Shown: piece by piece, positions 1 through 64,000 of the stretch
How the letters are laid out: each line of letters opens with the position of its first letter
Numbering within the stretch: the first letter of the stretch is position 1
Assembly: GCA_041661275.1 (NCBI GenBank)
Contig: JBAZUU010000002.1
Location: 33,206 to 97,205, forward strand
Length of the DNA: 64,000 nt
Direction: 5' to 3'
DNA from: Parcubacteria group bacterium
GTDB lineage: Bacteria; Patescibacteriota; Minisyncoccia; Moranbacterales; UBA2206
The notes under the pieces: generated by a model
Database searches by the model: none
The model's input: only the letters and a program-made list of their open reading frames with translations
What the model was told of the DNA's origin: nothing
Position numbers and translations under genes: made by a program

Positions 1-615
1 ATCTTCACGGGAAAATTTTATAGCGCTTCGTTTTATTTCTTCCAGAGAAAATATGTCGAAAATTTCTCCGGTAGTGACAATTATTTTATCCCCATCTTCA
101 AGGCGTCCGCTCACCACTTCCTGAAAAGTTTTGAGAGGATTAGGATCCTCATTCTCTCCTCCTTCACTGATGTTGACCAGCGCTTTGGAGCGCAGAAGAA
201 GAGCGCAGGCTGATCCAGTCTGGGTCAGGTGGATGTTATTTTTTTCAGTTACGGCGCAAATGGCATTGATTTTTCCGATCCAGCTGATATGATCATGCTC
301 GGCCAGTTTCGAAAGCGCCAAATTAGCTTTGTGGAGAGCGGCTTCAAAACTTTCGATCGTTCCACGTTTAACATTGGAAAAAAATTCTTTTTTGATAACA
401 GAAATAAGGTAGTTTACCACATAAGAGGAATCGGGAGATTCGTCATTTATTTCCAAGACGCCAAAAAGCGTGCCCAGATTTTGCTGGAAAACATTTTCCG
501 GTTCATGCACAAAAACTTCCATATATGGCCTGGCATTTTTGGGTTTGCAAACCAAAATTTCCCTGAAACTTGGCTCAAGGAAAACTATGTTTTTATCCGG
601 TTTTTTTCTGGACAT
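1..615 (-). CDS. Hypothetical protein, 3'-partial in window (runs off the left edge). Possibly PP2C/SpoIIE-like, uncertain.
   Basis: Manual reverse translation from ATG (complement of 613-615) gives an open frame to position 1: MSRKKPDKNIVFLEPSFREILVCKP...QQNLGTLFGVLEINDESPDSSY... The listed + ORF 229..717 is its antisense shadow. Confidence 0.35.
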   Translation of the reverse strand, partial: MSRKKPDKNIVFLEPSFREILVCKPKNARPYMEVFVHEPENVFQQNLGTLFGVLEINDESPDSSYVVNYLISVIKKEFFSNVKRGTIESFEAALHKANLALSKLAEHDHISWIGKINAICAVTEKNNIHLTQTGSACALLLRSKALVNISEGGENEDPNPLKTFQEVVSGRLEDGDKIIVTTGEIFDIFSLEEIKRSAIKFSRED

Positions 616-737
616 AGTGTTTGTTCCATTATAGCAATAAATGCAAAGATAGGAAAGCGGGCGGAAAGTCTAACGGCCATATTTCCTTGGCAATTCAGGA
701 TAAACTTGGTAGAGTAAATAGTAGCAATATCCTTAGG

Positions 738-813
738 CCGCGTTCGTCTAGTCCGGTCCAGGACGCCAGGTTCTCATCCTGGAAATCATGGGTTCAAATC
801 CCATACGCGGTAC
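738..813 (+). tRNA. tRNA-Glu, anticodon CUC
   Basis: Cloverleaf read by eye: acceptor GCCGCGT/ACGCGGT, D-arm GTCT-AGTCCGGTCCA-GGAC (Glu-like TCTAG..GGAC), anticodon stem CCAGG/CCTGG with loop TTCTCAT, T-arm ATGGG-TTCAAAT-CCCAT. CCA is not encoded. Confidence 0.75.
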
Positions 814-868
814 AGAAAATTATATCAAGAAAATTGTATTAAATGATGCGATATGCTAAAATAATCCT

Positions 869-1168
869 ATGAATATCGAAGAAATCAAGCAAAAAATTAC
901 CCCCGTTCTCGACCGCTATGGTGTCAAGCGAGCGGATGTTTTTGGTAGTGTGGCGCGCGGGGAAGAACGGTCTAATAGTGACATTGATATTTTGGTAGAA
1001 TTTAAGAAGGCTCCCAGTCTTGTTCGTTTCATCAAGATGGAAAATGAGTTGCAGGAGGTTTTGAATAAAAAAGTGGACATTGTTGTTAAGGGATCGGAAA
1101 AACCTCTAATTCGACCCTTTATTTATAAAGATCTAGTCAACTTATATGAACAGAGACTTGCAATATAG
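869..1168 (+). CDS. mntA: Minimal nucleotidyltransferase (MntA-type antitoxin)
   Basis: GSVARGEERSNSDIDILVEF matches the GSxxRGxxxxxSDIDxxV nucleotidyltransferase motif. ~100 aa. Overlaps the downstream HepT gene. Confidence 0.75.
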   Translation: MNIEEIKQKITPVLDRYGVKRADVFGSVARGEERSNSDIDILVEFKKAPSLVRFIKMENELQEVLNKKVDIVVKGSEKPLIRPFIYKDLVNLYEQRLAI

Positions 1169-1472
1169 GCAGGATATTCTGGAAGCCATAGAAAAAATTT
1201 GGCATACCGTGGAAAATATGAGTTACGATGATTTTTTGCGAAACGTGGACGCATACGATGCGTGCGTTCGTCGCTTGGAGATTATCGGTGAAGCCGTGAA
1301 AAGACTCTCCCCAGAGTTGAAAACTACGAAATCGCATATTCCCTGGAAGGAAATTGCCGGTTTTCGCGATAAAGCCATACACGACTATGCCAGCTTAAAC
1401 ACATCAATTGTCTGGGAAACTATAAAAAATGATCTACTATCTTTGTATCAGGTGCTAAAGCAGGATAAATAA
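1146..1472 (+). CDS. hepT: HepT (HEPN/DUF86) toxin of a HepT/MntA type VII toxin-antitoxin pair
   Basis: C-terminal RDKAIHDY fits the HEPN Rx4-6H motif. ~108 aa. 23-nt overlap with mntA. Confidence 0.75.
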   Translation: MNRDLQYRQDILEAIEKIWHTVENMSYDDFLRNVDAYDACVRRLEIIGEAVKRLSPELKTTKSHIPWKEIAGFRDKAIHDYASLNTSIVWETIKNDLLSLYQVLKQDK

Positions 1473-1676
1473 TTTGATTATGGTCACCGAAGTCAGCGCT
1501 TGAATCGCTGTTTTTTGTTTGCTCCGGACGCAAAATCGCGCGACTTCGGCGGAGCGGAAGATTTGATAAAAAAGACATATTTTGATACTATTTCGAATAT
1601 GGAAATCAGGATAGTGAGCTTGCTAAAGTTTAATAGTATCGATTTATAACGATAGATAATTTACGAAATAACTTTT

Positions 1677-2750
1677 ATGGAAGCTATTGAACTTCTCGAA
1701 AAATATAAAAAACGGGTGGATGCGCGGCTAAAAGAGTATTTTGCCAAAAAAGTCAAAGAAGCGCGCCAGAATAATTACCTGACAAAGGAGGCGATAAAGA
1801 TGATCGCTGATTTTACCATGAAGGGTGGAAAAAGGATCCGACCGGCAATTGTTTATTATGCCTATCTCGCCAGTGGCGGAAAAGATGAGGAAAAAATCGT
1901 CGATGTTTCTATGAGTATAGAGCTGACCCACACTTTTCTTCTTATTCACGATGACATAATCGACAAAGACGAGAGGCGGCACGGCGGATCAACTATTCAT
2001 GAACAGTATAAGAAAATAGGAAAACGGCTGAATCGCAAAAAAGACGAAGTCCATTTTGGAAACTCCATGGCCATGCTGGCTGGCGATATGGCGGCGGCTA
2101 TGGCTAATGAAATAATTTTCGGGAGCACATTCGCGCCGGAAATAATCATCAAAGCCCTTGATCAGCTACGGAAAATTGTCTACACCATCGTTCCGGGAGA
2201 AATGCTGGATGTGGTTTTGGAAACTCGCGGCAATGCCACAGAAAAAGAGATCCTGGATATGTATCAGGGAAAAACTTCCAGCTATAGTTTTGAAGGTCCC
2301 TTGCATCTTGGAACCGTTTTTGCCGGAGCGGAAGGAAAGAAGATTTTTGCCAATTATTCCCGGTACGCTTCACCTCTCGGCAAAGCATTTCAAATCAGAG
2401 ACGATATTTTGGGAGTTTATGGTGACGAGAAAAAAATAGGGAAACCGGTAGGATCGGATATCATTGAGGGAAAACAAACTTTAATTATCATAAAAGCGCT
2501 TGAACTAGGAGATAGAGAACAAAAAGAAGTTATCAACAAATACCTGGGCAAAAAAGATCTGACAAAAAAAGAATTAGAAAAAATTAGGGAGATCATTGAA
2601 AAAACAGGATCCTTGGAATATTCTCAAAAATTATGTCAGAAATTAATAGGTGAATCTTTAGAGGCGCTCAAAAAAATAGATATCAAAAACCAGGAAGCGC
2701 GCATTTTTTTGGAAGGGATTGCTCAATATATGGTAAAGAGGGAAAAATGA
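1677..2750 (+). CDS. Polyprenyl diphosphate synthase (IspA/GGPPS family)
   Basis: First Asp-rich motif LIHDDIIDKDERRHG and second motif FQIRDDILGVYGD...GKPVGSD. Confidence 0.85.
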   Translation: MEAIELLEKYKKRVDARLKEYFAKKVKEARQNNYLTKEAIKMIADFTMKGGKRIRPAIVYYAYLASGGKDEEKIVDVSMSIELTHTFLLIHDDIIDKDERRHGGSTIHEQYKKIGKRLNRKKDEVHFGNSMAMLAGDMAAAMANEIIFGSTFAPEIIIKALDQLRKIVYTIVPGEMLDVVLETRGNATEKEILDMYQGKTSSYSFEGPLHLGTVFAGAEGKKIFANYSRYASPLGKAFQIRDDILGVYGDEKKIGKPVGSDIIEGKQTLIIIKALELGDREQKEVINKYLGKKDLTKKELEKIREIIEKTGSLEYSQKLCQKLIGESLEALKKIDIKNQEARIFLEGIAQYMVKREK

Positions 2751-2832
2751 GCCCCGTTAGAAACAAACACATATTTTCTTATCTAAAAATTTAATTAATA
2801 GCATATAACAATATTGTTTAAAATAATGTTTT

Positions 2833-3252
2833 GTGTTTATTTCTAACGGGGTGAAACAAGTCATTGTTTTTGGAACTTTTGATATCTTTCACAAAGGACA
2901 TATGAGTTTTTTGCGCCAGGCTAAAAAATATGGCGACTTTTTATTGGTGGTCATTGCGAGAGATAGGATTGTCAAAAAAGTAAAAAGGAAATTACCCAGG
3001 AATAATGAAAAAAATCGGCTAAAAACAGTGGAGAATTCAGGATTAGCGGATGAGGTGGTTCTTGGACATCTGCGCGATATGTACGCTTTTATTAAAAAAT
3101 ATAAGCCTGATGTGATAGCCTTAGGCTACGACCAGACGGCCTTTGTGGATAAATTGGAAGAAAAACTTTTGTCCATGGATATGAAAAGTGTTAGAATTAT
3201 AAGGCTGAAAAGCTATCGGCCGAACATATATAAATCCTCTAAATTGATTTGA
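2833..3252 (+). CDS. Cytidylyltransferase-like nucleotidyltransferase (RibL/TagD-like, HxGH family)
   Basis: VFGTFDIFHKGHMSFL contains GxFDxxHxGH. True start probably internal to the listed ORF. Confidence 0.6.
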   Translation: MFISNGVKQVIVFGTFDIFHKGHMSFLRQAKKYGDFLLVVIARDRIVKKVKRKLPRNNEKNRLKTVENSGLADEVVLGHLRDMYAFIKKYKPDVIALGYDQTAFVDKLEEKLLSMDMKSVRIIRLKSYRPNIYKSSKLI

Positions 3253-3355
3253 TTATTTTTATAAATTAAGTTAACATTCATTTGATTGCCGGAATATCCG
3301 GTTTGTTGATGTTTTATTTTTGGGATATTATTTCTTTTTTTAATATTTTCATACT

Positions 3356-4069
3356 ATGGAAAAAGAACTGGAAAATGTGCCAGCTCACGTAGCGATCATT
3401 CCCGATGGCAACCGCCGCTGGGCGAGAGGCAAGGGAATGAAGCCGTGGGAAGGGCACGAAGTGGGAGCGAAAAATTTTGAAGTTCTGATAAAGCATTCGC
3501 TTAAAAAAGGCATAAAGTGTCTGACTATTTGGGGTTCGTCCATAGACAATCTGACTAAACGTCCATTTGATGAAAAGCGGGCCCTTCTTGATATATATAG
3601 TCGGTATTTTAAAAGGCTGTTGGATGGCAACGAGATCCATGAAAATGAAGTGCAAGTGAATGTCATTGGTCGGTGGGAAGAACAGTTTCCGGAGTCGCTC
3701 AAAAAAATAATCTATGAAGCCATGGAAAAAACCAGGCACTACAAGAAAAGGATGCTTAATTTTCTTTTGGCTTACAGTGGAACTGATGAAATGATTTTGG
3801 CAATCGAGTGTATTAGCAGCAAGTATGAAAAAGGCGTGAAAATTACGCCGGAGCTGATAAAGGAAAACCTTATGACCAGGGGTTTACCACCGGTCGACTA
3901 TTTGGTGCGTACCGGTGGAGAACCGCATAACAGCACAGGATTTATGATGTGGGATATCGCTGACGCTCAATACTATTTCTCGCCCGAACTTTTTCCGGAC
4001 TTTGATGACAAAAAATATGAAGAAGCGTTGGAAGAATACGCGAGACGTCAGAGGAGATTTGGAGGCTGA
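3356..4069 (+). CDS. uppS: Undecaprenyl diphosphate synthase (cis-prenyltransferase)
   Basis: HVAIIPDGNRRWA signature and overall UppS-like sequence. Confidence 0.9.
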   Translation: MEKELENVPAHVAIIPDGNRRWARGKGMKPWEGHEVGAKNFEVLIKHSLKKGIKCLTIWGSSIDNLTKRPFDEKRALLDIYSRYFKRLLDGNEIHENEVQVNVIGRWEEQFPESLKKIIYEAMEKTRHYKKRMLNFLLAYSGTDEMILAIECISSKYEKGVKITPELIKENLMTRGLPPVDYLVRTGGEPHNSTGFMMWDIADAQYYFSPELFPDFDDKKYEEALEEYARRQRRFGG

Positions 4070-4185
4070 ATAAAATTTTCAATTTGAAATTTTAAATTTA
4101 AAATCAAATCTTAATTTAAAATTTTAAATTAAATCATTAAAAATTTATTTCAAATTTCAAATTAAAAATTTAAAATTTTAATCAC

Positions 4186-4500
4186 ATGGCTCAAGAATTT
4201 ACAGACAATAACTTCGAACAAGAGGTATTAAAATCAGAAAAACCCGTTCTTGTCGACTTCTGGGCGCCTTGGTGTGGCCCATGTCAGGTCATGGGGCCGA
4301 TAATAGAAGAACTAGCCAGAGAAGTCGAAGGAAAAATAAAAATCGGAAAAATGAATGTTGATGAAAACCCCCGCATTGCTGAAGAATACGCGATTATGTC
4401 CATACCATCTCTCAAAGTTTTCAAAGGTGGAAAAGTGGTAAGGGAATTTGTCGGGTTGCAAGCCAAGGAAACGCTCAAAGAAGAATTAAATAAGATATGA
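4186..4500 (+). CDS. trxA: Thioredoxin
   Basis: WAPWCGPCQ active site. 104 aa. Confidence 0.9.
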   Translation: MAQEFTDNNFEQEVLKSEKPVLVDFWAPWCGPCQVMGPIIEELAREVEGKIKIGKMNVDENPRIAEEYAIMSIPSLKVFKGGKVVREFVGLQAKETLKEELNKI

Positions 4501-5417
4501 ACGAAATTTACGATCTAATAATCATTGGCGCGGGACCGGCCGGTTTTGCTGCGTCTATTTATGCTGCGCGCTACAAACTAAACCATTTGATTTTTGGCAC
4601 TACAGCGGGTGGTCAGATTTCAGAAATTCATAACCTGGAAAATTATCCCGGCATTTTGAAAATTTCCGGCGCCGAGCTTATTGCCAAACTCAATGAACAG
4701 ATAGAAAATCTGGGTGTGCGGCTGACCAAAGAATCTGTTTCTGCCATCACAAAGAACGGCGATGTTTTTACCGTTGAAACAACCGGAAAAAAATACCAGT
4801 CTCGTGCGATAATCCTGGCTATGGGGACGGAATACAAGAAAATCAATATTCCCGGAGAAAAAGAATTTACGGGGAGAGGAGTTTCGTATTGTCCAACTTG
4901 CGACGCGTTTTTCTTTCGCAATAAAACCGTTTGCGTCTTGGGCGGAGCCAATAGCGCGGCTTCTGCGGCATTGGAGCTGGCCGAAGTGGCGGAAAAAGTA
5001 TATATGATTTTTCGCCGCGACAAAATGACTGCTGAACCTATGTGGGTGGAAAAAATTATGAATCATTCCAAAATTGAGCTCGTGAGTGGAACGAATGTCA
5101 TTGAAATAAAGGGGGATAAAAAAGTAGAAAAGGTGATTTTAGATAAGGCCAAAGGTGACCAGAATCATCTTGATGTGGACGGAGTTTTTGTAGAAGTCGG
5201 ATCCGATCCAGGAGCTGCTCTGGCTACTAAATTGGGTGTCAAAACAGATGAAGATAACTACATCATCGTCAATCCTGATATGAGTACCAATATCCCTGGC
5301 ATATACGCTGCTGGCGACATCACTACCGGTTCCAACAAATTCCGCCAGATCGTCACCGCCACCGCCGAAGGCGCGATCGCTGCTGCGAGTGTGTATAAGC
5401 TTTTGAAGTTAAAGTAA
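4497..5417 (+). CDS. trxB: Thioredoxin reductase
   Basis: IIGAGPAGFAASIYAAR FAD motif, redox-active CPTCD, AGDIT. Confidence 0.9.
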   Translation: MNEIYDLIIIGAGPAGFAASIYAARYKLNHLIFGTTAGGQISEIHNLENYPGILKISGAELIAKLNEQIENLGVRLTKESVSAITKNGDVFTVETTGKKYQSRAIILAMGTEYKKINIPGEKEFTGRGVSYCPTCDAFFFRNKTVCVLGGANSAASAALELAEVAEKVYMIFRRDKMTAEPMWVEKIMNHSKIELVSGTNVIEIKGDKKVEKVILDKAKGDQNHLDVDGVFVEVGSDPGAALATKLGVKTDEDNYIIVNPDMSTNIPGIYAAGDITTGSNKFRQIVTATAEGAIAAASVYKLLKLK

Positions 5418-5423
5418 AAACGT

Positions 5424-5497
5424 CTTCCTCCTCTCCCTTCGGGAGAGGATGTCAGCCAAATTTTTTCTTAAAAATTTTGGCTGACAGGAGAGGGGAC
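5424..5497. repeat. GC-hairpin palindromic repeat unit (family 1): CCTCTCCC-loop-GGGAGAGG, then a TGTCA...TGACA hairpin, then GGAGAGGG
   Basis: cctctcccttcgggagagg hairpin followed by tgtcagccaaa...tttggctgaca hairpin and ggagagggg. Near-identical units are at 9663-9726 and (in inverted orientation) 26625-26673. Confidence 0.7.
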
Positions 5498-6667
5498 TCG
5501 CCAATACATATAAAACCTATGAAAAGTCAAGTAAAAAAGACAGAGCATCCATCCATCCTGCTCTCAAAAAAACTCGGAGGGAAAGTGGAAATTAGAAGCA
5601 AAGTTAAACTAACAAAAGATAATTTAAAGGTTTTGTATACTCCGGGTGTGGCGGAGGTTTCCAAAGCTATCGCCAAGGATAAGAAACTTTCGAAAATTTA
5701 TACCATTCGCAAAAATACCATTGCTGTCATTTCTGATGGCAGCGCGGTGCTTGGTCTTGGTAACATCGGACCGGAAGCAGCTATGCCAGTTATGGAAGGA
5801 AAGTCACTGTTATTTAAAGAATTAGGCAATGTTGATGCTTTTCCCATTGTTCTTAATACTCAGGATACGGAAGAAATAATAAAAATAGTAAAAGCCTTGG
5901 AACCGAGTTTTGGCGGGATAAATTTGGAAGATATTTCCGCGCCAAGATGTTTTGAGATCGAAGAACGTCTCAAAAAAGAAATGAATATTCCTGTCATGCA
6001 TGACGACCAGCATGCCACAGCGGTAGTGATTTTGGCCGGGCTTATCAATGCTTTGAAAGTGGTGAAAAAGGATATTAAAAATATAAAAATAGTTATTTCC
6101 GGAGTCGGAGCGGCTGGAATCGCTACGGCCAAACTTCTTTTGAAATATGGAGCGAAAAATATAATAATGGTCGATTCTTCCGGAACTATATATAAAGGCC
6201 GGGACAATATGAATCCGGTAAAAGTTAAATTAGCAGTGATAACAAATAAAGGCATGATTAAGGGTGGCGTACGCGACGCACTGAAAAATTCCGATGTTTT
6301 TATCGGTCTTTCCGCGCCTAACATTTTGACTGAAGAAGACATCAGATGTATGAATAAGGACGCGATCGTTTTTGCCATGGCCAATCCTGTTCCGGAGATT
6401 ATGCCGGAGAGAGCCAAGGCTGGCGGAGCCAGAATTATTGCTACTGGCCGTTCTGACTATCCCAATCAGATCAATAATGTCCTGGTCTTCCCGGGAATTT
6501 TTAGAGGAGCGCTCGACAATAATATCAAAAAAATTACTGATAATCATAAACTTGCGGCCGCTCGCGCTATTGCCGGATTGATAAAAAAACCAAAGAGTAG
6601 TAAAATAATACCAGAAGCATTGGATCCACGAGTAATGAAAGCTGTGGCACGCGTGTTTAAAAGATAA
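5477..6667 (+). CDS. NAD(P)-dependent malic enzyme (small type)
   Basis: YTPGVAEV, ISDGSAVLGLGNIGPEAAMPVMEGK, ISGVGAAGIA Rossmann motif. Listed start is TTG inside the repeat; the real start is probably ATG at 5519 (MKSQVKK). Confidence 0.85.
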   Translation: MADRRGDSPIHIKPMKSQVKKTEHPSILLSKKLGGKVEIRSKVKLTKDNLKVLYTPGVAEVSKAIAKDKKLSKIYTIRKNTIAVISDGSAVLGLGNIGPEAAMPVMEGKSLLFKELGNVDAFPIVLNTQDTEEIIKIVKALEPSFGGINLEDISAPRCFEIEERLKKEMNIPVMHDDQHATAVVILAGLINALKVVKKDIKNIKIVISGVGAAGIATAKLLLKYGAKNIIMVDSSGTIYKGRDNMNPVKVKLAVITNKGMIKGGVRDALKNSDVFIGLSAPNILTEEDIRCMNKDAIVFAMANPVPEIMPERAKAGGARIIATGRSDYPNQINNVLVFPGIFRGALDNNIKKITDNHKLAAARAIAGLIKKPKSSKIIPEALDPRVMKAVARVFKR

Positions 6668-6671
6668 AAAA

Positions 6672-7112
6672 ATGAAAATACATAGAAAAAAAATAGAAAT
6701 AAAAAGTACGGCGCAGATAGAATTTTTGGATATCACCGAAAAAGTCAATGAAGTAGTTGCTGATTCCGGCATCCGCGAAGGGCAAGTGACTATCTATTCT
6801 CCCCACACAACGGCGAGTGTTATGATCAACCACAACGAAACGATGCTCCTTCAGGATTTTATGCGGACGCTATATAAATTAGTGCCAATTTCTGACCGCT
6901 ATTCGCACGACCTTTTTGAACTTAACCGCGAAAAAGCTTCGGACGGCAGGAGTAACGGCCATTCCCATTGCAAGGCGATACTTCTTTCTGCCAGCGAAAA
7001 TATTCCGATCGAAAAAGGACATATGATACTTTCTCCAACGCAAAGCGTATTCGTGGTAGAGATGGATGGAGCGAGAACCCGCGACATTGTCGTTCAGGTT
7101 ATGGGGTTATAA
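6672..7112 (+). CDS. YjbQ/UPF0047 family protein
   Basis: SPHTTASVMINHNE...LFELNREKASDGRSNGHSHCKA resembles the YjbQ family. Confidence 0.7.
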   Translation: MKIHRKKIEIKSTAQIEFLDITEKVNEVVADSGIREGQVTIYSPHTTASVMINHNETMLLQDFMRTLYKLVPISDRYSHDLFELNREKASDGRSNGHSHCKAILLSASENIPIEKGHMILSPTQSVFVVEMDGARTRDIVVQVMGL

Positions 7113-7746
7113 CAAATTTATGAGTAAGCTGGTTAATGAGTTGATAAAACAGGGATATCTTAAGTCCGACCTGATTATTGACGCCTTTTCTGAGATCAGC
7201 CGGGTTGAATTTGTTCCGCATGAATTGGAAAAGGAAGCAGAAGCGAACATCGCCCTCCCTATCGGTTATGGGCAAACCATTTCTCAGCCATTGACAGTGG
7301 CGTTTATGCTGGAACTTCTTGATCCAAAAAGAAGCCAAAATGTCCTGGACATTGGTTCCGGTTCTGGCTGGACAACCGCCCTTCTTTGCTATATAGTTGG
7401 GCGACATGGAAAAGTTACGGCTATTGAGCGAAAAGAGGAGCTTAAAAAAATGGGAGAAAAAAATACCGATAAATATGGATATCTCCGAAACGGAAAAGAT
7501 GGCATCGCTGAATTTTTTGTAGGCGATGGGACAAAAGGATTCAAAAAAAACGCGCCGTATGATAGGATTCTTGTATCTGCTTCGACTGAATGCGTCCCCA
7601 ACGATCTCAAAGAACAATTAAAAGTTGGAGGAAAGATGGTTGTCCCGCTTCGTCATAGTATTTGGTATATGGAGAAGAAAGGGGATAATGATTTTTACAA
7701 AGAAGAATATCCTGGGTTTGAGTTTGTACCGCTCATCGAAGACTAA
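7066..7746 (+). CDS. pcm: Protein-L-isoaspartate O-methyltransferase
   Basis: GYGQTISQP, VLDIGSGSGW and PYDRI motifs. Probable true start at 7120 (MSKLVNEL). Confidence 0.8.
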   Translation: MEREPATLSFRLWGYNKFMSKLVNELIKQGYLKSDLIIDAFSEISRVEFVPHELEKEAEANIALPIGYGQTISQPLTVAFMLELLDPKRSQNVLDIGSGSGWTTALLCYIVGRHGKVTAIERKEELKKMGEKNTDKYGYLRNGKDGIAEFFVGDGTKGFKKNAPYDRILVSASTECVPNDLKEQLKVGGKMVVPLRHSIWYMEKKGDNDFYKEEYPGFEFVPLIED

Positions 7747-7854
7747 AATTTGTAATTAGAAATTTTTAATTTTTAATGAATTTCTAATTACTAAATTTTA
7801 AAATTTTAAATTCAATAAAAATTTCAAATTAAAAATTAAAAATTACGAGTAAGG

Positions 7855-8865
7855 ATGGCTAGGACACAAAAAATAATAATAGTATCAGTTTTGCTTCTAA
7901 TAGCTGTAGGAGCTTTTTTGTTTTTCCGCTACGAGGTCTATTATTCTCACGGCTCAAACAAGAAAACAGTGATTTTCAAGATAGAAAAAGGGGAGGGCAA
8001 TGGCCAGGTGGCCAAAAATCTCGAGCATGAAAAAATTGTTTCCGGGCAATGGTATTTCTACTATTATCTTCGCTCGCACGGAATGCTCAACAAGATCCTG
8101 CCTGGAGAATACGAGCTTTCCGGCAGCCTCACCATTCCGGAAATTGCCCAAACCATAACAACCAAGAAAGAAAAATTCGTCAAAGTCACTTTTCCAGAAG
8201 GCTGGGATTCGAAAAAGATGGCAGCGAGGCTTACGGAAAATAATCTTCCTGGCGATGAGTTTTTGAAATTAGTAAACGACCCAGGAGATCTCAAAAAAAG
8301 ATATGATTATCTTAATAACAACAATGTGACAACCCTGGAAGGTTTTCTTTTCCCTGATACTTATTTTTTCAAACCGGAAACTGAAGCCAAAAATATCGTC
8401 GGGCGGATGCTGGATACTTTTGACGAAAAAATAAATTCTGCAGGACTCCGAGGAAATTTGGCTGATAAAAATATAAAAATTAAAGACGCAGTTATTATGG
8501 CCAGTGTTTTGGAAGGGGAAGTGAAAAGCGAGGCGGATAGAAAAATAGTCAGCGGGATATTTTGGAAAAGGATCGATGCTGGAATGCCGCTACAAAGTTG
8601 CGCGACTCTGGCCTATATACTCGGAAAAAACAAAGATCAATATACGCTGGCCGACACCCAGGTGAAATCGCCGTATAACACATACACCAATAAAGGGCTT
8701 CCGCCCGGACCGATAAATAATCCGGGAATTATTACTCTTTCTGCCGCGGCCAATCCCCAAGATAGCCCGTATCTATTTTTTCTGACCGACCCGAAGACGG
8801 GGGAAACTATCTTTTCCAAAACTGCAGAAGAGCACAGTCAGAACAAGGCAAGAGTAGGGCTGTAA
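7855..8865 (+). CDS. mltG: Endolytic murein transglycosylase MltG (YceG-like)
   Basis: N-terminal transmembrane segment. FPEGW motif. YceG-like length and composition. Confidence 0.8.
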   Translation: MARTQKIIIVSVLLLIAVGAFLFFRYEVYYSHGSNKKTVIFKIEKGEGNGQVAKNLEHEKIVSGQWYFYYYLRSHGMLNKILPGEYELSGSLTIPEIAQTITTKKEKFVKVTFPEGWDSKKMAARLTENNLPGDEFLKLVNDPGDLKKRYDYLNNNNVTTLEGFLFPDTYFFKPETEAKNIVGRMLDTFDEKINSAGLRGNLADKNIKIKDAVIMASVLEGEVKSEADRKIVSGIFWKRIDAGMPLQSCATLAYILGKNKDQYTLADTQVKSPYNTYTNKGLPPGPINNPGIITLSAAANPQDSPYLFFLTDPKTGETIFSKTAEEHSQNKARVGL

Positions 8866-8904
8866 TTCCCTTTCCTAAAACCGGGTTTTAGGATTCTATA
8901 TAAT

Positions 8905-8936
8905 GCCGGTTGTCGTGCTTGACAACCGGCTTTTTA
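8905..8936 (+). terminator. Rho-independent terminator after mltG
   Basis: gccggttgtcgtgcttgacaaccggc stem followed by ttttta. Confidence 0.75.
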
Positions 8937-8995
8937 TTTGCTATAATGGACTATCGTAGTTTGAAAATTGGCAGGTGAATTGTGGCTTGTTTAAG

Positions 8996-9075
8996 CCCGG
9001 TGGCACAACTTTGTAATAACAGCTTAAGTCAAATATAGGGGCTTGCTAAATAAATTCTTAAGTTGTGCCACCGGG
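8996..9075. repeat. Perfect 16-bp inverted repeat (cccggtggcacaactt / aagttgtgccaccggg) enclosing 48 nt. MITE-like or structured leader.
   Basis: Exact reverse complement arms read directly in the sequence, between mltG and a small ORF. Confidence 0.6.
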
Positions 9076-9259
9076 TAAGCCATCTGGTCGACATATGCTT
9101 TTTACGGTTCTGTCCGTGAGTTCTGCTCAAAACTCCCTCCTTAGTTTTGCGCGGGTAAAAATGTATTTTTTTGTGATATTTCATGGAAAGATGCTACTCT
9201 TGCGGATGGAATTGTGAAAGGCATTTTTTAATCGACAACATTCATGAACATGAAGGAGT

Positions 9260-9505
9260 ATGATTATGGATCTGGTATCTGTCGTTTTGTTTTCAATTGT
9301 TATATTGTCGGTAGTTTTTGGGATCGGCCAAAATTTTGGCGAACGATTGCTCAAAAAGAAATTAACCAAGGAGATATCCCGGCCTTACCGGGATGATGAT
9401 CCGATGCGCAACGAACATCGGATAGAAGTAAGAGTAGTCAGGCGCGGGAACAAAATTCGATACATCGGTCTCGTGCCCGGATCAACAAGGCAAATTTACG
9501 ATTAA
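9260..9505 (+). CDS. Small hypothetical membrane protein (81 aa)
   Basis: Strong ribosome-binding site (aaggagtatgattATG). N-terminal hydrophobic segment. No recognisable domain. Confidence 0.4.
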   Translation: MIMDLVSVVLFSIVILSVVFGIGQNFGERLLKKKLTKEISRPYRDDDPMRNEHRIEVRVVRRGNKIRYIGLVPGSTRQIYD

Positions 9506-9564
9506 AATAGCTGCGGCTGGGAGCGTCATTCCTGGCCGCGGTTTTTGTTTTGGCTTTTAGTATT

Positions 9565-9726
9565 CCCTCTCTCCCCTTGGGAGAGATGTCACGATTCTTA
9601 TCGTGACAGAGAGGGTGCTATGTAAAACGGAAAAATTAAAGTTTTGTGAATTTAATTTAGAACCCTCTCCTGTCAGCCAAAATTTTAAGAAAAATTTAGG
9701 CTGACATCCTCTCCCGAAGGGAGAGG
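9565..9726. repeat. Composite family-1 element: two hairpin-pair units in inverted orientation flanking ~47 bp
   Basis: Left unit ccctctctccccttgggagagatgtcacgattcttatcgtgacagagaggg. Right unit ccctctcctgtcagcc...ggctgacatcctctcccgaagggagagg is near-identical to the reverse complement of the 5424-5497 unit. Confidence 0.7.
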
Positions 9727-9739
9727 AGGAAGAATGAGG

Positions 9740-10306
9740 CTAAATTAATTTTTCAATTTCTTTTAGAACACCACTATACATTTCTTCTATTTTCTCTAAT
9801 TCTTCTCCTGAAAAGTTTTGCAAAACGAAATCGGCGGGTTCGATTTGAGAACGCAAATTTTCCGTGGCGATGCCGATGCGGATACGTTGGAATTCTTTAG
9901 TCCCCAGCTTAGTTATAATATCCTCGACACCATTATGCCCGGCAGAGCCGGACTGAGTCGCGATTTTGTATTCGCCCAGAGGCAAGTCGATGTCGTCGTG
10001 AATGACAATAATATCCTCCGGCGATAATTTATAAAAATCCAAAATAGTCCGGACGGAATCTCCAGAGTTGTTCATGAATGTTTGGGGCTTTAATAATAGG
10101 AATTTTGAATTTTGAATTTTGAATTTTGAATCCAGCAATCTTTCAGAAATTTCACTGTTAAACTTTTTATTTAATGTAAAATCGGGAAAATCGTATTTTT
10201 CCTTGATTCTATCCACCATCATAAACCCGACGTTGTGGCGGGTGTTTTCGTACTGTTTGCCAGGATTGCCCAGGCCGATTATTAATTTCATAAATGTCTG
10301 AACCAC
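9740..10306 (-). CDS. pth: Peptidyl-tRNA hydrolase
   Basis: MKLIIGLGNPGKQYENTRHNVGFMMVD N-terminal signature. Probable start at 10288. Confidence 0.85.
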   Translation of the reverse strand: MVQTFMKLIIGLGNPGKQYENTRHNVGFMMVDRIKEKYDFPDFTLNKKFNSEISERLLDSKFKIQNSKFLLLKPQTFMNNSGDSVRTILDFYKLSPEDIIVIHDDIDLPLGEYKIATQSGSAGHNGVEDIITKLGTKEFQRIRIGIATENLRSQIEPADFVLQNFSGEELEKIEEMYSGVLKEIEKLI

Positions 10307-10372
10307 AGATTATCACTGAATGCACTGATTCCACTGAGTTAATAATTCATGTGTAATCAGGATAATCATGTG

Positions 10373-11836
10373 CTAATCAGTGGTTCTGAATTCCGTATAG
10401 TTATTCGCGTCCTCGCTTTTATTATACTCCTCAAACGAATCTTCTTCCATGCTATATTTTTCAACTATATCAGAACCCAGAATGAGTACCAAGTCTGCGG
10501 AAATATTTTCAGTGTTTTTTTTGTATATTTCCGGCATATTTTCTTTGGCGGCGGCGGGAATTTTTTTGACGATTTCATCCATCGTGAAAGGGATATTTTT
10601 TTTACCCAGATCGTAGCCAATTGTTACTGGCTCGACATATTTATCAAAATTTTTGATAACCGTCACGTTTTTATAATCAAAATTATCGTTCAATAGCTTT
10701 TTAATTTTCCCTTCGAGCGCGGAATCTCCACTTTTATTGATGATAACGATCGATGCGTCTTCCTTGGCGATTTCCTCTTTTCTCCGCTTGATTTTTTCCA
10801 GATCAAAGGCATTTTGCGCCAGTTCTTGCGTTTCACTCCAATTGCCCACGCGAGGAACCAGAATAAAAGCCCGCCCATTCGAAGTTTCAAGGTGGGAAAC
10901 TTTCAGGAGACTATCTTTGTTCCAGGCATCAATAACGACAGTATTCATATTATTGACATCCGTTTTTTTAGCCAGTTCGTAAAAACTTTCAAACTCCGCA
11001 GGAGTCACATCGGTCTTAATATTGTCACCCAGGGCGTTGAAAATTTCATTAACGGCAAAAAGATTTATCATCGTACCGGCCGAGAAAACCTTATTCTTGG
11101 TAGCTTGCATAATCTGTTGTTGACGTTTGGCCCGGCCGAAATCACCATCAGGATCATTGTGTCTTTCGCGAGCATATTTCAAAGCAATCACACCATCTAG
11201 TTGATGAAATCCCTTTTTTAGTTCAAAAGTTTCGTAGGAATAATTAGAGCCGGGATATCGAGCGTCATAGATATCACGTTCGTTCATAATGTTTATCCCG
11301 TCGACCGTGTCAATAATTTTGATAAATCCGTCAAAATTCAAAATTACATAATAGTTTATATCAAGCCCAGTAATATCAGAAACGATGGCCTTTACTGTTT
11401 CAGCGCTTTTTTTCTCATCGCCATTGGAATTATTAATGCCATATTGATAAGCGGAATTTATTTTCATTCCAATTCCAGATTCGGGAATCTTAACAAAAAG
11501 ATCACGTGGCAAAGATATGAATGCCGCCTGGTTGGTTTTAGGGTCAACGCTGGCTACCATGATAGTGTCAGTCAGATTTTGTCCGGGCTTGCCTTTGCCG
11601 GCAATTCCCAGAAGAAGAATATTTATCCGACCACCTTCGACACCTTTCAAATTCGGTTGATTACCAGAGGAAAGATTTTTTATAGTGTCCAAGAGGCTAT
11701 TTTTTTTGTCAAAAGTTATCTTATTGCCAACATAGTTAGTTTTATAGATAAAAAAAGACAGATAGCCAATACCAAAAAGTAAGAGAAGGGTGAAAAGAAT
11801 CAGAGAAAATTTAACTAAATAACTCTTTAATGGCAT
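10373..11836 (-). CDS. LytR-CpsA-Psr (LCP) family cell-envelope protein
   Basis: N-terminal transmembrane segment. LLLGIAGKG...NLTDTIMVASVDP and RDLFVKIP LCP core motifs. C-terminal LytR_C-like region. Confidence 0.8.
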   Translation of the reverse strand: MPLKSYLVKFSLILFTLLLLFGIGYLSFFIYKTNYVGNKITFDKKNSLLDTIKNLSSGNQPNLKGVEGGRINILLLGIAGKGKPGQNLTDTIMVASVDPKTNQAAFISLPRDLFVKIPESGIGMKINSAYQYGINNSNGDEKKSAETVKAIVSDITGLDINYYVILNFDGFIKIIDTVDGINIMNERDIYDARYPGSNYSYETFELKKGFHQLDGVIALKYARERHNDPDGDFGRAKRQQQIMQATKNKVFSAGTMINLFAVNEIFNALGDNIKTDVTPAEFESFYELAKKTDVNNMNTVVIDAWNKDSLLKVSHLETSNGRAFILVPRVGNWSETQELAQNAFDLEKIKRRKEEIAKEDASIVIINKSGDSALEGKIKKLLNDNFDYKNVTVIKNFDKYVEPVTIGYDLGKKNIPFTMDEIVKKIPAAAKENMPEIYKKNTENISADLVLILGSDIVEKYSMEEDSFEEYNKSEDANNYTEFRTTD

Positions 11837-11837
11837 A

Positions 11838-11949
11838 CCCGGTAGTGAAACTTCGACTTTTATGTAAATGTATAAATAAGTGAAGCTTTATATTATGTCT
11901 AATTGTACTTTATGCTCCGGTTTTATTGAGTCGAAGTTCTACTACCGGG
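11838..11949. repeat. Near-perfect 20-bp inverted repeat (cccggtagtgaaacttcgac / gtcgaagttctactaccggg) flanking ~72 bp, directly upstream of the LCP start codon
   Basis: Arms read directly, 18/20 complementary. Shares the CCCGGTRG...ACCGGG termini with the 8996-9075 inverted repeat. Confidence 0.55.
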
Positions 11950-12088
11950 CATAATATTAAAAACTGCTGGTATTACTAAAGCAGGTTGTATGTATAGTAA
12001 CTCTTTTCGTTACTCAAGTCAAATTTTGGCTTAAATAAGGGCAAATACCCTCTTGCCAAAACAATAATTTTCTGATAGCATTAAGGTC

Positions 12089-12727
12089 ATGACAGAGGAA
12101 AAAATAGAAGAAAAAAAGGAGAATGAACTAGTTGGTGAGCGTTATGCCGGAGTAGGCAGTTTTGTTCTGGAAATCATAAAAATTGTCATCCTGGCTTTCG
12201 TTATAATCGTCCCAATAAGGGTGTTTTTGTTTCAACCGTTTTTTGTCCAGGGAGCATCAATGGAACCCAATTTTGAGAATGGAGAATATTTGATCATTAA
12301 TGAGCTGGGATATAAAAGAACAAGTCTTGACATTAGCAATGCCAATCTTTTTACCGTAAAGCCGTGGAAAGAAGTAGCTCGTCAGGAGCCGGTCGTCTTT
12401 CGATATCCGCTTGATCCAAGCAAATTTTTCATCAAACGCGTAATTGGTCTTCCTGGAGAAAAAATTGAGATAAAAAACAGCCAAATAACGATATATAACG
12501 ACAGTCATCCTGATGGTTTTGTCCTTGATGAAAGCGCTTATCTTGCCAGTTCGGTAAAAACCAGTTCGGAAACAACGATATCACTAAAAAGCGACGAATA
12601 TTTCGTGATGGGAGATAATCGGCCATATAGTTCTGATTCTCGATCATGGGGACCGGTTCCTGAGAGAGATATTATTGGTAAGGTGGCAGTGAGAGCCTGG
12701 CCGCTAAACCGAATGTCATCGTTTTAA
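12089..12727 (+). CDS. lepB: Signal peptidase I
   Basis: GASMEPNF (SMEP box) and GDNRPYSSDSRSWG. Confidence 0.85.
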   Translation: MTEEKIEEKKENELVGERYAGVGSFVLEIIKIVILAFVIIVPIRVFLFQPFFVQGASMEPNFENGEYLIINELGYKRTSLDISNANLFTVKPWKEVARQEPVVFRYPLDPSKFFIKRVIGLPGEKIEIKNSQITIYNDSHPDGFVLDESAYLASSVKTSSETTISLKSDEYFVMGDNRPYSSDSRSWGPVPERDIIGKVAVRAWPLNRMSSF

Positions 12728-12846
12728 ATGAAAAATGTAAATCTCAAAATGAAAAATGACAATGCAAAATAAAAAATTTATAAATTCCCATTTTTAATTT
12801 TAATATGTCATTTTGATTTTTACTTTTTTATTTTTGATTTATTTTT
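12728..12846. repeat. AT-rich inverted-repeat element (family aaatctcaaaatga..aaaatgacaa / ttgtcatttt)
   Basis: Left arm aaatgtaaatctcaaaatgaaaaatgacaatgcaaaat, right arm atgtcattttgatttttac. A related copy is at 22126-22228. Confidence 0.5.
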
Positions 12847-12847
12847 T

Positions 12848-14215
12848 ATGGTTAAACCTAAAAAAACTAAGAAGCTGACAAAAAAGAAGCTGCCTATAAA
12901 AGCGGAAGAGCCTGTTGAGCCGCTTATTCTCCAGACTATCCGTGGGATGAAGGATATTTTGCCGGAAAACCAGCCATATTGGGAGCAGATAAGACGTGTG
13001 TCAGAAAGACTGGCGCGAGATTATGGTTTTTCCCGGATTGATACTCCCATTGTTGAATATACTAATCTTTTTGTCAGGAATATTGGAAAAGGGACGGACA
13101 TTGTGGAAAAAGAAATGTATAGTTTTGTGACCCGAGGCGGGGACAAAGTAACATTGCGCCCGGAACTGACGGCGGGGATTTGCCGCGCTTTTATCCAGCA
13201 TGGGATGCATCTTATGCCTAAGCCCTTGAAACTTTTTTCGACAGGTCCTGTCTATCGCTACGATCGTCCGCAGGAAGGAAGATATCGGGAACATTTTCAG
13301 ATAAATTATGATGCTTTCGGCGAGGAAGATTCAATTCTCGACGCGCAGGTGATCCAGATCGCCCACCGGATAATTCAAAATTTGGGAATCAAGTCTATCC
13401 AGATCCAGGTAAATTCTATCGGCTGTCCGACCTGTCGCCGCGACTACATTGAACTTCTGACCAATTATCTGGAATCAAAGAAAAATAAACTGTGTCAGGA
13501 CTGCAAAAGAAGGATGGAAGTCAATCCGCTGCGCGTTCTTGATTGCAAGGAAGATAAATGTATGCAAGTGGCTGCTTCCGCTCCGCAATCAGTTGATCAT
13601 CTCTGTGAAGAATGTCGCGTGCATTTTAAATCTCTTTTGGAATATCTGGACGAGCTTGATCTGCCCTATATCATCAATCCTCGTCTGGTGCGAGGCCTTG
13701 ATTATTATACTAAAACAGTTTTTGAGATCTGGTCTGGACTGGAAAATGGCAAAAAGAACGCCTTGGGCGGTGGAGGACGTTATGACCGACTTATCAAGAT
13801 GATGGGTGGAGAAGATACTCCGGCTATCGGTTTTGCTTTCGGGATAGAGAGATTGATTTTGGAGATGAAAAAAGTGCAAGCCAAACCCTATCGTCCGGCG
13901 CGACCAAAAGTATTTTTGGCGCAATTGGGAAACTTAGCTAAAAGAAAAAGCTTGAAACTATTTTCTGAACTGGAAAAAAATGGAATACTTCTGGCTGAAA
14001 GTTTTGGCCGAGGAAGCCTGAAATCCCAGCTTAAAGTGGCAAATAAACTGGGAGTGGAACTGACGCTTATTCTCGGACAAAAAGAAACCCTTGACGGCAC
14101 AGTGATTGTCAAAAATATGACCACTGGTGTCCAGGAAACAGTGGCGGCTGACAAGTTGGTGGACACGATAAAAAAGAAACTAAAAGCGGATAATGTGGTT
14201 ACTTATCATAACTAG
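12848..14215 (+). CDS. hisS: Histidyl-tRNA synthetase
   Basis: RGMKDILP, LRPELTAGI, GGGRYD class II motifs. C-terminal anticodon-binding region. Confidence 0.9.
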   Translation: MVKPKKTKKLTKKKLPIKAEEPVEPLILQTIRGMKDILPENQPYWEQIRRVSERLARDYGFSRIDTPIVEYTNLFVRNIGKGTDIVEKEMYSFVTRGGDKVTLRPELTAGICRAFIQHGMHLMPKPLKLFSTGPVYRYDRPQEGRYREHFQINYDAFGEEDSILDAQVIQIAHRIIQNLGIKSIQIQVNSIGCPTCRRDYIELLTNYLESKKNKLCQDCKRRMEVNPLRVLDCKEDKCMQVAASAPQSVDHLCEECRVHFKSLLEYLDELDLPYIINPRLVRGLDYYTKTVFEIWSGLENGKKNALGGGGRYDRLIKMMGGEDTPAIGFAFGIERLILEMKKVQAKPYRPARPKVFLAQLGNLAKRKSLKLFSELEKNGILLAESFGRGSLKSQLKVANKLGVELTLILGQKETLDGTVIVKNMTTGVQETVAADKLVDTIKKKLKADNVVTYHN

Positions 14216-14279
14216 TTAAACTGGTTAAACTAGTTTTCTAGTTGGCAAAATAAAGACTAAGAATTATTTAACAACTAGG

Positions 14280-14675
14280 TTGCTTGGATCAACTAGAAAA
14301 CCAGACAACCAGTTCAACCAGTCTATGTGTATTTTTTGCAAAATAATCAAAAAAGAGGTACCGGCAGTAGTTGTTTATGAAGATAGCGATATTTTAGCCT
14401 TTAAGGACGTGCGGCCCTTGGCGCCGGTGCATATTTTGATTATTCCCAAAAAACACATTGAGTCAGTTAATGATTTCGAAGATACGGATGCGGAACTTGT
14501 AGGCCGGATGGTGATTGCGGCTAAAAAGATTGCGACGGACTTTGACATTTCGCCAAAAGGGTATAAACTATTATTTCGGGTAGGAGAGTGGGGCGGACAA
14601 GAAGTGCCGCATGTTCACCTTCATCTTATAGGTGGCGCCAAGCTTCATGAGAATATCCACCCGGATATGAAATAA
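14280..14675 (+). CDS. HIT family protein (histidine triad nucleotide-binding)
   Basis: HVHLHLIGG histidine triad. Probable real start at 14326 (MCIFCKI). Confidence 0.8.
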   Translation: MLGSTRKPDNQFNQSMCIFCKIIKKEVPAVVVYEDSDILAFKDVRPLAPVHILIIPKKHIESVNDFEDTDAELVGRMVIAAKKIATDFDISPKGYKLLFRVGEWGGQEVPHVHLHLIGGAKLHENIHPDMK

Positions 14676-14690
14676 GAGAGGAGGTTTTCT

Positions 14691-14948
14691 ATGATAGAAG
14701 TTAAAAAAAAGGATCGAGAGTCATCAGAAAGTTTAATCAGGAGATTCGGCCGCCGGGTTCAGCAAAGCGGTGTTTTAGTGCAGGCCAGACGTGGAAGATT
14801 TCTCGTTGACGAAAAGACCAGAAGAGAAAAAAGAGAAGGGGCGATGTATAAGGAAAAAGTGAAAAAAGTCGTCAACCGCCTCAAAAAAATGGGCAAATTT
14901 GACGAAGAAAACTTCAGAAACACCAAGAAGAAACTAATTAAAAAATAA
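14691..14948 (+). CDS. rpsU: 30S ribosomal protein S21
   Basis: MIEVKKKDRESSESLIRRFGRRVQQSGVLVQARRGRF matches the bS21 pattern. Basic C-terminus. Confidence 0.8.
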   Translation: MIEVKKKDRESSESLIRRFGRRVQQSGVLVQARRGRFLVDEKTRREKREGAMYKEKVKKVVNRLKKMGKFDEENFRNTKKKLIKK

Positions 14949-14953
14949 GTCTT

Positions 14954-15406
14954 ATGTCGATCAAACAAAAAATATCAGATGATTTGAAATCAGCCATGAA
15001 GGCAGGGGAAACTGAAAAGCGTGATGTTCTGCGGATGCTTGATTCCATGGTCAAGAACACGGAAATTGAAAAAAAGAAACGAGAAGAAGGGCTAACAGAC
15101 GAAGAGGTTATTGAAGTTGTCACACGTGCCGTAAAACAAAGAAAAGATAGTATCGCCCAATATGAATCCGGTGGACGGCCAGAGCTGGCTGAAAAAGAGC
15201 AAAAGGAAATAGATATCCTCATGGCCTATATGCCCGAGCAGATGGGAGAGGAAGAGGTACGAAAAATCGTGAAAGAGGTAATTTCCGAAACAGGAGCCCA
15301 GGGTGCCGCCAGTATCGGCAAAGTAATGGGTCCGGCCATGGCACGCCTCAAAGGCAAAGCTGACGGGACTCTCGTGAAAAAGATCGTTGAGGAAGAATTG
15401 AAATAA
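14954..15406 (+). CDS. GatB/YqeY domain protein
   Basis: Typical YqeY layout and sequence (LKSAMKAG...IAQYESGGRPELAEKEQKEI). Confidence 0.75.
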   Translation: MSIKQKISDDLKSAMKAGETEKRDVLRMLDSMVKNTEIEKKKREEGLTDEEVIEVVTRAVKQRKDSIAQYESGGRPELAEKEQKEIDILMAYMPEQMGEEEVRKIVKEVISETGAQGAASIGKVMGPAMARLKGKADGTLVKKIVEEELK

Positions 15407-15486
15407 ATCAAAACCTTTTAAGACAGCCCCGACGTTATGTCGGGACTGTTTTTATAACCGGGAACATTGTTATATAATGGAACCAT

Positions 15487-15924
15487 ATGAAACTAACTGT
15501 CGAAATAAATAATAAATCCGGCGAAAGGGTAAAAAATGATTTTTTCGCCGATATTATAAAAAAGACACTAAAACTGTCTGGTTTTAAATTTTTAGAAAAA
15601 AAGAATGTTTCTGTCAGTATTGCACTGGTAGACGAAAAAGAAATCAAGAAGCTAAACAGGATCTATCGGAAAAAGGATACTGTTACGGACATTTTATCTT
15701 TTGCGGAATATAAAAATATCGAAGCGATAAGGAAAAATAAGGAAGCAACTATATTTCTTGGCGAGTTGGTAGTATGCTATAATGATATTAGAAAATTTGC
15801 CGAGAAAAATAAAATAGATCCAAAAAAGGAGTTGGCAGAAGTGATTTCTCACGGCGCGCTTCATCTTTTAGGGATGAAACATGACCGGATAATGTTCGCC
15901 ATTCAAAATAAAATCAATGAATAG
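15487..15924 (+). CDS. ybeY: rRNA maturation endoribonuclease YbeY
   Basis: HGALHLLGMKHD metal-binding motif. Confidence 0.85.
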   Translation: MKLTVEINNKSGERVKNDFFADIIKKTLKLSGFKFLEKKNVSVSIALVDEKEIKKLNRIYRKKDTVTDILSFAEYKNIEAIRKNKEATIFLGELVVCYNDIRKFAEKNKIDPKKELAEVISHGALHLLGMKHDRIMFAIQNKINE

Positions 15925-16285
15925 ACTTGTTCAATTTAGAAAAAGCTTTTCCTATGCCATTCGGGGGCTACGCTATGTCGTCAATCATGAAAAAAACTTT
16001 CAAAACCAGCTCCTGGCTGCTTTTTTGATTGTAATAATTATGATATATTTGCAAGTTACGAGAGCAGAGGCGGTTGTTCTCATTTTGGTAATTGCGGGAG
16101 TTCTGATTATGGAGCTTTTTAATACTGTCATGGAGAGAGTAGTGGATATTCTGAAGCCCAGAATCCATCCTTACGCGCGACTTATTAAAGACCTGATGGC
16201 CGCTAGCGTGCTTCTGGCATCGCTTCTGGCTATCTTCATTGGAATCTTGATTTTTTATCCATATATTTCAAAGCTACTAGGTTGA
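15917..16285 (+). CDS. dgkA: Diacylglycerol kinase (DgkA family)
   Basis: Three transmembrane helices with IRGLRYVVNHEKNFQ...ELFNTVMERVVD, DgkA-like. Confidence 0.7.
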   Translation: MNRLVQFRKSFSYAIRGLRYVVNHEKNFQNQLLAAFLIVIIMIYLQVTRAEAVVLILVIAGVLIMELFNTVMERVVDILKPRIHPYARLIKDLMAASVLLASLLAIFIGILIFYPYISKLLG

Positions 16286-16340
16286 GGAATAGTTAAGTTT
16301 ATTGTATAATTCAAAGGACAACTAATTATTTATATCCGTC

Positions 16341-17597
16341 ATGTCGAAAAAAGACATTGTTGTTGGTGTTGACGTCGGATCGTCTGCCATAAAAACTGTT
16401 ATTACCCAGCTTATCTCTACCGAGGAAAAACCGAGGATTATCGGAGTGGGAGTCGCGCCATCATCAGGCGTCAGGCGTGGAGTGATAGTTGATCTGGAAG
16501 AAGCGACAAAAGCCATCAGTGCTTCCATTGCGGAAGCAGAAAGGATGGCTGGTTTCGATGTTGATCGGGCGATAATAAGTATCGGCGGAAATCATATATG
16601 TTCTCAATATTCAAAGGGAGTGATTGCGGTCGGTCGGGCGGACGGAGAAGTGACGAGCGACGACATCGAAAGGGTGATCGGCGCCGCGCAAGCTATTTCT
16701 GTCCCGGCCAACAAGGAAATTATTCATATAATACCAAAAGATTATTCACTTGATGATCAGAAAAAAATAAAAGATCCTATTGGAATGAATGGAGTGCGGC
16801 TGGAAGTGGACGCGATGATCATAGAGGGATCCACCCCTTTTATTAGAAATCTCACCAAATGTGTGGAGCAAGCAGGAATTGGCATTGAAAGTTATGTCCT
16901 TTCTCCACTGGCGGCGGCTCAATCCACGCTTTCCAAGAGACAAAAAGAACTCGGAGTTATTCTTGTTGATATAGGTGGTGGATCAACATCTATTGCTGTC
17001 TTTGAAGAAAATGACCTTTTGCATACTTCAGTTATTCCTGTTGGTGGCGGTCACATAACAAATGACATCGCCATCGGTCTTCGGACTTCAGTGGACGTGG
17101 CCGAACAGGTGAAATTGGAATTTGGAAATGCTATGCCGAGTGAAATTGGAAAAAAAGAAGACATTGATCTGTCGCAAATAGATCCACAGGAAGAAGGAAT
17201 GGTTTCCCGGTTTCATGTGGCACAAATTGTGGAAGCGCGACTGGAAGAAATTTTTTCCATGGTCAACAAAGAGTTAAAGGTTATAGGAAAGGACAAGCTT
17301 CTCCCAGCTGGAGTAATTCTGACCGGTGGAACGGCTAAACTTCCAGGGTGTGTCGATCTGGCTAAAAATACGCTTGGGTTACCAGCGCAAACCGGTTTTC
17401 CTATGCCTTTGGGAGGGCTCGTTGATAAAGTTGATGAACCGACCTACGCTACTGTTATTGGCCTTGTCCTATGGGGTCTGGAGAGCGCCTATTCTAAGAG
17501 CGTAATGGCTAAAAGTGGTATAATACAGACTATTCCGGGCAATGTGGGTGAAACAGTGACCAGCATCAAAAAGTGGTTGGGGAAGTTTTTGCCGTAA
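16341..17597 (+). CDS. ftsA: Cell division protein FtsA
   Basis: VVGVDVGSSAIKTV actin-like phosphate-1 motif, ILVDIGGGSTSIAVF, GGGHITNDIA. Confidence 0.9.
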   Translation: MSKKDIVVGVDVGSSAIKTVITQLISTEEKPRIIGVGVAPSSGVRRGVIVDLEEATKAISASIAEAERMAGFDVDRAIISIGGNHICSQYSKGVIAVGRADGEVTSDDIERVIGAAQAISVPANKEIIHIIPKDYSLDDQKKIKDPIGMNGVRLEVDAMIIEGSTPFIRNLTKCVEQAGIGIESYVLSPLAAAQSTLSKRQKELGVILVDIGGGSTSIAVFEENDLLHTSVIPVGGGHITNDIAIGLRTSVDVAEQVKLEFGNAMPSEIGKKEDIDLSQIDPQEEGMVSRFHVAQIVEARLEEIFSMVNKELKVIGKDKLLPAGVILTGGTAKLPGCVDLAKNTLGLPAQTGFPMPLGGLVDKVDEPTYATVIGLVLWGLESAYSKSVMAKSGIIQTIPGNVGETVTSIKKWLGKFLP

Positions 17598-17903
17598 AGC
17601 CAAAACTGCTAATAGATCCTTCGCATATCGGCTAATGCCGATATTGCTCAGGATGGCGGATTTTCCGCCAATTTGACACGAGTGCAACTTGTATGATAGA
17701 TTTATATATCAGATAGGGAAAATGGGCTAAAAATCATATTCTGACAAGTTGTCGGCCGAACCGAAAAAATCTAAACTGATTTTCAAAAAACAAAAAACTC
17801 AAAAATAAAAATATACAAAGATAACGCATATCTCTTTTCTTTGTAGTTTGATTTTTGAGTTTATTTTTTTAACAGATCTAAAATCTTATTTATATAAAAT
17901 TAT

Positions 17904-19103
17904 ATGGCTGAAATAAAACCACCGGTTGAAACATTCGCGCGGATAAAAGTTGTGGGAGTTGGAGGATCAGGAGGAAACGCGATTTCCAGGATGATCGAAG
18001 CAAAATTAAAAGGAGTGGAATTTGTGGCGATCAATACTGACGCGCAAGCTCTTCATCATAATAAAGCTGCAGAGAAAGTACACATTGGAAAAAACCTGAC
18101 CAAAGGTCTTGGAGCCGGAATGAATCCTGATGTTGGCCGACAAGCGGCTGAAGAAAATCGCGATGAAATCCAGGAAGTGCTCAAGGGTTCTGATATGGTT
18201 TTTGTCACTTGCGGTCTTGGTGGTGGAACAGGAACTGGTGCGGTTCCGATCGTAGCAGAAACGGCCAAAGAATTAGGAGCGCTCACTGTGGCTGTAGTGA
18301 CTAAGCCTTTCACCTTTGAAGGCGCTCAGAGAAGATCGATCGCTGATGAGGGGCTGGAAAATCTTCGAGAGAGGGTAGATACTCTCATTACCATTCCTAA
18401 TGATAAATTACTGCAAATTATCGATAAAAAAACCACTCTTATTAACTCTTTCAAGATTGTAGATGATGTTCTCAGGCAAGGTGTTCAGGGAATTTCCGAT
18501 CTCATAACAAAGCCTGGCGTGGTGAACGTCGACTTTGCCGATGTAAAAGCCATTATGTCCAATAGCGGTTCAGCTCTTATGGGAATCGGCCTTGGATCCG
18601 GAGAAAACCGAGCGGCAGAAGCGGCGAGAGCGGCTATCAACAGTCCACTTCTCGAGTTGTCTATTGACGGTGCCAAAGGCGTGCTATTTAATGTTTGTGG
18701 CTCTACTGACCTGACTATGCTTGAGATTAATGAAGCGGCGAATGTTATTACTGAATCTATTGATCCTAATGCCAAAGTGATTTTCGGAGCGGTAGTTGAT
18801 GAAACTTTGAAAAAAGGAGAGGTGCAAATTACAGTGGTAGCCACTGGATTCAATGAAGAAAAAGTTATGGAAAACCCGATCGAAAAATTGTCGAGAATTT
18901 CCATCAACGAATCGAGAAAAAAAGAATCATCTCCCGAGATGAAAATAACTTATCCGGAAAAATTCGAACCGAAGATGATTATTGACGAGCGAATTCCTCC
19001 GAAACCGGCAAAGATCAATCCTACTCCAAAGGAAAAAGAATTGAGCGATGATGATGACGAACTGGAAATCCCAGCTTTCATTAGGAGAAAGATGGGAAAG
19101 TAG
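17904..19103 (+). CDS. ftsZ: Cell division protein FtsZ
   Basis: [10 protein letters not shown] and [14 protein letters not shown] tubulin signature. Confidence 0.95.
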
Positions 19104-19108
19104 AAAAG

Positions 19109-19173
19109 TTATCCACCCCGTAAAGTCGCCGAAGCGGCGACAACGGGGCAAGCACCCTAAAAAGTTATCCACA
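19109..19173 (+). promoter_or_regulatory. Two DnaA-box motifs (TTATCCACC at 19109-19117, perfect TTATCCACA at 19165-19173), each preceded by AAAAG, upstream of nrdR
   Basis: Exact 9-mers read in the sequence. The repeated 13-mer aaaagttatccac occurs twice, 56 bp apart. Confidence 0.5.
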
Positions 19174-19192
19174 GGTATATAAAAAATCCCGT

Positions 19193-19218
19193 AAAACCCG
19201 CCACTTGGCGGGTTTTTT
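19193..19218 (+). terminator. Rho-independent terminator after ftsZ
   Basis: aaaacccgccacttggcgggtttttt. Confidence 0.8.
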
Positions 19219-19224
19219 GACTTG

Positions 19225-19233
19225 TGGTATAAT
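19225..19233 (+). promoter_or_regulatory. Extended -10 promoter element (TGGTATAAT) for nrdR
   Basis: TGnTATAAT read at 19225-19233. The upstream TTGACT is only 5 nt away, so it is probably not a functional -35. Confidence 0.5.
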
Positions 19234-19244
19234 GACATATACAT

Positions 19245-19260
19245 ACACAATATGTTGTAT
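19245..19260 (+). promoter_or_regulatory. Putative NrdR box (ACACAATATGTTGTAT) overlapping the nrdR 5'UTR
   Basis: 14/16 match to the published NrdR-box palindrome acaCwAtATaTwGtgt. Located between the -10 and the nrdR start. Confidence 0.45.
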
Positions 19261-19268
19261 ATAATTCT

Positions 19269-19718
19269 ATGAATTGTCCATTTTGTAACAATCAAGAAAC
19301 AAAAGTAGTAGATTCACGGGATACTAGTGATGGAAAAATAACCCGCAGACGTCGTGAATGCTTCAAATGCACTGCCCGGTTTTCCACTTATGAAGAAATA
19401 GAGCTTTTACGACTGGCCATCGTCAAAAAAGACGGTTCAAAAGTTGATTATGATAAGTGTAAAATCGAAGCGGGGATAAAAAAAGCATTGGAGAAGCGGC
19501 CAATCACTCAAGAAAGATTTGCCAAACTCATGGGAGACATCGAATATGATATGCGGTCGATGGAAAAGCCGGAAATAACCACCAGAGAAATCGGAAAAAT
19601 GGTGCTCAAAAAACTGAAAGAACTCGACGAAGTCGCTTATGTGCGATTTGCGAGCGTCTATAAATCATTCGGATCGATAGAGAGTTTCAAGAAAGAATTA
19701 GATACGTTTGACAAATAG
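19269..19718 (+). CDS. nrdR: Transcriptional repressor NrdR
   Basis: MNCPFCNNQETKVVDSRDTSDGKITRRRRECFKC zinc ribbon plus ATP-cone. Confidence 0.9.
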   Translation: MNCPFCNNQETKVVDSRDTSDGKITRRRRECFKCTARFSTYEEIELLRLAIVKKDGSKVDYDKCKIEAGIKKALEKRPITQERFAKLMGDIEYDMRSMEKPEITTREIGKMVLKKLKELDEVAYVRFASVYKSFGSIESFKKELDTFDK

Positions 19719-19722
19719 AAGA

Positions 19723-19837
19723 TAGTTGATTGGAAAATAGAAAATAGTTCAGGAAAAAAGAAATAGGAGAATGGAAAATCAAATTTCTAATTTCCACTTT
19801 CTTAAGCCATTTTCCTTTTTCTATTCAACTAATTTCT
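19723..19837. repeat. Imperfect palindromic intergenic element, family 'agttgattggaaaatag...gttcaggaaa...ccattttc...tattcaactaatttc' (copy 1)
   Basis: Related copies at 28201-28330 (opposite orientation) and 46171-46286. Arms are partially self-complementary. Confidence 0.65.
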
Positions 19838-19871
19838 TTATAATATTTTTTAATAATCTAATTTAATTGTT

Positions 19872-22067
19872 ATGATGGCAAAACAAAAACACAAATTGGG
19901 GGCGGCAATGGGGGGCGACCGGAAAAAGAAAAAGAAAATTACTAACAAGATCACAAAAATTGTGAAGCGCGACGGAACGGTGGCGGACTTCAGTCAGAAA
20001 AAGATTGTGGAAGCGGTTTACAAAGCTTTTTGCGAAACGGACGAAGCGGGTTTGAAGGAAGCGCGGATGGTGAGTGAAAAAGTCGTGTCTATGATGAACA
20101 GAAAAGCTATCCCTGATATTATTCCTAGCATCGAACAGATCCAGGACTTGGTGGAAAAAGTGCTGATGATCATGGATTTTGACGAAACGGCCAAGGCCTA
20201 TATTCTCTATCGTGATAAGCGGGCCAAGATCCGCGATACCGAAGCTTCACTCACTGAAGCAGTCGACTTAATTGAAAAATATATCCAAGAAATTGACTGG
20301 CAGGTGAAAGAAAATGCCAATATGGCTTACTCCTTACAAGGTCTTAACAACTACATTTCTTCTATTGTCAGCTCCAAATATTGGATGGATAGGGTTTATC
20401 CTAAATCTATTAAACGGGCTCACGAAGAAGGGGATTTCCATATTCATGACCTGGACAAGATCGCCGCCTATTGCTGCGGGTGGGACTTGCAGGATCTTCT
20501 GACGCGCGGTTTTACCGGAGTTTCCGGAAAACTTTCCTGCAAACCGCCAAAACACTTGCGAAGCGCTCTTGGACAGGTGGTGAACTTTTTCTACACTACT
20601 CAAGGCGAAACAGCTGGCGCGCAGGCCTTTTCCAATTTTGACACGCTTCTTGCTCCATTTGTGAGGTATGACAAGCTAAATTATGAATCAGTGAAGCAGG
20701 CGATGCAGGAATTTATTTTTAACCTTAATGTTCCAACCAGGGTCGGATTCCAGACACCATTTACTAATCTGACCATGGATCTCAATTGTCCTTCGACATA
20801 CAAAGATCAGAACGTTATTATTGGTGGGGTGCCGCAAAAAGAAAAATATTCTGATTTTCAAGAGGAGATGGATGTTATCAACCGCGCTTTTGCCGAAGTG
20901 ATGAGCGCTGGAGACGCTTCTGGCAGGGTGTTCACTTTTCCCATCCCAACTTATAACATTACTAAAGATTTTAAGTGGGACAATCCCAACCTTGATAAAG
21001 TTTGGGAAATGACTGCCAAATTTGGTATTCCATATTTTGCCAACTTCATCAATTCCGATATGAACGCGGATGACGCGCGCTCAATGTGTTGCCGATTGCG
21101 CCTCGATAACCGCGAACTGCATAAGCGGATGGGCGGGCTTTTTGGTGCGGCGCCTCTCACCGGATCGGTGGGGGTGGTGACACTTAATATGCCACGCCTT
21201 GGGTATCTGGCCAAAGACAAAAAAGATTACTTCAAGCGTCTTGACGATCTTATGGATTTGGCGAAAGAGAGTCTCGAGATGAAAAGAAAGATAATTGAAA
21301 ATTATACGGTCGGAGGCCTATATCCATACTCCAAATATTATCTGGACAACATTTTCAAGCGTCGCGGATCGTATTGGGGCAATCATTTTTCCACTATCGG
21401 ACTTCTCGGGCTCAATGAATCGCTGGTTAATTTCATGGGAGAAAGCATCACCTCGAAAAAGGGCCAGAAATTTGCCGAAGAGGTGCTAGAACATATGAGA
21501 GACAGGATGATAAAGTATCAGGGAGAAACGGGAAATCTATATAATCTGGAAGCGACACCGGCCGAAGGAACGAGTTACCGTCTGGCGCTCAAAGACAAAA
21601 AACGATTTCCTAAGATGATATTTGCCAATAATGGCGCGGTAGAAAAAGGCGCAGAGCCATACTATACTAATTCTTCACAGCTTCCAGTGAGTTATACCGA
21701 TGATATTTTTGAAGCGCTAGATCTTCAGGATAAGTTGCAAACTAAATACACTGGCGGAACGGTACTTCATGGATTTTTAGGAGAGCGGATCTATGATATA
21801 GAAACGACCAAAAAACTAGTGAAAAAGATCGCTTCCAACTATTCTTTGCCATATTTCACTCTTTCACCGACATTTTCCATCTGTCCTAATCACGGTTACA
21901 TCGAGGGTGAACATGCCACCTGTCCTAAATGCGTGGTAGAACAAAAATGTGAAGTTTATTCCAGGATAGTCGGTTATATCCGACCGATCGAACAATGGAA
22001 CGCCGGCAAAGCGCAAGAATTCATCGATAGGAAAGAATATAGGGTGAAGGCAAAGGTGGCAAAATAA
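19872..22067 (+). CDS. nrdD: Anaerobic ribonucleoside-triphosphate reductase (class III)
   Basis: N-terminal ATP-cone, C-terminal Zn ribbon CPNHGY...CPKC and glycine-radical motif SRIVGYIRP. Confidence 0.9.
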   Translation: MMAKQKHKLGAAMGGDRKKKKKITNKITKIVKRDGTVADFSQKKIVEAVYKAFCETDEAGLKEARMVSEKVVSMMNRKAIPDIIPSIEQIQDLVEKVLMIMDFDETAKAYILYRDKRAKIRDTEASLTEAVDLIEKYIQEIDWQVKENANMAYSLQGLNNYISSIVSSKYWMDRVYPKSIKRAHEEGDFHIHDLDKIAAYCCGWDLQDLLTRGFTGVSGKLSCKPPKHLRSALGQVVNFFYTTQGETAGAQAFSNFDTLLAPFVRYDKLNYESVKQAMQEFIFNLNVPTRVGFQTPFTNLTMDLNCPSTYKDQNVIIGGVPQKEKYSDFQEEMDVINRAFAEVMSAGDASGRVFTFPIPTYNITKDFKWDNPNLDKVWEMTAKFGIPYFANFINSDMNADDARSMCCRLRLDNRELHKRMGGLFGAAPLTGSVGVVTLNMPRLGYLAKDKKDYFKRLDDLMDLAKESLEMKRKIIENYTVGGLYPYSKYYLDNIFKRRGSYWGNHFSTIGLLGLNESLVNFMGESITSKKGQKFAEEVLEHMRDRMIKYQGETGNLYNLEATPAEGTSYRLALKDKKRFPKMIFANNGAVEKGAEPYYTNSSQLPVSYTDDIFEALDLQDKLQTKYTGGTVLHGFLGERIYDIETTKKLVKKIASNYSLPYFTLSPTFSICPNHGYIEGEHATCPKCVVEQKCEVYSRIVGYIRPIEQWNAGKAQEFIDRKEYRVKAKVAK

Positions 22068-22125
22068 TATACAATCGAGATTTGATAGGGGTGACTTCTT
22101 TTTTAGAGGTCGCTCCTTTAGTTAA

Positions 22126-22228
22126 TGTAAAAATCAAAAATCAAATCTCAAAATGACAAATCAAAATTAAAAAATGATTAAAATTTTGCATTTTACATTG
22201 TCATTTTTATTTTTGAGATTTTCATTTT
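22126..22228. repeat. AT-rich inverted-repeat element (same family as 12728-12846)
   Basis: aatgtaaaaatcaaaaatcaaatctcaaaatgacaaatc / ttgtcatttttatttttgagattttc arms. Confidence 0.5.
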
Positions 22229-22239
22229 AATTTTTTATT

Positions 22240-22941
22240 ATGAACATTGCTGGTTTCCAAAAACTAACCCTTATAGATTATCCGGGAAAACTGGCCACTA
22301 CTGTTTTCACGGTTGGTTGTTCTTTTCGTTGTCCATTTTGCCATAATCCGGAACTGGTTGATCGTGGATCATGGAATGTAGAACAAGACAGCAAAGAAAA
22401 AGAATTTTTTAAATTCCTGAAAATGAGACGGGGAACACTGGATGGAGTTTGCATCACGGGAGGGGAACCGACTATCCAGCCGGATATTATTGATTTTATA
22501 AAAAAGATAAAAAAAATGGGATTTGCCGTAAAGCTAGATACTAATGGTACTCGTCCAGACGTTCTGCGAAAGATAATCCGGGAAAAATTGGTGGATTTTA
22601 TCGCGATGGATATCAAAAATCATCCGGGGAAATATGACAAAACGACGGCCACCAAGGGAGATATTGACCGCATTAAATTAAGTGTGGAGTTGATTCGAAA
22701 CAGCGGCATTGATTATGAATTCCGAACAACAGTAGTTCCCGGTCTTCATGTTAAAGAAGACTTCAAAAAGATTGCTAAATGGCTCAAGGGTGCGAAATCA
22801 TATTGGCTGCAACGCTACCGCCAGTCCAAAATCCTTGACCCGACTTTGCCTAGCCGAGTCATAAAAGATAAGACTTTGGATTTGGAAAAAATATTAGAAA
22901 ATTTAACCCCGCATTTTGAGAATGTGGGGATAAGAGAATAG
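22240..22941 (+). CDS. nrdG: Anaerobic ribonucleotide reductase activating protein (radical SAM)
   Basis: CSFRCPFCHN CxxxCxxC radical-SAM cluster motif. Directly downstream of nrdD. Confidence 0.85.
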   Translation: MNIAGFQKLTLIDYPGKLATTVFTVGCSFRCPFCHNPELVDRGSWNVEQDSKEKEFFKFLKMRRGTLDGVCITGGEPTIQPDIIDFIKKIKKMGFAVKLDTNGTRPDVLRKIIREKLVDFIAMDIKNHPGKYDKTTATKGDIDRIKLSVELIRNSGIDYEFRTTVVPGLHVKEDFKKIAKWLKGAKSYWLQRYRQSKILDPTLPSRVIKDKTLDLEKILENLTPHFENVGIRE

Positions 22942-22949
22942 TCTTCATA

Positions 22950-22982
22950 TAAGCCTTTAAAACCGGATTATTGCCGGTTTTT
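22950..22982 (+). terminator. Rho-independent terminator after nrdG
   Basis: aaaccggattattgccggttttt stem-loop plus T-run. Confidence 0.7.
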
Positions 22983-23397
22983 GTTTACCAAAATATGGAT
23001 AACTGCTATAATAATACGGCTAATAATTAAAATTAAATTATTGGGCAATATTAGAAAACACTTGGTTAGTATCATAGTTTTTGGCATCAATCTGATCCTT
23101 ATGGGAGTCGGATTTTTGTTTATCAAGAATAGCGATGAGGCGAAAAAGAAAAATTTAGCGGATGAAAATATAACTGAAGGAACACTTACTGAAAGTGAAG
23201 TGACTGCGAGAAATAACGTTGAAATCCCGGTTTCTAAAGAATCGGCAAGCGTTACTCGGAAAAATGTTGCACCAGACACTAAAAATATCTCGTCTTCTAC
23301 CGCGCCAGCTATAAGCACTGCAACTTCTGGTAGCGCTAACGCAAACACAAATAATACTTCCACTAAAAAAAGCTCGGCGACAACAAAGACCTCGTAA
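22981..23397 (+). CDS. Hypothetical membrane-anchored Ser/Thr-rich protein (start uncertain)
   Basis: Hydrophobic N-terminus, low-complexity S/T/N-rich C-terminus, no domain recognised. The listed start lies inside the upstream terminator, so the true start is probably further downstream. Confidence 0.3.
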   Translation: MFTKIWITAIIIRLIIKIKLLGNIRKHLVSIIVFGINLILMGVGFLFIKNSDEAKKKNLADENITEGTLTESEVTARNNVEIPVSKESASVTRKNVAPDTKNISSSTAPAISTATSGSANANTNNTSTKKSSATTKTS

Positions 23398-23402
23398 TTT
23401 TT

Positions 23403-24317
23403 ATGAAAATAAACTTCAAAGCTCTTGGCACGGATATTTCTATCCAGATCATTTCTGATAATATTTCCAATGGTTTAGAAGAAGAGATAAAGAATTTCTA
23501 TTGCGAAAAAGAAAAAACATTCAGCCGGTTTGATAAAAATAGCAAATTAAGCACTCTTAATAATAATCTTGGCAAGTACAATACTGCTTCATCTGATATA
23601 ATAGAAGTGGCCGGGAAATGTTTGGAATATAATAAAGATACGGATGGTTATTTTGATCCAAGAATTATTGAAGTTTTAGAGAGTATCGGATATGACAAAG
23701 ATTTTCGTAAAATCAATTCCGAGGAAATAAAAAAAGAATCCTTAGACATCAAATGTCTAAGTGATGATTTGGGTAGCGATTTGAAAATTGACGGCGATAA
23801 AATTTATTTCAGATGCCGGATGGATTTTTCCGGCATTGCCAAGGGATATATAACAGATAAGTTAGCTAATTATTTACAAGAAAGGGGATATACCAATTTT
23901 TTGATAGATTCCGGCGGGGATATCCGTATTTCAGGAAAAGATGAAAACGGGGAAAATTGGAAAATTTCCCTGGAAGGTGTGGCGGAGGAAAAAATACTTC
24001 TGGAATTAAACAATAATTTTCCGGCCATTGCCACTTCCGGCATAACACGAAGAAAGTGGGAAAATGAATCTGGGAAATTCCATCATCTAATTAATCCTAA
24101 AAGTCCCGGAGAGTTTAATTTCAATCTCAAATCAGCAACGGTTGTAGCCAGGACTTGCGAAGAAGCTGATATCTGGGAAAAAGTTTTGTATCTTATGGGG
24201 AAAGAAAACGGAATACAATTTTCGGAAGAAAAAAATATAAAAAGTTTATTTTTGGATTATAAAGGGAATATTCAAGTTTCTGGAGTTATGAAAAATAATA
24301 TAAATATCAATGGGTGA
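23403..24317 (+). CDS. apbE: FAD:protein FMN transferase (ApbE family)
   Basis: ApbE-like length and motifs (FSGIAKGY, IDSGGDI). Confidence 0.75.
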   Translation: MKINFKALGTDISIQIISDNISNGLEEEIKNFYCEKEKTFSRFDKNSKLSTLNNNLGKYNTASSDIIEVAGKCLEYNKDTDGYFDPRIIEVLESIGYDKDFRKINSEEIKKESLDIKCLSDDLGSDLKIDGDKIYFRCRMDFSGIAKGYITDKLANYLQERGYTNFLIDSGGDIRISGKDENGENWKISLEGVAEEKILLELNNNFPAIATSGITRRKWENESGKFHHLINPKSPGEFNFNLKSATVVARTCEEADIWEKVLYLMGKENGIQFSEEKNIKSLFLDYKGNIQVSGVMKNNINING

Positions 24318-24906
24318 AAATTTCTTTTGGTATCTGACCAGATCAAGCGCCCTAGTAGGTTATTTTTTGCTTTGGATTTCTATCTTTTTGGGTCTTTCCA
24401 TCAGAACGCCGCTTTTAAACAGGATTATAAAACCAATTTATTCCTATAAAGTTCACTGTTGGATTTCGCTTCAAGCGCTTATTTTTGTGCTTATTCATGG
24501 GTTGAGTCTTTTAGGGGATAAGTATGTTGGTTTTACCCTAGGAAACATATTCATTCCTTTTTTCCCGCAAACAGCGCTAGGTGTTGATATGTCGTTTTTG
24601 GCTCTTGGAATAATCAGTTTTTATATAATGCTCATTTTGGTAGTGACGTCATATTTTAGAAATAACTTGTCTCACTCGCTTTGGCGAGGTGTGCATTTTC
24701 TAAATATTGGGCTTTTTGTCATCGTTTTTATTCATGCGCTTTACCTCGGAACGGATATGAAAAGCGGTCTGATCCGGTTTGCGTTTATTTATGCCAATGT
24801 TTTTTTGGCTATTCTTTTTATAATTAATTTAATAGCGAGAACGATAAAAACTTTTCAAAAAAATGAGAATTTACATCAAAGTGACTCCGAGGTCATCGAA
24901 GAATGA
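24310..24906 (+). CDS. Ferric-reductase-like transmembrane heme protein (YedZ/MsrQ-like)
   Basis: Six-transmembrane-like hydrophobicity with conserved His pairs (LIHGLSL, HALYLG). Adjacent to apbE. Confidence 0.5.
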   Translation: MGENFFWYLTRSSALVGYFLLWISIFLGLSIRTPLLNRIIKPIYSYKVHCWISLQALIFVLIHGLSLLGDKYVGFTLGNIFIPFFPQTALGVDMSFLALGIISFYIMLILVVTSYFRNNLSHSLWRGVHFLNIGLFVIVFIHALYLGTDMKSGLIRFAFIYANVFLAILFIINLIARTIKTFQKNENLHQSDSEVIEE

Positions 24907-25084
24907 AGTGACCAAAATGTCAGAAGGGGAATATAAAGTGCGAATCACAGCGCCGCCGGTTGATGGCAAAGCCAATGAAATGCTGATTGGGGTTTTATCT
25001 GACCACTTTAAGGTGGCCAAGTCCAACATTTCAATTGTTGGTGGCAAAAGCGCAAGGACGAAAATAGTAGACATTTTATTTTAA
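24863..25084 (+). CDS. DUF167 / YggU family protein
   Basis: ITAPPVDGKAN motif typical of DUF167. Confidence 0.7.
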   Translation: MRIYIKVTPRSSKNEVTKMSEGEYKVRITAPPVDGKANEMLIGVLSDHFKVAKSNISIVGGKSARTKIVDILF

Positions 25085-25088
25085 GGAG

Positions 25089-26684
25089 GTGACCAAATCA
25101 AAAGTATTTTTTATTTTATCATTGGGTTTTATCGGGGGTGTTTTTAGTGCCTCTTTTTATTATCCCAGTCTGATTGATAATTATTATTTATTAATTTTAG
25201 TTTTGCTAGCTGTTATAATTCTAGCTATTTTTTACAAAAAACCGGCGATGATGGCCGGATTTTTTATATTATTTTTTATTTTTGGTATACACTTGACGGA
25301 AAAAAGACTGGAAGTGGTGAAAAATATAAAAGAAGATGATTTTTCGGGGGAGGTTGTGGTAATAGGCGAGCCAACAATATCAGGCAGGCAACAAAGAATG
25401 GTTGCTTTTCCCAAGATCCAACCTTTGGAGCAGCTCCCAAGGTTGAACCTTGGAACTGATTCAAGATTTTTAATAACCGCTGGAATTTTTCCTGAATATA
25501 AATATGGAGATGTTTTGAGAGTTGATTGTAAATTGGAAATTCCAAAGAATTTTGGACGAGGTCCTTCGACTGCGTCCGACTTGCGGTCGGACTCCGCTCA
25601 GGACGAATCCTCCGGATTCGATTACAAAATGTATCTAGCCAAAGACGGGATTTATTATCTTTGCAATAATCCTAAAATAGAAGATCTTAATAGAAACGAA
25701 GGAAATAAATTTTACGCGGCGATATTGAATATTAAAAATAAATTTAATGACAATATAATGAAGCTGATGCCGTCGCCGCAGTCGGGGTTGCTTTCGGGAT
25801 TATTAATCGGAGGATCGGGGCTACTTTCTAAAGACTATCAAAATTATTTTTCTCTCACCGGCACAACGCACATCGTAGCAGTGTCCGGATACAATGTAAC
25901 AATTGTCGCGGAATATCTGATGCTTCTGGGACTTTTTATCGGTCTCTGGCGGCAGCAAGCCTTTTGGTTTGCGGCTATTGGAATAATTTTTTTTGTAATT
26001 TTAACCGGCATGCCGTCTTCGGCCGTTCGGGCGGGAGTGATGGGGATTCTTCTCATTTGGGCGATGAAGAACGGGCGATTGGCTAACGCGCAAAATGCTA
26101 TCATATTTGCGGCGGGAGTTATGCTATTGGCAAATCCATTGTCATTGCGTTGGGATGTCGGATTTCAACTGTCATTTTTGGCGACACTGGGGATCGTTTA
26201 TGTTTATCCGATATTTAATGAATATCTTATGAAATTAGACGCGATGAATCGCGTCTCTACGATTGCGGAAATATTATTTCTTACACTATCGGCGCAGGTT
26301 TTTGTTTTGCCGATATTGATGATTAATTTTGGAAAATTGTCTCTCATTTCACCTCTGGCTAACGTCCTGATTTTGCCCATTATTCCGCTCACGATGCTCA
26401 CCGGATTTATAGCTATCCTTTTTAGTTTTATCATTCCGCCCATCGGTCAAGTCTTCGCCTGGTTGGCCTTTTTGCCGTTGAAATATGAAACGATGGTAAT
26501 AAAATTTTTGGCCAGTCTAAAATATTCCTCGGTGGAAATTTCCAATTTTTCGTGGATTGGAGTGGTTTTGTGGTATATAATTTTAGGAGGAGGGGTAGTT
26601 TTGATTAAAAAGAAAATAACAAATCCTCCTCTCCCCTTGGGAGAGGATGCCGAGTCTTCGAGGCAGGAGAGGGCTCCTAATTAA
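25089..26684 (+). CDS. comEC: ComEC/Rec2 competence channel protein (DUF4131 + competence domains)
   Basis: Multi-pass membrane protein. GYNVTIVAEYLM and competence-domain similarity. Last 19 codons and the stop are contributed by repeat element C. Confidence 0.8.
   Translation: MTKSKVFFILSLGFIGGVFSASFYYPSLIDNYYLLILVLLAVIILAIFYKKPAMMAGFFILFFIFGIHLTEKRLEVVKNIKEDDFSGEVVVIGEPTISGRQQRMVAFPKIQPLEQLPRLNLGTDSRFLITAGIFPEYKYGDVLRVDCKLEIPKNFGRGPSTASDLRSDSAQDESSGFDYKMYLAKDGIYYLCNNPKIEDLNRNEGNKFYAAILNIKNKFNDNIMKLMPSPQSGLLSGLLIGGSGLLSKDYQNYFSLTGTTHIVAVSGYNVTIVAEYLMLLGLFIGLWRQQAFWFAAIGIIFFVILTGMPSSAVRAGVMGILLIWAMKNGRLANAQNAIIFAAGVMLLANPLSLRWDVGFQLSFLATLGIVYVYPIFNEYLMKLDAMNRVSTIAEILFLTLSAQVFVLPILMINFGKLSLISPLANVLILPIIPLTMLTGFIAILFSFIIPPIGQVFAWLAFLPLKYETMVIKFLASLKYSSVEISNFSWIGVVLWYIILGGGVVLIKKKITNPPLPLGEDAESSRQERAPN
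25437..25453. repeat. REP-like palindrome CCAAGGTTGAACCTTGG inside the comEC reading frame
   Basis: Identical palindrome flanks the RAYT gene at 49526-49550 and 50232-50258. Here it encodes ...LPRLNLGT... in frame. Confidence 0.7.
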
Positions 26685-26773
26685 ATTCGCAAAACTATAA
26701 GCTTGTTACTGTTTCACCAAGAGCCCTCTTTGTCACGATAAGAATTGTGACATCTCTCCCAGGGGGAGAGAGG
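26625..26773. repeat. Composite family-1 GC-hairpin element (two inverted units) spanning the comEC stop
   Basis: cctcctctccccttgggagagg...gagaggg and ccctctttgtcacgataagaattgtgacatctctcccagggggagagagg. The right unit is nearly the reverse complement of the 9565-9615 unit. Confidence 0.7.
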
Positions 26774-26980
26774 AAAGAAAAAAGACAATAAAAAAATCCC
26801 CGATTCTTAACCGCGGCGGCGGCGAAAGTCGGGGGCTAATCCCACCATGGATCGTTCCAGATCAGATGGGCGATGATATGAAAAATAATGTCACTTAGAT
26901 TGTATATCATATCATGATTTCACTAAAAAATCAAGCGCTCTCATACGATAAGCTAAAATTCTCCTTAACCAAGCCAAAAT

Positions 26981-27811
26981 ATGCCTAATCGAAAAGCCCT
27001 ATATTTAATCCTCCTGACTCTTGCTATCATTGCCGCTATTTTGGCGGGGATTATTTGGTATCAGCAAAAACAAGAAATGAAAGTGGTTTTTTTTGATGTG
27101 GGACAAGGGGATTCCATTCTGATTGAGCAGGGAAGTAATCAGATTTTGATTGATGGTGGACCGGACGGAAAAAAAGTAATGGAAAAATTGGGCGAATATG
27201 TACCGTTTTGGGATAGGAATATAGAAGTGGTGATAGCGACTCATCCGGACGAAGACCATATTGACGGGCTCATTGATGTCATGGAAAATTACAATATTGG
27301 TGAAATAATCGATAATGGAGCTGATGTAGACAGTCAGGTTTATAAAAAATATCAGGACGTAATCTCGCAAAAAAATATCAATCGTATCGAGGGAAAATCG
27401 GGAATGGAAATAAAACTGGCGGATAATACAAAACTTTCTATTTTATCTCCTGATGGAACGCAAGACAAAAATAACCCGAAAGATACAAATCTTTCGAGCA
27501 TCGTTTCTAAACTAACTTTCGGTGAAAATAGTTTTTTATTTACTGGCGATTTTCCGACAGAAGGCGAGCAAGATTTATTTAGTAAAAATATCGATTTACG
27601 CGCGCGAGTGCTGAAAGTAGCTCATCATGGGTCAAAATATGCAACAAGTGACGAATTTCTAGATAAAGTTAACCCACAAGAGGCAGTAATATCCGTTGGG
27701 AAAAACAATAGATATGGACACCCGGCAGAGGATGTGATAAGCAGATTGGAAGCGCATAAAATTAATATAAAAAGAACCGATGTATCCGGAGATATCGAGT
27801 ATCAATTTTAA
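26981..27811 (+). CDS. Metallo-beta-lactamase fold protein, ComEC C-terminal-like (ComEC/Rec2-related)
   Basis: N-terminal transmembrane helix. FFDVGQGDSILIE, HPDEDHIDGL, LKVAHHGS MBL motifs. Confidence 0.75.
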   Translation: MPNRKALYLILLTLAIIAAILAGIIWYQQKQEMKVVFFDVGQGDSILIEQGSNQILIDGGPDGKKVMEKLGEYVPFWDRNIEVVIATHPDEDHIDGLIDVMENYNIGEIIDNGADVDSQVYKKYQDVISQKNINRIEGKSGMEIKLADNTKLSILSPDGTQDKNNPKDTNLSSIVSKLTFGENSFLFTGDFPTEGEQDLFSKNIDLRARVLKVAHHGSKYATSDEFLDKVNPQEAVISVGKNNRYGHPAEDVISRLEAHKINIKRTDVSGDIEYQF

Positions 27812-27912
27812 ATTTGAAATTTTAAATTTGAAATGAATTTTAAATGACTAAATTTGAAATTAAAGCATTAAAAATTGATTAAAAATTTTAAATTAAAAAT
27901 TAAAAATTACAG
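27812..27912. repeat. AT-rich 'aaatttgaaat(g)a' repeat element (family shared with 4076-4185, 7747-7851, 58365-58500)
   Basis: aatttgaaatgaattttaaatgac and terminal aaattaaaaattaaaaattac(g)ag shared with the copy at 7747-7851. Confidence 0.5.
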
Positions 27913-27990
27913 AACCAAATATTCTTGCCAAATTGATAATATGGTGATAAGCTGTACTTTGTTGTATAATAAATATAAGAATTCAAATTT

Positions 27991-28194
27991 ATGCCAGTAG
28001 CCAGACAAAGACATACCAAAGCCAGACGCGACAGAGCGAGAGTGTTTTACAAGCTAAAACCGAAAAGTCTTGTGGAATGTTCCAATTGTAGCGCTATGAT
28101 CATTGCCCATACCACTTGCCCAAAATGCGGATTTTATAAGAAAAAAGAAGTGGTGGACACGATGAAGAAAGCGACAAAAAAAGCGAAAAAGTAG
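27991..28194 (+). CDS. rpmF: 50S ribosomal protein L32
   Basis: MPVARQRHTKARRDRAR...ECSNCS...CPKCGFYKKKEV matches the bL32 pattern with a zinc-ribbon Cys pair. Confidence 0.7.
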   Translation: MPVARQRHTKARRDRARVFYKLKPKSLVECSNCSAMIIAHTTCPKCGFYKKKEVVDTMKKATKKAKK

Positions 28195-28200
28195 TTTTTA

Positions 28201-28330
28201 GAAATTAGTTGAATAGAAAAAAGAAAATGGTTTAAGAAATAGGAAATAGGAAATAAGAAATTAGATCATATCTTTTTTCCAACTTCTTCTTTCCTGAACT
28301 ACTTTCCATTTTCCAATCAACTATTTTCCA
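28201..28330. repeat. Imperfect palindromic intergenic element, family 'agttgattggaaaatag' (copy 2, inverted relative to copy 1)
   Basis: gaaattagttgaatagaaaaaagaaaatggtttaagaaatagg ... cctgaactactttccattttccaatcaactattttcc. Confidence 0.65.
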
Positions 28331-28337
28331 ATTTTCT

Positions 28338-28835
28338 ATGGCCAACCGACATCTTTCACGCTCAATCGCCATGCAATCACTCTATGAGTGGGATTTTAAC
28401 GGACGCAAAAAGGAAAGTGTTGATGAGATAGTTGAAAAGAATATCAAAGAATTCGGACCAGGAATGGACGACACTAGTTTCGTAGAAAACCTTGTTAAAA
28501 GTACCATCAAAAATCAGGACAAAATTGATCCACTTATTGAAAAATGCGCTCCGGAATGGCCACTAGACCAAGTGACGATCGTTGACCGGAATATTTTGCG
28601 TTTAGGGATAAATGAACTGCTTTTTGGCAACTATGAAGAAGTGCCTCCTAAGGTGGCGATAAACGAAGCAATCGAGCTGGCCAAATCCTTTGGTGGGGAG
28701 AGTTCCGGAAGATTTGTCAATGGAGTTCTGGGAACGATATACAGGGAGTTGGGCGAGCCGATGAAGGATGATGACTCGAAAAAGCGCAAGGAAATAAGAG
28801 AGAAGGAAAAGGAGAATAAAAAAGAAGAAAAATAA
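28338..28835 (+). CDS. nusB: Transcription antitermination factor NusB
   Basis: [13 protein letters not shown]..., [28 protein letters not shown]-rich C-terminal tail. Confidence 0.85.
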
Positions 28836-28945
28836 TTAATTTTAAAATCACAAATTCAAAATTACAAATCCCAAATAAATTAAAAAATTACAATATTAAA
28901 ATTCAAAACAGTTTATAATTTTGGATTTTAGCCATTGTAATTTAT

Positions 28946-29665
28946 TTGGAATTTGAGATTTTGTATTTGGTGCTTATGGCATTTATGACATCCGATCTAT
29001 CAAAAAAACTGGGAGTAAAATTCAATAATCCCGAACTTTTGCAACAAGCCGTAACTCATCGTTCATACCTTAATGAGCATCGGAGTTATAAACTTGATCA
29101 TAATGAGCGTCTTGAATTCCTGGGAGACGCGGTTTTGGAGTTGGCAGTGACGGAATATCTATATAACAATTATGAAAATCCGGAAGGCGAACTGACCAAC
29201 TGGCGAGCAGCTCTTGTTAATGGAGAAATGCTGGCCAAAATTTCCAAAAAATTGGGCGTGGAAGAATTTCTTATGATGAGTCGTGGAGAAACCAAAGATA
29301 CCGGGCGCGCGCGCCAATACCTTTTGGCCAATGCTTTTGAAGCCATCACCGGTGCTATTTATCTTGACTCCGGTTATGACACGGCCAAGGATTTTATTAT
29401 GAAAAACGTAGTAATCTATCTTGACGAAATAATCGAGAAAAAACTATTCCTAGATCCCAAAAGTCGTTTTCAGGAGGAAGCGCAGGACAAAGTCGGTACT
29501 ACACCGTCCTATCGCGTTTTGGAAGAAGCGGGACCTGATCACGACAAGAAATTTGTCGTTGGAGTATTTTTAGACTCGGAAATGATCGCCAAGGGCGAGG
29601 GGCCGTCCAAGCAGGAAGCTCAAAGGCAGGCGGCAGAGAAGGGATTGGAAGTGAAGAGTTGGTAA
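28946..29665 (+). CDS. rnc: Ribonuclease III
   Basis: ERLEFLGDAVLELAV RNase III signature plus a C-terminal dsRBD. Confidence 0.85.
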   Translation: MEFEILYLVLMAFMTSDLSKKLGVKFNNPELLQQAVTHRSYLNEHRSYKLDHNERLEFLGDAVLELAVTEYLYNNYENPEGELTNWRAALVNGEMLAKISKKLGVEEFLMMSRGETKDTGRARQYLLANAFEAITGAIYLDSGYDTAKDFIMKNVVIYLDEIIEKKLFLDPKSRFQEEAQDKVGTTPSYRVLEEAGPDHDKKFVVGVFLDSEMIAKGEGPSKQEAQRQAAEKGLEVKSW

Positions 29666-29678
29666 ACAAAAACAAAAA

Positions 29679-32048
29679 ATGTTTCTCAAACGCCTAGAAA
29701 TTAACGGCTTCAAATCATTTGCCTCCAAAACCACTTTGGATTTTTTGATTGACTCTGAAAACCACAAGACTCATGGGATAACAGTAGTGGTCGGACCAAA
29801 TGGAAGTGGCAAATCCAACATTGCCGATTCTTTGCGTTGGGTGATGGGGGAGCAATCAATGAAACATCTGCGCGGAAAAAAATCAGAGGACATTATTTTT
29901 GCCGGAAGTGGAAAAAAAGCGCGTTTAGGGAGTGCCAAAGTAACTTTATATCTAGACAATTGTGACCAAAAAATTCCCATTGATTTTTCCGAAGTTACCA
30001 TTGCCAGAAAAATTAACCGTTCTGGCGAGGGAGAATATTTTATCAATGGTTCGCGTGTCCGTCTTCAGGATATTACCGATCTTTTGGCCAAAGCTGGCGT
30101 AGGAAAAGAAAGTTATGCCATTATCAACCAGGGAATGGCCGATGCTATTCTTGCCGCCTCGCCACTGGAACGCCGGACGATCATTGAAGATGCAGCCGGA
30201 GTGAAACAATATCAGATCAAAAAAGAAAGGTCTATCCGAAAACTGGATTCAACTCGGGAAAATTTGGAGCGAGTGAAAAGTTTAGTAGAAGAAATAAAGC
30301 CGCATCTTCGAATGCTCAAAAGACAATCGGACAAAGCGGCTAAGAGTGAGGAAATATTTACGAGTCTTAAAGAAAAGCAGATAAAACTTTTCAGTCATCT
30401 TTGGCATAATTTTCGAGACGAGAAACAAATTTTTGATGAAAAAAAAGACGAATTGGGACGAGAGATGATGAATATGCAACGCGAAGTAGATAAACTTTTA
30501 GACGCAATAAACGCGGAAGAAAAGAACAATAAGGAAAATGAGACTCTCGCCGGATTGGAAAAAGATTCTAGGGAAGCTCGGGTGAAATATAATACTCTCG
30601 AGCGAGAGCTGATCATAACAGAGGGACGATTGGAAATTGAAAAAGAGAAGCAAGCTAGCCGGCAAGTCTTGGAGGAGATAAAAATAACCAGTATTCCTGT
30701 CGATTCTCTTTATGTCAAAAAAATAGTGGAAGAAATCCGGATCGACCAGGAAAGGTTGATAGAAAAATTACAAAAAGTGGAAAAGATTGAAGAACTCCAA
30801 GATATCAAAGAATTTGCCCGAGCGATCCAACAAAGACTATTTGAGCTCAAAGCAGATATTGAAAAAGGGAAAAAGGAGCAGAATTCCGAGAGCGAGGCTC
30901 TCGGAGCCGCTCCAAGAGCCTCGCTCTCGGATGCTTCTGAAATTAAGAAAGACAACTCGGTAATTTTAGAATTGCAAAATAAATTAGTCCAGTTGAGAAA
31001 GGATATAAAGGATCTGGAAAACAAAATTAGAGAAATCGATGAATCGAGAGAAAAAGAAATAACGGAAGACAGAAATCGACGCCAGAAATTTTTTGAGATT
31101 GAAAGAAAAATGAGGACAAAGCAGGATGAACTGGGAAAACTGAAAGATCAATTCAATGATGCCAAAATTTCTTTGGCGCGCGTGGAAGTGCGAGAGGAAG
31201 ATTTGAGGACGGATGTAAAATCAGCGCTCAAAATAGAACCCGAGGAACTTTCAAAAAATAATGAAGAAATCAATCGGGAAGAGTTGGAGCGAGAAGTGGC
31301 GCGTCTGAAAATCCAACTGGAACAGATCGGCGGAATAGATCCGATGGTGATAGATGAATATAGGGAAACTCAAAAACGTTTTGATTTTCTCTCCACTGAA
31401 TCAGAAGATCTGGAAAAAGCTATTGGTAGTCTTCGGGAGATAATAAAAGAAATGGAGCAAAAAATTTCTAAGGAATTTGAGCTGGCTTTCACCGAGATCA
31501 ACAAAGAATTCACCAAATACTTCAAAATAATTTTTGGTGGCGGCGCAGCGCATCTGACAAAAGTTAAGGTAAAAAATCGGAAGTTTAAGATTAAAAAAAC
31601 CGAAGAAGAATCAGATTTAGAAACTGAAAATATAGAGCAAAACGGTGATGACAATGTAGAAGATGTGGAAAATGAAAAGGATGAGATCGGAATCGATATC
31701 TTTGCTTGTCCGCCAGGAAAAAGAATAACCAGCCATGCTATGCTTTCGGGAGGTGAACGGTCACTTACTTCTCTGGCTCTTCTCTTTGCTGTCATTGCCC
31801 ACAACCCACCACCATTCTCTATTTTGGATGAAGTAGAGGCGGCACTTGATGAAGCTAATTCCAGACGTTTTGGCCGGATACTTTCAGAGCTTTCCAAAAA
31901 CACTCAATTTGTCATTATCACTCATAACCGTGAAACCATGCGCCAGGCGTCGATGCTCTATGGGGTGACGATGGGGGAAGACGGAATTTCCAAACTTCTT
32001 TCGGTGAGATTAGACCAAGTAGGACAAGGAGGGAAAATTATAAAATAA
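29679..32048 (+). CDS. smc: SMC-like chromosome segregation ATPase (short form, 789 aa)
   Basis: N-terminal Walker A GPNGSGKSN, long coiled coil, C-terminal LSGGERSLTSLALLFA signature and Walker B ILDEVEAALD. Confidence 0.8.
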   Translation: MFLKRLEINGFKSFASKTTLDFLIDSENHKTHGITVVVGPNGSGKSNIADSLRWVMGEQSMKHLRGKKSEDIIFAGSGKKARLGSAKVTLYLDNCDQKIPIDFSEVTIARKINRSGEGEYFINGSRVRLQDITDLLAKAGVGKESYAIINQGMADAILAASPLERRTIIEDAAGVKQYQIKKERSIRKLDSTRENLERVKSLVEEIKPHLRMLKRQSDKAAKSEEIFTSLKEKQIKLFSHLWHNFRDEKQIFDEKKDELGREMMNMQREVDKLLDAINAEEKNNKENETLAGLEKDSREARVKYNTLERELIITEGRLEIEKEKQASRQVLEEIKITSIPVDSLYVKKIVEEIRIDQERLIEKLQKVEKIEELQDIKEFARAIQQRLFELKADIEKGKKEQNSESEALGAAPRASLSDASEIKKDNSVILELQNKLVQLRKDIKDLENKIREIDESREKEITEDRNRRQKFFEIERKMRTKQDELGKLKDQFNDAKISLARVEVREEDLRTDVKSALKIEPEELSKNNEEINREELEREVARLKIQLEQIGGIDPMVIDEYRETQKRFDFLSTESEDLEKAIGSLREIIKEMEQKISKEFELAFTEINKEFTKYFKIIFGGGAAHLTKVKVKNRKFKIKKTEEESDLETENIEQNGDDNVEDVENEKDEIGIDIFACPPGKRITSHAMLSGGERSLTSLALLFAVIAHNPPPFSILDEVEAALDEANSRRFGRILSELSKNTQFVIITHNRETMRQASMLYGVTMGEDGISKLLSVRLDQVGQGGKIIK
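30887..30930. repeat. Palindromic element (family 2: GAGCGAGGCTCTCGGAGCCGCTCCNAGAGCCTCGCTC) in frame inside smc
   Basis: cgagagcgaggctctcggagccgctccaagagcctcgctctcgg encodes SEALGAAPRASLS. A second copy is intergenic at 33731-33773. Confidence 0.7.
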
Positions 32049-33713
32049 ATGTTCTCTCGTAATAAAAACTTTCTATTTAAAGCACTTATAATCCTGATAA
32101 TTGCAGGCGGTGTTTTTATTCGTTTCTGGCATCTCGATTCCATTCCGCCCGGCATTCATTATGATGAAGCGTATAATGGAGTGAATGCGCTTACTGCCAA
32201 TGAAACGCACAACTGGAAAATATTTTATGAAGACAACACGGGTCGCGAGGGATTGCATATCAACGTCATTGCTTTTTTTATTTCCATTTTTGGTAATAAT
32301 AATTTTGGCCTAAGATTTGCCAATGCTCTTTGGGGGTCGCTCACTCTCATCGGTTTTTATTTTTTGCTAAAAGAACTGAAATTTTCTCATCTTTCCCGGG
32401 CTATCGGAACCTTTATGATTGCCACTTCGTTTTGGCATCTGGTTTTTTCGCGCACCGCCTATCGCGCTATCATGGTTCCGCTCATCTTAGTCTGGCTTTT
32501 CTATTTTTTCTGGAAAGCGGTGGACACACCTAAGTACCGAACCCGATACTTCATCATTTCCGGACTTCTTTTGGGAATAGGGTTTCACACTTACATTTCT
32601 TTCCGCATTGCCCCTGTCATAATTCTGGCGGTTGCCCTTTCTTTTGTTCTCACAAGACCTGGTTTTCTGGCGCGCCATTGGAAATCCGGTCTTATTTTTG
32701 CCATCGCCGCGCTTCTGGCTGCTCTTCCTATTTTTATTTTCTTTTCTGACCATTTCAAAGATTTCGTTTCCAGAAGTGAAGCCGTTTCTGTTTTTAACGC
32801 GCCCAATATGACTTTTTGGCAAGCATTTGGAAAGAGTCTCGGCAGGCATCTCTGGGCATTTTTTGTTATCGGTGATCATAACTATAGGCATAATTTTAAC
32901 AACCAGCCGCTTCTTCCGGCGGCCTGGTCAGTGCTTTTTGCCATCGGATTTATTATTTCCATAAGAGAAATTGGCAAAACGGCGATAAATTTAATAAAAA
33001 ATAGCCGGGAAAATCCAGGAGAAAAATCGATCCTGGCCACCAGATGGTTCAATGTTTCGGTACTGGCCCAGTCTATTTTTTGGATAATGATCTTGCCGGG
33101 AACTTTCAGTATCGAAGGGATTCCGCATTCACTGCGTATCATCGGCACTATTCCGGCCGTGTTTATTTTTTGCGTTTTGCCTTTTGAGTATATTACTAGT
33201 CTTTTTACCGCTACCAAGGAAATTTCTATATCCGCCACCACTCCATCAAGAGATAGTCGATCACTTACAGTCTTTATCGGCCTCATCGCTATGGTGGTTT
33301 TGGGCGGACTGTCGCAGGTATATATTTATTTCAATCTTTGGGCAACCGATCTGGCCACTATGGGCGCTTATGAACGGAAACTTTATGATTTCGGCCTTAT
33401 GACCAAAGATCTTCCGGTGCGCAACAATAACTATATAATGACTGCCTGGAATACTGCCATTTATTCCGACAGACATCAGTCCAGTCTCAAAACTTTGGAA
33501 TATTTGGCATATCCTAACATCAAAAAATATCTATTTTATAGGCCGACCGATGGAATCGGACAGATAAATTGCGATGATCCGCAAATAGTATTTTTGGAAT
33601 CAGATCAATGGCTTCGCGATCAATACAAAAATAATTGTCCGAGTTTACAACAAAAAAGATATCTTTATAATAATGGGAAATATACTTTTTGGGTGATGAG
33701 TAATAATCCCTAG
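32049..33713 (+). CDS. GT-C fold glycosyltransferase (ArnT/PMT family 39-like)
   Basis: Multi-pass membrane N-terminal half with DEAYN-like loop (HYDEAYNGV). Dolichyl-phosphate-mannose/ArnT-like architecture. Confidence 0.65.
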   Translation: MFSRNKNFLFKALIILIIAGGVFIRFWHLDSIPPGIHYDEAYNGVNALTANETHNWKIFYEDNTGREGLHINVIAFFISIFGNNNFGLRFANALWGSLTLIGFYFLLKELKFSHLSRAIGTFMIATSFWHLVFSRTAYRAIMVPLILVWLFYFFWKAVDTPKYRTRYFIISGLLLGIGFHTYISFRIAPVIILAVALSFVLTRPGFLARHWKSGLIFAIAALLAALPIFIFFSDHFKDFVSRSEAVSVFNAPNMTFWQAFGKSLGRHLWAFFVIGDHNYRHNFNNQPLLPAAWSVLFAIGFIISIREIGKTAINLIKNSRENPGEKSILATRWFNVSVLAQSIFWIMILPGTFSIEGIPHSLRIIGTIPAVFIFCVLPFEYITSLFTATKEISISATTPSRDSRSLTVFIGLIAMVVLGGLSQVYIYFNLWATDLATMGAYERKLYDFGLMTKDLPVRNNNYIMTAWNTAIYSDRHQSSLKTLEYLAYPNIKKYLFYRPTDGIGQINCDDPQIVFLESDQWLRDQYKNNCPSLQQKRYLYNNGKYTFWVMSNNP

Positions 33714-33730
33714 CAGAAATATTTGTTCTC

Positions 33731-33773
33731 CTGGAGCGAGGCTCTCGGAGCCGCTCCCAGAGCCTCGCTCCAG
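33731..33773. repeat. Family-2 palindromic element, intergenic copy
   Basis: ctggagcgaggctctcggagccgctcccagagcctcgctccag. Confidence 0.7.
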
Positions 33774-33783
33774 GACGGGGTTC

Positions 33784-33812
33784 TTGACATAGAAAAGATG
33801 CGTGTGTATACT
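33784..33812 (+). promoter_or_regulatory. Sigma70-type promoter (TTGACA, 17-nt spacer, TATACT) upstream of rpsP
   Basis: ttgaca at 33784-33789 and tatact at 33807-33812, spacer exactly 17 nt. Confidence 0.55.
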
Positions 33813-33848
33813 GTATTAGTAATATTTAAGACGATTTAGGCACGCTGA

Positions 33849-34307
33849 GTGTCCAAGTTTAGTACTACAAAAATGCTGACAATGAGAATGGCCCGCGTAG
33901 GGAAAAGAAATAAGGCTCAATTTAAAATAATGTTGCAGGAATCTACCGTTGCTCCGGGAGGGAAGCACGTGGAAGTTTTGGGTTCCTACGATCCGCATCA
34001 AAAGGCGGCTGTATTAAAAGAAGAAAGAATAAAATACTGGCTGGCGCAAGGTGCCCAAGCTTCTGATACAGTTTATAACTTACTAGTTTCAAAAGGTTTG
34101 ATTTCTGACAAAAAAAGAGCAGTGAAATTACCGAAAAAAGCGGAACCTGCCTCACCGGCAGGCGAGGAGCCAAAAGCTGAAGAGACTAAAACTGAAAAAA
34201 AGACCGAAGATATAAAAGAAGAAGTTAAAGTTGAGGAAAAAATTGAAGAAGTAAAAAAAGAGGAAAAACCAGAAGAGCTAAAGCAAGAAGATGTAAAAAC
34301 TGAATAA
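33849..34307 (+). CDS. rpsP: 30S ribosomal protein S16 with K/E-rich C-terminal extension
   Basis: MRMARVGKRNKAQFKIML...GSYDP matches the bS16 N-terminus. Real start probably ATG at ~33876-33885. Confidence 0.8.
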   Translation: MSKFSTTKMLTMRMARVGKRNKAQFKIMLQESTVAPGGKHVEVLGSYDPHQKAAVLKEERIKYWLAQGAQASDTVYNLLVSKGLISDKKRAVKLPKKAEPASPAGEEPKAEETKTEKKTEDIKEEVKVEEKIEEVKKEEKPEELKQEDVKTE

Positions 34308-34415
34308 TTTAATATATTTTTCCGCAGACAATGGGCACTAAAATAAGACCCATCGAGGAAATGAAAGTCTGGAACTTTTATTTTATGTCTGCTGGAATGC
34401 AGATTTTTTAATTTT

Positions 34416-34931
34416 ATGCAAACACGTAACCAAAAAAAAGAAATAGTCAAGAATTTGACCAAGGAGATAAAAGACTCAAAAGCTGTTGTGTTTTCTGACT
34501 ATAAAGGACTAACTGTCAAAGATATGACTGCTATGAGGAAAGAACTTCACTCTCAAGGAGTTGATCTCCGAGTAGTTAAGAAAACTCTCATTAACATTGC
34601 CCTAAAAGATGCCGGAATAGAATTAGACGCCGAAAAAATGGAAGGTCAGATCGCTCTGGCAATTTCCAGGGAAGATGAAGTAGCAGCTGCTAAAATTATC
34701 GCCAAAGTAGCCAAAGCCAATGAAAATCTGAAAATTGTAAGTGGAATCCTGGGTAAGGATGTTCTTGGAAAAGACGAAGTTATGGCTCTTGCGAAACTTC
34801 CATCCAAGGAAGAACTGCTGGCCAAATTTGTCGGAACAATCAATGCTCCAATTTCAGGATTTGTGAATGTTCTGGCCGGAAACTTGAGGGGACTAGTCAA
34901 TGTTTTGAAGGCGATTGGTGATTCCAAATAA
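34416..34931 (+). CDS. rplJ: 50S ribosomal protein L10
   Basis: Typical uL10 N-terminus (KKEIVKNLTKEIKDSKAVVFSDYKGLTVKDMTAMRKEL). Upstream of rplL. Confidence 0.85.
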   Translation: MQTRNQKKEIVKNLTKEIKDSKAVVFSDYKGLTVKDMTAMRKELHSQGVDLRVVKKTLINIALKDAGIELDAEKMEGQIALAISREDEVAAAKIIAKVAKANENLKIVSGILGKDVLGKDEVMALAKLPSKEELLAKFVGTINAPISGFVNVLAGNLRGLVNVLKAIGDSK

Positions 34932-34971
34932 GATAATTAAATAATTTTATAAATAATTAATCATAAATTAT

Positions 34972-35382
34972 ATGACCGAAGAAAAAAAGGAAACTGTAGA
35001 AGTTCCGGAAAAATTTCAGAAGCTCGTTAGCGAAATTGAAAAAATGAGTGTCTTGGAACTTTCTGAACTGGTGAAGGTGCTCGAAGAAAAATTTGGAGTA
35101 TCAGCTGCCGCTCCAATGATGATGGGGGCGATCCCTGCTGGTGGCGGAGAAGTAGCAGCCGCCGAAGAGAAATCCGAATTTGATGTGGAAGTGACCGCGA
35201 GTGGCGCTTCTAAGATTAATGTTATCAAGGCTGTTCGTGAAGCCACAGGTCTTGGTCTTAAAGACGCCAAGGATCTGGTTGACGCCGCTCCAAAAGTGAT
35301 CAAGGAAAAAGTGACCAAAGCTGAAGCGGAAGAAATGAAGAAAAAACTGGAAGAAGCCGGAGCGACCGTAACTCTGAAATAA
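34972..35382 (+). CDS. rplL: 50S ribosomal protein L7/L12
   Basis: Ala/Gly-rich hinge and C-terminal [24 protein letters not shown]...GATVTLK. Confidence 0.9.
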
Positions 35383-35399
35383 TACCGGAAATTTCATAA

Positions 35400-35435
35400 T
35401 AAAAACCCTGGAATAAAATTCAGGGTTTTTATTTT
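35400..35435 (+). terminator. Rho-independent terminator after rplL
   Basis: aaaaaccctggaataaaattcagggtttttatttt. Confidence 0.8.
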
Positions 35436-35446
35436 GCTAAATCTTT

Positions 35447-35644
35447 TTATAATCCATAAGCCGTGGTCATAGTTTTTAGCATCCAGGGAATAGCAATGAG
35501 AAGTCCGATGAGCGGCAGGACGATAGTGACCACGGTGATAATAAGAGTCCAGAGAAAATATTTTCTCGTCTTTTCCACGGACTTATAAATGTCGTCAATC
35601 TTTTTCTCTTGCTCTTCTAATTTTTTCAAAAGTTCTTGATCCAT
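35447..35644 (-). CDS. Small hypothetical membrane protein (65 aa)
   Basis: Coiled-coil-like N-terminus and a single transmembrane helix. No similarity recognised. Confidence 0.3.
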   Translation of the reverse strand: MDQELLKKLEEQEKKIDDIYKSVEKTRKYFLWTLIITVVTIVLPLIGLLIAIPWMLKTMTTAYGL

Positions 35645-35656
35645 AGAATTTATTTA

Positions 35657-36214
35657 TTATTTTTTATAATTCCCACCAATAATGGGCATATTTTTTTCAG
35701 GCCAATTGGTCAGGGCGATAGTAATTTCACTCTCAAGCGGAATTGATAGATCTGGCAAAGCCAAAGCGCAGGCGCGATGCATGCCCTCAATAAGAATGAT
35801 TTTATCCTGCCATATAAGTCCGGTAAGCATAGTTTTGGCAGGGAAATTTTTTTTAATATCAATAATCTTTTGATTGGCTTTTATTATTGGCAGATTGAGA
35901 ATATCTTTTAGTTGCATAGTGATTTTTCCATCGTATGCTTTTTCTATCCAGGAATGTGACGGAACGCCATAAATTTCCGGAAATTCTTTCAGTGGTTCAT
36001 TAATTTTATACAAAAACCATCCTAATTTTTCCGGGTTCAATGGAGCGGCATAAGCTTTCCGCCACTCGTCCCAGGAATCAAAGTCACGTTCTTCCCAGTG
36101 TTTTTTCCATGATTCCTGATGAGCCTCACCTTGTCGCCAGGTATCGAAAATTTTGTCCCAAGTTATAGAATCAATTAATTCTAAGGATGTGTATTGATCA
36201 GGTATTGTTAACAT
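35657..36214 (-). CDS. Hypothetical protein with possible ParB/sulfiredoxin-like GxHR motif
   Basis: Trp-rich N-terminal half. IILIEGMHRACALAL resembles the ParB-like DGHHR core. Weak. Confidence 0.35.
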   Translation of the reverse strand: MLTIPDQYTSLELIDSITWDKIFDTWRQGEAHQESWKKHWEERDFDSWDEWRKAYAAPLNPEKLGWFLYKINEPLKEFPEIYGVPSHSWIEKAYDGKITMQLKDILNLPIIKANQKIIDIKKNFPAKTMLTGLIWQDKIILIEGMHRACALALPDLSIPLESEITIALTNWPEKNMPIIGGNYKK

Positions 36215-36466
36215 TAGTTAAATTATAGCATTAAAATTGATACAAGAAAAAATCCATTCTGTATGTTACTTCAATCTATGGGGACAAAAGGAAGCATTCC
36301 AATCGGTCAGACTACAATGACCACACGACAGATTTTCTTCTCAAAGTAACTGTCGAAACCCCCGGGAAATGACAAAATAATAGCCCCGCGACTCCAAAAG
36401 AGCGGCGGGGCGTTTTTATTTCTAGATTCTTGTGTTTATGTCGGGATTTTTAGTGCAGTTGTCCTG

Positions 36467-36910
36467 TTAATCGACATGGAACTCCTCGCGGCACTCTATT
36501 ACGAAAACAAGATGATTGTCCCCGATGGCGTCTAAAACTTCTTTGGTCTGCTTTTTCCAGCGAGGATCGCAGTGCCGGTATTTCCTTGCCCGTAGACATT
36601 TCCGGGCCTTATTCTCGTCAAGGAAAAGGGCTACCACGGGTGTAGTATGACCACCATGTCTGTTATCATTCACTTCATAGTAAGTTGGACGTTTTTCGCC
36701 TTCGGTCCAGTGAGCGCTATAGAGGCCAATTCCCCCTGGTGTCACGGCTACCAAATTGCCATTGCGCAACATCATTCCGACAGCCATTTCGCTAGTCGTT
36801 CCTTCGCGTAAAGCAATTTTTTTGACAGTCGGAAAATGCTCTTTATTTTTCTCTTCGGACACCAGATACAGAGACGTTAGGGTTACAACAAAGAACTGAT
36901 GTAAATGCAT
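36467..36910 (-). CDS. Hypothetical protein (147 aa)
   Basis: Open frame with reasonable composition. No domain recognised. Confidence 0.35.
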   Translation of the reverse strand: MHLHQFFVVTLTSLYLVSEEKNKEHFPTVKKIALREGTTSEMAVGMMLRNGNLVAVTPGGIGLYSAHWTEGEKRPTYYEVNDNRHGGHTTPVVALFLDENKARKCLRARKYRHCDPRWKKQTKEVLDAIGDNHLVFVIECREEFHVD

Positions 36911-37085
36911 ATCCTCCTCCTCAAGAGATAATCTATGGTTATCAATAAATCCGTCTTTTCTTTATTGCACCTTAACATCGGCTAAGATTTTGGTCAACAG
37001 GGGGTAGGGATGAAAGATCCAGGTGCTTTCTTTCACAATTTGTGTTACGTAACAATGTAAGTAATTAAATACTTACACGGAATTG

Positions 37086-37157
37086 TTGGGCCGGCAGGAT
37101 TCGAACCTGCGCATGGTGGAGCCAAAACCCACTGCCTTACCGCTTGGCTACGGCCCA
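37086..37157 (-). tRNA. tRNA-Gln, anticodon UUG
   Basis: Reverse complement folds as TGGGCCG acceptor (U1-A72, typical of bacterial tRNA-Gln), D-arm GCC-AAGCGGTAA-GGC, anticodon stem GTGGG/TCCAC with loop TTTTGGC, T-arm GCAGG-TTCGAAT-CCTGC. Confidence 0.75.
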
Positions 37158-37167
37158 AAATATTATT

Positions 37168-38754
37168 CTATTCTACTATCTTCCCACCCATAATCTCCAT
37201 CGCGGAGCTTAAAAGGGGATCTTGCGTCGATTCTTTTTTTTCTTCAACTTCCTTTTTAGCTAGATTCTTATCGGCAACAATCATTATCCGCACCGGACAT
37301 TCCAAAATCTTACCAAAAACTTCTTCTACAGTCAACCGATTGCCGTTTTCGTTCAGTCGCTCTTTATAAAAATCATACGGAGTGGCGATGGTGATTTCAT
37401 TGCCCGTGACTTTTGTCACCTGGCAATTCAGAAGCAATGCTTTCAGGGAATGGTTGTATGGTTGAATGTCAATTAATAATTTATCCCATTTGGATTGGAC
37501 GGTGAAAATGTCTAGTGGCGTGTTTTTATCTATTTTTTTTAACCTGTCCTCATCTTCCGCGGGAGCAACCTTTGTTGGTTCAGGTTTTTGGCTGGAAATG
37601 ACAGATGGACTGGCTGGCGTTATGCTTGGCGCGCTATAGCTTATATTTTCTGCTTTTATAGATGGAAACGTCTGTGTCGCTTTGATAATGGCGATTTCCA
37701 ATGGCAATTGCGGCAATATATATGAAGCGATTTTGCCTTGAGCTTCAAGTAACAAATTTATCGTGATAATAATTTTTACTAGCTCTGCTTTTTCTGCCAG
37801 AGCCTTCAGCTCGACCATTTGTTCTCTGGTCATTTCATAGGAAAAATACTTGTCCAGCTTATCGTTTATTTTTACCAGCATCACCTGGCGGAAATAGTTG
37901 ATGAGCGCCTTGTTAAACACTTGCAAATCATAGCCATCATTCAACAGATCGTTCACTTTGGAAATGGCTTTGGTGCTATCTTGCTCAATAATCAATCGGG
38001 CTATTTCGCTATATATTTTCCGATCGGTCGTTCCTAAAATTTCTTCAACCTCCTTGGCAGTGATATTTTTGTCTTCCAATGATATGATTTGACCCAAAAG
38101 CGATTCAGCGTCACGCATTCCGCCTTCTGCTGAAATAGCGATCATTTCCAACGCTTCTTTTTCAATTTTCACTTTTTCGGCCTTGGCGATGATAGATAAT
38201 TTTTCAATGATATTAGCCACAGGAAGCCTGGAAAAATCAAAACGTTGGACACGCGACAAGATCGTATCTGGGACTTTGTGAATTTCCGTGGTAGCGAGAA
38301 TAAAAATGACGTGAGTTGGCGGTTCTTCTAGGGTTTTGAGAAGCGCGTTGAAAGCGCCACTCGAAAGCATATGCACTTCATCAATAATATATACCTTGTA
38401 TTTTAGAGAAGTTGGTGGGAGAGCGACAGTTTCTCGCAATTCGCGAATATTGTCCACGCCAGTGTTGGACGCGGCGTCAATTTCAATGATGTCCAAAGAT
38501 CTCGCGGAATTAATAATCTGGCAAGCCGAACATTTTTCGCAGGGCGTAGAATCTTTTAATTTCTCGCAATTAATCGTTTTGGCCATTATCCGAGCCAAAG
38601 ATGTTTTTCCTGTTCCGCGAGGACCGGTGAAAAGATAGGCGTGGCCAATGCGTTCGTGTTTTATAGCATTAGAAAGAGTGCGGACAATATGTTGTTGTCC
38701 GATAACTTCATCGAAATTTTTCGGCCGGTATTTTCTGTATAAACTCTCGCTCAT
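37168..38754 (-). CDS. dnaX: DNA polymerase III subunit gamma/tau
   Basis: YRPKNFDEVIGQQHIVRTLSNAI, Walker A GPRGTGKTS, Zn module CEKCSAC, sensor motifs. Confidence 0.9.
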   Translation of the reverse strand: MSESLYRKYRPKNFDEVIGQQHIVRTLSNAIKHERIGHAYLFTGPRGTGKTSLARIMAKTINCEKLKDSTPCEKCSACQIINSARSLDIIEIDAASNTGVDNIRELRETVALPPTSLKYKVYIIDEVHMLSSGAFNALLKTLEEPPTHVIFILATTEIHKVPDTILSRVQRFDFSRLPVANIIEKLSIIAKAEKVKIEKEALEMIAISAEGGMRDAESLLGQIISLEDKNITAKEVEEILGTTDRKIYSEIARLIIEQDSTKAISKVNDLLNDGYDLQVFNKALINYFRQVMLVKINDKLDKYFSYEMTREQMVELKALAEKAELVKIIITINLLLEAQGKIASYILPQLPLEIAIIKATQTFPSIKAENISYSAPSITPASPSVISSQKPEPTKVAPAEDEDRLKKIDKNTPLDIFTVQSKWDKLLIDIQPYNHSLKALLLNCQVTKVTGNEITIATPYDFYKERLNENGNRLTVEEVFGKILECPVRIMIVADKNLAKKEVEEKKESTQDPLLSSAMEIMGGKIVE

Positions 38755-38860
38755 AAATACTAATTAATTAGAGTACCAAATTTGGTACCCCTTGTGTCTT
38801 TATTATATATCTGAAAAAGGACAGACACAAGGTCTGCCCCTACGTAAGATTTTTGATAAA

Positions 38861-39499
38861 TTATTTCTTAAAAACAATAAATTTATATCCGATAAAGTTC
38901 CAGGCCAAACCAGCAATTGATCCGGCAGCCGCTCCGATTAGCCCAGCTTGATCGGCGGAAAAACCGGAAATAGCTCTGAAAACCAGGGAAGCGACGATAA
39001 CATTGACCAGAAAACCAATCATACTAACTATAAAAAACTGGATGAATTCTGTGCTTTTTCCACCTTCGACGTTAAATGTCCAGTGTTTATTCCAAAAATA
39101 ACTGTTAATATTGGCAATGATAAACGAAAGGGATTTATAAAGGGAATAATAAGTCAAAAAAGAAAACAAGATCGTTTTTGAATCGATACCAAGATATGTC
39201 CGAAAAGCAAAGGTGATGAGCGACAAAAATCCGAGATCGACAAGGACGTTGAGCACGCCAGTTACTCCGAATTTTCCCAGTTGCCAGATGACAGCTATTT
39301 TTCGACTAATCATATGAGCAATGACGAGGCCAAACGGCACGGCTAGGAAGAAAAAGGGAATAATAAACAAATTAATTTTACTATAAATATCCGGTTTGGC
39401 GGCAGAAAGGACTGGTAAAAATAAAAGACCGATAAGAAGTCCGGCAAGAAATGCAAGATAGTAGTCTTTTTTGTTCATGGGTTGTGTAGTATTTTCCAT
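38861..39499 (-). CDS. GtrA-family polysaccharide-synthesis membrane protein (tandem GtrA-like halves)
   Basis: WNFIGYKFIVFKK C-terminal GtrA signature. Four to six transmembrane segments. Confidence 0.65.
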   Translation of the reverse strand: MENTTQPMNKKDYYLAFLAGLLIGLLFLPVLSAAKPDIYSKINLFIIPFFFLAVPFGLVIAHMISRKIAVIWQLGKFGVTGVLNVLVDLGFLSLITFAFRTYLGIDSKTILFSFLTYYSLYKSLSFIIANINSYFWNKHWTFNVEGGKSTEFIQFFIVSMIGFLVNVIVASLVFRAISGFSADQAGLIGAAAGSIAGLAWNFIGYKFIVFKK

Positions 39500-39624
39500 T
39501 TTGTTTTGATGTTGGTCTTTACTAATTACTAATCAAATACCAATATACTAATCCGTAGCGTTTTAGAGGTTAAGCCTCGGACAAGTCATTGGTATATTAG
39601 TAGAAAATTCGTAATTCGTAAAGA

Positions 39625-40341
39625 CTACCTATCTTCTTCTAATTCCTTCTTTAATTTTTCCATATCCGGCGCCCATTCGTCCAGAATGGAATCGCTGTTG
39701 TCCTTTTTTTCTGTCATTGTCTTTTCTGGTTCTGGCGCTGGTTTTTTCTTATCAGCAATAAGTTCATCAATATCCATTGGAGGGGATGATATATAATTTT
39801 TGTTATCCCGCGATTTTTGCAGAACGTTTTCAATGGCTGCCCAATCCGAATCGATGTCGCGAGAGGCGACCATCGTTACTTCATCGCCCGGCTCCACTTT
39901 GAAATAGGTGATAGAGGCGAGAAGAACTTTATAGGCTTTTCCTTCGGCGGCGACAAAATAGTTACCGTCAGCGTCTTGCGAAACTGATCCGATGAGTCTT
40001 TTCCGCTCGACCGGTCCAATTTGTTTATAAATAAAAGACCCGTCTGGCGTAATGGTCAGTTTGAGCATGTCGCCTTCGACTAATTTTGATTTAGAAGCAT
40101 AATTGGCCGGCACCGGATATTGCTTTCCGTCCGTGCCGATCATAATTTGTCCGTCAAAAGTGCCTTCAATAACTTTGCCGTCTTCTTCATTGCCGTCACT
40201 CTTTCTTTTTCGTCCAACTTTTTTCTTTCCTTCGAGTTGCAAAAGCATAGCCTTTGCCCCCTGCAAAGTTTTTTCAGCGTTATAGATCATCTCACGCAAC
40301 GCCTGAACCTTTTCGTTAGTTTTATCGTTCTTTTCCTCCAT
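39625..40341 (-). CDS. Hypothetical protein with internal duplication and acidic/basic termini
   Basis: Two related ~60-aa segments (GTFDGQIMIGTDGKQYPVP... / NYFVAAEGKAYKVLLASITYFKVEPGDEV...). No family recognised. Confidence 0.4.
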   Translation of the reverse strand: MEEKNDKTNEKVQALREMIYNAEKTLQGAKAMLLQLEGKKKVGRKRKSDGNEEDGKVIEGTFDGQIMIGTDGKQYPVPANYASKSKLVEGDMLKLTITPDGSFIYKQIGPVERKRLIGSVSQDADGNYFVAAEGKAYKVLLASITYFKVEPGDEVTMVASRDIDSDWAAIENVLQKSRDNKNYISSPPMDIDELIADKKKPAPEPEKTMTEKKDNSDSILDEWAPDMEKLKKELEEDR

Positions 40342-40571
40342 TTTTATTTATTTTTTTATTTGTGTTGTAACCTTATCTAAATTATACAATCACAAATATT
40401 AATTAGCAAGTGGGTATAACCATACCAATGTTTATTACACTTAAAAACACTTTTTATTTACAAATGAAATATAGACGTACGCCATTTGTATCTATAATAA
40501 GCAATAAATTAAAAAACAAATCAGACCCCTTGTATATTTTACGATTAAAAATTACTTAGGGACGCAAAAAC

Positions 40572-41135
40572 ATGTACACAAAAAAAGACTATTCGCGCCT
40601 CCTCGGAACACCAGGCTTTTCGGAAAAAGCCCTGGAAACGCATTTTGCCCTTTATGAAGGATATGTGACTAATACTAATAGAATTTTGGAAGAACTAGGG
40701 GAATATAAAGGCGATTCTATCCAATACGCAGAAATGAAAAGAAGATTGGGCTGGGAATTTGATGGTATGCGGCTCCATGAATATTATTTCGATTCAATGG
40801 GTGGAAACAAGGAGCTCGATAAAAACAGCAAATTATATCAAACGCTGGAAAAAGAGTTTGGCAGTTTCGAAGAATGGCAGAACGATTTTATCTCTACCGG
40901 AAAAATGCGCGGCATCGGCTGGGTCATTCTCTATCAGGATCCGACCAATAACAAATTGATGAATTTCTGGATCAATGAACATAACGACGGCCATCCAACA
41001 GGACTTAATCTGATTCTAAATATGGATGTTTTCGAACACGCTTTTATGATTGACTACGGAAAAGATAAGGCGAGTTATATTGATGCCTATATGAAAACGA
41101 TCAATTGGGAAGAGGTGGAAGAAAGGCTGAAGTAG
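40572..41135 (+). CDS. Fe/Mn superoxide dismutase family protein (divergent)
   Basis: C-terminal GWVILYQD...DVFEHAFMIDYG (SOD DVWEHAYY-like, with D and H ligands) and N-terminal ...LHEYYF. The N-terminal His pair is degenerate. Confidence 0.55.
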   Translation: MYTKKDYSRLLGTPGFSEKALETHFALYEGYVTNTNRILEELGEYKGDSIQYAEMKRRLGWEFDGMRLHEYYFDSMGGNKELDKNSKLYQTLEKEFGSFEEWQNDFISTGKMRGIGWVILYQDPTNNKLMNFWINEHNDGHPTGLNLILNMDVFEHAFMIDYGKDKASYIDAYMKTINWEEVEERLK

Positions 41136-41204
41136 GTTACGGGATTGCTATTTATAGCCGATGGGTTACAATTAAATAAGCTTATGTCCTGGGGGTAAAA
41201 AACC

Positions 41205-41642
41205 ATGGACGCGCGTCGGATCATCGCTCATATCTGGATGTTTATCCTAATAATGTTAGGGGTGGTGTCGGCTTTTTTGTTTGTTCCATCGATTGTTCTT
41301 CTCTCCCGACAAAACAGTTATTATCTAAGCTTAATATTCGTTCCTTTTGTTGCCTTTGTTCTCTATAATTTTGTCAGCGCTTTTTATTATCGTTTGAAAT
41401 CGCACATCAATTCCGATAATTTAGAAAAGTTGTCTGGAGAGAAGGCTTTCGGTCGGATGGTTCATCCCACTTGCACTACTTTAGCGATTCTCTCTTGGGG
41501 CGCTTTCATTTATTTTCCAAACTTAAAAATATTTATGGCTAATGTTTGGATATCTGTGGTGGTTTTTTCCTGGATAAAAATGGAAAAAAACGCGTATTCT
41601 GAAAGACCTAGTCGATCGATAAATGACACTTCGGGGCCATAG
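41205..41642 (+). CDS. Hypothetical integral membrane protein
   Basis: Four hydrophobic segments. No motif recognised. Confidence 0.4.
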   Translation: MDARRIIAHIWMFILIMLGVVSAFLFVPSIVLLSRQNSYYLSLIFVPFVAFVLYNFVSAFYYRLKSHINSDNLEKLSGEKAFGRMVHPTCTTLAILSWGAFIYFPNLKIFMANVWISVVVFSWIKMEKNAYSERPSRSINDTSGP

Positions 41643-41724
41643 AGTTGCTTTTTATTAATTTTTATGCTAGGCTTAACTTTAGTTTTGCTAACATTTCTGC
41701 TGAACTTCAGCAGTTTTTATATTT

Positions 41725-43509
41725 ATGCAGATACGTAACATTGCTATTATTGCTCACGTCGACCATGGGAAAACCACTCTGACTGATGCCATTATGAAGG
41801 AGACCGGCATCTCAAAGGAAGGGGCGACTATGGATTCCAACGCTCTAGAACAAGAGCGTGGTATTACGATTTACGCTAAAAATACTTCTATCTTCTACAA
41901 AGATACAAAGATTAATATCGTGGACACTCCCGGGCACGCTGATTTTGGTTCGGAAGTAGAGCGGGTTTTGCGATCGATTGATTCGGTAGTTCTGGTTGTG
42001 GACGCCCAGGAAGGCCCGATGCCACAAACACGATTTGTTCTCAAAAAATCCTTGGAGTTGGGATTGAAACCGATTGTTGTTATAAACAAAATCGATAAAC
42101 CAGCGGCTGATCCCGACTGGGTCCAGGAAAAAGTTTTTGAGCTGTTCTTGGATCTGGGCGGAAACGATGAGCAACTAGACTTCACTACTGTCTATGCTAT
42201 TGCCAAGCAGGGGATAGCCAAGATGCACCTGGATGATGAATCAACTGATCTCACGCCGCTTCTAGATACAATTCTCGCGCATGTTGCGCCAGCGCCGGAC
42301 AACAGTGAAATGCAGCTGCGCGCGCAGCCGTTCAATCTTGGATATGATAATTTTTTGGGACGCCTCGCAGTATCTCGAATTTATGAAGGAAAAATAAAAG
42401 TCGGAGATAATTTGACGATAAAAAATCCGGACGGAAACACCAGGATCGGACGAGTGACAAAATTATATATTTTTCACGGTATTGAAAAAAAGGAAGTGGA
42501 AGAGGCGCTGGCTGGAGACATCGTGATGATTGCCGGATTTCCGGATATCGAGATCGGCGAAACTTTTTGCGCGGACGCATCACAGGAGGCATTGCCGGCC
42601 ATTTCTATTGATGAGCCGACGATAACTTTGCGATTTTTGGTGAATGATTCTCCTTTTGCCGGGCGAGAAGGAAAATTTGTGACCGGACAACAGATTCGTG
42701 AAAGATTGCAAAAAGAATTGGAAATAAATGTAGGGCTGAAAGTAGATTTTTCATCGAATGATCATTTGACAGTTTCAGGACGAGGAGAATTACACATCGC
42801 GATACTTCTGGAGAATATGCGACGCGAGGGATATGAAGTTCAGGTGTCACAGCCAAAAGTTATTATCAAAGAAATTGATGGAAAAAAACACGAGCCATTC
42901 GAAGAAGTGACTATCGATGTGCCAAGTTCAGTCAGTGGCACGGTCATTGAAGCTCTTGGAACAAGAAAGGGCATTATGACTAATATGGAAACCAAAGGCA
43001 GTCAGACGAGAATCCTGTTCGAAGCGCCGACGCGCGGACTTCTTGGATATCGCGGACAATTCATGGTGGAAACAAAAGGCGAAGGAATTTTGTGTTCACG
43101 CATGAACGGTTTTCGGCCATATGTGGGCGAAATTAAGAGAAAAGATGTCGGTTCGATGGTTTCTATGGCGACAGGAAAAGCTTTGGGATTTTCTCTGGCT
43201 AACCTTCAAGAAAGAGGCGTTCTATACATCAACGCCGCCGAAGAAGTTTATGAAGGAATGGTTATTGGAAACGTCACCAAAGGAAATGAAATGGCCGTCA
43301 ATCCTATCAAAGGAAAACAAATGAGCAATATGCGTTCTTCCGGCGCAGATGCCGCTATCCATCTCACTCCGCCGATGACAATTTCCATTGAACGGGGATT
43401 GGAAGTGATGAATGAAGATGAATATCTAGAAGTTACTCCCGGATCAGTCCGCCTTCGAAAACAGTATCTTACCGAGAACGACAGAGTAAAAGCGGCGAGG
43501 AAAAAATAA
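41725..43509 (+). CDS. typA: Translational GTPase TypA/BipA
   Basis: [18 protein letters not shown]1, DTPGHADF G3, NKID G4. ~600 aa. Confidence 0.9.
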
Positions 43510-43637
43510 TCACTTAGACATTCGATGTCTAAGTAGAGATGTCTAAGCAAAAAATAAATCTTTTAGAAAAAATTAAAATCCCAGAGAGGAATAGATCCTT
43601 CCGGGATTTTTTATTTGTGTTTGAAATACTACACCAA

Positions 43638-43937
43638 CTATATGACCTCGTAGACGTGCCTCTCAGGGGTTGAATAATCCAACTCCCTGAGTTTTTGATT
43701 GAGATTTAAATCTTTGGCCACCCGTTCGGGTTGCCATTGATTACCATCTTCAGTTTGAAACAGGGGAACACCGGAAAATTTTTCCGCCCTTAGTTTCAGG
43801 GAAATCATCTGTTTGCTGTTGCCCTGCGGACGGAATATCCGGGCGCGGGGGATTATTTGCAGTTCATTCTTGTAGATGCAAACAATGTCCCCTTGTGCCA
43901 GTGACGAAAGTTGGTCATCAGGCAGATATATGAGCAT
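43638..43937 (-). CDS. Hypothetical protein (99 aa), divergent from mraZ
   Basis: ORF only. No motif recognised. Confidence 0.3.
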   Translation of the reverse strand: MLIYLPDDQLSSLAQGDIVCIYKNELQIIPRARIFRPQGNSKQMISLKLRAEKFSGVPLFQTEDGNQWQPERVAKDLNLNQKLRELDYSTPERHVYEVI

Positions 43938-44217
43938 AGATCTTCTCCTTTTGGCCTCTTTAGGCTCGTATGTGGTTAACGTTTTTTCAGGTACGAAGCA
44001 TAATCTTATATCAATTTTTACAAAAAGTCAAGCCGTTGTGGATACAGTGTGTATAACTTTTCCGTTGGTGGCTTATCTAAGCCATTTTTTGTTTTTTTAA
44101 AATTAAAGCAAAAGTGTTGACGGCTGTATCTTGGTGGGATAGAATAGAGAGGTAGTAAATAAAAGTGGGGGGAAGTGGTAAATTAAAAATACAAGCACCT
44201 CCGCCTTTTGCGTCCTT

Positions 44218-44652
44218 ATGTTTATAGGCGAATACCAGCATTCTATCGATCCGAAAAAAAGATTGGCTTTGCCATCACGTTTTCGGGGTGAGCTGAAAAA
44301 TAAAGTTGTTGTCACTCGTGGATTGGATAAGTGTCTGTTCGTATATCCTTTAAAAGTGTGGGAAGAGATTGCTGGAAAACTGGGAACACTGCCGGTCGGA
44401 GAATCAGCGACAAGAAGCTTTATCCGCCTGCAACTCTCCGGAGCGATCGATTGTGAAATTGACAAGCAGGGGAGGATTCTCATTCCAGATTTTCTCAAAA
44501 ATTATGCCGGACTCGATAGGGAAATTATAGTTGCCGGAGTATATAATCGTTTGGAAATTTGGGATGAGAAGAAATGGGCTGAGTATAAAAATAATGCAGA
44601 GAAAAATTCTGACGAAATAGCGGAACAACTCGGGAAATTGGGAGTTTATTAA
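44218..44652 (+). CDS. mraZ: Transcriptional regulator MraZ
   Basis: Duplicated DxxxR-type halves (SIDPKKRLALP / EIDKQGRILIP). First gene of the dcw cluster. Confidence 0.85.
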   Translation: MFIGEYQHSIDPKKRLALPSRFRGELKNKVVVTRGLDKCLFVYPLKVWEEIAGKLGTLPVGESATRSFIRLQLSGAIDCEIDKQGRILIPDFLKNYAGLDREIIVAGVYNRLEIWDEKKWAEYKNNAEKNSDEIAEQLGKLGVY

Positions 44653-44659
44653 AAATATT

Positions 44660-45676
44660 ATGACGAAACACACGCCAGTATTGCTTGGGGAGGCAATAAG
44701 GCAACTCAACTTAAAAGGGGGCGATGTGGTTATTGATGCAACACTAGGCGGCGGCGGACACAGCTACGAAGTCCTTAATAAAATAGGTAGAGAGGGAACT
44801 CTGATTGCATTTGATCTGGATATTGAAGCGATAAAGAGGTTCGCGGAAATCCCAAGTACCAAATCCCAAACACCAAACCTTGCCTACCGGCAGGCAGGTA
44901 AATCACAATCCGTCAGCTGGCGGACAAATCCCAAAATCCAAAAAGTAGGAAATGCATATTTGGTAAATGAGAATTTTGCGGAGCTGAAGAATGTCTTAGC
45001 TGAAATCGGAATTGAAAAAATTGATGCGATTTTGGCGGATTTAGGATGGAGCTCTGATCAGATAGAAAATCCTGAATTTGGAATGAGTTTTATGCGGGAG
45101 GGAGTACTGGATATGCGATATGACAGAAATCAGGAACTGACGGCGAAGAAAATAGTCAATGAGTATTCGCAAAAAGATTTGGAAAAAATAATCGAAAGAT
45201 ACGGGGAAGAAAGGTTTGCCAAAAATATTGCTAAAAGAATAATTGAATACAGAAAAAACCATACTATTGAGACAACTACCCAGCTGGCAGATATTGTGAA
45301 AAACGCCGTTCCTCCGAAAAATAGGTACGGAAAAATTGATCCAGCGACCAGAACTTTTCAAGCGTTGCGGATAGAAACGAACAAAGAATTAGAAAATTTA
45401 GAAAAATTCATACCGGTGGCAATCGACATACTAAATCCGGAAGGACGACTGGCCATTATCACATTTCATTCATTAGAGGACAGAATAGTTAAAAGTATAT
45501 TTCGGGAAAACGCAGGGGGATGTGTTTGCCCGAGTGATTTTCCGCAATGTGTGTGCGGAAAAAAGCCGAAAGTTAAGCTAATAACAAAAAAGCCAATAGC
45601 GCCGGAAAGCGAAGAGGTGTTTTCCAACCCTCGCGCCCGGAGCGCTAGATTGAGAGTGGTAGAAAAAGAAAAATAA
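44660..45676 (+). CDS. rsmH: 16S rRNA (cytosine1402-N4)-methyltransferase RsmH
   Basis: HTPVLLGEA...DATLGGGGHS SAM motif and DLGWSSDQ. Contains a ~30-aa low-complexity insertion. Confidence 0.85.
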   Translation: MTKHTPVLLGEAIRQLNLKGGDVVIDATLGGGGHSYEVLNKIGREGTLIAFDLDIEAIKRFAEIPSTKSQTPNLAYRQAGKSQSVSWRTNPKIQKVGNAYLVNENFAELKNVLAEIGIEKIDAILADLGWSSDQIENPEFGMSFMREGVLDMRYDRNQELTAKKIVNEYSQKDLEKIIERYGEERFAKNIAKRIIEYRKNHTIETTTQLADIVKNAVPPKNRYGKIDPATRTFQALRIETNKELENLEKFIPVAIDILNPEGRLAIITFHSLEDRIVKSIFRENAGGCVCPSDFPQCVCGKKPKVKLITKKPIAPESEEVFSNPRARSARLRVVEKEK

Positions 45677-45724
45677 ACAAAAAATCTAAATTAGTAAATT
45701 AATTTTCAGGGGGACTGGGAATTA

Positions 45725-46159
45725 ATGTCCAGAATTATTACAGCCAATAGCTTTAGTTTTAACGTTGCGGGCAGTTCTGACCTCAAAATGAGAAAGAGGG
45801 TAAGATCAAGCGGCCGCGTTTTGACCATGAACGGCAAAAAAACAACCAGGACGATGGGAACAAATTTGGGCGACGCAGGACGAAGCCTTATTAGTGTTTG
45901 TTTTATTCTGACGGTCGGGGTTGTGATGCTCGGAGCATACTATCTCTATCAAGTGAATGATCTGGCTACCAAAAGTTATGAGATGAAAGATATGGAAGTA
46001 AGAATTCAGCAGTTGCAAAAAGAGGGCAAAAAGATGCAGATTAGAGAAGTGGAACTGCGCTCGATGTATAATCTGGAAAAAGCAACCGAAAATCTCGATC
46101 TGGTCAACGCCCAGAATGTTATATATTTAGAAATGAAAAGTCCGGTGGCTATGAAATAG
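45725..46159 (+). CDS. ftsL: Cell division protein FtsL-like (start probably internal)
   Basis: Single transmembrane segment followed by a coiled coil. Position between rsmH and ftsI. Confidence 0.5.
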   Translation: MSRIITANSFSFNVAGSSDLKMRKRVRSSGRVLTMNGKKTTRTMGTNLGDAGRSLISVCFILTVGVVMLGAYYLYQVNDLATKSYEMKDMEVRIQQLQKEGKKMQIREVELRSMYNLEKATENLDLVNAQNVIYLEMKSPVAMK

Positions 46160-46170
46160 ATTAAATTAGA

Positions 46171-46286
46171 AAATAGTTGATTAGAAACTGGAAAATAGTT
46201 CAGGAAAATGGAGATTAGAAAATAGATATCCTGTTTCCAATTTCTTTTTTCTTAAACCAATTTCTATTTTCCATTCAACTAATTTC
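46171..46286. repeat. Imperfect palindromic intergenic element, family 'agttgattggaaaatag' (copy 3)
   Basis: tagttgattagaaactggaaaatagttcaggaaaatggagattag ... cttaaaccaatttctattttccattcaactaatttc. Confidence 0.65.
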
Positions 46287-46299
46287 TAAAACGAAAGAG

Positions 46300-48195
46300 A
46301 TGCCTAGAGCGATTAAAAACGGCAAAAATAATCGCGGCCGAGAATCCAAGGATACGGATTGCCAAAATTCCAGCCCGAGAATCAGTATTCTGGCTTTTTT
46401 TATTTTCGCGGTAACCGTTACTATTCTGGGCAAACTATATTTCCTGCAGGTAGTGTCATATTCTTCCTATCGGGCGCTGGCGGACGAACAACATTCTCTG
46501 TTCAAAAAACTAGTTCCAAAACGTGGAGAGATATATCTCCGTGATAAAAATAGCCTTTACCCGGTAGCGCTTAATCGAGATATCAAGATGGCCTATGCCG
46601 TTCCCAAAGAAATTGAAAATTCTGGCGAAGCGACGGATAAAATTTCTCGGATCCTCGGGCTTGACTACGGTGAAACATATCAGAAACTTAACCAGCCGGA
46701 GGATATGTATGAGGTTCTAAAACATAAACTGTCTGATGAAGAAGCAGAAAATATAAAAAATACTAAAATTAAAGGAATATATCTGACGGACGAAACTTTC
46801 CGTTATTATCCGGCCGGAGAATTGGCTTCACACGTCTTGGGTTTTGTCGGCTGGAAAGACAATGAATTTGGTGGACGATATGGTTTGGAAAAATATCTGG
46901 ATTCGGAACTGCGAGGACGTGAAGGAAATATTTTTACCACGAAAGATAATTCCGGACGCCATATAACACTAGGAGAAAAGGAAATCGATTATGCCAAAGA
47001 CGGAGATTCTCTGGTTTTGACCATAGATCATATCGTTCAATATGAAACGGAAAAGATCCTAAAAAGTGCCGTTTCTAAATTCGAAGCCCAAAGAGGAACG
47101 ATGATAGTGATGGAGGCAGGTACGGGAAAAATTTTGGCTCTGGCCAGTTACCCGAGCTTTAATCCTAATGATTTTGGAACAGTGGACAATATGGAAGCTT
47201 TCAGGAATCTGGCAGTTTCTGACGCCTATGAACCCGGATCCGTTTTCAAGACTTTTACTCTGGCTTCGGCTATTGACGCGGGAAAGATAAATCCCGACAC
47301 TACTTATGTCGATACTGGTACCGTCACCGAAGCTGGTTATTCTATAAAAAACTCCGATCTGAAAGCCAATGGTACACAGACAATGACTAATGTTTTGGAA
47401 AAATCATTAAATACCGGGGTGATTTTTGCTGAAAAAGCTTTGGGCAATAAAAATTTTGCTGACTATATGGAACGTTTTGGTTTTGGAACTCCAACTGGAG
47501 TGGATATGTTTGGAGAAGCGACAGGAAATATCAATAATTTAAAAAACCTGAAAAGCAATATTCAGTTTTTTACCGCCGCGTTTGGACAGGGGATAACAGT
47601 GACGCCGATCCAGTTAATTGCCGCCTATAATTCCATTGCCAGTGGTGGAGTATTGTATAAACCACAAATTATAGATAAAATAATCCATCCGGATGGATCC
47701 GAAGAAGATGTCCAACCGCAGGAGGTACGAAGGGCGATCTCGACCGAAACTGCCTATACGGTCGGAAAGATGTTGGAAAGCGTTGTGGTTAATGGCCACG
47801 GAAAAAGAGCGGGCGTTCCCGGATACAGGGTGGGAGGAAAAACCGGAACGGCGCAAGTGGCCAGCAGTTCATCAAAGGGTTACGAAGACGGAAAAAGCAT
47901 CGGGTCATTTGCCGGATATGCTCCTGTAGATAATCCGAAATATACTATTCTCATTAGAATGGATGATCCCAAAACTGTCGAATGGGCGGAATCAAGCGCC
48001 GCGCCGGCCTTTGGGGAACTAATGAAATTTTTGCTGGATTATGGCGGAATAGAACCAACTGAAAACTATACCCAGAAAGATATTGATGTTTGGAACGCGA
48101 CACATACCCTGAAAGCTGATTTTGCCAAAAAAGAAGAAGCAAGAAAGGAAGAAGAGAAGAAGAACGAAGAAAAAAATAAGGATAAAAATAATTAG
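46300..48195 (+). CDS. ftsI: Penicillin-binding protein (FtsI/PBP2 transpeptidase)
   Basis: N-terminal transmembrane segment, SVFK (SxxK), SxN and KTGTAQ transpeptidase motifs. Confidence 0.85.
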   Translation: MPRAIKNGKNNRGRESKDTDCQNSSPRISILAFFIFAVTVTILGKLYFLQVVSYSSYRALADEQHSLFKKLVPKRGEIYLRDKNSLYPVALNRDIKMAYAVPKEIENSGEATDKISRILGLDYGETYQKLNQPEDMYEVLKHKLSDEEAENIKNTKIKGIYLTDETFRYYPAGELASHVLGFVGWKDNEFGGRYGLEKYLDSELRGREGNIFTTKDNSGRHITLGEKEIDYAKDGDSLVLTIDHIVQYETEKILKSAVSKFEAQRGTMIVMEAGTGKILALASYPSFNPNDFGTVDNMEAFRNLAVSDAYEPGSVFKTFTLASAIDAGKINPDTTYVDTGTVTEAGYSIKNSDLKANGTQTMTNVLEKSLNTGVIFAEKALGNKNFADYMERFGFGTPTGVDMFGEATGNINNLKNLKSNIQFFTAAFGQGITVTPIQLIAAYNSIASGGVLYKPQIIDKIIHPDGSEEDVQPQEVRRAISTETAYTVGKMLESVVVNGHGKRAGVPGYRVGGKTGTAQVASSSSKGYEDGKSIGSFAGYAPVDNPKYTILIRMDDPKTVEWAESSAAPAFGELMKFLLDYGGIEPTENYTQKDIDVWNATHTLKADFAKKEEARKEEEKKNEEKNKDKNN

Positions 48196-48198
48196 CCT

Positions 48199-49521
48199 AT
48201 GAATGATAAACCAAAAAAATTAGTATATCTGGAAAAAATCCTTCGTCTGATGGCTGTTTTGGTGTTGAAAAAATACCACCCTCGCATCATTGGTATCACC
48301 GGATCAGTGGGAAAAACTTCAGCCAAAGAAGCTATTTTCACAGTTTTAGCGAGTCATGGAAGTGTCAGAAAGAATGAAAAAAACTACAACAATGAAATAG
48401 GCCTGCCACTGACTATTATCGGGACAGAAACAGGCGGAGATTCTCTGGCTGGTTGGATGAGAGTATTTTTGAAATGGACCGGTCTTGTTGCATACCCTGC
48501 AAAATATCCGGAATTTCTGATTTTGGAAATTGCCGCTGACCGGCCAGGCGATGTTAAGTATCTGGTTGATTTTGTGAAACCTGAACTTGGTGTTATCACC
48601 GACATATCCGGAAGCCATTTGGAATTTTTTAAAACTTTGGAAGGAATAACAAAAGAAAAAGGATATCTGGCCAAAAATGTAAAAGAAAATGGCGCGGCTA
48701 TTCTTAATATCGACAATCCTCAACTGAAAAAATTGAAAAACGAAACAAAATCGAGAGTGCTAACATTTGGATTTGGAGAGGAAGCGGATATTCGAGCCAC
48801 TGATGTTCTGTATAACTATGCGTCCAATGAGCAAAACGGAAATAGAGAATTGAAAGGATTGAGCTTTAAGTTAAATTACAAAGGAACATCAATGCCGATG
48901 CGGCTCAATAATATTTTGGCGGAACACAGCATCTATTCGGCTCTGGCCGGAGTGGCCGTGGGGATTGAGATGGGTTTGAATCTTGTGGAAATAGGGAAGG
49001 CTCTCGAAAATTTTTCTTTGCCGTCGGGTCGCATGAATCTTATCCGCGGAATAAAAAACACTATTCTTATCGACGATACCTATAATGCATCTCCGGTTTC
49101 CACTGCGGCGGCTCTTAAAGTTTTCAAAAGCATTGAAGCTAAAAGAAAAATCGCAGTTCTCGGCGATATGCTGGAACTGGGAATAAACACTGAACCAGGG
49201 CACAGGGAAGTGGCCAGGGAATTCTTGGCGTCTGGCGGAAATATTTTTATGGCAGTAGGCCGTCGAATGGAGCAGGCAATAGACGAACTCAAAAAACATA
49301 ACATCGATGAAAACAGAATTTTCCATTTCAGATCGCCAATGGAAGCCGGACTTAAACTTCAAGAAATCATGCATGAGGGTGATTTAATCCTGATTAAAGG
49401 GTCGCAGGGAATGAGAATGGAAAAGATCGTGGAAGAGGTGATGGCCGAACCTCTACGCGCTCCGCAACTTCTTTGTCGTCAGGATGAGAAATGGAGGAAG
49501 AAGGAGTGGAAGGAAGTCTAA
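48199..49521 (+). CDS. murF: UDP-N-acetylmuramoyl-tripeptide--D-alanyl-D-alanine ligase
   Basis: GITGSVGKTS P-loop, DDTYNASP (MurF-type) motif. 3' end abuts the REP/RAYT insertion. Confidence 0.8.
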   Translation: MNDKPKKLVYLEKILRLMAVLVLKKYHPRIIGITGSVGKTSAKEAIFTVLASHGSVRKNEKNYNNEIGLPLTIIGTETGGDSLAGWMRVFLKWTGLVAYPAKYPEFLILEIAADRPGDVKYLVDFVKPELGVITDISGSHLEFFKTLEGITKEKGYLAKNVKENGAAILNIDNPQLKKLKNETKSRVLTFGFGEEADIRATDVLYNYASNEQNGNRELKGLSFKLNYKGTSMPMRLNNILAEHSIYSALAGVAVGIEMGLNLVEIGKALENFSLPSGRMNLIRGIKNTILIDDTYNASPVSTAAALKVFKSIEAKRKIAVLGDMLELGINTEPGHREVAREFLASGGNIFMAVGRRMEQAIDELKKHNIDENRIFHFRSPMEAGLKLQEIMHEGDLILIKGSQGMRMEKIVEEVMAEPLRAPQLLCRQDEKWRKKEWKEV

Positions 49522-49525
49522 AGCT

Positions 49526-49550
49526 ACTTCCAAGGTTGAACCTTGGAAGT
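49526..49550. repeat. REP-like palindrome ACTTCCAAGGTTGAACCTTGGAAGT (left flank of RAYT)
   Basis: Perfect 25-nt palindrome directly after the murF stop. Confidence 0.8.
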
Positions 49551-49564
49551 GAGAATTTTATTAT

Positions 49565-50233
49565 ATGCAAAGAAAAATACCATTTATCAATGGGGAGTTT
49601 CATCATATTTATAATCGCGGAGTAGATAAACGCGAAATTTTTCTAGATAGAGATGATTATGAAAGGTTTTTTATTTCTATGTATTTTTTAAATACCAAGG
49701 AAAATGATCTGATAAGCAAGTGGTTAGATTTTAAGAAATTTAATCCCAAGGTTCAACCTTGGGAGTTTAAAAAAATAAAGTCGGAAGATAAACTCGTTGA
49801 GCTTAATTGTTATTGTCTAAATGATAATCATTACCACTTTATTATAAAACAACTTCGAGATAGAGGTATTGAAATATTTATGCAGAAACTGGGAACGAGT
49901 TACACTATGTATTTTAATAAGAAGTATGACAGAAGCGGATCATTGCTTCAGGGAAGGTTTAAGTCGGCTTATATTGACTCCGATGATAAATTGCTCTATT
50001 TGTCAGCGTATGTGAATAAAAATCATTCTATCCATGGGTATAAAGAGGGTGATAATTGGCAATATTCAAGTTTGAATGAATACCTGAATAAAAGCAAAAC
50101 TTTTTGTCTTTGCAATAAAAGTCCGATCATTGATCAATTCAGGGACATAAAGGAGTATCAAAACTATATAAATGTGAATGCGCTACAGATGAGAGAAAGT
50201 AAAGAAATGGAAAAAATGGCATTGGAATTTTAA
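49565..50233 (+). mobile_element. IS200/IS605-like HUH-Y1 transposase of REP-associated type (RAYT)
   Basis: YHIYNRG first-strand motif, HuH motif NDNHYHFII, Tyr motif LYLSAYVNKNH (compare E. coli TnpA-REP DYIYINPVKHG). Flanked on both sides by the same palindrome. Confidence 0.75.
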
Positions 50234-50258
50234 CTTCCAAGGTTGAACCTTGGAAGTT
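50232..50258. repeat. REP-like palindrome AACTTCCAAGGTTGAACCTTGGAAGTT (right flank of RAYT)
   Basis: Perfect palindrome. Immediately followed by a diverged copy of the murF 3' end (50259-50313). Confidence 0.8.
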
Positions 50259-50399
50259 ACTTCTCTGTCGGCAAGACGCAAAATGGAAAAGAAAGCCGTG
50301 GAAGGAAGTTTAGTGTAAGATTATTTTTAGAAATAGTAAAACCCCTGGCGGAATACCGGCCAGGGGTTTGTTGTTTATACCTCCTTGTAGCTATAGCAG

Positions 50400-51578
50400 C
50401 TACAGTTTTTTTACCTCGTTTTTGTGGTAAATACGGACAAAAAACATGCAGCCGTCTTTATAGATCCAGTCAACCCGGATCTTCGGAATCAGCCAGTCGT
50501 GGATGTATCCGTCAACTTCCAGTTTCCTGGATTTTTGCGAGTTTCTGTTTGGATCGAAACTTGCGAGCTTTTTTCTGATCACTTTCTGATGCTTATCCGG
50601 AAATTTAAAGAATCTGTTCATGAACTTTTCCGAATAAAGCATGGCCATATTAGTGGCTTGGCAGAAAGTGGGCAACTCGTCTGTCGCTGTTGCCACAACC
50701 AGATCCAGCTCGCTTGGCTCTGTCTCTAGAGCCAATCCGGATCCTGCATTGTCATTCTCCTGCGACAATGACAATACTTCCGCAGAAAGAAAATTCTTGA
50801 ATTTCTCCAAAATCTTTTCTTCGCCGGATCTTTCCAGGGCGCTGATCCGATTCTGAAGTCGAGTTGTTTCAATGCTGTGCTCACGGAGCAGATTGCCGAT
50901 CTTTTGATCTCTGGCGTTCAATTGCTCCGTCAGATCCTTGTTGTTCTGATAGAGCTTGCGGTACTCTGCCGCTTGAGTGTTCAAGCCTCTTTCCAGCTCC
51001 ATTATCTTGGAAATCGATTCTCCCAGCCGCTTATCACGGTCGTTAGTCTCTTTTTTCAGAGCCGAATTGCTATCCGTAATAATACGGTTCCGCTCTTCCA
51101 ACACTCTATTAGCATTTGAAAAAAAATCAACTTCTTCCAGCAGTTCCAACTCTCTTTTTCTAGACGATTCAAGGGCTGGAAGAGATATATTGGTCAATTC
51201 CTGAACCAAGTTAGGGAAGATGTGACAGAACGTTGTGGACATTTCCTGAATAGCGTCGTTTGCATTTTTAATCTTGACGTAAATTTCAAGACCGGGAATG
51301 TCCATGCTTGTTGCTGGCGGGATTATCGTTTCTTTTGGAATCTCTTCCATTTTCTCTGAAACTTCTTCCGGAATCGCTTCTGACACTTCCAGCGTTTCGT
51401 TTTTTGTCTGTTTTGACCGCAGTTCCTCTAGCTTCTCTCGAGTAGTGATGCCATCGGCCTTCAGGCATTTGATGCCCAGGAAAAATATGGAGGAATTCTT
51501 AAGAGAATTGATATAGTCTTCGATTTCCTTCCGACCCTTCTCTTTTGAATTCAGCCATTGCCAGGAAAGCTGGAGCAT
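50400..51578 (-). CDS. Coiled-coil protein with C-terminal RelE/ParE-like toxin-fold domain
   Basis: Last ~80 aa MAMLYSEKFMNRFFKFPDKHQKVIRKKLASF...IRVDWIYKDGCMFFVRIYHKNEV fits the RelE/ParE pattern (...YRIIYRI..vyvLRIGHRKEVY). The N-terminal ~300 aa is heptad-rich and acidic. Confidence 0.5.
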   Translation of the reverse strand: MLQLSWQWLNSKEKGRKEIEDYINSLKNSSIFFLGIKCLKADGITTREKLEELRSKQTKNETLEVSEAIPEEVSEKMEEIPKETIIPPATSMDIPGLEIYVKIKNANDAIQEMSTTFCHIFPNLVQELTNISLPALESSRKRELELLEEVDFFSNANRVLEERNRIITDSNSALKKETNDRDKRLGESISKIMELERGLNTQAAEYRKLYQNNKDLTEQLNARDQKIGNLLREHSIETTRLQNRISALERSGEEKILEKFKNFLSAEVLSLSQENDNAGSGLALETEPSELDLVVATATDELPTFCQATNMAMLYSEKFMNRFFKFPDKHQKVIRKKLASFDPNRNSQKSRKLEVDGYIHDWLIPKIRVDWIYKDGCMFFVRIYHKNEVKKL

Positions 51579-51818
51579 CTTAATTGTCGTCCTTACAACA
51601 CCCTTGCCTACACTTACCCCATGTTCTTCGAGAAGTGTTTCCGATACCCATTCCTGAAAATCTGATTCTGTCGCATCTTTGTCTGGATAGATGAAGTCAT
51701 CGTGTAGTTGACTTGCTATTCATGTGATGTTTTCTGTTTTGATTTTTCTTCCCTTATAACCTGTTTGGGAAGTAATCTCGACAAAGTTTGGTGAATGTAA
51801 GAGAAAATTTTCGGCCAT
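51579..51818 (-). pseudogene. In-frame upstream fragment (ATG 51816-51818, TGA 51720-51722) of the coiled-coil/RelE-like gene: possible disrupted N-terminus or separate small ORF
   Basis: Manual translation: MAENFLLHSPNFVEITSQTGYKGRKIKTENIT-TGA-IASQLHDDFIYPDKDATESDFQEWVSETLLEEHGVSVGKGVVRTTIK-M(50400..51578 ORF), all in one frame. Confidence 0.4.
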
Positions 51819-51980
51819 AGCCCCTTCCTTTCGGTTTTCGGGTTTAAAACAAGTTTTTAATGACCTTTCCAGTGCAACTAAACCTAGCATAAAACAGCTA
51901 AAAAGTCAATAGTAGCTTTACTTTTTACCCCCACAATATTATACTAGAAGCAGTAAATAACGGGGGTAAATAATAAAAAT

Positions 51981-52580
51981 ATGTCAGAGTTACTGGAAAA
52001 TCTTTTTGGTTCAAAGGAGAGAGCGAGACTTTTGCGGTTTTTTCTGCAAAATCCCGACCAGTTGTATGAATTTTCTGACGTGGTCAGAAAAAACATGCTC
52101 AAAAACACGAATACAAGAAGAGAGCTTCAAAATCTTGTCAGGATAAAGTTTGCTATAAAAAGAACAAAGCAGGGAAAAAATTTCTACCAACTCAACCAGG
52201 ACTTCAATTTTTATCCGGAACTAAAGAACCTTATCGCCAAATCTAATGTCTATCCGCAGTGTATGAGTCTCGGAAAGATTTCCAAGATCGGCAACATAAA
52301 ACTGGCAGCCATTTCCGGTGTTTTCATCAACTACCAAAAAAGTAAGGCCGATATGATCCTGGTGGGGGACGCCATTTCCAAAGCTAAACTGAAAAATCTT
52401 ATGAATAATTTGGAGGCGGAAATTGGCCGGGAAATAAATTTTGTGCTTATGACTATGGACGAATTTAAATACCGATTGAACATGCTTGATAAATTCGTTT
52501 TGGAATTTCTGGAAGGTCCGCATGAAGAGGTGATAAACAAGATCCAGGGACTTAAGCAGCTTATAGCAAATCGGAAATAA
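51981..52580 (+). CDS. Hypothetical protein, possible N-terminal winged-helix
   Basis: ERARLLRFFLQNPDQLYEFSDVV resembles a wHTH recognition region. The rest is unassigned. Confidence 0.4.
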   Translation: MSELLENLFGSKERARLLRFFLQNPDQLYEFSDVVRKNMLKNTNTRRELQNLVRIKFAIKRTKQGKNFYQLNQDFNFYPELKNLIAKSNVYPQCMSLGKISKIGNIKLAAISGVFINYQKSKADMILVGDAISKAKLKNLMNNLEAEIGREINFVLMTMDEFKYRLNMLDKFVLEFLEGPHEEVINKIQGLKQLIANRK

Positions 52581-52584
52581 AGGT

Positions 52585-52680
52585 TACGAAATACGAAATT
52601 AATACGAAATACGAAAATACGAAAAAGGGAGACAAGACGTTTCGTATTTCGCTCGTTTTGTATTTCGTAAAACATAACCA
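52585..52680. repeat. Nested inverted repeats of ACGAAATACGAAA (hairpin/terminator region)
   Basis: ttacgaaatacgaaattaatacgaaatacgaaaatacgaaa ... tttcgtatttcgctcgttttgtatttcgtaa. Confidence 0.6.
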
Positions 52681-53765
52681 TGCTTTATTTATTAATAGGA
52701 ATAATAATAATACTCGCGGCCATCATTTGGCTTTTTTTGGATATGAAAAATAAATTAGGAAACGGGCAGGACGGCGAAAAGATGGTGGCGGTTTTGGAAC
52801 GGCTCAATATGCTTTCCCAGCAAAATGAGCATATGCGTCAGACTATGGATTCCAAGCTTTCTGAAACGCACCGGACAACGCAAGAGCAAATGAATCAAAC
52901 TATAAGGACTGTTCAAGGTATTTCCGGCCAATCGGCTAAGCAGATCGCTGATGTGGTGGCGGGGCTGACTAAGCTCGAAGAGACTAACAAGCAAGTGGTC
53001 AATTTTTCGGCGCAACTGCAGAATTTGCAGGATATTTTGAAAAATCCAAAGCAAAGAGGGGTGCTTGGCGAATATTTTTTGGAAGAAACCCTAAAAAATG
53101 TGTTGCCACCCAATTCCTATCAGATGCAATACAAATTCAAAGACGGTATCATTGTTGACGCGGTGGTGTTTGTGGCCAAAAAAATTGTTCCTATTGATTC
53201 AAAATTTTCCCTGGAGAATTACGAAAGAATCTTGAATGCTAAGGATAGCGAGGAAAGAGAAACGTGGGAAAAATCATTCAAGCAGGATCTCAAAAATCGG
53301 ATCGATGAAACTTCCAAATATATTAGACCGGAAGAAGACACCCTCGATTTTGCCTTTATGTTCATTCCGTCGGAAGCGATATATTATGACTTGCTCATTA
53401 ATAAAGTTGGCGCGGTGCAAGTGAATACTCGCGATCTCATAGAATACGCTTTTTGCGAGAAAAAGGTGATTATTGTTTCACCAACATCTTTCTTGGCCTA
53501 TCTTCAGACAGTTTTGCAGGGATTGCGCGCTCTGCAGATAGAAGAAAGCGCCAAAGAGATCCGTTCCAACGTGGAAAAACTAGGAAGGCATATAGTTTCC
53601 TTCGAGGAATTTATGAAAAAAGCAGGTGGAAGCCTGGGGACGACAGTCAGTCATTTCAACAGCGCTTACAAGGAATTTGGAAAAATTGACAAAGACGTGG
53701 CTAAAATTACCGAAGGGGAAAAGCAGATTGAGGTATTGGCTCTCGAAAAACCGACACTGGAATAA
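52680..53765 (+). CDS. rmuC: DNA recombination protein RmuC
   Basis: N-terminal transmembrane segment, long coiled coil and C-terminal RmuC nuclease-like region (FAFMFIPSEAIYYDL...VIIVSPTSFLAYLQ). Confidence 0.8.
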   Translation: MLYLLIGIIIILAAIIWLFLDMKNKLGNGQDGEKMVAVLERLNMLSQQNEHMRQTMDSKLSETHRTTQEQMNQTIRTVQGISGQSAKQIADVVAGLTKLEETNKQVVNFSAQLQNLQDILKNPKQRGVLGEYFLEETLKNVLPPNSYQMQYKFKDGIIVDAVVFVAKKIVPIDSKFSLENYERILNAKDSEERETWEKSFKQDLKNRIDETSKYIRPEEDTLDFAFMFIPSEAIYYDLLINKVGAVQVNTRDLIEYAFCEKKVIIVSPTSFLAYLQTVLQGLRALQIEESAKEIRSNVEKLGRHIVSFEEFMKKAGGSLGTTVSHFNSAYKEFGKIDKDVAKITEGEKQIEVLALEKPTLE

Positions 53766-53777
53766 ATCCTAAAAGAT

Positions 53778-54191
53778 ATGGAGATAAAGAGGGGAGATAA
53801 TCAGAAAGAGCGGAAAAGCTTGACGGGAAAGTTCAAGCTTTTTTTCAAAGGGCCGTTTCTTGGCGATAAAATTAATCTTTGGTTATTAATCATAACTTTA
53901 GTAGTGAATATTATTAACTGGCTCATTCTTCTAATTTTTCTAAAGCCGGCTACGGAAAATATAATTTTGCATTATAATGTTTATTTTGGAGTGGATATGA
54001 CAGGGAAAAGAATTTTGGCATTTATACTCCCGGCCATCGGACTGCTTCTCATCATAATCAATTCATATCTTGCCAAATATTTTCATCGCAACAACGAAAC
54101 CATTGCCGGGTACATTCTTCTTATCGCGGCTCTCATGGCGCAACTGTCCTTGATTATCGCGTCATTCAGTGTTATAATCATAAACTACTAA
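53778..54191 (+). CDS. Hypothetical membrane protein
   Basis: Four hydrophobic helices. No motif. Confidence 0.4.
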   Translation: MEIKRGDNQKERKSLTGKFKLFFKGPFLGDKINLWLLIITLVVNIINWLILLIFLKPATENIILHYNVYFGVDMTGKRILAFILPAIGLLLIIINSYLAKYFHRNNETIAGYILLIAALMAQLSLIIASFSVIIINY

Positions 54192-54194
54192 ATT

Positions 54195-55886
54195 ATGTAT
54201 AGTTTTCCCGATCCCAAAACTAAAGATCCTAAAGAACGCCGAATGCAAAGAATGTTGGAAATTATTCCCGGCTCGCTGACCTGGCTGACGCTCATCGGTA
54301 TGTTTTTGCTGTCGTTTTTGGTTCCTATCTGGGTGGCCTATTTCATTATTGCCTTTGACATCTATTGGATTTTGCGTACTATTTTCATCGCTTATTATTC
54401 CGTCCAGGGATTCAGGAAACTAAAAGAAGGAAAGAAGATCAATTGGTGGGAAAGATGCCAGAATATTCGTGAGCCTAAAAAATATGCCGATTCTTTGCAT
54501 TTAAGATACAAAGAATTCAAGGAAGCTATAGCCGCGGGGGAGATAACCGACCGAAAAGAAATTAAACTGCTCAAAGAAGAAGCCAGGCGTCAGAAGAAAT
54601 ATATAAAAGAAGTTAATAAATTGGAAGATATAAAAGACCAAATAATGGACTGGCGGGAAATTATTCATGTGGTGATGTTGCCCACAGCCAATGAACCGGC
54701 CGATGTTATCGAGCCGTCTATCCAGGCAATAGCTGACGCCAATTTTCCCAACCAACAATTTATAATTCTTTTGGCAACAGAAGAACGGGAGCCGGAGGAG
54801 CAGAGGCTCCAGAAGGTAAATTATCTCAAAAATAAATTCGACGGAGTTTTTCGGGATTTCATCGTTACCGCTCACAGGGTAACGGACGTTGAAATGAAAG
54901 CTAAGGGGTCAAACGCCACTTATGCTGCCAAAGAACTGGTCGCATATCTGTCCGAACGAAAAATAGATTTCAAAAAAGTTATATTTTCCAACTTTGATTG
55001 TGATTCCGTGGCTCATCCTCAATATTTTGCCGCTCTGACTTATGAGTACATCACTGATCCCAAAAGGCTGCAGAGATCCTATCAGCCGCTGCCGATGTAT
55101 CACAACAATCTTTGGGATACCAACGCCTTTGTCCGGGTGATCGTTACTGGATCCAGTTTCTGGCATATTTTTCAGAGCACCAGAGGAGAGGGGATGGTCA
55201 CTTTTTCTTCGCATTCTGAACCGTTTGATACGCTTTGCAAAGTTGATTTTTGGCCAGTCAATATGATCAGCGAAGACTCGGTGATTTTCTGGAAATGTTA
55301 CGCTTATTTTAATGGTGATTATAGAGTGAAACCGGTTTATCTTCCAATATCTCTCGATGCCGTTTTGGCGGAAACTTATTGGAAAACCATCAAAAACCAA
55401 TACAAGCAAAAAAGACGTTGGGCTTATGGCATAGAAAATTTTCCGGTGATCACAAGAGCCATCATTCCGAACAAAAAAATGAAATTCACCAAGAAATTCA
55501 AGGCTATTTTCGAAATGCTCGAAGGTCATCATTCATGGGCCACTTCCTCCATAATTCTGGCCATTCTGGGATGGTTGCCGCTCATTATCGGTGGAGAAGT
55601 GTTCAATCAAAGTGTCCTGGCGCACAATTTGCCCTTTATTACCCGCTATCTTATGACAATTGCCATGTTTGGACTCATCGTTTCCATGTCATTGAGTTTT
55701 CTTCTTATGCCGCCGCGTCCGGCTAAATATTCCAAATGGCGCAATTTATACATGCTTCTTCAATGGGTGCTGGTTCCCATCATCGCGCCGTTTCTTGGAT
55801 CTATGCCTGCCATAGAATCCCAAACACGAATAATGCTGGGAAAATATTTTGGAGAATTTTGGGTGACGGAAAAAATGAGAAAATAA
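54195..55886 (+). CDS. Processive family-2 glycosyltransferase (cellulose/chitin-synthase-like, QxxRW)
   Basis: QKRRWAYG (QxxRW) motif, DxD-like FDCDSV, ED motif ISEDSV. N- and C-terminal transmembrane segments. Confidence 0.7.
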   Translation: MYSFPDPKTKDPKERRMQRMLEIIPGSLTWLTLIGMFLLSFLVPIWVAYFIIAFDIYWILRTIFIAYYSVQGFRKLKEGKKINWWERCQNIREPKKYADSLHLRYKEFKEAIAAGEITDRKEIKLLKEEARRQKKYIKEVNKLEDIKDQIMDWREIIHVVMLPTANEPADVIEPSIQAIADANFPNQQFIILLATEEREPEEQRLQKVNYLKNKFDGVFRDFIVTAHRVTDVEMKAKGSNATYAAKELVAYLSERKIDFKKVIFSNFDCDSVAHPQYFAALTYEYITDPKRLQRSYQPLPMYHNNLWDTNAFVRVIVTGSSFWHIFQSTRGEGMVTFSSHSEPFDTLCKVDFWPVNMISEDSVIFWKCYAYFNGDYRVKPVYLPISLDAVLAETYWKTIKNQYKQKRRWAYGIENFPVITRAIIPNKKMKFTKKFKAIFEMLEGHHSWATSSIILAILGWLPLIIGGEVFNQSVLAHNLPFITRYLMTIAMFGLIVSMSLSFLLMPPRPAKYSKWRNLYMLLQWVLVPIIAPFLGSMPAIESQTRIMLGKYFGEFWVTEKMRK

Positions 55887-55893
55887 TTATCTT

Positions 55894-56916
55894 ATGATAA
55901 AATTTCTTATCCCATTCATAACTTCTTTTCTATCGACTGTCATTTTGATAGCACTCCTGATATTGATAGCGAAAAGAATCAAATGGAGAAAAAGAATTTC
56001 GGATAGACATATTCATAAAGATGGGGTTTATAGGATAGGGGGCATAGCCATGGCGCTAGCTTTTAATATTGCTATCATAACAAATCGCGACCTCACAATA
56101 ACCCCAGAACTTTGTGGACTTTCAATAGGAACGCTGGCTATAATGATCTTTGGATTTTGGGATGATCTCAAAGAGCTCTATTGGAAGATACAATTAGCTT
56201 GCCAGATCGGAGTAGCTATTTTCATTTTTATTTTAGGTGTGAGAATTTATTACATCACTAATCCGATAACGGGTGGAATAATTTCTTTGGATTATGGCTT
56301 AGGAGTGATCATCGCCACGCTTATGGTTCTATTTTGGATAGTTCTTGTTATGAACGCGATCAACTGGTTGGACGGCGTAGACGGCCTTTCTGGAGGCGTA
56401 ACTGCCATAACGACTGTGACTATTTTTTTCTTGAGTCTTCATCCGGATGTTAATCAACCGCCGATAGCTATTATTTGTGCCGCCCTTTTCGGAACGGTTT
56501 TGGGCTTTATAATATTTAATTTTTATCCTTCACGTATCCTAGCCGGTACATCCGGCTCAATGTTTATGGGATTGGCACTGGCGGTCCTTGCGGTTTTTGC
56601 CGGAACAAAAATTGCTACCGCTCTTTTGGTGCTTTCCATTCCCATTATTGATCTAGCCTGGGTAATCGGGGAAAGGATCAAGTCAGGAAAGTCAATTTTT
56701 AAGCCAGATAAAAAACACCTTCATTACAGACTTTTGGATCTGGGCTGGTCGCAAAAAAAAGTAGCTTGGTTTTATTATATCTTTACTGCAATAATTGCTA
56801 TTATCGCACTTAACACCAGAGTAATCGGGAAAAGCATTACTATTGTCCTGGTTCTGGTTTTTATGGTGATCATATACTTCACAATAAGAAAAAAATGTCG
56901 AAAGAAAAACAAATAA
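55894..56916 (+). CDS. MraY/WecA-family (GT4) polyprenyl-phosphate N-acetylhexosamine-1-phosphate transferase, WecA/TagO-like
   Basis: NAINWLDGVDGL, FWDDLKEL (DD), SMFMG, KKHLHYRLLDLGW. YRIGG resembles the WecA/TagO PRLGG motif rather than MraY GTPTMGG. Confidence 0.7.
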   Translation: MIKFLIPFITSFLSTVILIALLILIAKRIKWRKRISDRHIHKDGVYRIGGIAMALAFNIAIITNRDLTITPELCGLSIGTLAIMIFGFWDDLKELYWKIQLACQIGVAIFIFILGVRIYYITNPITGGIISLDYGLGVIIATLMVLFWIVLVMNAINWLDGVDGLSGGVTAITTVTIFFLSLHPDVNQPPIAIICAALFGTVLGFIIFNFYPSRILAGTSGSMFMGLALAVLAVFAGTKIATALLVLSIPIIDLAWVIGERIKSGKSIFKPDKKHLHYRLLDLGWSQKKVAWFYYIFTAIIAIIALNTRVIGKSITIVLVLVFMVIIYFTIRKKCRKKNK

Positions 56917-56917
56917 A

Positions 56918-57349
56918 ATGAAAAAACAAATTATCATAATTACAATTATCTTTGTGGTTTTAATTCTTTCTGGTTTATATTATTTTTTCCAAAAAAATCA
57001 AAAATCAGCTGAAATTAACGGTCATAAGTTTAAATTGGAGCTGGCTATAAGCAGAGAGGAAAAAGAAAGAGGGCTTTCTGGAAGAGATGGTTTATGTCAG
57101 GAATGCGGTATGCTTTTTATTTTTCCCCAAAAGGGAATCGATAATTTTTGGATGAAAGATATGCAATTTGATCTGGATATTATTTGGATAAGTGACGGGA
57201 GGATTGTGTATTTAGCGAAAAATATAGCTTATGATAATAAAATAACGATAAAGCCTGGAAAGCCAGCCGATCAAGTCTTGGAAATAAATGCCGGATTATC
57301 TGACAGATATGGCTTGAAAGAAGGGGATAAGGTAACAATGTCATATTAA
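56918..57349 (+). CDS. DUF192 family protein
   Basis: N-terminal transmembrane segment. CGMLFIFP...FWMKDMQFDLDIIWISDGRIVYL resembles DUF192/COG1430. Confidence 0.6.
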   Translation: MKKQIIIITIIFVVLILSGLYYFFQKNQKSAEINGHKFKLELAISREEKERGLSGRDGLCQECGMLFIFPQKGIDNFWMKDMQFDLDIIWISDGRIVYLAKNIAYDNKITIKPGKPADQVLEINAGLSDRYGLKEGDKVTMSY

Positions 57350-57356
57350 CCGCCAA

Positions 57357-57392
57357 CAAAAACTCCCCGCCAATATGGGCGGGGAGTTTTTT
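57357..57392. terminator. Bidirectional rho-independent terminator between convergent genes
   Basis: aaaaactccccgccaatatgggcggggagtttttt, with an A-run and a T-run on either side. Confidence 0.8.
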
Positions 57393-57471
57393 ATAAAAAA
57401 TCTTGAGATTTTCTAAATAAAGAACAGTAGAATTTTATTTTGTTTCTGCATCTGCACAATAGCTCTTACTC

Positions 57472-58125
57472 TCATGAAAACGAAGCTACTCTTACTGAAT
57501 ACTTGTGAAGATTCTGGAGTTGTTTGTCATTAAGATTCTTGGATTTGCTTATGGCTTCCTGGATCAGGCCTTTTTCGAATTCTACTGAAGTTCCGATACG
57601 AACAGTGCCTTTTTTAGCTACTCTTTTCCGCAAATAGTCTTCAATATAGATCTTGTGTTCAGCAGTCAACGCTGAATCAGGGTTTTTTTCCAAATAATTA
57701 GCCAAAGCGCGTCTGGCTAATTTTGTGGTTCCGTCGCCTCTTGAGGCAGTTTCTACAAAAGACTTATCAGTTTCCTGGCTGGTAGCGGATGAGGTTACCT
57801 GGTCGGCTGGTTTGCTTTGAACAGCTTGCTGGTTGCTGGTAGTTCCATTGCTTTCTTCAGCGGCTTTACCCGATTCTTCATTGGTGGCACCTTCTTCCTT
57901 GTTGTCACTAGTTCCGGCGATCTGTTCTAAGACATTGCCTTGGTCGTTATTTCCTGCGAGTTCCGGAGTAGCTGATCTCTTAGAATAAGAATAAATTCCA
58001 CCAGCGATAACAACGACGATCAGTACGCTGATAATTATTCTCAAGTTGTCCCTTAGCCATTGTTTTGCACCTCCTTCTTCGAAATCTTCATTGAAATCTT
58101 CATTCTTTGGTTCTTGGTTTTCCAT
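57472..58125 (-). CDS. Hypothetical membrane-anchored protein with low-complexity linker
   Basis: Acidic N-terminus, one transmembrane segment, S/T/E-rich linker, structured C-terminal ~90 aa. No family recognised. Confidence 0.4.
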   Translation of the reverse strand: MENQEPKNEDFNEDFEEGGAKQWLRDNLRIIISVLIVVVIAGGIYSYSKRSATPELAGNNDQGNVLEQIAGTSDNKEEGATNEESGKAAEESNGTTSNQQAVQSKPADQVTSSATSQETDKSFVETASRGDGTTKLARRALANYLEKNPDSALTAEHKIYIEDYLRKRVAKKGTVRIGTSVEFEKGLIQEAISKSKNLNDKQLQNLHKYSVRVASFS

Positions 58126-58551
58126 TTGTTCACCTTCCTTTCTAGAGGATCCGCCTAATTTTTTTCAAGCAAAGCTCGAAAAAATTTTGGCGGAAAAATA
58201 AATTATTAAGGTGCTTACGTTGAAGCTTGCGGCTCTTGCGAGCGTCTCATATTAAATTCTAACAAAATCTGAACTGACGTCAACTAGACAAGCGGGTTAA
58301 AATAGGGCTTAATATGGGACATAGCACAGAATATTGGCGCCTAGGAAAGTTCCAGCTTCTTCGGAGTAATAATTTAAAATTTGAAATTTATAATTTGAAA
58401 TGAATTTGAAATGATTTAATTTTAAATTTAAAATTAAGATTTGATTTAAAATTATAAATTCTAAATTTAAAATTATTTTGAAATATTTTTTTCTGGTTGT
58501 GGTATTATCTTATGTTTTAGTTCTTTTTGAAAAAATATTTTTGAAAAAAAG

Positions 58552-58560
58552 TTATCCACA
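58552..58560 (+). promoter_or_regulatory. Perfect DnaA box TTATCCACA (with the same AAAAG prefix as the nrdR-upstream boxes) inside an ~800-bp AT-rich non-coding region
   Basis: aaaaagttatccaca read directly. The surrounding 58126-58922 has no convincing CDS. Confidence 0.5.
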
Positions 58561-58922
58561 GCAAAAAAAATAAATTTTTCTATTGCGTAAATATCATATT
58601 GGTATATAATTAAGTATAGAAAAATATTTTTCAAAATATTTTTTAAAACAAATGGTCGAAAACAAAAAAAGGATAAACGTATCCTATTAAAATAATTTAA
58701 ATTCCGCTTAAAATTTTTCGCGGAAAAATTAGAAAGGAAGGTGGAACCAAAATGGCTAAGAAAAAAAAGGCAGCAAAGAAGAAAAAAGCTACCAAGAAAA
58801 AGAAGAAACGATAGTCTTTTTTCTTGATATATTCTCGTTTGGCGCACAATTTTGCACCAGGGAGATACAAAAAACCCGTTCCGCTAAGCGTGATCGGGTT
58901 TTTTGCTTTTTATAAGCCAAAA

Positions 58923-59873
58923 TTATAGCTCAATTTTTGCTACGCGCCATCTTCCGGAAAGATCTTTGATAAAATTTATCTTGCATTTTGGAAGATATTT
59001 TTTTGCCATTTTTTCTATTTTATTTTTTTGTTCCGGACTGATTTCTAAAATAGTATATGGTATTTTGTATCTAGTATCTCGTATGATATTTTCGATCTGG
59101 ATAAATAATCTTTCATAGTGATCTAGCCCGTCCCTACCGGAAAGAAGGGCAGCTCCTGGTTCGAAATTTTTTACATCAGGTAGAGTGGAATTATAAATTT
59201 TTTTAGAGAGATAGGGAAGGTTGGCAACGATGATACAGCGACCAGTAATCAAGGAGCAATGATCAATAAAATATTTGATTAGATCTGTTTTAATAAATTT
59301 TATTTTATTTTGTAAATTATATTTTTTTGCATTCTTTCTGGCTATCACCAAAGCGTCTAAAGAAATATCCGTAGCATAATAATTTATTTTATCGTTCTTT
59401 GTTCTTTGTTTTTTGTTTGCTGCGAGCGAGATGATGATATTTCCACTTCCGGTTCCAATATCGATTACGTTTATGTTCTTAGGATTAAGCTTAATAATTT
59501 CTTCAACTAAGAGCTCTGTTTCCGGTCTGGGGATAAGTGTGTTTTTGTCCACTTTGAAATCCAAACCGTAGAATTCCTTGTGGCCGAGGATATACGCCAG
59601 GGGCTCATGGCTTTTTCGGCGACTTATGAAACTATCAAATTTAGCCTTTTGTGCTTTATTCAAAGATATTTCCGCCCCATCACCAAAAAATTTTTTAATA
59701 TTTTTCCTTCCATTGACATATTTTTTCGTTTTTTTGTTAGTTATTTTGGTGACGGGGTAAAGATGCGTCAAAACATACTCTCTTGACTTTTGGAGAATAT
59801 GGGCTAAGATTAGTTCTTGTTCGAAAGGGGGGAGTCTGAAATCGGACTTTCGGGGGGAGTTCTTTTTTTTCAT
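58923..59873 (-). CDS. prmC: Release-factor glutamine N5-methyltransferase (PrmC/HemK)
   Basis: VIDIGTGSGNIIISLA SAM motif and IVANLPY (NPPY-like) catalytic motif. Downstream of prfA on the same strand. Confidence 0.8.
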   Translation of the reverse strand: MKKKNSPRKSDFRLPPFEQELILAHILQKSREYVLTHLYPVTKITNKKTKKYVNGRKNIKKFFGDGAEISLNKAQKAKFDSFISRRKSHEPLAYILGHKEFYGLDFKVDKNTLIPRPETELLVEEIIKLNPKNINVIDIGTGSGNIIISLAANKKQRTKNDKINYYATDISLDALVIARKNAKKYNLQNKIKFIKTDLIKYFIDHCSLITGRCIIVANLPYLSKKIYNSTLPDVKNFEPGAALLSGRDGLDHYERLFIQIENIIRDTRYKIPYTILEISPEQKNKIEKMAKKYLPKCKINFIKDLSGRWRVAKIEL

Positions 59874-60236
59874 AGAAAGGATGAGAAAATGCCTAGAAAG
59901 GATCTAAGTAAGAAATTGGTAGCAAGCCTCCTTTCCAATTCAGAGGGAATAATGGGGAGGTTTTTTGAAAGGGTGGAGCGTATCGGTGGCTCATATAAAT
60001 CGGGTCACATCAAGTACAAGATTTTTCCAAAGGAGAGTGTGATATTTTCCTCTGACGCTCTTTACAGAGGGTTTGCCGATTTCTTCAGAGATTTAAATTA
60101 CATAGTTGATTACGAGGAATTTCAGGGAGATATCGAAGGAATGTTTATTGCTTGTGGTGGCAATACTATTTTCTTTCATATTGAACTGGATAGTAACCAA
60201 CTTGAGCTGGAATTGAACGCCTGGCTAAGAGACTAG
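59817..60236 (+). CDS. Hypothetical protein (start probably at 59889 MPRKDL...)
   Basis: Fills the 420-bp gap between prmC and prfA on the opposite strand. Followed by a bidirectional terminator. No motif. Confidence 0.35.
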   Translation: MFERGESEIGLSGGVLFFHRKDEKMPRKDLSKKLVASLLSNSEGIMGRFFERVERIGGSYKSGHIKYKIFPKESVIFSSDALYRGFADFFRDLNYIVDYEEFQGDIEGMFIACGGNTIFFHIELDSNQLELELNAWLRD

Positions 60237-60252
60237 GCGTGCGGCTTACACT

Positions 60253-60294
60253 AAAAAACTCCGGCAAAAATTCTTGCAATTCCGGAGTTTTTTC
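60253..60294. terminator. Bidirectional rho-independent terminator (serves prfA on the minus strand and the small + ORF)
   Basis: aaaaaactccggcaaaaattcttgcaattccggagtttttt. Confidence 0.75.
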
Positions 60295-61357
60295 ATTTCC
60301 CAATTCTTCTTTTCGTATCCTCTTCTTTCAAAAGTTCAATAATTTCATCCAAATTGCCGTTCAAAATATTCCCAATATTACTCCAACTTTGTTTGATGCG
60401 ATGATCGGTGATTCTATCTTGTGGAAAATTATATGTTCTGATTTTTTCACTTCTGTCTCCGGTTCCGATTTGACTCCTTCTGGCATCTCCTAATTCTTTG
60501 GCTTGTTCCTCTTCTTTTAACTGCAAAAGCCTTGAACGAAGCACTTTCATAGCCTTTTCCTTGTTTTTCAGCTGGGATTTTTCGTCCTGACAAGATACGA
60601 TAAGGCCAGTTGGGATGTGAGTGATGCGTACGGCTGATTTCGTAGTATTGACTGACTGTCCACCAGGACCAGACGAACAAAATGTGTCTATTCTAATGTC
60701 TTTTTCTTCAATTTTCAATTCCACCTCTTCTGCTTCCGGGAGGACTGCCACTGTGGCAGTGGAGGTGTGAATGCGACCATTTTTTTCTGTTTCTGGCACT
60801 CTTTGCACGCGGTGCACTCCTGATTCATATTTCATCTTGCCATAAACTCCACGACCGTTTATTTCAAAAACAACTTCCTTAAATCCGCCGATGCCAATGG
60901 TACTGGAGTTCAGCAGATGCGTTTGCCAGCCGTTTTTTTCGGCATAATGGGAATACATTCGGAAAAGTTCAGCGGCAAAAAGCGCCGATTCGTCTCCGCC
61001 GGCGCCAGCGCGAATTTCCATGATAATATTTTTCAAATCATTCGGGTCTTTTGGGATAATTGCCGCTTCCAATTCTTTTTCCAATTTTTCCTTATCTATC
61101 GATAACTTCATATTTTCATCCATAGCCATCTGTTTTAGTTCGGCGTCTTCATCCTTTCCGTTGATGATTTTGGCGTTTCCGGCCATAACATCTTCTATTT
61201 TTTCAAGATTAGTGATTTTTCCCATAACTTCGGACAATTCTGCCTGTCTCTTGCCTAGTTCGGCCATTTTTTTAGGATCGGAAAAAACGCCCGGATCGTT
61301 CAATTGGGCGGAAATCTCCTCGTATTCCTTTTTAATACTGTCAATTTGTTCGCGCAT
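60293..61357 (-). CDS. prfA: Peptide chain release factor 1
   Basis: GGQ motif ([12 protein letters not shown]). RF1-type sequence. Followed on the same strand by prmC. Confidence 0.9.
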
Positions 61358-61413
61358 AATTGTATTAATTTAGCTATTCTATTGTATAATTAACTCGTAT
61401 TTTAATCAAATTT

Positions 61414-61689
61414 ATGAAAAAATCGTTTAGTGATAAAGTAATACAACTGGTTTCCAAAATTCCTCGTGGGAAAATTTTGACCTATCTTGAAGTGGCCAAA
61501 GGTGCCGGAAATCCAAAAGCCGCCAGAGCAGTTGGCAATATTTTGAATTTGTATTATAAAGAATGCGTGCAAAACAAAAAACCAACCATTCCGTGCCACA
61601 GGGTCGTTAGAAATGATGGGAAAGTCGGTGGCTATGCCCTGGGTAGCAAAAAGAAAAAAGAACTGCTAGAATTAGAAGGTAAAAAATAA
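61414..61689 (+). CDS. MGMT-family DNA-binding domain protein (methylated-DNA--protein-cysteine methyltransferase-like)
   Basis: IPCHRVV active-site-type motif. ~90 aa. Confidence 0.75.
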   Translation: MKKSFSDKVIQLVSKIPRGKILTYLEVAKGAGNPKAARAVGNILNLYYKECVQNKKPTIPCHRVVRNDGKVGGYALGSKKKKELLELEGKK

Positions 61690-61699
61690 TCTTTTTAAT

Positions 61700-62629
61700 A
61701 TGAAGAAAATACTTATTTTAGGCGCCAAGGGGATGCTTGGTCAGGAACTGGTCAAGACATTTAGAAAAGATAGTGATTATAAGGTAATAGGTTGGGATAG
61801 GGAAGATATTGATATCGCTAGCGAAAAAGAAGTGTCAAAGAAAATTGGCATTATTAAGCCATCAATTATCATCAACGCGGCGGCGTATAATGCGGTGGAT
61901 AAGTGTGAGGAAGACAAGAAAGAGTTCGAGCTAGCTAAAAAAATAAACGGTCTGGCGCCGGGATATTTGGCGAAAGTCGCCAAAAAACTGAAAGCGACTC
62001 TGGTTCATTATTCAACAGATTATGTTTTCAATGGCCAGCCGGAAATTAATGAGCCGCAAGGATGCACGCATGTTTGCGCTACCTGTTCGCTTCATGGAGG
62101 CGAGCCGGAAGTTGGATTTTGTGAGGATGATAAGCCGGATCCAATAAATAAGTATGCTGAAACTAAATTGTTAGGCGAAAAAGAAGTACAAAAAAATTTA
62201 AAGAATTATTATATTATTCGTCTATCTTGGCTTTTCGGAAAACCGGCAATTTCTAAAAATGCTAAAAGGAGTTTTTTTGATATCATGCTAGAATTGGGCG
62301 GAAAAAATAAAGAAGTCCGAGCAGTAGATGATGAAACAGGACAATTTACATATGCACCTGATTTAGTTATAAAAACCAAGGAAATTATCGATTCTAAAAA
62401 ACCTTTTGGTATATATCACGTCACAAATTCCGACCCTTGCAGCTGGTACGAAGCCGCGATAGAATTATATAAGCAGGCGGGTTTGAAGACTAAAGTCATT
62501 CCCGTGACTGGCGATGCTTTTCCACGTCCTGCCAAAAGACCTTTTTATTCGGTTTTGGTGAACACCAAGCTCAATCCAATGAGAAGTTATAAGGAAGCTT
62601 TGAAGGAATATTTAAAGGGAATTAAATAA
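61700..62629 (+). CDS. rfbD: dTDP-4-dehydrorhamnose reductase
   Basis: ILILGAKGMLG Rossmann, IINAAAYNAVDKCE, YxxxK (NKYAETK). Contains a Cys-rich ~25-aa insertion. Confidence 0.8.
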   Translation: MKKILILGAKGMLGQELVKTFRKDSDYKVIGWDREDIDIASEKEVSKKIGIIKPSIIINAAAYNAVDKCEEDKKEFELAKKINGLAPGYLAKVAKKLKATLVHYSTDYVFNGQPEINEPQGCTHVCATCSLHGGEPEVGFCEDDKPDPINKYAETKLLGEKEVQKNLKNYYIIRLSWLFGKPAISKNAKRSFFDIMLELGGKNKEVRAVDDETGQFTYAPDLVIKTKEIIDSKKPFGIYHVTNSDPCSWYEAAIELYKQAGLKTKVIPVTGDAFPRPAKRPFYSVLVNTKLNPMRSYKEALKEYLKGIK

Positions 62630-62648
62630 TTAAAATAAACCAAATAAT

Positions 62649-63917
62649 ATGGATGTACAAAAAAATCTGGAAATGCTAAAACAAAATGATCCAGATGTCT
62701 ACAATGCTATAAAAGGAGAAGAGGAAAGAGAGTGTAAGGGAGTGGAATTAATTCCATCGGAAAATTATACTTATCCGGAAGTTTTTGCGGCTAATGGATC
62801 AATTTTGACTAATAAATATGCAGAAGGGTATCCCGGCAAGCGATATTATGGAGGGCAGGAGTTTACAGATAAGGTTGAAGAATTGGCGCGGGAACGAGCA
62901 AAAAAACTGTTTCGCTGTGAGCATGCCAATGTACAACCGCTCTCTGGATCACCAATGAATCAAGCGGCATATCTGGCTTTTCTTAAGCCAGGAGATACTG
63001 TTTTAGGGATGGATCTTTCACATGGAGGACACTTGACTCATGGCGCACCCGTTTCTCATATGGGAAAGATTTTTAATTTTGTGCGGTATAAGACCCACTC
63101 AGATGAAAATGGCAGAATCGATTTTGAAGAACTAATGAAAGTAGCCAAAGAAACAAAACCGAAGATAGTATTATGCGGCTATACTTCTTATCCGAGAGAT
63201 TATGATTATGCCGACTTTAAAAAGGTGGCTGATGAAGTCGGCGCTATAACCATGGCTGATATCGCCCATATTGGAGGGTTGGTCGCAGCCAATGTAATGA
63301 GAAATCCTTTTGATTATGGATTTGACATTGTTACTACTACCACTCATAAGACTTTGCGTGGGCCAAGGGCAGGGATGATCATGTGCAAAAAGGAATATGC
63401 GGAGGCAATAGATAAGTCAGTCTTTCCAGGTCTTCAAGGCGGGCCACATATGAATACTATTTCTGCTATTGCCGTAGCGCTCGGAAAGGCTATGCAACCG
63501 GAGTTTAAGGAATATGCCGAGCAGATATTAAAAAATTCCAAAGTTTTATCCAAAACTTTGATGGACAATGGTGTGAAACTAGTTACAAACGGAACAGATA
63601 ATCATATGATGGTGATGAATACCCAGGAGAGTTTTGGAATTAATGGAAAAGTAGCCGAGGAAACATTGGACAAAGTTTCTATTACAGTAAATAAACAGAT
63701 CGTTCCCGATGATCCATTTAATCCTCTAAAACCAAGCGGAATAAGATTGGGAACACCTTGCGCGACTACCAGAGGAATGAGAGAAGGGGATATGGAAAAA
63801 TTAGGGAAATGGATAATTGAAGCGTTGAAAAATAATGCTGATGAAAAAAAGCTGGAAGAAATTAAAAAAGAGGTGGAATCATTCTGTTCGAAATTCCCAG
63901 TTCCAGGGATAAATTAA
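62649..63917 (+). CDS. glyA: Serine hydroxymethyltransferase
   Basis: TTTTHKTLRGPR PLP-lysine region. Full-length SHMT-like. Confidence 0.9.
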   Translation: MDVQKNLEMLKQNDPDVYNAIKGEEERECKGVELIPSENYTYPEVFAANGSILTNKYAEGYPGKRYYGGQEFTDKVEELARERAKKLFRCEHANVQPLSGSPMNQAAYLAFLKPGDTVLGMDLSHGGHLTHGAPVSHMGKIFNFVRYKTHSDENGRIDFEELMKVAKETKPKIVLCGYTSYPRDYDYADFKKVADEVGAITMADIAHIGGLVAANVMRNPFDYGFDIVTTTTHKTLRGPRAGMIMCKKEYAEAIDKSVFPGLQGGPHMNTISAIAVALGKAMQPEFKEYAEQILKNSKVLSKTLMDNGVKLVTNGTDNHMMVMNTQESFGINGKVAEETLDKVSITVNKQIVPDDPFNPLKPSGIRLGTPCATTRGMREGDMEKLGKWIIEALKNNADEKKLEEIKKEVESFCSKFPVPGIN

Positions 63918-63934
63918 AAATTTATAAATAATTT

Positions 63935-64000
63935 ATGAAAGGCATTATTCTTTCCGGCGGGACGGCCACACGTCTTTTCCCGCTGACAGCCACCACGTCA
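63935..64000 (+). CDS. rfbA: Glucose-1-phosphate thymidylyltransferase, 5' partial in window
   Basis: MKGIILSGGTATRLFPLT matches the RmlA N-terminal GGxGTRL motif. Runs off the right edge. Confidence 0.7.
   Translation, partial: MKGIILSGGTATRLFPLTATTS

Follow-up and report, generated by a model that had tools for sequence, protein, structure and literature searches.

The gene at 50400..51818 on the reverse strand of the window (the whole stretch of 64,000 nucleotides that was analysed) is best explained as an interrupted gene of 472 codons that is carried as cargo in a variable genomic slot and encodes a single-chain conflict protein with a tethered RelE-type effector, a joint reading to which we assign a probability of about 0.6. 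The automatic annotation, which starts a protein of 392 residues at Met81, conceals this longer, interrupted gene. The fold of the effector domain is already known; the new part is the architecture, in which an N-terminal domain, a coiled coil and a RelE fold are fused in one chain with no partner gene. Little is known of the immunity and toxin repertoire of CPR/Patescibacteria, whose tiny genomes make accessory genes conspicuous.

Gene model and homologues

The annotated ORF (50400..51578, reverse strand) encodes 392 residues with the sequence quoted in the earlier note, which had also described 32 codons, a TGA at 51720-51722 and 47 further in-frame codons upstream of it. All of these elements are present, and the reconstructed gene and its flanking signals are as follows.

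50400..51818, reverse strand: whole reconstructed gene, 472 codons, with ATG at 51818, TGA at codon 33 and TAG at 50400-50402
51821..51830, reverse strand: Shine-Dalgarno AAGGAAGGGG, separated from ATG 51818 by 2 nt, identified on inspection of the sequence
51723..51818, reverse strand: N-terminal fragment, 32 codons, identified by alignments to homologues, BLASTP and profile score gain
51720..51722, reverse strand: in-frame TGA, codon 33, where the intact homologues have L, M or A
51579..51719, reverse strand: sense stretch, 47 codons from the TGA to the annotated Met, identified by phmmer, profile gain and alignment
50338..50366, reverse strand: terminator-like hairpin CCCCTGGC...GCCAGGGG with a TTTT tail, some 35 nt past the stop, identified on inspection of the sequence

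The earlier note had suggested a search for homologous full-length fusions. An exhaustive phmmer search recovered three distant intact homologues of 433-461 aa (P0002, P0003 and P0004), which share the architecture and the N-terminal motif, and whose matches begin before the annotated Met, at query residue 28-30. These homologues align across the whole and show the fragment, the 47-codon spacer and the 392-aa ORF to be one gene of 472 codons. This is further supported by scoring against a profile built from the three homologues only, with the window copy left out. The annotated 392 aa alone score 79.8 bits. Including the 47 codons raises this to 100.2 bits (a gain of 20.4), and including the 32-codon fragment as well raises it to 107.3 bits (a gain of 7.1), a score reached by none of 200 shuffled fragments. 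The whole gene aligns to the profile end to end (HMM 1-453).

The two upstream parts carry conserved features of the family. The 32-codon fragment, MAENFLLHSPNFVEITSQTGYKGRKIKTENIT, starts at ATG 51818, contains the family N-terminal motif M-x-x-(N/D)-F-L-x-x-S-x-x-(F/Y) in the homologue alignments and matches residues 1-18 of P0003 in BLASTP (E=2e-4). The 47-codon stretch, which lacks any ATG, GTG or TTG, encodes the HTH-like part of the conserved N-terminal domain, including the invariant Gly67. The strong Shine-Dalgarno AAGGAAGGGG marks the true translation start, and the homologues begin at the equivalent Met, whereas the annotated Met (Met81, ATG 51578) is a conserved internal residue and not the family start. 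The ORF of P0002 extends 27 codons further upstream, behind a Shine-Dalgarno. At the other end of the gene, an Rfam scan of the terminator-like hairpin gave sub-threshold matches only.

The family comprises four singleton sequences, the window copy and its three homologues, among about 15 billion proteins. Word-indexed protein searches, whether with the whole protein, with the family's full-length alignment or with an N+C chimeric alignment designed to avoid coiled-coil words, returned only the query, plus P0004 once, and two metagenome scans, a viral-contig scan and tblastn against phage genomes gave no further members. One family member lies in a Moranbacteria genome, where it is 23% identical to the window copy and five flanking genes are 54-85% identical. 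By these searches the family is very rare, comes from candidate-phylum bacteria and matches no known family. The earlier note had considered that an erroneous TGA might merge everything into one conserved known protein; reading through the TGA does merge the parts into one conserved protein, but its family is not a known one.

The in-frame TGA at codon 33

A one-base difference would be enough to turn an intact gene into the observed one, and a sequencing error was among the explanations first offered for the TGA. However, the TGA codon is identical in loci L001, L002 and L003, and the other assemblies that carry it are ENA ERZ27249449 and Logan SRR6484324 and SRR18595301. Since the codon is the same in four assemblies (that of the window and three others), it is not an assembly error. 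The three come from other samples, though all of the TGA-carrying assemblies represent one clone, 100% identical over 6-13 kb. We regard it as extremely unlikely that the gene is intact and the TGA an error of sequencing or assembly.

A second way to rescue the full 472-aa protein is programmed read-through or recoding of the TGA, which would fit the presence of in-frame flanks homologous to the intact relatives on both sides and of a strong Shine-Dalgarno at the first ATG. Against this, the homologues use ordinary codons for L, M or A at the position, and TGA closes seven of the window's 39 open stretches that span 200 codons or more, in keeping with the view of the earlier note that it is a normal stop there and that recoding is unlikely. 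No suppressor, Sec or UCA-anticodon tRNA was found in the window, the RNA downstream of the TGA forms no stable structure that might stimulate read-through (z = -0.05), and a search for SECIS-like or read-through structures and Rfam elements found none. UGA reassignment is not known in Parcubacteria. Read-through is thus highly improbable, and recoding under code 25 or code 4 was rejected because TGA ends long stretches and the window holds no suppressor tRNA.

The gene has the form expected of a pseudogene, with a premature stop relative to intact homologues and homologous coding sequence on both sides of it. There is no further lesion beyond the TGA, after which 439 codons are open. Because codon 33 is a genuine TGA, the window copy has most likely been inactivated or truncated very recently. 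A recently pseudogenised larger gene, one of four options in the earlier note, accordingly fits best, with the homologues aligning across the TGA from residue 1. At most, an N-terminally truncated product would be made from the conserved internal Met81.

Such a restart at ATG 51578 would leave the split gene functional, giving a 392-aa protein that retains part of the N-terminal domain together with the coiled coil and the RelE-fold domain, and possibly a separate 32-aa peptide. It is consistent with the open frame and the lack of a second lesion past the TGA, with an AAGGA 11 nt upstream of the ATG and with the recurrence of the same allele in several samples. A very recent nonsense mutation, however, predicts an open downstream ORF equally well, and the spacing of the putative Shine-Dalgarno is long. 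In addition, in P0002 and P0003 the residue matching Met81 is internal to a conserved helix (K-M-(I/L)-Q), and the first 80 residues, which belong to a conserved domain and account for 27.5 of the 107.3 profile bits, would be absent from the product. We consider a functional restart unlikely, and prefer recent inactivation of the window copy.

Domain architecture and the RelE-fold domain

From its N-terminus, the protein has a helical domain (about 135 aa) joined by an acidic linker to a coiled coil (about 150 aa), after which a short linker with a conserved L-P-x-x-C...N lead-in connects to the RelE/ParE-fold domain; the main elements are placed as follows.

51408..51818, reverse strand: N-terminal conserved domain, merged residues 1-137, defined by alignment, of no known family
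51279..51407, reverse strand: acidic Pro-containing linker, merged residues 138-180, pI 4.05, in a low-confidence part of the model and poorly conserved
50745..51215, reverse strand: long helix/coiled coil, residues 122-278 in 392-aa numbering, from the AF2 single-sequence model and heptad power
50403..50678, reverse strand: C-terminal 92 residues, comprising an L-P-x-x-C...N lead-in and the RelE/ParE-fold domain

No antitoxin-like fold had been recognised upstream of the toxin-like domain in the earlier note. Instead, the region before the coil forms a conserved helical domain that contains the motif G-I-(K/R)-C-L-x-x-D-G-(I/V) and a segment resembling an HTH. Its C-terminal part is predicted to be helical at low confidence (helices H2-58 of the single-sequence model). 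A profile of this domain found nothing significant in PDB and Pfam, with weak HTH-type matches only (E 0.05-0.2).

The coiled coil, described before as spanning about 300 residues, is present over about 150 (122-278), and the rest of the upstream part is made up of the N-terminal domain and two acidic linkers, which are probably disordered. AF2 on the single 392-aa sequence, which at a pLDDT of 55.7 is uninformative for the terminal domains, predicts a helix over residues 122-251 with block-mean pLDDT of 60-89 (above 80 over about 160-240), and heptad-period power is raised across the coiled-coil stretch. The only database matches of this stretch are to the coiled-coil arms of SMC-like proteins. 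PADLOC matches of P0002 and P0004 to JetC, LmuB and DndD were likewise rejected as homology because they fall on the coiled-coil arms alone. A secreted or filamentous carrier for the toxin is not supported, in that reading the sequence shows no hydrophobic segment at the N-terminus.

For the C-terminus, the RelE/ParE assignment of the earlier note holds at the level of the fold, through an AF2 model and structure search, and a sequence-profile match is weak but detectable. The domain has the compact layout of the RelE/ParE superfamily (about 85-95 aa, in which a short first strand leads into a pair of helices and an antiparallel sheet); its topology is beta-alpha-alpha followed by four strands, with helices of 7 and 12 residues in the AF2 model (pLDDT 82.8, from an alignment of four sequences only). 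In Foldseek the domain agrees with the RelE fold and its best structural matches are RelE proteins. The four-sequence family profile matches M. jannaschii RelE3 (PDB) end to end with E=4.4e-4. The domain is basic (pI 9.8).

Other sequence models do not reach it. Pfam and NCBIfam RelE/ParE models have no hit in the C-terminal domain of any of the four members with E values up to 10 allowed, single family members reached no toxin model of Pfam, NCBIfam, PADLOC or PHROG, and the 392-aa protein and its last 86-106 residues gave coiled-coil noise only against Pfam, NCBIfam, PADLOC, PHROGs and PDB sequences. A viral fold library returned generic RelE-like phage proteins only. Compared with the stand-alone RelE-type toxins M. 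tuberculosis RelE1 (9g12), M. jannaschii RelE3 (3bpq), T. thermophilus RelE (2khe) and E. coli RelE, YafQ and YoeB, sequence identity is only 5-16%. The family also differs in carrying the domain at the end of a chain of about 470 aa, where these toxins are whole proteins of about 90 aa, and in having no antitoxin gene beside its own.

The catalytic residues of RelE are conserved in part, as judged by aligning the family to E. coli RelE and RelE3 with MAFFT. One invariant Arg (R368 in 392-aa numbering, R448 in merged numbering) aligns with RelE R61 and RelE3 R62, and the K80 equivalent is basic in all four members. The R81 equivalent is K in three members, with Asn in its place in the window copy. 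Only P0002 and P0003, which keep a (R/K)(R/K)..(I/V)Y tail comparable to HRKSIY of RelE3, have the Y87 equivalent; it is missing from the window copy and P0004. Equivalents of RelE K52 and K54 are not conserved in the family and are missing from these same two copies. Since the K52, K54 and Y87 equivalents are missing, RNase activity is doubtful for the clade of the window copy and P0004.

We also considered whether the domain is a ParE-type gyrase poison rather than a RelE-type ribosome-dependent RNase. M. tuberculosis ParE1 and ParE2, P. aeruginosa ParE and E. coli O157 ParE2 score below RelE, and RelE proteins provide both the best structural matches and the only ones from sequence profiles. 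Solved ParE structures have a long helical hairpin. That of the family appears shorter, and its two short helices look more RelE-like. Together with the RelE3-like C-terminal motif kept by P0002 and P0003 and the lack of a ParD-like partner, this makes a ParE-type activity improbable.

The murF/wHTH slot and the proposed function

The gene lies in a region of variable content, with a second gene beside it.

49522..51980, no strand: variable cargo slot, from the murF end at 49521 to the wHTH start at 51981, defined by gap and cargo comparison across related species
49565..50233, forward strand: RAYT / IS200-like Y1 transposase gene (Pfam Y1_Tnp 1.5e-5)

In the window the slot contains the RAYT-like gene and the family gene. 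The wHTH gene on its far side is paired with rmuC and divergently transcribed from the family gene. Among 58 related genome loci compared, murF is found upstream of wHTH in 16. Nine of these have a murF-wHTH gap of 77-299 bp, that is, an empty slot, and five carry other cargo, which in the four that were characterised (all except L064) includes Pfam-confirmed Fic, AbiEii, Bro-N, RhuM and Y1_Tnp. The family gene occupies the slot in the remaining two entries (L004 and L010, both from one Moranbacteria genome), with the window as a further case. The flanks are thus conserved while presence and content vary among related genomes, as in a genomic island, and the "small accessory islet" supposed in the earlier note is borne out. 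The family gene is cargo of this hypervariable slot, a hotspot for mobile and defence genes. The hotspot is a defined site at the end of the dcw (cell-division/cell-wall) cluster of Moranbacteria, where Fic, AbiEii, RhuM, Bro-N and RAYT collect.

The RAYT gene, which matches NCBIfam REP_Tyr_transpos at 4.2e-4, under the curated cutoff, lies between identical 25-nt palindromes (49526-49550 and 50233-50257), and it and the family gene are separate insertions. A functional link to the divergent wHTH gene, which has a PADLOC match to PDC-M05A, was rejected because wHTH is present in 58 species and the family gene lies beside it in only two genomes. No conserved co-oriented small ORF or partner was found beside the gene in its contexts in the window, L004, L008 and L009, so that the adjacent, co-transcribed antitoxin gene of a type II toxin-antitoxin pair is not seen.

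These features suggest that the intact protein may be a self-contained conflict protein of toxin or abortive-infection type, possibly a putative fused toxin-antitoxin, as the earlier note had allowed, or a sensor-effector. In such a protein the coiled coil would mediate dimerisation, and the N-terminal domain and linker would keep the tethered effector inactive in the manner of a cis-antitoxin or sensor, with DNA binding possible. Release would follow a trigger or proteolysis of the acidic linkers. The freed basic RelE-like domain would then bind the ribosome and arrest translation, probably via A-site mRNA cleavage. What the analysis establishes is the gene model, the family, the fold, the variability of the slot and the premature stop, while dimerisation, regulation, toxicity and the RNase mechanism are inferred. 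An auto-inhibited single-chain toxin of this kind would represent a new mode of regulating RelE-type nucleases; if the protein is not one, the results still amount to a corrected gene model and another recently inactivated accessory gene.

The RelE-fold domain might instead be non-toxic, an exapted, catalytically dead RNA-, ribosome- or protein-binding module with a structural or regulatory role on a coiled-coil scaffold. This is suggested by the loss of conservation at most RelE catalytic positions apart from one Arg, including the C-terminal Tyr missing in the window copy and P0004, by the lack of an adjacent antitoxin gene and by the failure of any toxin HMM to match. However, of the 58 related species with the same neighbourhood gene, 56 lack the family gene; its site is empty in nine, it is far more diverged than its flanks, and its slot is also used by Fic, AbiEii and RhuM cargo. 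Moreover, the active sites of RelE-family nucleases vary widely and large variation is tolerated (PMC11090510). Exaptation is a less likely alternative to the single-chain conflict protein.

A more specific form of the conflict reading, to which we give a similarly low probability, is that the intact family is an undescribed single-chain defence or abortive-infection system of Moranbacteria/Parcubacteria. An HTH-like sensor and a dimeric coil would restrain a RelE-type RNase until a phage or stress cue releases it; the system would diversify fast in the murF-proximal hotspot and would just have been lost here by nonsense mutation. If so, it would be a coiled-coil analogue of Cami1 or CapRel.

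Three known systems offer points of comparison. CapRel(SJ46) is a fused single-chain toxin-antitoxin with a RelA/SpoT-like toxin fold. Like it, the family places everything in one chain, in which the non-toxin part would restrain the toxin until a trigger, and has no partner gene and a variable locus; unlike it, the toxin fold is that of RelE and the domain order is reversed. Cami1, a CARF-RelE fusion, is an ancillary effector of type III CRISPR systems (PMC11229360). The family protein is not Cami1-like in this sense, as no CARF domain was detected in it and no CRISPR-Cas gene was seen among the ORFs around the family gene, and its domains are joined through a coiled coil of about 150 aa. Finally, a RelE-like "RTL" domain sits in the CnuH helicases of CoCoNuT type IV restriction systems (PMC11090510). 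No sequence relationship between the family domain and this RTL was detected, and the family protein is small and stand-alone, without a helicase, McrBC or nuclease partner. The two are nevertheless alike in pairing a divergent RelE-fold domain with a coiled-coil-rich context, the RTL lying in a large defence protein and being recognised by structure comparison only.

A single 472-codon gene with a premature TGA

The 392-aa protein reported in the earlier note is present, with an upstream TGA laid out as described there. The elements of this family gene and the signals around it are as follows.

Features of the family gene and its flanks (window coordinates)
51821-51830, minus strand: strong Shine-Dalgarno sequence AAGGAAGGGG, two bases before the ATG at 51818
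ATG at 51818, minus strand: 32-codon fragment, upstream of the TGA and in the same frame
51720-51722, minus strand: in-frame TGA (codon 33), between the fragment and the 47 codons
51579-51719, minus strand: 47 sense codons without ATG, GTG or TTG, upstream of and in frame with the 392-aa ORF
50400..51578, minus strand: annotated ORF of 392 aa, as read in the window sequence
50338-50366, minus strand: GC-rich hairpin followed by TTTT, ~35 nt past the TAG stop

An Rfam scan of the gene region returned no match above threshold. Sub-threshold matches at 50335-50454 (minus strand) to sar RNA (23.7 bits, cutoff 43) and P15 (20.3 bits, cutoff 70) most likely reflect just the terminator-like hairpin that they overlie, 3' of the family gene.

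In a word-indexed protein search the 392-aa protein matched only itself, an entry from a Parcubacteria MAG with the annotation "hypothetical". Exhaustive phmmer, run with the 439-aa translation following the TGA, recovered three remote homologues, P0002 (E=3.9e-10), P0003 (E=2.6e-7) and P0004 (E=2.4e-4); P0004 aligns along almost all of its length. Each of the three alignments starts at query residue 28-30, upstream of the annotated Met (position 48), which is a conserved internal Met in the motif K-M-(I/L)-Q, and a full alignment of the four members reveals a shared architecture. In this alignment the true N-termini of P0003 (MDKNFLRYSKSFVDI...) and P0004 (MARDFLLLSESY...) are the counterparts of the 32-codon fragment (MAENFLLHSPNFVEI...), and pairwise BLASTP matches the fragment to P0003 residues 1-18 (E=2e-4). 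The annotation of P0002 (L008 2034-2113, in the locus of that homologue) is 27 codons too short: the ORF runs upstream to an ATG at 2034, preceded by GAGGAGAAAAGAGG with a GAGGAG Shine-Dalgarno sequence, and the extended protein starts MGIFFLEGSRAYDDF... and bears the N-terminal motif of the family. Homologue residues aligned to the TGA are L, M or A.

For an unbiased test, a profile was built from the three homologues alone, with the window copy left out. Scores against it rise from 79.8 bits for the annotated 392 aa (profile positions 72-453) to 100.2 bits for the 439-aa translation (52-453) and 107.3 bits for the merged 472 aa read across the TGA, which match end to end (1-453). Shuffling the fragment 200 times never brought the score to 107.3 bits (mean 100.1, maximum 106.3). 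The alignment of homologues across the TGA and with the fragment, together with the merged score, shows that fragment, 47 codons and ORF form one 472-codon gene with a premature TGA at codon 33, in keeping with the earlier suggestion of a pseudogenised larger gene. The family is rare: all four proteins are singleton clusters among ~15 billion sequences, and scans of further metagenome, viral and phage collections yielded no more members.

Assembly error does not account for the TGA. The 392-aa protein is encoded, residue for residue, in at least three further data sets (ENA ERZ27249449, Logan SRR6484324 and Logan SRR18595301), and the region upstream of the ORF, TGA included, is identical in their contigs, so that a sequencing error, raised previously, is not borne out. 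These contigs match the window at 100% identity across 6-13 kb; they therefore represent one clone and are uninformative on selection. TGA is, as previously stated, a normal stop elsewhere in the window (G+C 39.8%), where 39 stretches stay open for 200 codons or more and seven of these end in TGA. Most simply, the gene in this strain is a very recent loss-of-function allele, and the window copy is probably dead. Translation may instead restart at Met81 (merged numbering), the annotated start, or the TGA may be read through at a low level; no suppressor or Sec tRNA was found in the window, and RNA folding past the TGA is no better than that of shuffled sequence (z = -0.05).

Domain architecture and the C-terminal fold

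The merged protein divides into five segments.

Segments of the family protein (merged numbering)
1-137: conserved domain, predicted helical
138-180: acidic linker with Pro, pI 4.05
About 200-360: long helix, from a single-sequence model
361-390: second acidic linker, ending in a conserved L-P-x-x-C...N lead-in
About 391-472: basic C-terminal domain (pI 9.8 over the last 92 residues)

The N-terminal domain has nine invariant residues (M1, F5, L6, S9, G67, I116, C118, D122 and G123). An HTH-like stretch lies within it, as does the motif G-I-(K/R)-C-L-x-x-D-G. Nothing significant was found for it in PDB and Pfam, with weak HTH-type hits as the sole hints. Along the long helix, block-mean pLDDT is 60-89 in the single-sequence model (>80 over the central 80 residues, ~160-240 in 392-aa numbering), heptad-period power is elevated, and database matches are confined to the coiled-coil arms of SMC-like proteins. 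The protein thus contains a long coiled coil upstream of its tail, as the earlier note had it, but the helix model and heptad power give it ~150 residues, not ~300. We found no evidence that it serves as a filamentous carrier for a toxin domain.

Taken singly, none of the family members hits a curated toxin model. When the four C-terminal domains are combined in a profile, it matches M. jannaschii RelE3 (3bpq) from end to end (E=4.4e-4), and AlphaFold2, given the 4-sequence alignment of the domain, confidently predicts a strand, helix, helix, four-strand topology (pLDDT 82.8, pTM 0.74; four of five models between 75 and 83). Structural comparison of this model gives 10.2 with both M. tuberculosis RelE1 and M. 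jannaschii RelE3, 9.7 with T. thermophilus RelE, 9.5 with P. horikoshii RelE, 9.2 with YafQ, 9.1 with YoeB, 7.8-9.0 with ParE proteins, 8.6 with HigB2 and 7.6 with the CARF-RelE effector Cami1; Foldseek is concordant. Profile match, predicted model and structural matches together establish the RelE/ParE fold, and the RelE/ParE-like tail recognised previously holds at that level.

We further aligned the four domains with RelE3 and E. coli RelE, the sequence of the latter being consistent with known residue numbering. The one invariant Arg of the domain aligns with RelE R61 and RelE3 R62. At the equivalent of RelE K80 every member has a basic residue; at that of R81, three have Lys and the window copy has Asn. 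Two members keep an equivalent of Y87, P0002 (RKESVY) and P0003 (RKDIY), as compared with HRKSIY in RelE3, whereas the window copy and P0004 lack it. Neither K52 nor K54 is conserved in the family. Judged from these residues, catalysis is putative, especially in the window copy and P0004 clade. RelE-family nucleases keep activity despite wide sequence variation (PMC11090510).

For the intact protein we infer the role of a self-contained conflict protein, which the coiled coil would probably dimerise. The N-domain and linkers would probably regulate the tethered effector, as cis-antitoxin or sensor, possibly through DNA binding as in type II antitoxins. Proteases could plausibly target the acidic linkers, and the RelE-like domain, once freed or activated, would arrest translation. 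CoCoNuT CnuH, with its RelE-like RTL domain, is a precedent for a RelE fold fused into larger defence proteins (PMC11090510). The toxin fold is known, and what is new is the domain architecture built on it, in a family of four sequences.

The slot between murF and the wHTH gene

The P0004 gene, from a Moranbacteria MAG (locus L004), is placed and oriented like the window gene: on one side is murF, at the end of an mraZ-rsmH-ftsI-murF cluster, and on the other a wHTH gene and then rmuC. Amino-acid identity between the two loci is 70.5% for FtsI, 70% for MurF, 85% for the wHTH protein, 62.5% for RmuC and 54% for a 137-aa protein, as against 23% for the family gene, which has no detectable nucleotide similarity. 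The family gene is therefore far more diverged than its flanks, to the point of extreme divergence. No small partner gene is conserved across the four family-gene contexts.

With the wHTH protein as query, 58 loci were retrieved from species-representative genomes, most of them annotated as Moranbacteria, Parcubacteria or Patescibacteria MAGs; the only locus with a family member (L010) belongs to the L004 genome. The site is empty in nine species (77-299 bp from murF to the wHTH gene), and in other Moranbacteria it carries different cargo.

Cargo of the slot in other loci
L024 5512-6735: Fic/DOC protein (Pfam-confirmed)
L029 4637-6826: AbiEii toxin, AAA-type protein and Bro-N protein (named families Pfam-confirmed)
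L036 3470-5373: RhuM (Pfam-confirmed) and a 250-aa protein, SPFH/band-7-like in our own reading
L064: occupied, 6-kb gap
L066 3674-6679: Y1 (RAYT-like) transposase (Pfam-confirmed) and a large secreted protein of 496 aa, with an M23-like HLHF motif in our own reading

Empty sites and varied cargo show the slot to be a hotspot for cargo, in which the family gene is accessory. The earlier idea of an accessory islet with the RAYT-like gene was right as to the islet, the slot being empty or differently filled in relatives, but the RAYT-like gene is a separate insertion.

That gene (49565-50233) lies between two identical 25-nt palindromes, ACTTCCAAGGTTGAACCTTGGAAGT, at 49526-49550 and 50233-50257, and its ORF contains a third copy (84% identical) at 49742-49766. 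A 76% identical repeat of the final 54 nt of murF (49467-49520) sits just past the second palindrome (50259-50312). Of the two copies, it is the downstream one that is similar to the murF tail of L004 (82%), and at the nucleotide level murF aligns with L004 only as far as about 49451. From these sequence comparisons, the RAYT unit seems to have landed in the 3' end of murF, supplying a replacement tail.

The wHTH-like protein (199 aa; 51981-52580, plus strand), divergent from the family gene, matches PADLOC PDC-M05A, a phage defence candidate model (E=5.8e-25), and no Pfam family. It is 66-85% identical across the 58 related genomes and its gene lies directly upstream of rmuC in the window and L004, which suggests that it may be a core gene, not a defence gene. 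The RmuC-family protein (52680-53765, plus strand; Pfam E=9.9e-57) also matches PADLOC RTasRmuC, a DRT-associated model (E=1.5e-14), probably through shared-domain similarity only.

Follow-up and report, generated by a model that had tools for sequence, protein, structure and literature searches.

Evidence for a conserved divergent control region with a candidate DnaA-box promoter and a putative oligolysine micro-gene in a Moranbacteria-like genome

The stretch of DNA analysed here, 64,000 nucleotides in all (the window), contains a 797-bp gap at 58126-58922 that is its third-largest spacer, the median spacer being 103 bp. The gene pair prfA-prmC adjoins a small lysine-rich open reading frame (sORF) in this gap, which is convergent to prmC, and a 217-aa membrane-protein gene is divergent from the sORF. 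Because an independent ENA assembly has the identical sequence across all 797 bp, we do not regard the region as an assembly artefact; two short-read assemblies break at the AT-rich repeat at 58365-58480. A preliminary description of the gap had proposed a candidate replication origin or DNA-unwinding element or, alternatively, a DnaA-controlled locus, and the features on which it drew (DnaA box, inverted blocks, TATAAT, tandem units, sORF and terminator) were each recovered in place. Its statement that the ~800 bp are extremely AT-rich held for 58351-58670, where 100-bp windows are at ≤16% GC, but not for the left ~230 bp, which are of near-normal composition (estimated by eye) and carry the promoter and leader of the 217-aa gene. 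No tRNA or tmRNA was found in the region with ARAGORN, and Rfam searches of the whole window at the gathering threshold and of the region at E≤10 returned only sub-threshold chance matches (mir-3747 on a leader hairpin; Thr, Leu and Trp leader families on the terminator). The features are as follows.

57472-58125, minus strand: 217-aa membrane-protein gene, divergent from the sORF
58131-58142, minus strand: Shine-Dalgarno sequence GAAAGGAAGGTG of the 217-aa gene, kept in relatives
58150-58194, minus strand: hairpin with 21-nt arms in the leader of the 217-aa gene mRNA (inverted repeat and minimum-free-energy fold)
58208-58226, minus strand: conserved leader element GCTTCAACGTAAGCACCTT (11 loci)
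58256-58283, minus strand: predicted sigma-70-type promoter of the 217-aa gene, -35 TTGACG (58283-58278), 16-nt spacer, -10 TAGAAT (58261-58256); promoter scan, 10 of 12 matches
58292-58313, minus strand: conserved element upstream of this -35, TTAAGCCCTATTTTAACCCGC in the window and TTATTACGCCCTAAATAAGC in relatives, read off 11 loci in register
58365-58480, no strand assigned: copy of a dispersed, imperfectly palindromic AT-rich repeat ('aaatttaaaat' units), from alignment to other copies
58473-58847, minus strand: spurious 124-aa antisense 'shadow' ORF, F/L-rich and of low complexity
58481-58488 and 58533-58540, no strand assigned: two upstream copies of the palindromic octamer AAATATTT (enrichment)
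58544-58561, plus strand: extended DnaA box AAAAAAAG-TTATCCACA-G (consensus, conservation and fixed distance to the -10)
58583-58610, plus strand: predicted sigma-70-type promoter of the sORF, -35 TTGCGT (58583-58588), 16-nt spacer, -10 TATAAT (58605-58610), from conservation
58617-58751, plus strand: 5′ UTR of the sORF, about 133 nt (relatives' leaders, fold and motifs)
58752-58814, plus strand: sORF encoding MAKKKKAAKKKKATKKKKKR, 20 aa, stop TAG (orthologous sORFs)
58868-58905, both strands: bidirectional intrinsic terminator common to the sORF (plus) and prmC (minus), from folding and T-runs

The region is present and conserved in relatives; its absence or lack of conservation there had been named by the preliminary description as counting against the proposal. 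The same gene order, consisting of prfA-prmC, the convergent sORF, an AT-rich spacer, a divergent ~200-aa gene, DUF192 and two glycosyltransferase genes, is kept in 10 genomes, among which PrmC identity is merely 44-56%; DUF192 is missing at two loci of otherwise kept order. The minus-strand 217-aa membrane-protein gene would have its promoter and its structured leader in the left third of the gap. In 10 relatives the corresponding promoter is kept as TTGAC(G/T), a 16-17-nt spacer and a -10-like TA(A/G)AAT (TAATAT at one locus). The leader sequence at 58126-58250 folds at -36.6 kcal/mol (z = -3.6), with the hairpin at 58150-58194 forming in the minimum-free-energy fold, and relatives have different hairpins at the equivalent place. 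The leader element, in the form GCTTCAACG(A/T/C)AAGC, occurs in 11 of 11 loci and is unique in the window; the CACCUU of GCTTCAACGTAAGCACCTT is able to base-pair with the AAGGUG of the Shine-Dalgarno sequence of the same gene, a pairing seen in both the minimum-free-energy and centroid folds. The 12-mer GAAAGGAAGGTG has two exact copies in the window, one before the 217-aa gene and one before the sORF.

The right half of the gap would form a self-contained micro-gene. The sORF at 58752-58814 reads MAKKKKAAKKKKATKKKKKR and is preceded by the Shine-Dalgarno sequence GAAAGGAAGGTG at 58732-58743, and the hairpin and T-run at 58868-58905 that had been assigned to it as its own terminator are strong and also serve prmC, whose stop codon lies 18 nt away. 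On the plus strand 58815-58915 folds at -33.1 kcal/mol (z = -5.2) and on the minus strand 58860-58925 folds at -21.9 kcal/mol (z = -3.9); T-runs follow the hairpin on both strands, and relatives have equivalent hairpins. A simple terminator scan missed this hairpin because its loop exceeds 8 nt. The 20 residues of the peptide comprise 13 K, 1 R, 4 A and 1 T (70% Lys/Arg; charge +14). Orthologous sORFs of 20-45 aa, composed of K/A/V/T and likewise convergent with prmC at the same position, are present in 13 genome loci (L003-L010, L016, L017, L020, L021 and L039), and their peptides consist of AAKK/KKKA(T/V) repeats with residues of the K/A/V/T type only. In all close relatives a Shine-Dalgarno sequence stands 6-9 nt before the conserved ATG. 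The distance from ATG to stop is 20, 24, 30, 31 or 33 codons, always reaching a conserved TAGTCT in frame, so that ATG-to-TAG lengths are multiples of 3 without exception. Identical peptides are encoded by different DNA, with synonymous variation at 7 of 14 codons and, between two paralogues, at 9 of 22, although the first nine codons were set by the pattern used to search metagenomes, which biases this statistic for the shortest sORFs. Similar oligolysine sORFs of 13-45 aa occur in contigs of 33-73% GC. Judged from these orthologues and the in-frame conservation, the lysine-rich sORF is a conserved gene, 20-45 aa in length in relatives, and the earlier suggestion of a real sORF with its own Shine-Dalgarno sequence and terminator was borne out.

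Searches with the peptides gave no homologue. Pfam and NCBIfam at E≤10 contained no relevant family, a PDB sequence search with the peptide found no chain, and the 45-aa orthologue had no match at E≤0.001 in a protein-homology search of 5.8 billion clusters. An exact look-up of 20 sORF peptides likewise found none in a protein collection that may under-represent very short or low-complexity proteins. Since the peptide is of pure low complexity, homology is inseparable from convergence. The product, a polycation with the K/A composition of a histone H1 tail, would bind DNA, rRNA or other RNA.

We then compared the upstream region of the sORF among loci. A promoter of the form TTGC[AG]N, a 16- or 17-nt spacer and TATAAT is found in 11 of 11 loci, and in the window transcription is predicted to start near 58617. 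The near-consensus TTGCGT-16-TATAAT promoter would thus give an ~290-nt mRNA comprising leader, Shine-Dalgarno sequence, oligolysine ORF and terminator. The inverted AT-rich blocks reported around the TATAAT are present at 58524-58556 and 58619-58651, flanking 58605-58610. The octamer AAATATTT is concentrated in two zones around the promoter across 24 loci (29 observed, 3.5 expected), and AAAAATATTTT occurs just twice in 64 kb, both times within 58481-58540. The palindromes bracketing the promoter may constitute a second operator; the downstream pair could alternatively act as a 5′ RNA hairpin. Within the leader, two copies of AAATATTT (58619-58644) form an AU hairpin, followed by the conserved GGTCGAAAA at 58654-58662, a 9-mer unique in the window, and by hairpins at 58670-58685 and 58702-58725. 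Leaders of relatives, delimited by the same rule, are ~100-175 nt long. A GGTCG motif occurs at 20 of 24 loci and a further locus has AGTCGA; Rfam identified no family in the leader here or in those of 19 related loci. An enclosing stem with GGUCG at its 3′ side was significant in five distant loci only (P≤0.04), and we do not claim it here, as neither the window nor most of the close relatives have it.

The perfect DnaA box that had been reported is present as TTATCCACA at 58552-58560, with AAAAAAAG directly before it; the -35 TTGCGT follows the box at a distance of 22 nt and the -10 TATAAT at 44 nt. The window contains 3 perfect boxes against ~0.75 expected (an estimate from base composition); a single box is near chance level for 64 kb, and its significance therefore lies in conservation rather than in the window by itself. 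Of 11 Moranbacteria-like loci, 9 have the perfect box (L006 and L039 do not). Another 16 low-GC metagenome loci were collected using nothing but the coding pattern; a perfect box is present in the upstream 300 nt at 9 of them and missing at 7, and these 9 are all the perfect boxes in the 112.6 kb of the 16 loci. The spacing from box to -10 is 32-44 nt in 16 of 18 loci (37-44 nt for boxes in sense orientation, 32-33 nt for inverted ones) and 23-24 nt in the remaining two. The box centre lies near -61 here, at about -57 in other low-GC lineages and, inverted, at about -49 in the closest relatives. The flanks are conserved as well (AAAAAAG-TTATCCACA-G). High-GC lineages with similar sORFs showed no such association (1 box observed, 2.3 expected). 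Comparison thus establishes the promoter, the box with its fixed spacing, the GGTCG leader motif, the AAATATTT palindromes, the sORF and the terminator as shared, predicted elements of the locus. The alternative offered in the preliminary description, a DnaA-controlled locus, is strongly supported by this comparison, as box and promoter spacing are conserved across species. The same extended sequence recurs elsewhere in the window: the 13-mer AAAAGTTATCCAC occurs exactly 3 times in 64 kb, always in intergenic DNA, with the other two copies upstream of nrdR, and a one-mismatch copy of the extended box precedes mraZ. The nrd genes are a classic DnaA target in other bacteria.

From these data we consider, with a probability of roughly 0.6, that this Moranbacteria-like genome (Parcubacteria, CPR) has in the gap a conserved control region for divergent genes, with a DnaA-box promoter and an oligolysine micro-gene, and not a replication origin. 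Most likely the right half holds a candidate DnaA-controlled promoter for a putative nucleic-acid-binding, polycationic microprotein. Judging from the match to consensus, DnaA would bind the box and so couple transcription of the microprotein gene to the status of replication initiation. A single DnaA box usually gives weak or monomeric binding. We lean towards activation rather than repression as the predicted effect because the site is clear of the -35 and -10 and because roughly one helical turn separates the two arrangements; since the sORF promoter is already near consensus, repression would fit as well.

The box itself could be accounted for in two other ways. That the region is a chromosomal origin or a DnaA-dependent unwinding element, where DnaA binds the box and melts the adjacent AT repeats, was suggested by a perfect conserved box beside ~300 bp at ≤16% GC; the region is conserved among relatives, and adjacency to dnaA is not universal for origins. 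We nevertheless regard this idea as highly improbable. The 797 bp contain 1 DnaA-like site at ≤2 mismatches, compared with 3.2 expected from shuffles, placing the region at the 13th percentile of 800-bp windows for box density, with no box cluster and no second box near 58552-58560 at ≤1 mismatch. Bulk GC skew is positive throughout the window, without a sign change, and remains so over 8.3 kb beyond the window upstream and 2.5 kb beyond it downstream, so that it keeps its sign over about 75 kb around the gap; third-position skew, expressed in plus-strand terms, is 0.104 and 0.055 for plus- and minus-strand genes on the left and 0.242 and 0.163 on the right. In 9 other genomes the skew sign is equal on both flanks of the homologous box, and ~84% of coding bases left of the gap are on the plus strand, co-oriented with the right side. 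A tblastn search of the window and of loci L001-L161 with domains III-IV of E. coli DnaA gave no dnaA, Pfam scans of the largest window ORFs gave neither DnaA nor DnaN, and there is no dnaA in the extra 10.8 kb outside the window, where the called genes of flank loci L162 and L165 include no DnaA family. The 'aaatttaaaat' tandem units are indeed present, as AATTT(G/A)AAAT at 58371-58475, but the AT block that adjoins the box is a dispersed repeat and probably not a locus-specific unwinding element: 58365-58480 aligns over ~105 nt with 27805-27910 and 4065-4180 (z = 14-15 against shuffles), similar AT blocks lie at 7 sites in the window, and the distance of the box is fixed to the promoter and not to the AT block. 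A consensus box beside very AT-rich DNA is shared with bacterial oriC, whereas the box cluster, skew switch and dnaA linkage are not. This removes a false origin candidate and indicates that a lone perfect DnaA box beside AT-rich DNA can be a transcriptional site. Alternatively, TTATCCACA with its flanks might be a DnaA titration site without effect on the sORF, or the operator of another protein. Conservation of the flanks beyond the 9-mer would agree with this, and in E. coli single high-affinity boxes scattered over the chromosome titrate DnaA (PMC12371093). However, titration would require neither a set distance from the -10 in lineages that have diverged widely nor an inversion of the block that keeps about the same helical face, and 9 of 9 bases match the universal DnaA consensus in at least 18 independent loci; we consider both variants quite unlikely.

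Other explanations concern what the transcript encodes. It might be a non-coding, A-rich small RNA that is itself conserved while the sORF goes untranslated, given that the leader is long (more than 2× the ORF length) with the conserved GGUCG and hairpins, and that AAR-rich sequence is open in all frames, which makes an ORF alone weak proof. We find this very unlikely in view of the strong Shine-Dalgarno sequence ahead of the conserved ATG, length changes in multiples of 3 up to the conserved stop, interruptions of the lysine run by in-frame GCN, GTN or ACN codons only, and the same peptides despite synonymous changes, also at 55-70% GC, where an A-rich tract is very unlikely; nor was an Rfam family found. 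A tiny ORF that contains runs of a single codon and has a terminator behind it also resembles the leaders of amino-acid operons, and the Thr, Leu and Trp matches over the terminator, although weak, point the same way. A lysine-codon leader peptide attenuating a downstream gene is nonetheless barely credible here, as those Rfam scores are far under gathering thresholds, the same strand downstream is empty (beyond the terminator comes the 3′ end of prmC, which is convergent), and downstream genes vary between lineages. A more serious contender, which we still think unlikely, keeps the same architecture but makes the product a ribosome-associated basic peptide like bS22, bL37, bTHX or eL41, with a leader through which the gene would be controlled autogenously, in the manner of ribosomal-protein operons. 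In 7 Bacteroidetes-like loci a similar sORF comes immediately after rpmA (L27), other low-GC lineages have one ahead of hpf (2 loci) or of secA (6 loci), and the sORF here is beside prfA-prmC. Genes for ribosomal proteins typically have such a long conserved leader and such a very strong Shine-Dalgarno sequence, and bS22, a 30-33-aa, highly basic helix that was long overlooked, is a precedent for such a protein escaping notice (PMC7797042). Against this, there was no match to a PDB chain or to NCBIfam/Pfam models, among which any models of the known small basic ribosomal proteins would be found; the predicted DnaA control points to DNA replication; the gene neighbourhood varies by lineage; and the K/A repeat composition is closer to histone H1 tails than to known ribosomal microproteins.

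A DnaA-controlled micro-gene has counterparts in known systems. In B. subtilis, DnaA boxes control sda, which encodes a small checkpoint protein, and further promoters that DnaA regulates are those of dnaA itself (autoregulation), nrdAB and the mraZ/ftsL operon. The present locus resembles them in having a consensus box beside a sigma-70/sigma-A promoter of a very small ORF and, by analogy, in the presumed logic of coupling expression to replication-initiation status, and the extended box, as noted, also precedes nrdR and, with one mismatch, mraZ. It differs from sda in having one box rather than a cluster, in belonging to a CPR lineage, in encoding a 20-aa oligolysine product unlike Sda and in that DnaA binding is predicted. 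With bS22 (mycobacteria, Bacteroidetes), bL37, bTHX and eL41 the sORF shares a length of 20-45 aa, extreme basicity, strong expression signals, omission by gene callers and, in some lineages, related sORFs adjoining rpmA or hpf; its peptide, in contrast, has no sequence match to them and contains K/A only rather than their mixed R/K/H/L, and there is no ribosomal-protein operon near the sORF in the window. Low-complexity K/A(/P/T/V) repeats such as AAKK and KKKA are likewise found in H1-like proteins (Chlamydia Hc1/Hc2, Pseudomonas AlgP, the C-terminal tail of mycobacterial HupB and the N-terminal domain of Streptomyces DdbA). The repeat copy number of the sORF varies between relatives, as it does for the Hc2 pentamers (PMC2848022). 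In composition the sORF peptide is like the DNA-condensing H1 tails, but it is 5-10 times shorter and lacks a folded or conserved domain; Pfam and NCBIfam at E≤10 gave no match to the Hc1, HC2 or linker-histone families.

A literature search found nothing specific on a CPR DnaA regulon or on an oligolysine microprotein. The candidate sites at nrdR, the sORF and possibly mraZ provide a first, testable sketch of a DnaA regulon in the CPR, which are mostly uncultivated, and the box, promoter, AAATATTT palindromes and GGUCG motif are sharply defined cis-elements that can be tested with recombinant DnaA and reporters. Tentatively, and at somewhat less than even odds, the sORF may be one member of a very widespread class of oligolysine microproteins, 13-45 residues long and essentially without annotation, each with its own promoter, long leader, strong ribosome binding site and terminator, found from 33% to 73% GC and wired to DnaA by one positioned box in CPR-like low-GC lineages. 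If so, the peptide would be a replication-coupled, genetically encoded polycation, which in ultra-small cells would be the peptide equivalent of polyamines or histone tails, or alternatively a new universal component of ribosome or nucleoid; oligolysine peptides that were functional across phyla would represent a new small component of one or the other.

Such a class would have stayed hidden because gene callers skip the sORF or annotate its antisense shadow. The long minus-strand ORF in the gap had been judged not credible, and we agree, as it is of low complexity and has no Pfam match; this 124-aa ORF is an antisense shadow of the lysine codons. For this genome both the ENA and the JGI/IMG pipelines call the shadow ORF as a protein, while the protein collection holds none of the sORF peptides. 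That a microprotein gene was missed and an antisense artefact called in its place is a general warning for the annotation of lysine-rich sORFs.

The source genome of the window is low in GC (about 40%) and of Parcubacteria/Moranbacteria-like CPR type: the closest relatives of its PrmC are from MAGs labelled Parcubacteria, Moranbacteria or Patescibacteria (44–56% identity), and a neighbouring protein is recorded in NCBI as 'MAG: hypothetical protein [Parcubacteria group bacterium]'. The AT-rich gap at 58126–58922 is bounded by two minus-strand genes; only two spacers in the window are longer, and the median spacer is 103 bp. An independent ENA contig is identical to the window over all 797 bp of the gap and 11.3 kb around it, and two short-read Logan assemblies break at the AT repeat in the gap. 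Conserved and variable parts were distinguished by comparison with ten genomes of common gene order, namely prfA-prmC, a convergent sORF, an AT-rich spacer, a divergent gene of ∼200 aa, DUF192 (missing in two loci) and two glycosyltransferase genes. The left third of the gap serves the divergent gene (217 aa in the window), the right half holds an entire micro-gene, with promoter, 5′ UTR, Shine-Dalgarno sequence, sORF and a 3′ UTR with terminator, and the AT repeat lies between them. The features are:

57472–58125, minus strand: gene for an uncharacterized membrane-anchored protein of 217 aa, left of the gap, its start codon abutting the gap
within 58208–58313, minus strand: conserved element upstream of the 217-aa gene promoter, TTAAGCCCTATTTTAACCCGC in the window and TTATTACGCCCTAAATAAGC in relatives
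58283–58256, minus strand: sigma-70-type promoter of the 217-aa gene, TTGACG-16-TAGAAT, conserved in relatives
58481, 58533, 58622 and 58634: four copies of the palindromic octamer AAATATTT
58552–58560: perfect DnaA box, TTATCCACA
58583–58588 and 58605–58610, plus strand: sORF promoter, −35 TTGCGT, 16-nt spacer, −10 TATAAT
58654–58662, plus strand: leader motif GGTCG, here GGTCGAAAA
58752–58814, plus strand: 20-codon sORF, preceded by the Shine-Dalgarno sequence GAAAGGAAGGTG
58868–58905: bidirectional terminator in the sORF 3′ UTR, common to the sORF and prmC
58923–59873, minus strand: prmC, right of the gap and preceded by prfA

The preliminary description had recognized the box, the ORF with its strong Shine-Dalgarno sequence and the terminator, here a strong hairpin with T-runs, and all three were recovered; the AT-rich inverted blocks that it placed around TATAAT flank that hexamer on both sides, and its tandem 'aaatttaaaat' units are present as AATTTRAAAT.

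Judged by its conservation, the sORF is a real gene. In 13 genome-collection loci, prmC is likewise followed by a convergent orthologous ORF, of 20–45 aa, and a fourteenth has a related ORF; all of these encode K plus A, V, T, P or R only, and each follows a strong Shine-Dalgarno sequence. Despite lengths of 20, 24, 30, 31, 33, 35 or 45 codons, ATG and stop are always in frame, and the stop lies within a conserved TAGTCT in most of the 11 Moranbacteria-like loci (the window and the ten genomes). The coding pattern M-A-x-K-K-K-(A/V)-A-K was matched by at least 120 loci in a scan of metagenome contigs; among the matches listed, about 75 carry sORFs of 13–65 aa, on contigs of 33% to 73% GC. By eye, an SD-like purine-rich stretch precedes most of those inspected and a GC-rich hairpin follows many. 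The peptide MATKKKAAKKKKH is encoded at 7 loci by 4 different DNA sequences, which show synonymous variation at 7 of 14 codons; identical peptides are also encoded by two paralogous copies in one contig that differ at 9 of 22 codons and by two 26-aa copies that differ at 8 of 27, although these counts are unbiased only beyond the first nine codons, which the search pattern fixed. None of 20 sORF peptides was present in a collection of 15 billion proteins, and no homologue was found in Pfam, NCBIfam, PDB or a large protein database. The collection holds instead the antisense 124-aa ORF at 58473–58847 (minus strand), which both the ENA and the JGI/IMG pipelines annotate as a protein. As the preliminary description judged, this ORF is not credible: it is F/L-rich, matches no family and is an antisense shadow of the lysine codons. 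Annotation of AAR-rich sORFs is systematically exposed to such shadow calls.

TAG is the sORF stop in 17 of 29 CPR-type loci (24% among window genes), usually as TAGTCT; the observation concerns 58812–58817 in the window and the comparison loci L003–L010, L020, L050, L052, L090, L107 and L136. RF1, the prfA product, reads UAG, and the sORF adjoins prfA-prmC in the Moranbacteria group; the loci are phylogenetically non-independent, and the link may be coincidence.

From its placement across loci, the DnaA box is part of the sORF promoter. The core promoter, TTGC[AG]N-16/17-TATAAT, is found in 11 of 11 Moranbacteria-like loci, followed by a 5′ UTR of about 133 nt (about 100–175 nt in relatives), and a perfect box in 9 of them. 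Eight close relatives carry the box, as TGTGGATAA when read on the sORF strand, with 10 nt between it and the −35 element downstream; the window has the entire unit, AAAAAAGTTATCCACAG, in the opposite orientation and 22 nt upstream of that element. A set of 16 low-GC metagenome loci not linked to rpmA was retrieved solely by coding sequence. In 9 of them a perfect box, oriented as in the window, lies no more than 300 nt upstream of the ATG, and the 112.6 kb of the 16 loci contain no other perfect box; a tenth metagenome locus with a box, L050, is in the GC ≥0.5 class. The box ends 37–44 nt from the −10 element in nine sense-orientation loci including the window, 23–24 nt in two more (L082 and L154) and 32–33 nt in inverted loci, and its flanks are conserved (AAAAAAG-box-G). 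No association was detected in high-GC lineages (1 observed vs 2.3 expected).

The gap had also been proposed as a replication origin or DNA-unwinding element; every available test spoke against an origin. Even with two mismatches allowed, it contains a single DnaA-like site, as first described, vs 3.2 in local-composition shuffles (13th percentile among 800-bp windows). Bulk GC skew is positive over the entire window and does not turn at 58 kb. Third-codon-position skew, in plus-strand terms, is 0.104 (plus-strand genes) and 0.055 (minus-strand genes) left of the gap and 0.242 and 0.163 right of it; the skew stays positive for 8.3 kb before and 2.5 kb after the window, and in nine other genomes the 4.7-kb flanks of the homologous box agree in sign. 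The plus strand carries 84% of coding bases left of the gap and also the genes right of prfA. Neither dnaA nor dnaN was found in the window, nor dnaA by tblastn in the fetched loci L001–L161. Because the box keeps a fixed promoter distance and no skew switch occurs, we therefore read it as a transcription-factor site, not an origin signature; the other half of the proposal, a DnaA-controlled locus, draws strong support from the comparison between loci. Finally, the 'aaatttaaaat' block is not locus-specific: it aligns over about 105 nt with two other blocks, 27805–27910 and 4065–4180 (z = 14–15), and seven blocks of this type occur within the 64 kb:

4065–4180, 7745–7850, 27805–27910 and 58365–58480: dispersed intergenic AT-element family, about 105 bp
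12721–12870, 22131–22250 and 28801–28930: further AT blocks

The elements are nearly pure A/T with internal palindromes, lie mostly between co-directional genes, and may be AT-only terminators, insulators or MITE-like repeats.

The locus is comparable to DnaA-controlled promoters such as those of B. subtilis sda and the nrd genes. The searchable literature yielded no account of oligolysine microproteins of this kind, nor of a DnaA regulon in CPR bacteria. In the most likely mechanism, DnaA would bind the one high-affinity box, immediately ahead of the core promoter, and thereby couple synthesis of the microprotein mRNA to replication-initiation status. We lean towards activation, because the box lies outside the −35 and −10 elements and the shift between the two natural arrangements is close to one helical turn. 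Repression of the kind seen at dnaA promoters may also apply, since the promoter is already near consensus. The product carries a charge of +14 in 20 residues, with a histone-H1-tail-like composition, and most plausibly binds nucleic acid. Its composition and size are like those of bacterial H1-like K/A-rich proteins and of small basic ribosomal proteins, but all sequence-membership tests failed for both. The proposed DnaA control and the composition suggest DNA as the target, while neighbours such as rpmA, hpf and prfA-prmC, and the precedent of bS22, suggest the ribosome.

Two further layers of control are probable, one at the AAATATTT palindromes and one, post-transcriptional, in the leader. 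The octamer is found 29 times around the sORF promoters of 24 loci (3.5 expected), at +17 to +47 and −70 to −125 relative to the −10 element, and its four window copies are the 'mirrored AT repeats' noted earlier. The downstream pair is predicted to fold as a 5′-terminal RNA hairpin; the upstream pair lies ahead of the inferred start site and hence outside the transcript, so that a role at the level of DNA is favoured. GGTCG occurs in 20 of 24 loci (AGTCGA in one more) at varying distances from start site and ATG, and a stem enclosing it reaches significance in certain distant loci, though not in the window.

The 13-mer AAAAGTTATCCAC has exactly three copies in the window (about 0.004 estimated by chance), two upstream of nrdR and one at the sORF, with a one-mismatch copy upstream of mraZ. 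Shared sequence suggests that the nrdR and sORF boxes form a small DnaA regulon. The nrdR pair, extended boxes AAAAGTTATCCAC(C/A) 56 bp apart at 19104–19173, lies between ftsZ and nrdR (19269–19718), just ahead of the ftsZ terminator and nrdR promoter. Three one-mismatch box-like sites on the minus strand, AAAAGTTATACAC among them, occur at 43971–44061 in the gap 43510–44217 upstream of mraZ (44218–44652), with GTGGG/GTGGT repeats of MraZ-operator type near 44130–44180. The mraZ/dcw operon is under DnaA control in B. subtilis.

On the other side of the gap, the 217-aa gene promoter reads TTGAC(G/T) in relatives, with a 16–17-nt spacer and a −10-like TA(A/G)AAT (TAATAT in one locus). The leader carries an invariant GCTTCAACG(N)AAGCAC and a variable hairpin; in fold predictions its CACCUU can pair with, and so could sequester, the gene's own Shine-Dalgarno sequence. 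Together with the upstream element, the conserved leader points to a regulator of a conserved CPR membrane protein.

In the window genome, prfA and prmC are split by a 419-bp insert (59874–60292), whereas they are nearly contiguous in the relatives checked (about 11 nt apart in L003 and L004). The insert carries an opposite-strand ORF of 139 aa (59817–60236), whose first 57 nt overlap the prmC start and which had no Pfam match; an ENA call covers 115 aa of it.

Related sORFs occur in other settings. Seven Bacteroidetes-like contigs (L060, L094, L099, L108, L120, L128 and L158) carry a 23–57-aa MATKKKAAKKAAPKK... sORF directly downstream of rpmA (L27); these contigs lack a Shine-Dalgarno sequence, the leader (ACTAACATTAAATTCTAACAAA) is conserved and the sORF has a terminator of its own. 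High-GC contigs L042, L053, L062, L070, L092, L152 and L155 carry two oligolysine sORFs as tandem or nearby paralogues, for example MPKRKKAVKKGGKKKATKKGKRK then MAKKKKAAKKKKK, each inspected copy with its own Shine-Dalgarno sequence. A similar sORF, MPMKKKKAAKKKSVKKAAKKKKKR preceded by GGAGGTGA, lies at 7528–7602 of L041, a contig with the label Woesearchaeota (DPANN archaea); unless the bin is mislabelled, oligolysine peptides also occur in ultra-small archaea.
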